A DNA stretch of 20,000 nucleotides from an uncultured virus (IMG/VR IMGVR_UViG_3300009378_000006) (taxonomy: Duplodnaviria > Heunggongvirae > Uroviricota > Caudoviricetes), in IMG/VR virus record IMGVR_UViG_3300009378_000006. One strand, given 5' to 3'. Every line of letters begins with the position of its first letter. Position 1 is the first letter of the stretch. The position numbers and the translations under genes were made by a program. The notes under the pieces are model-generated. The model made no database searches. It saw nothing but the letters and a program-made list of their open reading frames with translations, and had not been told where the DNA came from. Shown here piece after piece: positions 1 to 20,000 of the stretch.

Positions 1-1
1 G

Positions 2-679
2 GATGAGGTATGCCCGCTGCTCGGGGTCGTTGAGGGCGTACTCCTGGGCGGCGACGTCGTCGTCGAACTGGGCGCACGTGTCGCACCGCTGGATGGACCA
101 GCCGCGGTTGGAGTCGAAGAGGTCCCAGCCCCGGCAGCCCGGGTCGCAGTCGTGGCCCTCGTCGAGGGAGGCGAACCCCTCGGTGGGGGCGAAGGCCGCG
201 GCCTCGCACTCGGCCAGAGCCTTGCCGTGAGGCAGCTGCTCCTTGAACCGCGCCTCGAGGGACAGCTTGATGTCGCCGGTGACGCCGAGGATCAGTGTGT
301 CGCCCTCGTTGGACAGCACGTCGTAGTGGATGTCGGTCATCAGGGGGTGGCCACAGCGCGCAGCCATGGTCTCCAGCACCGTCTCGACGTCGTGGCCGAT
401 GAACTCGGAGAGCTCCATCTTGATGGTGTAGGCGCGGTGGGTGTTCTCCTCGGGGATCCCGAGCTCCTTGATGATGGGGCGGTCCGGGCCATCCCCGTCG
501 TAGTAGTCGACCAGGAAGCGGTCGCCGTTGGGCATGGTGCACTCGAAGGCGTGCCGGTTGCCGGGGTCGCGCATCTGCTCCTCAGCTCGAGCACACGCCA
601 CCTGGAGGGCGTCCTCGGTGGTGTACTGCTCGTCTACGTCGAAGACGTCGGCAGCCCACTCGACGCGGATGTCTGGCAT
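2..679 (-). CDS. Hypothetical phage protein, partial (runs off the left edge)
   Basis: Open frame MPDIRVEWAADVFDVDEQY... from ATG at 679 with an upstream AGGAG RBS; high GC3; no stop before the window edge, hence absent from the ORF track. Confidence 0.8.
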   Translation of the reverse strand, partial: MPDIRVEWAADVFDVDEQYTTEDALQVACARAEEQMRDPGNRHAFECTMPNGDRFLVDYYDGDGPDRPIIKELGIPEENTHRAYTIKMELSEFIGHDVETVLETMAARCGHPLMTDIHYDVLSNEGDTLILGVTGDIKLSLEARFKEQLPHGKALAECEAAAFAPTEGFASLDEGHDCDPGCRGWDLFDSNRGWSIQRCDTCAQFDDDVAAQEYALNDPEQRAYLI

Positions 680-1095
680 GGGGTCTCCTCTCTCGGGGCC
701 ACGGTGACGAGGTGGGGGCCCTTGCCCCCACGGTCCGCCCTGTCCCTCTCGTACAGCACCTCGACGGTGCAGGGTTCGGTGATCAGCTGGGGCAGGACCT
801 CCTCGAGGAACACGTCGATCTCATCGCCGTAGTTCTTCAGGCTGCACACGACGTCCCAGACGCCGTCCACGACCTTCCTCGTGTTGTCTCCCCACTCTGG
901 GGGCATGTAGCAGACGGCGCCGCGGGGGATGAAGTCCCGGCGGCCGATCTTCGACCACTGCGGAATCTCCAGCTCCGGGGTGTCAGCTGCGATGTCGCTC
1001 CAGCTCGGCCACGGGTCCTTGTCCAGCCTGTCGGCTACTCGGGCACCCAGCTCGTTGAGCTTGGCGGTGAAGCGGACGCCGGTGTAGTCGCCCAT
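634..1095 (-). CDS. Hypothetical protein (153 aa)
   Basis: MGDYTGVRFTAKL...; start coupled to the upstream stop (TGATG); GGAGG RBS. Confidence 0.75.
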   Translation of the reverse strand: MGDYTGVRFTAKLNELGARVADRLDKDPWPSWSDIAADTPELEIPQWSKIGRRDFIPRGAVCYMPPEWGDNTRKVVDGVWDVVCSLKNYGDEIDVFLEEVLPQLITEPCTVEVLYERDRADRGGKGPHLVTVAPREETPCQTSASSGLPTSST

Positions 1096-1607
1096 CAGGT
1101 CCTCCCGTACTTCTTGTTGAGGCGGTCGCGCTCAGCGCGCTCCCGCTTGCGCTTGACCTCCTCGTCCGCCGCGGACCACACGGTGCCGAAGGTGGCGCCG
1201 TGGATGTCGACGACGGCCCAGCCGCCGCCGAAGCTGCCCAGCAGGGGCCGGGTGCAGGTCCCTGCCCAGGTCATCTTCCAGACCATCTTCGGGCGGAACT
1301 TCTTGATGAAGGCGTGCACGAACTCGGTGACGTGCTCCGCTCGGAAGCAGCCGCCATCGTCGTACATCCATACGCCCTCGGCGTCGACCTCCCAGGTGAA
1401 GCGCGGCCAGTCGTCGTCCTCGATGAGGGTGGGTTCGATGTGCTCCAGGAGGAAGGCTGTTTCCTCGTCCCCCTCCTGCTTGATGGTTTCGGCATCCCAG
1501 CCGCCGGTGGAGTCCACGGGGCGCAGGATCTTCTCGACCCACGCCTTCTCCTCGTCAGTCAGCTCCACGATGAGCTGGTCGCTGAATTGCTCGTAGTAGT
1601 CAGCCAT
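1095..1607 (-). CDS. Hypothetical protein (170 aa)
   Basis: Start reassigned to MADYYEQF (ATG 1607) after GAGGAG; protein-like composition. Confidence 0.8.
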   Translation of the reverse strand: MADYYEQFSDQLIVELTDEEKAWVEKILRPVDSTGGWDAETIKQEGDEETAFLLEHIEPTLIEDDDWPRFTWEVDAEGVWMYDDGGCFRAEHVTEFVHAFIKKFRPKMVWKMTWAGTCTRPLLGSFGGGWAVVDIHGATFGTVWSAADEEVKRKRERAERDRLNKKYGRT

Positions 1608-1884
1608 CGTCGTTCTCCTCGTCCTGGCACGGGTAGCAGTCGCAGCACTCACACAGCTCGTTGCCGTGCTCGTCCAGACCCATGAACTCCGGTGCGCTCC
1701 GCTGCTCGATGAGCAGCTTGGCCATCTCGGCGGGTGTGACCTTGATGCACTCCTGGGTCTTCACGTCCCCGGAGAACGCGCCCGTCTCGGCCTCGGTCAG
1801 GCACTCCTTGAGGTCTGCGTCGCCGAGGTCCTCGTCCTGGGACAGGATCTCGACCACGAACGTGGTCTTGTAGTAGTCAGCCAT
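1600..1884 (-). CDS. Small acidic hypothetical protein with C-terminal Cys cluster (CECCDCYPC)
   Basis: MADYYKTT...; GAGGAGG RBS; 8-nt overlaps with both neighbours. Confidence 0.8.
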   Translation of the reverse strand: MADYYKTTFVVEILSQDEDLGDADLKECLTEAETGAFSGDVKTQECIKVTPAEMAKLLIEQRSAPEFMGLDEHGNELCECCDCYPCQDEENDDG

Positions 1885-2686
1885 CGTCTTCCTCCTCGAA
1901 GATGCTCAGCGCCTCCTCCACGAGGGTGGGGGCGTGCTTGTCCAGGATGCGCCGCCAGCTGGGGTCCTCCAGCATGCGGGACACGAGGCTCCAGCACTGG
2001 TTGGCACGCTCCTGCGGCGGCGTCTTGCGGTCCGGGGCCTTGAGAGCCAGCATCGCCCCGTCGACGACCTTGCCCAGGTGGTGCAGCATGTCGGCGAAGG
2101 CGATGGCGGGCTGCCGCCTGTTGAACTTGGCCACCGCGCTGTAGCTGAGGTCCACGTCCTGGTAGTGGTCGAGGTCCTCGCAGATCTCCTCCACGCTGAC
2201 CCAGACCTTGTAGTCCATGAATGGGGCCTTCTCGACCTCGCAGTCGAGGCACCAGCCGTTCTCCTCGATGGAGAGGCGGTGCTGGACGGCGACGCCGCCG
2301 TAGATGGTCCGGCACTTCGGGCAGATGAAGTCGGGGATGGTGATGTTCTCCCCGCACTCGCCGCGGCACACGGCGATCAGGGTGCTGTGCTTGCCCTCGC
2401 CCCGCCGCTCGTGGCCGACGGTGCCGCACTCGCACAGCGGGCACTCATCGCCCTCGTCCACGTCGAGCAGGTCGTACTTGGTGTACTTCTCCAGGGTGAA
2501 GGGCGCGTTGAAGACGGCGCAGAACTGCGCCTTCCGGAAGCGCGCCTGGGTCAGCAGGTTGTCGTTGGCCCAGTCCACCAGCACGTCGTGGTTGGGGTTG
2601 GTGACGCTGGTCAGGAAGTCGGGCACCGCCACCACGACGGTCTCCCAGGTGTGGTCGTCGAAGGCGAGGATGTACTCAACGCGCAT
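1877..2686 (-). CDS. Hypothetical multi-Zn-ribbon protein
   Basis: Start MRVEYIL (2686) after GGAGG; motifs CPLC, CRGEC, CPKC, CLDC. Confidence 0.8.
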   Translation of the reverse strand: MRVEYILAFDDHTWETVVVAVPDFLTSVTNPNHDVLVDWANDNLLTQARFRKAQFCAVFNAPFTLEKYTKYDLLDVDEGDECPLCECGTVGHERRGEGKHSTLIAVCRGECGENITIPDFICPKCRTIYGGVAVQHRLSIEENGWCLDCEVEKAPFMDYKVWVSVEEICEDLDHYQDVDLSYSAVAKFNRRQPAIAFADMLHHLGKVVDGAMLALKAPDRKTPPQERANQCWSLVSRMLEDPSWRRILDKHAPTLVEEALSIFEEEDDG

Positions 2687-2975
2687 CGTCATCCTCCAGG
2701 TCGAGCTCGTTGCACTTCCGGTCGATGTACTCCTGCTGCCGGCGCGCACGCCACTTGGAGAGCATGCCGAGGATGAGGAAGCACCACAGGGGGATGCAGA
2801 TGACGCCGGAGACGATGATGCCCGCGAGGACGCCGCGGTTGAGGATGAGCTCGGCCTCCCACTCGGGGCGGACGAGCCACAGGACGAAGCAGAAGATGGC
2901 GGACCACGAGATCAGGTGCCAGAAGGTGGCCATGGTCATCATGAAGACGCGCTCGCCGTTGGTGCGGTACTTCAC
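2676..2975 (-). CDS. Small membrane protein (2 predicted TM segments)
   Basis: GTG start in a GTGA overlap; two hydrophobic stretches followed by a basic segment. Confidence 0.75.
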   Translation of the reverse strand: MKYRTNGERVFMMTMATFWHLISWSAIFCFVLWLVRPEWEAELILNRGVLAGIIVSGVICIPLWCFLILGMLSKWRARRQQEYIDRKCNELDLEDDDAR

Positions 2976-3322
2976 TTCGACACCTCCAGGCCGATGACGA
3001 ACCACAGCTCGTCACCGCCATCCTCCTCGTTGTAGGTGTGGTCCCAGTCCAGCGAGAGCTCCGTGGAGCAGTCGGGGCACGTCATCTCGAAGGTGGGTGC
3101 CGCGAGCTCGCAGATGGGCTCCTCGAGGTCGACGAGGCAGTGGGGGCAGATCGGGGGCCACTTGAAGTGGTCCGAGCCCACGTGGGGGTTGTAGGCCTTG
3201 GCCTTGTCAGGCTCAGGCTTCTCCGTCTCCGGAGGCACCAGGGGCTTCACAGGGATCGGGCCGAGGCCCGTCCACTGCTCCAGCTCCTTGCGCATCTCCT
3301 TGTCGTCCTTGTCGCTCAACAT
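2972..3322 (-). CDS. Hypothetical Zn-ribbon protein
   Basis: CPHC...CPDC; GGAG/AGGA RBS. Confidence 0.75.
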   Translation of the reverse strand: MLSDKDDKEMRKELEQWTGLGPIPVKPLVPPETEKPEPDKAKAYNPHVGSDHFKWPPICPHCLVDLEEPICELAAPTFEMTCPDCSTELSLDWDHTYNEEDGGDELWFVIGLEVSK

Positions 3323-3665
3323 CAGTCCTCTCCAGCCACTGGCGCCTCATGCGCAGGGCTTCTTGCAGGGTTTCGGGCACGTCCACCTCGTCCCGGTAGT
3401 TGCTCCCAGTGCAGGTGAAGCGCTGGCAGATCCCGGGGCGGTTCTCGTAGTCGATGCAGCCCACGTCGGGCCGGTAGTTGCGGCAGAAGGCACGCCACAG
3501 GGTCGTGGGCTGCTCGTTGCCTGGGATGATGACCTCGCTGTTCTCCTGCTGGGAGTAGATGACCAGCAGGGACTCGAACTCTGGGAGCATGTTGGGTCGG
3601 GTGCTGCCCCACACAGGCGGGAGGTAGATGTTGCGACAGCAGCGGCCACACTTCTGGCAGGTCAA
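3213..3665 (-). CDS. YkgJ/CxxCxxCC-family putative Zn/Fe-S cluster protein
   Basis: CQKCGRCC ... C ... CIDYENRPGICQRFTC, the YkgJ-type signature; TTG start overlaps the upstream stop; 3' end uncertain. Confidence 0.7.
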   Translation of the reverse strand: MTCQKCGRCCRNIYLPPVWGSTRPNMLPEFESLLVIYSQQENSEVIIPGNEQPTTLWRAFCRNYRPDVGCIDYENRPGICQRFTCTGSNYRDEVDVPETLQEALRMRRQWLERTDVERQGRQGDAQGAGAVDGPRPDPCEAPGASGDGEA

Positions 3666-3988
3666 TACTTGTTCACCTTCGGGTACGCCTCGTCGAGCCC
3701 GGGCCGGCCCTTCTCGTGGCGGATGAAGTGCTGCTTCGCTCCCGTGATGATCGGGGTCTTGTGTGCGTCGACCAGGTAGTCCGCGTAGGCGTGGGCCATC
3801 ATGCGGCCGAGGTATTCGGCCTCGCGCGTGGTGGGGTGGTCTGGTGGGGCGTAGCGGTCGGCCTCCAGCTCCTCTTCGGCCTGGTGCAGTGAGGCTCCGC
3901 AGCTCTCGCAGGAGTCGAGCCCCTCTGCCTCGAGGAAGTCCTCGTAGAACTCGGCGGAGCAGTCGGGGCAGATGACGATGACGCTCAC
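3662..3988 (-). CDS. Hypothetical Zn-ribbon protein
   Basis: CPDC...CESC; GTGA coupling. Confidence 0.7.
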   Translation of the reverse strand: MSVIVICPDCSAEFYEDFLEAEGLDSCESCGASLHQAEEELEADRYAPPDHPTTREAEYLGRMMAHAYADYLVDAHKTPIITGAKQHFIRHEKGRPGLDEAYPKVNKY

Positions 3989-4440
3989 GGCATCCCCCTC
4001 ATCAGCTCCTTGTAGTCGAAGGGGCTCCCCAGTGCGTTGACGACCGACACAGTCTCGCTGCTGAAGTCCTGGGGCTCATTGTTGCGGAGCTCCACCCACC
4101 TGGAGACCTCGATGCGGTCCATGACGAAGTCGATGCCCTCCTCCGTGGGACGGTACTCTCCCCGGCCCCTGCGCTCCAGCAGGCCCCAGTGGACGAGGTA
4201 GGACGCGTCCGTGGAGGACTTCCGGGTTCCTGCGGCGTCCAGGTCGCGGACGTGGGTCCACTCCCCGGTCCGCCGGTATTGCCTGACGAGGTGGATGAGG
4301 AAGGTGGCCATCTCCCGGTGGAGCTTCCGCCGGTAGACCTTGACGAAATGCCGGCAGCAGGGGCACTCCACCCCGTCGCGTGCGCGAGCGTCCACGTAGT
4401 CTCTGGCCTCCTTCAGGGGTGTCTTGGGCCCGAGGATCAT
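3985..4440 (-). CDS. Hypothetical protein, CPCC motif plus possible winged-helix DNA-binding region
   Basis: CPCC, then LVHWGLLERRGRGEYRPTEEG, resembling a wHTH wing; ATGA coupling. Confidence 0.7.
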   Translation of the reverse strand: MILGPKTPLKEARDYVDARARDGVECPCCRHFVKVYRRKLHREMATFLIHLVRQYRRTGEWTHVRDLDAAGTRKSSTDASYLVHWGLLERRGRGEYRPTEEGIDFVMDRIEVSRWVELRNNEPQDFSSETVSVVNALGSPFDYKELMRGMP

Positions 4441-5078
4441 CGTGCCAGCCCCAGCAGCATGAGGGCGAGGTCGTTGGCCACGGCCTCACGCTCGGCCTCG
4501 TTGTCCAGGCAGGCTCCGTCGTTCCGGATGAGGGCAAGCAGGAGCTTGTTCGTCAGCCACTCCTCCTCGGTCTCCTCCCCCAGCTTCATGCAGGGGATGA
4601 TGATGTTGGCCTTGCTGAAGTGGTCGAGGTCCTCCTCGAACTCGTCGATGGTGGCCGCCAGGCGCGTCACACGCTCGTCGGTGACGGAGGCCGGCCGCAG
4701 CTCGGCCAGGCGCGCCTTGAGCTCACGCAGGTTGTAGCCGAAGGCCTCCTTGGCGCCCTCGTCGTCGGGCGGCCGGGGGATGATGGTGTACACCAGCGTC
4801 GAGAGGGCCTCGGTGGTCTCGCTGTCCCACTCGTGGTCAGGGTCCCCGTGGGGGTGCAGGACCCCGTGCATCTGCTCGAGCACCCGCAGCATGAGGCGGC
4901 CTCTCGAGTAGTCCTCGGGGGGATCCAGGATGCGGGGGTGCCCCTCGACGCCCGTGCGCTCCTTGATGTGCTCGGCGTGCCCCTGGATGAGGCACAGGGG
5001 ACAGTATGCGGCGTTGTTGCGGGTGACGTAGGACGGCTGGTCGCCGTGCCTGGGGCAGTCAATCCTGGGGTGGTCCAT
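4437..5078 (-). CDS. Hypothetical protein (213 aa)
   Basis: GAGGAG RBS; N-terminal CPRH...CPLC. Confidence 0.75.
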   Translation of the reverse strand: MDHPRIDCPRHGDQPSYVTRNNAAYCPLCLIQGHAEHIKERTGVEGHPRILDPPEDYSRGRLMLRVLEQMHGVLHPHGDPDHEWDSETTEALSTLVYTIIPRPPDDEGAKEAFGYNLRELKARLAELRPASVTDERVTRLAATIDEFEEDLDHFSKANIIIPCMKLGEETEEEWLTNKLLLALIRNDGACLDNEAEREAVANDLALMLLGLAR

Positions 5079-6015
5079 CGGACTCCTCCTCTCCTCCCAC
5101 CGTGACGGTCAGGTTGACGAGCTCCACCGGCGTCGCGGGCAGGTAGACGGCCTTCAGGTGCTCGCCATCGTACTCGGTCTTCTCGAGCAGCATCTTGCCC
5201 ACGTGGCGTCTGTGGCCGTCGGGGCCCACAGTCCAGACCTGCCCCGACCTGGGGTTCATCTCGCAGGCCTTGAGGTCCCACCAGGCCGCGAGGATCTGGT
5301 TGCCTGCGGCGCGCATGTCCTCCTCGGGCCGGGTCTCGTGGATGAACCGCTCGGCGGCGGAGCGCACGGTCTCGACGATGAAGTCGGAGATCCAGGACTC
5401 GAAGGCCTTGGGGTCCTCGGCCAGCGCCGCCTTGACGTGCTCGCACTCGTTGAAGCCCTTGCCGCAGACGTTGCAGGTGTCGACGAACTTCAGGGGCTTC
5501 AGCGTCTCCGCTCCCTGCGCGTCCAGCGCGTTCCCCATCCCCACGAGGATGGGACCCAGCAGCTGGTCGACCTCCTGGTCTCGGCTGTGCAGGTGTCTCG
5601 CGAGGGTGTCGCGGTGGGGCATGTCCTCGCTCTTCAGGGCCGCCTCGAAGGCGCTGGCGATCTCGCCCCAGCCCCAGATGAACGAGCCATCAGCACTGGT
5701 GCGTCTCTCCGGGAGCGGGTCGCGGGTGGGGGTCCAGTCCTCACCGCGGTACTGCACCAGGCCGGCGTCCCACTCGCTGTAGTGGTCGCTGGAGCGGTCG
5801 AAGAAGATGCGGTGCCGGACGAGGAACTCCTCGAGCTCCTCGAAGCGGCCATAGGAGGCCTCGGAGTTGCCGGCGTGGAAGTCGTCGCCCTCCTCGAAGG
5901 TGGAGTCGACCTCGTAGGGGTCGAAGTTCTCGATGATCATCTCGTGGATACGTGGGACGAGCCACTTGGGCACGTCCCCCCCGATGCAGATGCTGCCCCA
6001 GAAGCGCTCACCCAT
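5059..6015 (-). CDS. Hypothetical protein (318 aa)
   Basis: Long high-GC3 ORF; TGATG coupling to the ATPase gene. Confidence 0.8.
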   Translation of the reverse strand: MGERFWGSICIGGDVPKWLVPRIHEMIIENFDPYEVDSTFEEGDDFHAGNSEASYGRFEELEEFLVRHRIFFDRSSDHYSEWDAGLVQYRGEDWTPTRDPLPERRTSADGSFIWGWGEIASAFEAALKSEDMPHRDTLARHLHSRDQEVDQLLGPILVGMGNALDAQGAETLKPLKFVDTCNVCGKGFNECEHVKAALAEDPKAFESWISDFIVETVRSAAERFIHETRPEEDMRAAGNQILAAWWDLKACEMNPRSGQVWTVGPDGHRRHVGKMLLEKTEYDGEHLKAVYLPATPVELVNLTVTVGGEEESDGPPQD

Positions 6016-6956
6016 CAGAGCACCGACCTTCTCGTCCCGGGCTTGGACGGAGCGCGCAGGTTGGGCGGCGGGACCATCAGCTCGACGGCCGCGATGTCGA
6101 CGCCGGCCTTGGCCTGGACGCGGGCATGGAAGGTGTCGCGCTCGGTCCCCTCGTCGTAGCGGTAGGACAGCAGCTTCAGGGCCTTGTCCAGCCCCATCGC
6201 CTGCGCGTCCTCCAGGGCCTGGACGAGGTCGCGTGTGCTGAGCTGGTAGGCCATGTCACCGGAGCGGGTCTCCTGGGCGACGGACAGCATGGTGTCCACC
6301 CACTTCTCGTCGATGCCCGGCAGCACGGTCATGGCGATGACGCGCTCGGGGGAGATGCCCTTGACCAGGTCGAGCTCGGGGTAGCCGACCCACAGCTGCC
6401 TGAAGCGGCTCTGGAGGTCCTCGTTGAGCGCGTACGTGCCGCCGTGGGCCGCGGGGTTCATGGTGCCGATGGTCCAGAGCTTGGCCTTCTTGGCGGTCTT
6501 GAAGACGCGGCCGAGGGAGGGGATGCTGACCTGGCGCTGCCAGTCGGCGAAGCTGTTCAGCCCCTTCTGGAGCTGGGGGGTGAGGCCGTTGATCTCGTTG
6601 AGGAGCAGCACCACGCCGGCGGGCTTGTCCGGGTCCGTGCTGTCCATGATCTCGTTGGCCACGTCGATGGCCGAGGTGAGGCACCCGAGGGTGAAGTAGA
6701 TGTGGTCGCCTTCCATGCCCAGGGCGCCGTAGAGGTGCTTCTCGCGCGTGCCCTCGGTGCAGCCGAACTCGATGACGAGGTAGTTGTGCTGGGCCGCCCA
6801 GGCGTAGACGCCCATGGTCTTGCCCACGCCCTTGGGGCCGAAGATGATGAGGGGCCTGCCCTCGAGCAGGTCCAGCGCACCCAGCAGGCCCACGGCATCC
6901 ACATACCCCGGGTCCTCCACGTGCAGGTCCTTGATGTCCAAACGACGAATCTCCAC
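6015..6956 (-). CDS. MoxR/CbbQ-like AAA+ ATPase (313 aa)
   Basis: Walker A GPKGVGKT, Walker B-like VLLLNE, TMNP sensor, LNEDLQSRF arginine finger, STRDL sensor II; GTG at 6956 preceded by AAGGAGGT. Confidence 0.85.
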   Translation of the reverse strand: MEIRRLDIKDLHVEDPGYVDAVGLLGALDLLEGRPLIIFGPKGVGKTMGVYAWAAQHNYLVIEFGCTEGTREKHLYGALGMEGDHIYFTLGCLTSAIDVANEIMDSTDPDKPAGVVLLLNEINGLTPQLQKGLNSFADWQRQVSIPSLGRVFKTAKKAKLWTIGTMNPAAHGGTYALNEDLQSRFRQLWVGYPELDLVKGISPERVIAMTVLPGIDEKWVDTMLSVAQETRSGDMAYQLSTRDLVQALEDAQAMGLDKALKLLSYRYDEGTERDTFHARVQAKAGVDIAAVELMVPPPNLRAPSKPGTRRSVL

Positions 6957-6994
6957 TGCCGTACCTCCTTGGCTGTTTGCAGCTACGTTCGAGT

Positions 6995-7023
6995 CTCTTA
7001 TCCCCGAAACCCTCGCATATTTG
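6995..7023 (-). promoter_or_regulatory. Putative phage-specific promoter, copy 1 (CAAA-N18-ATAAGAG)
   Basis: Motif shared by five intergenic sites; lies just upstream of the RBS of the first gene of the left operon. Confidence 0.7.
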
Positions 7024-7051
7024 ATTACGCGCGAAGGGCACTTTGCGGGGT

Positions 7052-7068
7052 CGCGACAGACTGTCGCG
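7052..7068. promoter_or_regulatory. Palindromic operator-like site CGCGACAG-A-CTGTCGCG
   Basis: Perfect 8-bp arms between divergent promoters; 7054-7070 is repeated inverted at 19318-19334. Confidence 0.6.
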
Positions 7069-7145
7069 GGCGGCGCCTGGCTCGGACATGCGGACTGAGT
7101 ATCAGAGGTCTGCACCAACTGGGGGTTGTTGTGTAAAGGAATCCG

Positions 7146-7175
7146 TTGACAACGCCTGCGACAGGACGGGATACT
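7146..7175 (+). promoter_or_regulatory. Sigma70-type promoter TTGACA-N18-GATACT
   Basis: Perfect -35 hexamer and a lambda pL-type -10; predicted +1 falls at or near the ATG at 7183. Confidence 0.65.
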
Positions 7176-7182
7176 CCCAGCG

Positions 7183-7539
7183 ATGGGCAACGACAATGGG
7201 CAGGTGAAAGAGGTCGGACAGGTCGGCACAACCCCGCTGACCCGGAGCACCATGGCCACCCCCGCAGCCGTCGAGATCCTCGGCGGCCTCGTCGTCCGAC
7301 AGCTCATCGAGTACGGCCACGTCACCTTCCGCATCAACCCGCCCGACGAGGGTGTCCACCTCATCGAGCCTTGGCGGGTCACCATCGACGGCGCGCCCCT
7401 GGCCATCCCACCTCACGCTCTGCTCGACGCCCTGACCGAAGAAGCCGCCATGGAGAAGATGATCCAGCAGGGGATGACCGACCAGGAGATCGTTCTGGCC
7501 CTGCAGGAGAGAGCCCGCCGCACCCACGTCAAGCAGTGA
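7183..7539 (+). CDS. Hypothetical protein (118 aa), possibly leaderless
   Basis: High-GC3 ORF; no RBS before the ATG; directly after the sigma70-like promoter. Confidence 0.7.
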   Translation: MGNDNGQVKEVGQVGTTPLTRSTMATPAAVEILGGLVVRQLIEYGHVTFRINPPDEGVHLIEPWRVTIDGAPLAIPPHALLDALTEEAAMEKMIQQGMTDQEIVLALQERARRTHVKQ

Positions 7540-7557
7540 GGCGGGGGAGGACTGGAT

Positions 7558-7803
7558 ATGCACCTCAACACCGCTGCTGCCCTCATTCTCGCCGCCGGCG
7601 TCCTCGCCCTCGGCTACTTCTGGCCGGCCAAGGCTGACCTGAACTCGGTCGTACCCTATGCCGCTCAGGGGTGGTTCGAGGTAGAGTGTTCGGACGTGGA
7701 CTGCATCCGGTACAATCCGAGAACTGGGGAGAGCTGGATCATGGCGTGTCCGGGGGCGCCCAAGGGCTGCGAGTGGGATCCCATCGAGGTACGTGAGCCG
7801 TGA
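7558..7803 (+). CDS. Small exported/membrane-anchored Cys-containing protein
   Basis: GGAGG RBS; N-terminal hydrophobic segment; four Cys. Confidence 0.7.
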   Translation: MHLNTAAALILAAGVLALGYFWPAKADLNSVVPYAAQGWFEVECSDVDCIRYNPRTGESWIMACPGAPKGCEWDPIEVREP

Positions 7804-7868
7804 CTACCGGCCGCCTTGCACCAACCGCCGGGCCGAGCTTCGGCGCGGACAGAAACAGGGAGTTCGAG

Positions 7869-8762
7869 ATGAGCATGGACATCGTGAAGCGCGGGGACCG
7901 CAACGACACCGTCAAGGAGCTGCAGCAGCGGCTCAACATCCACGGCCTCAACGCCGGGCGCCCCGACGGCATCTTCGGCCGCGGCACCGAGCGCGCGGTC
8001 AAGGACTTCTGCCGGAAGAACGAGCTCGTCTTCGACGGCACCGTCGGCCCGCACATCTGGGCCGTGCTACTCACGGACCCGCCCAAGACCGGCATGGAGC
8101 CGGACGTGGCCATCCCTGGCGGCTCCCGCCTCGCCCAGACCTGGAACAAGTACGGCAAGGTCCTGCAGGAGCAGGCCGTGGAGATGGGCGTGAGTCCCGC
8201 CGCCGTGCTGGCCGTGCTGCTCGTCGAGGCCGGGGGCATGGCCTTCGGCTACAAGGGCGCCCTGCTGGCCCGGTTCGAGAACCACGTGTTCTGGGACTAC
8301 TGGGGCAAGAAGGGCAACGAGGCCAAGTTCAAGGAGCACTTCCGCTACAGCTCCGGCAAGCGCTGGACTGGCCACGAGGTGCGCTTCGAGGGCGGCGAGT
8401 GGGAGAAGTGCCACACCTCCCAGAAGCACGAGTGGAAGGTGCTGGCCCTGGCCGTGTCCCTGGACGCCGAGGCCGCCTACGACGCCACCAGCTTCGGGCT
8501 GCCCCAGATGATGGGGTTCAACGCGGAGACCTGTGGCTACGCCAACGCCGTGGCCATGGTCAACGCCTGGTCCAAGTCTGCGGCCGCGCAGATCGACGGC
8601 ATGTTCGAGTTCATCGAGGCCAACCGCAAGATGCACGCCGCGCTCAAGGCCGGCGACTACGTCACCTTCGCGCGCTACTACAACGGCCCGGGCAAGTCCG
8701 AGGACTACGGCGCCAAGATCGCCGACGCCGCGGCGCGCGCCAAGGCCGCGGGAGTGAGCTGA
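7869..8762 (+). CDS. Endolysin: N-terminal peptidoglycan-binding domain plus N-acetylmuramidase (DUF3380-type)
   Basis: VKELQQRL...DGIFGRGTERAVKDF (PG_binding_1-like); AVLLVEAGG, RFENHVF, SFGLPQMMGFN, FARYYNGPG (muramidase motifs); AGGGAG RBS. Confidence 0.9.
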   Translation: MSMDIVKRGDRNDTVKELQQRLNIHGLNAGRPDGIFGRGTERAVKDFCRKNELVFDGTVGPHIWAVLLTDPPKTGMEPDVAIPGGSRLAQTWNKYGKVLQEQAVEMGVSPAAVLAVLLVEAGGMAFGYKGALLARFENHVFWDYWGKKGNEAKFKEHFRYSSGKRWTGHEVRFEGGEWEKCHTSQKHEWKVLALAVSLDAEAAYDATSFGLPQMMGFNAETCGYANAVAMVNAWSKSAAAQIDGMFEFIEANRKMHAALKAGDYVTFARYYNGPGKSEDYGAKIADAAARAKAAGVS

Positions 8763-9154
8763 TGGATCCCTGGGTCGTCGTACTACTGGTCATCGCCATC
8801 TGCGTGGGCGCTTCCATCGGGGTGCTCTACCTGATCCCCAGCACCCGGCCGTTCATCCAGAAGTGGTGGCCGGCCTTCCTGGTGGTGGTGCTGTCGCTCG
8901 TGGCAGCGGCCATGGCTGCGGCGGCCCGGAGCAAGAAGCCCACACGGCTGCAGACCGACCTGGACAAGAAGATCGAGAAGGCGAAGGAGGACATCACCGA
9001 CGCCAAGATCGAGGCCGCCATCAAGCACGCCGAGGCTGCCTCCGTCCACGACCACGTGATCGCCGAGCTGGACGAGGCCAACAAGGTCCAGGACGTGTTC
9101 GCGCGCCACGCGGCGAAGCGGACGCTCCTGGAAGAGGCGAGGAGGTCGCCGTGA
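8762..9154 (+). CDS. Membrane protein with two N-terminal TM segments and a coiled-coil tail (holin/spanin candidate)
   Basis: MDPWVVVLLVIAIC...; TGATG coupling to the endolysin. Confidence 0.7.
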   Translation: MDPWVVVLLVIAICVGASIGVLYLIPSTRPFIQKWWPAFLVVVLSLVAAAMAAAARSKKPTRLQTDLDKKIEKAKEDITDAKIEAAIKHAEAASVHDHVIAELDEANKVQDVFARHAAKRTLLEEARRSP

Positions 9155-9711
9155 GCGCCGAGCCCCGAGGAGTGCTGGTCGAGATGGCGGTGATGTTCCT
9201 GCTGGTGCTGATCTGCGTGACCATCGGCGCGTGGCCGGTGCAGGCCCAGGAGGCGGAGGACTACGGCGAGGTCGTGGGCGAGGGCAAGGACACCGACCCC
9301 TTCACCGACGGCTTCGGCCCCCTCCCCCTGGCCTACCGCTGCCCCGACGAGCCGCACCCCGATCAGGGCTGCGCGCCGGGCATGTGGTACATCGGCTCGC
9401 TGTTCGGCGACACCGCCTTCGACCTGGCCATCAAGCACGCCGCCGACGCGCGCAGGTACAAGATGGACTGGGACACCTGCGAGGAGGAGAAGCGGCGCAT
9501 CGAGACGGGCATGGGCATCCAGCTCGACGCCCGCACCAAGCAGTTCGAGAAGGCCGAGCTCCGCGCCTACCGGGCGGAGAAGGCCCAGCCCATCCTCTTC
9601 GGGGTGGGCGTCGGCCTGGGTGTGGCTGCCACCATCCTCATCGTCGCCCTGGTCGAGCGCACGAGTGACGAGCCAGCGGCGATGGAGCCAGCCTTCGGCG
9701 TGAGGTGGTGA
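9151..9711 (+). CDS. Exported protein with signal peptide and C-terminal TM (spanin-like candidate)
   Basis: GTGA coupling; hydrophobic segment ending AWPVQA; helical middle; C-terminal ILFGVGVGLGVAATILIVALV. Confidence 0.7.
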   Translation: MSAEPRGVLVEMAVMFLLVLICVTIGAWPVQAQEAEDYGEVVGEGKDTDPFTDGFGPLPLAYRCPDEPHPDQGCAPGMWYIGSLFGDTAFDLAIKHAADARRYKMDWDTCEEEKRRIETGMGIQLDARTKQFEKAELRAYRAEKAQPILFGVGVGLGVAATILIVALVERTSDEPAAMEPAFGVRW

Positions 9712-10280
9712 TGTACTACTGGGACAACACCATGTACGCGTTCGTCTTCATGGTCCTAACCATGTGCGGCGGCCTCATCATGGCCCTCGTGGGAGGCGTC
9801 GGCTGCTTCGTGCTGGCGATGATGGGCAAGGACGAGTCCACGGGCGAGGTGAAGGTCGGCAAGTTCTTCACCGTCAGGGGGGTGTCCCTGATCGTGCTCT
9901 CCGTCTGCGGCGTCGCCTTGATGGGGTACAGCGTGTACTCCTTCACCCAGATGCAGAAGGGCAACGACGGCGACGTGCCCTACGACTGGGGGTATGCGGA
10001 GGAGGACTGGGGCGACGACGACACCGACTTCGTCCCCATGGACGTCGAGATGGCGTTCGACGACGACGTCGAGGACCCCGCAGCCTCTGTACTGGACCAC
10101 GCCCTCAACCAGGAGGTCGTCGTAGCCAAGGGCGGCCAGCCTGCCTTCCTCGAGCAGCTCGAGTACATCGAGCCCCCGGACCTCGACGACGATGACGACA
10201 CCGTCGGCGACGACGACTCGATGGAGGAGATGCAGCTGCTGCTCGACTCCCTGTTCGACCTGGAGGCGCACGAGCCATGA
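9711..10280 (+). CDS. Membrane protein with two TM segments and a very acidic tail
   Basis: TGATG coupling; D/E-rich C-terminal half. Confidence 0.75.
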   Translation: MYYWDNTMYAFVFMVLTMCGGLIMALVGGVGCFVLAMMGKDESTGEVKVGKFFTVRGVSLIVLSVCGVALMGYSVYSFTQMQKGNDGDVPYDWGYAEEDWGDDDTDFVPMDVEMAFDDDVEDPAASVLDHALNQEVVVAKGGQPAFLEQLEYIEPPDLDDDDDTVGDDDSMEEMQLLLDSLFDLEAHEP

Positions 10281-10501
10281 GCACCCTGACCTACAGCGGG
10301 GACACCATCGACTTCCATGCGCGAGGCATGGCCGACGGCAGCTACGTCGTAGAGGTACGCCAGCGCCGCAAGCTGGACAGGTATCGCGACCCCGGCGGCA
10401 TGAAGGGGGAGGGCGACGTCGAGGAGACCCTGCAGGAGACGGCCGTGGACCGCGCCGAGCTCCGCAAGATCTTCAACCAGTGCTTCCCGGAGGATGCGTG
10501 A
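10277..10501 (+). CDS. Hypothetical protein (74 aa)
   Basis: ATGA coupling; GGAGG RBS. Confidence 0.7.
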   Translation: MSTLTYSGDTIDFHARGMADGSYVVEVRQRRKLDRYRDPGGMKGEGDVEETLQETAVDRAELRKIFNQCFPEDA

Positions 10502-10596
10502 GGCATCGCCGGCTGGGGAGCAAGAAGCGGAAGAAGGCCAACCAGAAGAAGGCCTACAAGAAGGGCAAGGAGCCCCGAGGAGGACGAGGACGATGA
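10498..10596 (+). CDS. 32-aa Lys/Arg-rich peptide
   Basis: MRHRRLGSKKRKKANQKKAYKKGKEPRGGRGR; GTGA overlap at the start, ATGA overlap at the end, GGAGG upstream. Confidence 0.55.
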   Translation: MRHRRLGSKKRKKANQKKAYKKGKEPRGGRGR

Positions 10597-11303
10597 GACG
10601 ACTCGCGATGATCCTGTTCCTGACCGCGGTGTGCCTGCTGATGGGCAACACCGACTGCCACACGCCACCGGAGACCGGCGGTGAGCAGGCCCCCGACACC
10701 CCCATGGACCCGGAGAAGTTCGCCGACAACCTCGAGCTGAGCTTCCAGACGGGGATCTACGGCATCGAGCTGGCCGAGGCCTGGGCCACGGTGAGCACCG
10801 AGCCCAGCTTCGACCCGTGCATGGCCGCCGACCCCTCCAAGGGTGGGCTGACCATCGCCATGGGCTGGGTGGATCCCATCAAGGACGAGTCCGTGACACC
10901 GGACGGGCACCTGACCCTCGAAGGCGGATGGATCGACGTGCAACGCTGTTTCGACATGCACGATGCGCCCGAGGTCTGGCCCCCGGTAGAGCCCAACGAG
11001 CAGGTCATCATGGTCATGCAGTCGACCGTGCCAGCCGCCGTGGGGACCGTGAAGCTGTTCATCATGAGCAACCAGGAAGAGGAGGGCCCGGCCTGTGTGC
11101 AGGCGGAGATCTGGCTGGGCATCCTCGGCGACGACACCCAGGGCCTGGAGTCCTTCATCACCGACACCGTCCTCAGCATGGCGGCAGGTGAGCAGCGGAT
11201 CTGGTTCCCAGGCGTCACCGTCGACTACGAGGGCTGTGGCCTGGACTTCGAGGACGTGACCCTGACCCCTGGCGTGCCCAGCGTGGTGTGGACGCTCGAG
11301 TAG
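10593..11303 (+). CDS. Secreted protein/putative lipoprotein
   Basis: Start MRRLAMILFLTAVCLLMGNTDC: basic-hydrophobic signal followed by Cys; GAGGA RBS. Confidence 0.75.
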   Translation: MRRLAMILFLTAVCLLMGNTDCHTPPETGGEQAPDTPMDPEKFADNLELSFQTGIYGIELAEAWATVSTEPSFDPCMAADPSKGGLTIAMGWVDPIKDESVTPDGHLTLEGGWIDVQRCFDMHDAPEVWPPVEPNEQVIMVMQSTVPAAVGTVKLFIMSNQEEEGPACVQAEIWLGILGDDTQGLESFITDTVLSMAAGEQRIWFPGVTVDYEGCGLDFEDVTLTPGVPSVVWTLE

Positions 11304-11310
11304 CCTGCCT

Positions 11311-12285
11311 GTGACCGAGGTACTGGCCAGCTGCATCATCCCCACCGGCGGTCCCCCAGGGGAGAACCGAGACCGGGTGATGGCATCGGCCGTCCTGTCC
11401 TGCCTCGGCCAGACCGTCAAGAACATCGAGGTGATCGTCGTCGACGACGCCACCACGGACCACACGGCCGAGATCCTCGAGGCCATCCAGTCCTACGACG
11501 ACAGGCTGTCCGTGCTCAGGCTGCCCATGCAGCTGGGCATCTCCGGGGGCCTGCAGCGCAACGAGGGCCTCAAGATCGCCCGCGGCAAGTACATCTGCTA
11601 CCTCGACGATGACGACGTGATGACCCCATGGTCGGTGGAGAAGCGCGTCGAGGTCCTGGAGGCGCACCCGGAGCTGGACTTCGTGTGGGCCAAGACCATG
11701 TTCGTGCGCAACTACATGCCGGGCTGGGAGCACGACGTCTACGAGCGCCTGGTGCCCGAGTTCAAGATCGGGCCGGGCGTGCACTGGAGCGTGGGCACCA
11801 TCATCCCCGACGAGTTCACCCACCGAGCCGGCGTCGTCGGCTCCGAGTCCGGTATCTGGTGGACCCCCGGCCGCGGGGAGGACCAGCGCCTCCTTGCTGA
11901 GATCGTCGATGCCGGGTACAAGGGAGCCCCGGTCGACACGCTGGCCGCCATCTACGGGAGAGGCAACGCCTACTCCACCACACACGTCAAGGACAAGGCT
12001 CAGCGAGCCCGCCTCCTGGCCGCAGAGAAGGACAAGCTCAAGGACGTCGGGGTGCTGACCCCAGGAGACGTCATCGCTCGTCCTCAGCCGGCACCAACCC
12101 GCATGCCTCGCTCGTTCAGCGAGCGGGTGCAGGCCAGAAACCGGAGCAGACTCCGTGCGCAGGAATCCAGGAACGCCACGACCGCGGGGGTGATGCAAGG
12201 GGACGCCGGTGGTTCGCCGGTGCCCGAAGTGCGGCGGGACGATGAAGAGGTACATCTTCGCGAAGCCGCAGAAGTGGAGATGTAG
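11311..12285 (+). CDS. Glycosyltransferase family 2 (GT-A fold)
   Basis: IIPT...AVLSCLGQTVKNIEVIVVDDATTDHT...RNEGLKIARGKYICYLDDDD...GED. Confidence 0.9.
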   Translation: MTEVLASCIIPTGGPPGENRDRVMASAVLSCLGQTVKNIEVIVVDDATTDHTAEILEAIQSYDDRLSVLRLPMQLGISGGLQRNEGLKIARGKYICYLDDDDVMTPWSVEKRVEVLEAHPELDFVWAKTMFVRNYMPGWEHDVYERLVPEFKIGPGVHWSVGTIIPDEFTHRAGVVGSESGIWWTPGRGEDQRLLAEIVDAGYKGAPVDTLAAIYGRGNAYSTTHVKDKAQRARLLAAEKDKLKDVGVLTPGDVIARPQPAPTRMPRSFSERVQARNRSRLRAQESRNATTAGVMQGDAGGSPVPEVRRDDEEVHLREAAEVEM

Positions 12286-12325
12286 CCGATGTCGGAGCGA
12301 ACTCCCAATACGTCCGGGAAGGTGA
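12209..12325 (+). CDS. 38-aa Zn-ribbon peptide overlapping the GT2 3' end
   Basis: GTG start after AAGGGG; MVRRCPKCGGTMKRYIFAKPQKWRCSRCRSELPIRPGR; its stop forms GTGA with an in-frame GTG of the next gene. Confidence 0.5.
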   Translation: MVRRCPKCGGTMKRYIFAKPQKWRCSRCRSELPIRPGR

Positions 12326-12624
12326 TCCCCCTCCCCGGCATGTTGCACCAGCCGGACACCATGCGGGCTGGAGAGGTCAACCTCGCCACGGTACAGCGCC
12401 GAGTCATCGAGGAGGTGCTCCCCGACTTCGAGCCAGGGTTCGATCCGCAGGACCTGCTCGATGACATCGTGGAGCTGCTCAACACGATGATGGCCGACGA
12501 GACCTCGGTGATGTACAACGCCGCCAATGGCAACCTGTACCTCACCACCGTCAGCCCCGAGGGGCTCGAGTACCTGTACGCGTGTGCTCTCCCTGTGGAC
12601 ATCCCCGACGAGGAGATGAACTGA
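12322..12624 (+). CDS. Hypothetical acidic protein
   Basis: ORF 12289-12624 in the track; GTG 12322 preferred because of GTGA coupling; start uncertain. Confidence 0.65.
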   Translation: MIPLPGMLHQPDTMRAGEVNLATVQRRVIEEVLPDFEPGFDPQDLLDDIVELLNTMMADETSVMYNAANGNLYLTTVSPEGLEYLYACALPVDIPDEEMN

Positions 12625-12625
12625 G

Positions 12626-12865
12626 GTGAGCACCGTCTTCCTCCTCCCTCCAGAGGCGTCGCCCCTGCGCAAGACCCTGAACGAGGAGCTGGCGCCACTG
12701 GTTGAGGGGCTGCTGATGCACGCCATCGAGGAGTGCCCAGAGGACCTCGCAGCCATCCTCTCCGTGGACTTCGCGGAGAAGATGCTGTCGCCCAAGATCA
12801 TCTTCGTGCTGCAGAACCACCCCGAGCTGCTCGAGCACCTCTACGGTGGCTGCGTGGAGAGCTGA
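12626..12865 (+). CDS. Hypothetical protein (79 aa)
   Basis: GAGGAG upstream; high GC3. Confidence 0.7.
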   Translation: MSTVFLLPPEASPLRKTLNEELAPLVEGLLMHAIEECPEDLAAILSVDFAEKMLSPKIIFVLQNHPELLEHLYGGCVES

Positions 12866-12866
12866 T

Positions 12867-13151
12867 ATGCCCTGTCAAGACGAAGCCCTGGACGCCCTGG
12901 TGGAGTACAGCGACGCCCTCGAGGACCCGGCCCGGGACCTACACCTGATCGTCTGCGGGGAGGCGGGGACGCTGCCCGTCGACTGCCTCTTCGCGGCAGG
13001 GCTTGGTCACCTGACCGTGGATGTCCCTCTCGTGATTGACCCGCTGCTGGGAGAGCCTCCTGTGATTGACCCGGGTGACCCACCCATCATCCCCGATGGG
13101 CCAGTGGGCAAGCCGGGCGACATCACCGTGGCCACACCGGTGAAGCTGTGA
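12867..13151 (+). CDS. Hypothetical Pro-rich protein
   Basis: MPCQDEALD... after GGAG. Confidence 0.65.
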   Translation: MPCQDEALDALVEYSDALEDPARDLHLIVCGEAGTLPVDCLFAAGLGHLTVDVPLVIDPLLGEPPVIDPGDPPIIPDGPVGKPGDITVATPVKL

Positions 13152-13429
13152 CAGCCGGCGAAGAGCAGCTGGTGCGCCTGGAGCATGGGGGCCGGTCGAC
13201 CTTCCTCCCAGCGCGCCCCCTGAGCCTCATGCTGGGCGCCCTGCCCCAGAAGGCCCTGGCGGTCAGGCATGGGGTCGAACGGCGCACACAGGAGGGCTGG
13301 GAGCCCTTCCCGTTGGACAAGACGCCCCGGCCGGGGGACCACCTGCGCATCGCCGCGCCGCCAGCCAAGGACATGCCCTACCTGCGCAGCCTCGTCGGCA
13401 AGCTCGTGAAGCGAGTAGTTCAGGGCTAA
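13148..13429 (+). CDS. Hypothetical protein (93 aa)
   Basis: GTGA coupling; last gene of the plus-strand block. Confidence 0.65.
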   Translation: MTAGEEQLVRLEHGGRSTFLPARPLSLMLGALPQKALAVRHGVERRTQEGWEPFPLDKTPRPGDHLRIAAPPAKDMPYLRSLVGKLVKRVVQG

Positions 13430-13430
13430 T

Positions 13431-13490
13431 GGGCGGCGACGAGATCGCCCTCCAGGACGGGGCCTGTGTCCCAGAGCCCCGCCGCCGCCC
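13431..13490. terminator. Branched hairpin between convergent operons (possible terminator or 3' stabiliser)
   Basis: GGGCGGCG...CGCCGCCC outer stem with an inner GGGGC/GCCCC hairpin; no U-tract. Confidence 0.4.
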
Positions 13491-13506
13491 GATGAGATAG
13501 TACCAC

Positions 13507-13734
13507 TCAGAAGATGCTCTGGTGGCCGTGGATGAGGAAGCTGTCCGGCCCCACCAGGAAGGTGAGACCGGCGTCAGGTGCCTCGGGTGGGTCCTCGTCC
13601 CAGGGGCGGCGCATCATCAGCTCGAGGCGGACCCCGTGCTGCCATGCGCGCGTGGGCTTGAGCCACTCGATGGAGAGCAGCATCAGCCCTCCCGGGAGGA
13701 GGATTTCGATGTTGTCGAGCGCGTCGTGGTTCAC
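13507..13734 (-). CDS. Hypothetical protein (75 aa)
   Basis: GTG in a GTGA overlap; (M)NHDALDNIEILLPGG... Confidence 0.65.
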   Translation of the reverse strand: MNHDALDNIEILLPGGLMLLSIEWLKPTRAWQHGVRLELMMRRPWDEDPPEAPDAGLTFLVGPDSFLIHGHQSIF

Positions 13735-14657
13735 TTCATCCTCATGCGGAAGAGCTTGGTGCCGCGGGAGATGAGGGCGGTGCCCCCGTCCTTGTGCAGC
13801 AGCATGTCGCCGCTGAGGCCAGTGTCCTCCACGATCTTCATCCCTGTCGAGCTCATCCGGCTGGAGAACACCTCGAGCTTCTCCTCCTCGGTCATGCACA
13901 CGCAGATGCCGCTGTCGAGGGTGACGAAGTTGAGGTTGGTCGCGCCCACGTCGTGCTCGGTGCGCAGGTCGTAGACGCTGCCGTCCGTGAAGCGGAAGAC
14001 CAGCCTGTCGAACTGCCCACCGCGCTCGCCGATGACCATCAGCACGCCGCGGTCGTACTTGGCGTCCAGGATGCGGTAGCCATCGAGCTCCTGGATGCGC
14101 ACCTGCATGTGTGTGCTGGGGGTGGGGAAGTAGGACACGAAGACCGAACCCAGCAGGTTCTGGATGGCGACGCCGGGGTACAGCGTCGTCGAGCGGCCCA
14201 GGATGTGGGCCACCTCACGTGTCTGCGCCAGCTCCTTGCCCCCTGCCTCGCGGAAGGTCACCTCGACGATGGTCCGCCTGGTCTTGGCGTAGAGCCGGCC
14301 GTCGTAGGACATGACGTCGTCGACGTCGAGGGCGAACGCGCCGTAGTTCACATTCATCCGCATGACTGCAGTCATGAGGCTGTGGCCGCGCAGGGTGCAC
14401 AGGACCGGCCGGTTGTCGATGTCGCGGACCACCACGGTCTTGTCGGGCGGCAGTGAGTAGTTGTGCCGCATGTAGAAGGCGCTGGCTGTGGTGAGTACGA
14501 CGTCGTCGTACACCGCGAGGATGGGAGGCCCACCCGTGTCCAGCATCTCGTCGAAGTCCAGTCCAGCGGTGGACACCACCTTGGACACCACCTGCGGCAC
14601 CACGAGGACCATCTGCGGGGTGTCTGGCGGTGCGACGCGCTGTCCGCGCTCGAGCAC
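13731..14657 (-). CDS. Beta-rich C-terminal region of a Ser/Thr kinase-like protein with no kinase domain (possibly a truncated gene)
   Basis: 308-aa high-GC3 ORF beginning (A)VLERGQRVAPP and containing ELDGYRILDAKYDRGVLMVIGE...FDRLVFRF; from memory this matches the region after the kinase domain in a bacterial/phage kinase family. Confidence 0.6.
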   Translation of the reverse strand: MLERGQRVAPPDTPQMVLVVPQVVSKVVSTAGLDFDEMLDTGGPPILAVYDDVVLTTASAFYMRHNYSLPPDKTVVVRDIDNRPVLCTLRGHSLMTAVMRMNVNYGAFALDVDDVMSYDGRLYAKTRRTIVEVTFREAGGKELAQTREVAHILGRSTTLYPGVAIQNLLGSVFVSYFPTPSTHMQVRIQELDGYRILDAKYDRGVLMVIGERGGQFDRLVFRFTDGSVYDLRTEHDVGATNLNFVTLDSGICVCMTEEEKLEVFSSRMSSTGMKIVEDTGLSGDMLLHKDGGTALISRGTKLFRMRMK

Positions 14658-14659
14658 AG

Positions 14660-14812
14660 CCCCTGGCCGCCGGTGTCCTTGATGACGTCCCTGAGCATGC
14701 CAGGGATGAACATGTCGCCGATGTCGATGTCAGTGCTGAAGCACTCCTCGAGGAACATCATGATCTGCTTGGTGGTGAGCACAGGCTCTGTGAGGTTGCG
14801 GTACTCAGGCAT
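14660..14812 (-). pseudogene. 5' fragment of a gene (MPEYRNLTEPVL...) joined out of frame to the downstream ORF
   Basis: About 50 protein-like codons after a GGAG RBS; the frame then continues to 14372 as shadow-frame sequence. Confidence 0.5.
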
Positions 14813-15040
14813 AACGGGTCTCCAGGGGTGGGGACCCCGGACGCGTGGAGGGAGAGCCACGCGCCCGGGGTGCACACGGCCGGCCGAGGAGGCTAGGCCG
14901 GTAGAACCCCCTCCTGTCTTCATCGAACCGCAGGGCCGCGGGGCCGCAGCGGTGGGGGGGAGGGCCGCCCGGCACGCCGGCAGGCCCTACGGTCCGATGA
15001 AGACAGGAGGGAAGAGACGAGCGGGTCTGCTCCGTCTCAT
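14813..15040 (-). ncRNA. Structured leader or sRNA with anti-SD-like loops (family not recognised)
   Basis: 29-bp inverted repeat 14909-14937/14983-15011; hairpins at 14834-14871, 14880-14901 and 15014-15038; the three mismatches in the two long stems are G-U on the minus strand; directly downstream of promoter copy 2. Confidence 0.7.
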
Positions 15041-15042
15041 CC

Positions 15043-15072
15043 TTCTTATCGCATGACGGCCTGTCGTTCTTG
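15043..15072 (-). promoter_or_regulatory. Putative phage-specific promoter, copy 2 (CAAG-N19-ATAAGAA)
   Basis: Motif match; spacer carries a degenerate operator CGACAGGCCGTC. Confidence 0.6.
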
Positions 15073-15077
15073 CAGGC

Positions 15078-15731
15078 CTACTGGGAGGTGAGCGTGAGGG
15101 CCGGACTGGCGTTGAGGGCGGGGGTCACGCGGTTGGTGGTGTAGTCCACGACGACCGGGTAGGGGAAGGTGGTGACCTTGGACTCGATGTAGATGGGCAC
15201 GGTCTCGCCGTCGTACACGCACCTCACCCAGGTGGCGATGGAGTTCTTCGAGGGGAAGAGGCCGTTGGGCTCGGCCTGCTCGGTGATGGCCGCGCTCACC
15301 CCACTGTACCGCTTCCACTCGGCCTTGAGCGGGTTGGTGATGGAGGTGTCGAAGGGGATGGGGTAGCCGATGCTGGGGCAGTCGAACTCCACCAGCCCGT
15401 AGTCGGAGCGCCAGACGGTGTGGGTGGCCACGTTCTCCTGGCGCGCCTGGTAGAGCTGGATGTAGATGTCGCGCTCGAGGGAGTAGTCCAGGAAGGGCAC
15501 CGGCTGGGACTTCTGGTAGTGGTCCATCTGCCGGTTGGTGGCTGCGACATCCTGCTGGTCGGCCGAGGGCGTCGTCGCCGAGCAGCCCATGGTGTTGAGC
15601 TGCGTGCTGCTGCCATCGGCGTTGCGGCCGCTCAGGGCGGCTCCGATGACGGCGAGGATGATGCCGAGGATGGCGACGACGATCATCACCTCGATGAGGG
15701 TGACGCCCTTGCGGTTGTGGAACGGGCTCAT
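15078..15731 (-). CDS. Prepilin-type N-terminal cleavage/methylation domain protein
   Basis: NRKG|VTLIEVMIVVAILGIILAVIG: G-1, E+5 and a hydrophobic helix, i.e. a class III signal; AAGGAG RBS. Confidence 0.8.
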   Translation of the reverse strand: MSPFHNRKGVTLIEVMIVVAILGIILAVIGAALSGRNADGSSTQLNTMGCSATTPSADQQDVAATNRQMDHYQKSQPVPFLDYSLERDIYIQLYQARQENVATHTVWRSDYGLVEFDCPSIGYPIPFDTSITNPLKAEWKRYSGVSAAITEQAEPNGLFPSKNSIATWVRCVYDGETVPIYIESKVTTFPYPVVVDYTTNRVTPALNASPALTLTSQ

Positions 15732-16162
15732 TGGGTCTCCTTCAGGAAGGCGAGCACCGACTCGGGCAGCTCGTCCTCCGGCAGTCGTTGAGCCTCCCGC
15801 TCGATGCGGTCGGCGAGGGTTGCGTTCTGGGCCTCGAGGGCCATGGCCACGTCGGTCAGGCCAGCGGCCTGCGCCTCAGCAGCCTCGACCTGGCCCTCAC
15901 GGTACTCGTCGAGCCAGGTCAGGAGCATCGACTCCTTCCCCTCGACGTACTGGTGGCTGTGCTTGGCGACGTCACGCTCGACCTCGGCCACCGCCACCTT
16001 GGACTTGCCCTCCAGCTTGATGATGGAGGGCTTGACGCTGAACCAGACCACGAGGAGCACGACCACCACAGCCAGGCCGCCGAGGCCCCAGATGATGGCC
16101 TTGGAGAAGAGCCAGCTGTCGCTGGGTCCGTGTTCATCGTAGTCGTCTTCGAATCGGGACAT
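15728..16162 (-). CDS. Single-TM membrane protein with a helical soluble domain
   Basis: IIWGLGGLAVVVVLLVVWF TM segment; GGAGG RBS; coupled to the pilin-leader gene. Confidence 0.8.
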   Translation of the reverse strand: MSRFEDDYDEHGPSDSWLFSKAIIWGLGGLAVVVVLLVVWFSVKPSIIKLEGKSKVAVAEVERDVAKHSHQYVEGKESMLLTWLDEYREGQVEAAEAQAAGLTDVAMALEAQNATLADRIEREAQRLPEDELPESVLAFLKETQ

Positions 16163-16193
16163 GGGTGTTCCTCCAGTGTGGGGTACGGACGTG

Positions 16194-16496
16194 TCAGTCC
16201 TTCATTCCGAACCACTCGAGGTCGTCGGGTGGGTCGCCCAGCTCCTCGGTCTTCTCGGCGATGTAGTCCTTGACCTCCTGCGGGAGGCCAGCGCTGAACA
16301 ACATCGCCTCGGTGCGCCCACTGCCGTTCCACCGTGGGTCGCTCTCGCTGCTCACGGTCCAGCTGCCAGGCTTGGGTCCGAACATCACGCCCCGGATGTT
16401 CACCTCCGGGTTCCACGGGCACTCGCCGCACTCCTTGGCGGGCCCTCGCACCTTCACCCCGCACTCGGGGCACAGCCCATGTCTGTGGTCTCTCAT
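16194..16496 (-). CDS. Hypothetical Zn-ribbon protein (100 aa)
   Basis: MRDHRHGLCPEC...CGEC; ATGA coupling; GAGGAGG RBS. Confidence 0.75.
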   Translation of the reverse strand: MRDHRHGLCPECGVKVRGPAKECGECPWNPEVNIRGVMFGPKPGSWTVSSESDPRWNGSGRTEAMLFSAGLPQEVKDYIAEKTEELGDPPDDLEWFGMKD

Positions 16497-17032
16497 GGCC
16501 CCTCCTCGGCCTTCTCCGGCTCGGGCAGGTCGAGGTGCTTGCGTGCCCCTCCCAGCGTGGTGATGCCCGTCGGCACCTGGGACAGCACGGCGTTCTTGAC
16601 GCTGAGCACCCACAGGCCGTTGCGCCACCGCACGGGGATGGAGATGAGCCAGGTGCCCTCGCACTCCGGCGTCTTCAGCCTGGCGAAGAAGGCCGTCTTG
16701 TCCAGGATGCCGTCCTTGGTGTAGTAGTCCAGGCGCTCTCCAGCGCCCTGACCCTCGTGGTCGAAGATGGTGGCGTTGGCGTAGTGCCCACGACCCGCAC
16801 GCTCGGGCGTCAGCACCAGCAGGTGGATGGTGTGCGGCTCCGGCCGCGGCTTCGGGGGCTCCTTGGGCTTGGGCGCCGGCTCGGCGGGCGGCTCCAGCAG
16901 GCTCTCCAGGTGCTCCACTCGCTGCTGGAGACCACCCAGGGCCTCGGCGGTGTTCTGGGCTGCGAGGTCCAGGCGCCCCTGCATCTGGTCGAGCTGGTCC
17001 TGCATCTTCTTCAGGGCTGCGTAGTCGGTCAT
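16493..17032 (-). CDS. Hypothetical protein with N-terminal coiled coil and Pro-rich linker
   Basis: GAGGAG RBS; high GC3. Confidence 0.8.
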   Translation of the reverse strand: MTDYAALKKMQDQLDQMQGRLDLAAQNTAEALGGLQQRVEHLESLLEPPAEPAPKPKEPPKPRPEPHTIHLLVLTPERAGRGHYANATIFDHEGQGAGERLDYYTKDGILDKTAFFARLKTPECEGTWLISIPVRWRNGLWVLSVKNAVLSQVPTGITTLGGARKHLDLPEPEKAEEGP

Positions 17033-17051
17033 CGATTCTCTCCTCTGTTCG

Positions 17052-17423
17052 TTATGGGTTGCTCTCGATCTCGTCCATGACGCTTCTCAGGCGTCGCTCC
17101 TGTTCATGGGTGAGACAGACCATCGTGCGCACGGTCGGGTAGGACCGCTGCTCGAGCCCCACGTGGGGAGGCACCACCACGAACAGCAGGTCGCTGCCAT
17201 CCCAGTAGTGCCAGTGCATCAGCGCCACGCTTCGAGTCCGCCACAGGGTCGTGTCCACCATCTCCAGTACGTCGACAGCCACGTCCGGGCGCACTCGACA
17301 GGTGCGTCCCAACACGTAGCTCACCACGTACCCACGGGTATGCCCTGGATGCGCCAGGTCGCTTCGTTCCAGCCACCGCTCCCACGCATGGTGAGAGCAC
17401 TGCAGGTCCAGCAGCTCCTCCAA
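17052..17423 (-). CDS. Hypothetical protein (123 aa)
   Basis: TTG start after AAAGGAGG, just downstream of promoter copy 3. Confidence 0.65.
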   Translation of the reverse strand: MEELLDLQCSHHAWERWLERSDLAHPGHTRGYVVSYVLGRTCRVRPDVAVDVLEMVDTTLWRTRSVALMHWHYWDGSDLLFVVVPPHVGLEQRSYPTVRTMVCLTHEQERRLRSVMDEIESNP

Positions 17424-17454
17424 AGCTCAGGCCTCCTTTCACAAGCGGTTCATC

Positions 17455-17483
17455 CTCTTATACCCACAGGCCGACGGTCCTTG
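17455..17483 (-). promoter_or_regulatory. Putative phage-specific promoter, copy 3 (CAAG-N18-ATAAGAG)
   Basis: Motif match upstream of the RBS of the first gene of an operon. Confidence 0.65.
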
Positions 17484-17540
17484 GCAGGAGCCCAGAGATC
17501 GTGTAGATCCGATCACAACACCAACCCGAGAGGAGTTCAG

Positions 17541-17765
17541 ATGCCCCTACCCGAGACCCTGGTACACAACCTGGAAGGTGAGGACCTCTACGCCCTGGAA
17601 GAGGCAGTGGAGAAGTTCTTGAAGGCCCACGATGAGCGCTACCACGGTGGGCACTGCCAGCACCACATCCAGGTCCTGAGCTCGCCCATCGTCATCTCCC
17701 CCGAGGGGCGCTACCAGATGCTGCTCATCTACAGGACGGATGACGACAGCCTGACCCCCACCTAG
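17541..17765 (+). CDS. Hypothetical protein (74 aa)
   Basis: MPLPETLVHNLEGEDL... after GAGGAG. Confidence 0.7.
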   Translation: MPLPETLVHNLEGEDLYALEEAVEKFLKAHDERYHGGHCQHHIQVLSSPIVISPEGRYQMLLIYRTDDDSLTPT

Positions 17766-18235
17766 ACCCCAGCCACCACACCCAAAATCCCCATACCGCT
17801 TCAGGCCGCAAGACCACAAAGGCACCTCGGCGCAAAGCACAGATGGTCCTGGCATGGGTGTTACCCCTAGTAGTACAGGGAACTAGCAGGAAGACAGGGC
17901 CAGCCGTGCCGTGCAGGGCCCTCCCCACGTGCAGCCCCCCAGTCCGCCACAGGGCTCAACAGGGGCAGTTGGTCTTTTACAGCCCAGGGGGAACATCAAC
18001 CCAACAACCAACAAGTTGGAGTTGGACGTGGTAGTCCATAGGGGGCTCACAGCCCATGGGAGCACCATCCAGGGCGCCAATCACATGCACTCTGGATGTG
18101 CGTATGCTCATGCAGCTATCGAAAGGGGCACTTGGTCGAAACAGGGGGGACCCCCGGGTATGACAAATTTGGTGGGGTGGGGGCACCCAACAAAATTTTT
18201 TTGGTTCTCCCTGGGGACCAACAGCCGGGAGTTGG
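17766..18235. repeat. Non-coding region with short repeats and an AT-rich imperfect palindrome
   Basis: Eight CAGGG on the plus strand; CCAAC/GTTGG nested inverted repeats at 18001-18025; inverted repeat 18165-18179/18184-18198. Confidence 0.5.
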
Positions 18236-18269
18236 CTCGTGTGCGCAGCTGGGAGTTCGGGGGTAAAAG

Positions 18270-18454
18270 AGAGAGGAGGGGCGGCCGGTGCGCGCACAGT
18301 CCGGCGCGCCGGGGGCGGCACGGGACCGACAGTCCTCCTCCCTCCCGCAGTGAGGCACGCTGGCCCGGCGGCACTCGCGTACCCACGGGCTCAGCTACAC
18401 CCTCACCACTTGCGGGAGCGACCCGCCAGTTGGAGCCGGTAAGCGACCCGGCTC
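18270..18454. other. GC-rich multi-hairpin non-coding segment
   Basis: Stems GAGGAGG/CCTCCTC, CTCCCGCA/TGCGGGAG, GTGAGG/CCTCAC and GAGCCGG/CCGGCTC. Confidence 0.4.
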
Positions 18455-19244
18455 AGTGCCTCGAGCCCAGCCGCCCGTTCTGGCAGCGGGGGCAGGGGAT
18501 CGTGGTCCCCTCCCAGGCGTTGGGGCTGAGGTCCGGCACCGTCTCGTCCCCCTTGCACAGGGAGCAGACCGGCTTCTCCTTGGCCTGGGGGACCAGGGTC
18601 ACCACCGCGGGCAGGCAGCTGCACTCGCCCACCGTGTCCCGGCCCATGCCCACCTCGCCGCTGCCCTCGCAGATGCGGCAGCCCACGTCCGGCGCCAGCT
18701 CCTCGAGGTCCCCGACGCCCGTGATGGCCCACACCGCCCGGACCAGCCGCTCGTAGTTCAGCTGCGGCTTGTCGGTGAGGACCATGGAGGTGGTGCGGTG
18801 GTCGGTCTTGGACCGCAGCAACAGCCGCAGGTCCGGATCCACCGTGGCCTCCAGGACGGGGCCCGACGTGCCGAACATGCCGTCCTGGATGATGCCCACC
18901 TCGAAGGCCGCGCTGCCGGTGAAGCTGCCCGTGTAGTCCTCCCCGCGGTCGTCCACGTAGGACTGCGGGAGGTCGTTCAGCAACGCGCGCATCGCCAGCA
19001 GGAACCGCCCGACGCTCTCCTGGACGTGGACGACCAGCACCTGGACGTAGGTGCCGTCGCGCTCCTCGGTCCCCAGCAGGAAGGAGCGGTTCCCCCGGCG
19101 CGCCAGGATGGCCTCGTCGGAGATGTCGACGGCCGTGCCGTCATCAGGGCTGTCCTCGTACAGCTCGACCCTCTTCTCAGCCTTGAGCTGCTCGAAGGTG
19201 TTCTGCGCGCGGGACTCGAACGAACCAATCGTTTCCAGAGCCAT
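18453..19244 (-). CDS. Hypothetical protein with C-terminal DnaJ-like CxxCxGxG Zn-finger motifs (263 aa)
   Basis: Start MALETIGSF (19244) after AAGGGAG; CRICEGSG, CSC, CSLCKGD, CPRCQNG. Confidence 0.8.
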   Translation of the reverse strand: MALETIGSFESRAQNTFEQLKAEKRVELYEDSPDDGTAVDISDEAILARRGNRSFLLGTEERDGTYVQVLVVHVQESVGRFLLAMRALLNDLPQSYVDDRGEDYTGSFTGSAAFEVGIIQDGMFGTSGPVLEATVDPDLRLLLRSKTDHRTTSMVLTDKPQLNYERLVRAVWAITGVGDLEELAPDVGCRICEGSGEVGMGRDTVGECSCLPAVVTLVPQAKEKPVCSLCKGDETVPDLSPNAWEGTTIPCPRCQNGRLGSRH

Positions 19245-19309
19245 CTGGCTCTCCCTTGTGCCCCCTGGTTGTAGCCAGAGCATGGGGGCGTGTACTTCTC
19301 TGGCTACAA

Positions 19310-19339
19310 CTCTTATCCCCGCGACAGTCTGTCGTTTTG
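19310..19339 (-). promoter_or_regulatory. Putative phage-specific promoter, copy 4 (CAAA-N19-ATAAGAG), with the operator palindrome in its spacer
   Basis: Motif match; CGACAGACTGTCG lies inside the spacer. Confidence 0.7.
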
Positions 19340-19810
19340 CAGATTTCGGGGTAAGAGACGCCGACACCGATGAGGTGCCGACGCTCCTGCCGGAGGACTA
19401 TTGCTGCTGGCGGCCCAACGACAAACCGCAGGGACGGCCGGCTCGCGTCGCGTCGCGCCGCGGCTGAAGTAGCCACGGACACGCCGGCTCTTGCGCCTGG
19501 GGACCGCAAGCAGTCCCTTCCGCCCAGCCAGCTCTGGACCCGGGGCTCCGGCCATCGGGAGGTCCCGCAGGCCTACCTGACCACCCCAGCACCGTCCAAC
19601 CTCGAGTCCGCGGTTCCTGAGTCCGGACACTCCAGCGTCGCTGCCTGGTCGCGAGAGTACGCGAGGTCCATCCGGATCCTGCCCCAACGGGCTGACCGCT
19701 CGCTGTGCGGCCCATCCCACCGTGGGGCCTCCATCCCTACCCCCTTCCTGGTGCCGACGGCGCACGCCATGAAGGCGGCCGACAGCTACTCGTGGGTAGG
19801 CGTCCTACCT

Positions 19811-19840
19811 CTCTTATGGCAGGGGACCCAACAGAATTTG
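19811..19840 (-). promoter_or_regulatory. Putative phage-specific promoter, copy 5 (CAAA-N19-ATAAGAG)
   Basis: Motif match; no convincing gene in the following 450 nt. Confidence 0.6.
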
Positions 19841-20000
19841 TTGGCTAAACAAAGCGGCCCGGGGGCCGCAGTGTTTGCTCCCCCCCGTCCCTCGGGGGAC
19901 AATCCTGCCAGCCGACGAAGGGGGGGAGCGAGCCCCGTCGGCGTCGTCGCCCCGTTACGCGAACCCTGACCAGGCGGTGGCGTTCTACCTGGGCCGAGGG

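Follow-up and report, generated by a model that had tools for sequence, protein, structure and literature searches.

A clade-restricted structured RNA with C-rich loops at the predicted head of a phage transcript

To our knowledge, large phages of environmental bacteria have so far yielded few base-pairing RNAs, and a literature search, mostly among papers free of subscription and in their main texts, found nothing on the RNA element described here or its phage family. The accessible part of a review of phage sRNAs contains no C-rich example (PMC12197685). With regard to bacterial systems, the C-rich loops of 6C RNA bind G-rich ribosome-binding sites (RBSs) without chaperones, as stated in the sections available of PMC6486639. 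In cuckoo RNAs, 2-4 hairpins lie side by side; they measure 24-50 bases and all bear the loop CCUCCUCCC (available excerpt of PMC4615179).

Here, we describe a phage element that is a structured, clade-restricted RNA of no described family. Its fold was computed and, as we infer from its promoter, it stands at the head of a phage transcript. An initial sequence-only reading had not recognised any family either, and Rfam indeed gives no match at the element, both for the whole window and for the element alone.

Genomic setting, fold and loops

The window, i.e., the whole stretch of 20,000 nucleotides that was analysed, corresponds to positions 42998-62997 of a virus contig of 63,275 bases (67% GC), which is present in marine metagenome runs; no RNA run is found among the sequencing runs carrying it. 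A capsid gene on the contig places the element in phage DNA. Of 288 relatives of the capsid protein in viral contigs, 80 were kept; complete records among them span 177-197 kb, and among cultured phages Salmonella phage Arash comes closest (29%). A muramidase and a spanin-like gene suggest a Gram-negative host, and its use of Shine-Dalgarno (SD) sites is indicated by 56/70 rough gene calls bearing one, with starts that were picked for SD strength. Long stretches at 17430-18450 and 19370-20000 of the window hold no convincing genes. Read by eye, a 1003-aa terminase-like reading frame (L049, G000:3921-6932) seems to hold an intein with endonuclease. The features of the locus are as follows.

15078..16162, minus strand: two-gene cassette just upstream of the promoter, encoding a pilin-like N-methyl motif protein and a spanin-like 144-aa protein
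15044..15075, minus strand: putative phage-family promoter GCAA-N18/19-SATAAGA, the spacer holding a degenerate half of a 13-bp palindrome (motif counts; kept in run X7)
15014..15038, minus strand: 5' hairpin (fold prediction; diverged counterpart in run X7)
14909..15011, minus strand: long hairpin, a 29-bp stem (14983-15011 with 14909-14937, two G-U) plus unbranched apical extension (fold)
14953..14964, minus strand: loop 1, CCCUCCCCCCCA, fully exposed (fold, opening energy)
14877..14901, minus strand: hairpin 2 with CCUCCUC loop (UAGCCUCCUC), partly exposed, two registers (fold; counterpart inferred in a relative)
14834..14871, minus strand: hairpin 3, 15 bp with one G-U, loop CUCUCCCU at 14849-14856 (fold; counterpart inferred in a relative)
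14810..14823, minus strand: GGAG ribosome-binding site and ATG of gene X (sequence; homologues start at the same Met)
14654..14812, minus strand: gene X remnant, codons 1-53, continuing out of frame to 14372 (homologue alignment)
13731..14663, minus strand: C-terminal half of a Ser/Thr-kinase-family gene, overlapping the gene X remnant at a deletion junction (homology)

Folding predicts an RNA of about 230 nt with four very stable hairpins. The minus strand reaches -148.7 kcal/mol (z -9.86) and the plus strand a z of -6.90, each matched by 0/200 shuffles. The 29-bp inverted repeat is the longest of 8 short-spaced ones in the 63-kb contig (next: 16), and the 27-bp MFE helix is the longest among 72 promoter-proximal stretches of the phage family (next: 18). 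After GC correction, the stretch with the element ranks first of 421, narrowly (z -3.3 vs. -3.0 for the next).

All listed helices of the sequence-only reading reappear in place in the computed fold, i.e., the 5' hairpin (15014-15038), the 29-bp stem (mean pair probability 0.93), the CCCUCCCCCCCA loop (unpaired probability 1.0), the hairpin at 14880-14901 with UAGCCUCCUC and the 15-bp hairpin with loop CUCUCCCU. The multiway junction of small hairpins that it had placed on the long stem does not: ViennaRNA gives one unbranched extension with internal loops and a single C-rich end loop. All four non-Watson-Crick stem pairs are G-U on the promoter strand, namely the three mismatches noted before (two of them in the 29-bp stem) and one pair extending the long stem. 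It had further been claimed that the mismatches fix the strand. They are all G-U on the minus strand, but the claim is overstated: three G-U alone give this roughly 1 in 8 times by chance (our estimate), such that the strand assignment rests mainly on the promoter. Since GC is flat across codon positions in all six frames, we consider the element non-coding. On the same grounds, and because homologues begin at the Met at 14812, we discarded a coding reading that would start from the ATG at 14923 and share the frame of gene X.

Loops 1 and 3 cost 0.0 kcal/mol to open and both contain UCCC. Loop 1 has seven consecutive C and is the only loop of the element with six or more. In hairpin 2, the two registers compete, such that the CCUCC core is unpaired with probability 0.64 and costs 1.6-2.0 kcal/mol to open. 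Judged by these opening energies, the element has the exposed C-rich loops expected of the class of C-rich-loop base-pairing sRNAs. Three exposed anti-SD-like clusters are also reached by 5/40 dinucleotide shuffles and by 5/546 genome tiles. That is, they are uncommon, not unique, and only moderately beyond chance.

Promoter, variable neighbours and relatives

The promoter pattern, built from three copies in the phage contig, has 76 matches in 23/43 related phage records compared to 1 for the reversed control. The promoter copy that the sequence-only reading saw ahead of the element is therefore an instance of a family motif. Of 72 distinct copies, 47 are followed within 120 bases by an SD-led reading frame. 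A sigma-70 scan does not pick up the element's promoter. Its activity is suggested by the motif, and its 'early' timing would follow from its location outside the structural cluster. The 13-bp palindrome CGACAGWCTGTCG occurs 8 times in the phage contig, 6 times in G001 and not at all in the other 42 records. Its copies (window 7054-7066 and 19322-19334; G000 763, 5582, 11858, 18054, 22805 and 37903) are mostly intragenic and at matching places in the phage contig and G001; in the promoter at 19340, one copy separates the two boxes. The palindrome resembles a dispersed binding site of repressor or partition type, for which it is a candidate.

The minus strand has no U-run of at least 4 from 15045 to 13400 and hence no terminator. 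The RNA would thus form the 5' end of an operon transcript, and the free-standing sRNA gene, one of the options raised at the outset, is abandoned. What follows is variable. The full form of gene X is a 135-aa protein (P0027) with a weak YunG/transglutaminase-like resemblance that stays below every cut-off, so that the family name is a lead only. In the window, gene X matches its homologues up to codon 53 and is then joined out of frame to the C-terminal half of the kinase-family gene, whose kinase domain is absent from the contig. About nine bases at the junction serve both frames, and we suspect a microhomology deletion. Run X5, from a second study, has the identical junction, while the kinase sequence runs continuously across the site in the vent relative X7. 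In clusters P0018/P0021 and P0019, gene X is fused to the same kinase tail at other points. Gene X is thus cut at three different points in 3/4 lineages (the window and 2/3 homologue clusters, which were found via the gene X N-terminus), and the fusion is in frame in two of the three. The gene after the kinase and the kinase stop codon seem to overlap, and the deletions at 13731-14812 may therefore preserve translational coupling. On the other side, the two-gene cassette is missing in X7, where 15074 is joined to 16193 with the joint at the -35 box. Judged from these arrangements, promoter and RNA appear as the anchor between two variable modules.

Searches of the GenBank phage, viral, metagenome and GTDB collections and of related loci returned no homologous element DNA. 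Blastn against GenBank phages gave two 22-nt matches, both outside the element, and a 16-nt word of the stem gave 4 matches in viral contigs, none of them homologous. The kinase-based loci (1, 26 and 15) are distant and without the element, and G001 holds no copy. Comparing the element DNA with 50 records (40, mostly the largest, of the 80 capsid loci plus 10 kinase loci), we found 21-22-nt matches in 2/50, taken as chance (E 0.016-0.029). A single-sequence CM of the element (R1) detects its own genome only (1/44) and nothing convincing in 47 promoter loci or 74 further loci; a two-hairpin motif has no match in viral contigs and 58 in GTDB, none with promoter or gene X. Gene X itself was sought in the viral, metagenome and GTDB collections (0/37, 0/597 and 0/295 candidate stretches), and its profile has 10 matches in the 50 capsid/kinase records, all on the kinase tail.

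Over 14530-14859 and 14928-15083, run X5 does not differ from the window and so leaves no variation to compare. X7 retains the 31-base promoter; the next 30 bases are identical at 17/30 positions without gaps (hand count; binomial p ~0.001-0.002), and 6/7 pairs of the 5' hairpin are kept (hand count). X7 has no piece over 14713-15015 at >=80%, while its kinase pieces differ at 40/531 and 59/441 bases (~87-92% alike), which suggests that the RNA sequence drifts fast or differs in X7.

A further comparison is offered by P0021, whose protein was called with 39 extra N-terminal residues that are a chance translation of its leader. Using a degenerate back-translation of these residues, the leader aligns to 14912-14813 with 21.9 bits and 34/49 fixed positions identical, a score reached by 0/147 genome controls and 0/150 shuffles. 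The best stem that this leader allows falls on hairpin 3, with 14/14 pairs compatible and 4 forced; the unconstrained stem maximum is reached by 85/300 shuffles and is thus not significant. In a constrained test at the axes that the alignment predicts, devised after the unconstrained result and centred one base off the alignment (within tolerance), 16/1000 shuffles reach hairpin 3, 121 hairpin 2 and 10 both, a result that shared descent alone would raise. Diverged copies of the element, and thereby its conservation, are likely in relatives.

Both the fold and the changing neighbourhood bear on the question whether the element acts at the DNA level, i.e., as a MITE, cruciform or PeSL-like recombination cassette in a hypervariable region with the RNA fold as by-product. 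The cassette boundary at the -35 box in X7, recurrent deletions that begin 140-290 bases downstream of the element's 3' end and the nearly equal folding of both DNA strands (-80.6 and -83.8) fit this explanation. It leaves the inner loops unexplained, however, and the G-U pairs all lie on the promoter strand. A MITE, whose identification would have refuted the sequence-only reading, was rejected: the element is single-copy in 63 kb, is absent from G001 and shows no target-site duplication. PeSL stem-loops are repeated terminators in or beside promoter boxes (per the accessible text of PMC2839356), whereas here the promoter repeats, the structure does not and there is no U-tract; the PeSL assignment was rejected as well. 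Overall, we regard a DNA-level role as very improbable.

Proposed pairing in trans and competing explanations

We tentatively read the element as a base-pairing regulator that acts like 6C or cuckoo RNAs and is a member of neither, an assignment by analogy that has a serious chance of being right and still falls short of probable. The family promoter would initiate the transcript near 15040, and the first ~230 bases are computed to fold into the four hairpins, from which the RNA continues into a variable, partly dead operon without a terminator. The rigid stems would present three C/U-rich loops that could seed pairing with GGAG, GGAGG or GGGAG ribosome-binding sites of phage or host mRNAs; by analogy to 6C and cuckoo-type RNAs, pairing may block initiation without a chaperone. 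Since the three loops could pair with ribosome-binding sites, the element RNA probably tunes protein synthesis. The stems probably also protect the 5' piece or allow its cutting free; a 29-bp stem is long enough to serve as an RNase III substrate.

We favour pairing in trans because of the fold with its long helix and the loop exposure, because SD sites are apparently in use in the host and 6C RNA sets a precedent, because the gene behind the leader is cut at three points while the RNA is intact in the window, because the truncated P0021 lineage keeps a recognisable 3' 100 nt of the RNA, and because other family members bear promoter-led non-coding units with anti-SD motifs. Counter-points are the modest loop enrichment, the lack of an X7 piece over most of the RNA and the failure of the CM to detect the anti-SD units of other family members. 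It may also be that gene X was cut only recently, and its homologues were identified via the N-terminus. Concerning targets, loop 3 together with three stem bases forms an 11-base perfect complement to the RBS of the gene at 19244 (among 67 SD-bearing starts of the contig), which lies behind another promoter copy. An 11-nt match is found for 0/333 starts from other fetched loci and for 225/1500 SD-kept shuffles of the contig's own set. Co-folding of the element with the 19244 RBS yields no energy gain. As no target beats the control in the contig, i.e., in 63 of ~190 kb of phage genome, the 19244 match is a lead only.

The missing terminator, which speaks against pairing in trans, fits a cis-acting 5' leader, an explanation that we consider possible though rather unlikely. 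Here, hairpin 3 would hold the gene X RBS open until a trigger closes it, lowering gene X and the coupled genes; triggers may be the opening of hairpin 3, loop 3-GGAG pairing (a 5-bp pseudoknot) or a cut in the long stem. Both in the window and in the P0021 lineage, the element keeps its position ahead of gene X, and a 5-nt complement of loop 3 is present at the SD. RBS opening costs 3.1-3.9 kcal/mol in the intact RNA and 5.8-7.3 when the long stem loses its 5' arm (starts 14995-14922). The cost rises to 11.2 when that of hairpin 3 is missing; the 3' arm of hairpin 3, if unpaired, would cover the RBS. The leader behind the promoter at 19340 is likewise structured: at 19245-19310 (minus strand), 13 bp pair perfectly below a C-rich loop, and the start codon is covered by another hairpin. 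Yet the RBS in the intact fold is more open than the family median of 6.55 (n=47) and the controlled gene is broken in 3/4 lineages seen, which does not support simple cis repression of the GGAG site; control of this site had been one option of the sequence-only reading. Moreover, the leader offers no free partner to loops 1 and 2, whose sole complements are in the locked 3' arm, and no riboswitch or leader family matches. A cis switch is thus possible in the folding model, but its resting state would be open.

The long duplex, interrupted by G-U only, would also suit an element for processing, stability or protein binding, i.e., an RNase III site, a 5' shield of the operon mRNA or a sink for a host factor with affinity for C/U-rich single strands or the 16S 3' tail, the loops having no mRNA partners. 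RNase III cleaves dsRNA and acts on lambda N mRNA (part of PMC8708148 at hand), long hairpins occur in relatives too (e.g., 22 bp in L156), and no RNA target was found. Against this, CCUCC/CUCCC-type sequence in three separate loops is left unexplained and no candidate protein was identified. We deem this explanation improbable. If the element serves solely as a leader or for processing, it would be an unremarkable structured 5' UTR confined to its lineage.

A broader form of the pairing idea, in our view a long shot, is that the phage family's own promoters drive a class of exchangeable RNAs on which copies of the 16S rRNA 3' tail are exposed. The window RNA would then mask Shine-Dalgarno sites in general, so that ribosomes move from host mRNAs to those of the phage, or it would serve as decoy for a host defence nuclease whose target is the 16S tail. 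If true, this would be host takeover or counter-defence by RNA alone.

Analogues in related phages and comparison with known systems

Among 20 hand-picked promoter-led units of the phage family, those in G014 (also G013), G030, G025 and G020 share the promoter motif and are non-coding, 150-195 nt long and stably folded (z -3.2 to -6.1) with anti-SD motifs; among them, exposure counts lie above shuffles only for the G025 unit (2/40). None of the G013/G014, G025/G030 and G020 units has an Rfam match above threshold. Unlike the window element, whose CM does not detect them, they end in a terminator or a new promoter.

Four records (4/41) share a motif of anti-AUG plus anti-SD that is absent from the window element (L180:300-499 in G030, L210:100-300 in G025, L160 near 1683 in G014, and G013:163030). 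Between the G030 and G025 units there is covariation, with 5 double changes over 44 pairs, and the G014 and G030 units have neighbouring genes in common. A search with the target motif of the G025/G030 units returned these units and otherwise just scattered near-matches. We consider these units a candidate sRNA family of their own. The G020 unit (L175:320-496; G020:119214-119399, minus strand) stands alone and has ~175 nt, in which the promoter is followed by a long hairpin whose loop is C-rich and by a strong terminator with a U tail; ~2.3 kb away lies a cold-shock-like gene (named by eye). Its hairpin aligns to the element with 46 identical columns, yet was missed by R1 and is treated as an analogue. 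At 19850-19945 (minus strand) of the window, there is a second C-rich hairpin loop with seven C, a 10-base complement just downstream and then a terminator, possibly a switch or small RNA; another promoter-like site follows at 19840. Taken as analogues, the related-phage units make an anti-SD function of the element more plausible without proving it.

Among the known systems, staphylococcal RNAIII is more than twice the element's size and acts in the agr context, unrelated to that of the element. The resemblance lies in its three loops with UCCC-type motifs (as given in the part of PMC4615179 available), a motif found in loops 1 and 3 of the element, which has no sequence or structure match in Rfam.

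Cuckoo/CcsR RNAs of Alphaproteobacteria (RF02791) share with the element several adjacent hairpins with anti-SD-like loops and, presumably, co-transcription with a gene, but the cuckoo RNA lies 3' of its gene and the element 5' (in the sections consulted of PMC4615179). Membership was rejected: no loop of the element is CCUCCUCCC, its hairpins are unequal with one of four at 103 nt compared to the 24-50 given there for the family, and no Rfam model matches at the element at E<=10. A sub-threshold CcsR1 match lies elsewhere (19353-19426; 28.7 bits vs. 65.3).

With PeSL cassettes of T4-type phages, the element has in common a promoter plus stem-loop, a hypervariable region and a gene-module boundary at the promoter (accessible text of PMC2839356). 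The stem-loops of these cassettes are short and repeated, whereas the element is single-copy with four hairpins and, as its promoter suggests, is itself transcribed.

The closest mechanism is that of 6C RNA (RF01066; M. tuberculosis B11; available sections of PMC6486639), to which the element corresponds in a C-run loop on GC-rich stems and in its proposed pairing with G-rich ribosome-binding sites. In contrast to 6C RNA, for which that text gives six conserved C in the stem-loops, the element has a run of six or more C in loop 1 only and no match to RF01066, and we do not assign it to this family. At 230 nt and with a 29-bp rod, the element differs from 6C RNA further in being encoded by a phage and linked to an operon. 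If its loops silence ribosome-binding sites, the phage has reached the strategy of 6C and cuckoo RNAs on a different scaffold that heads a decaying operon, and the analogues in related phage genomes provide ready test cases.
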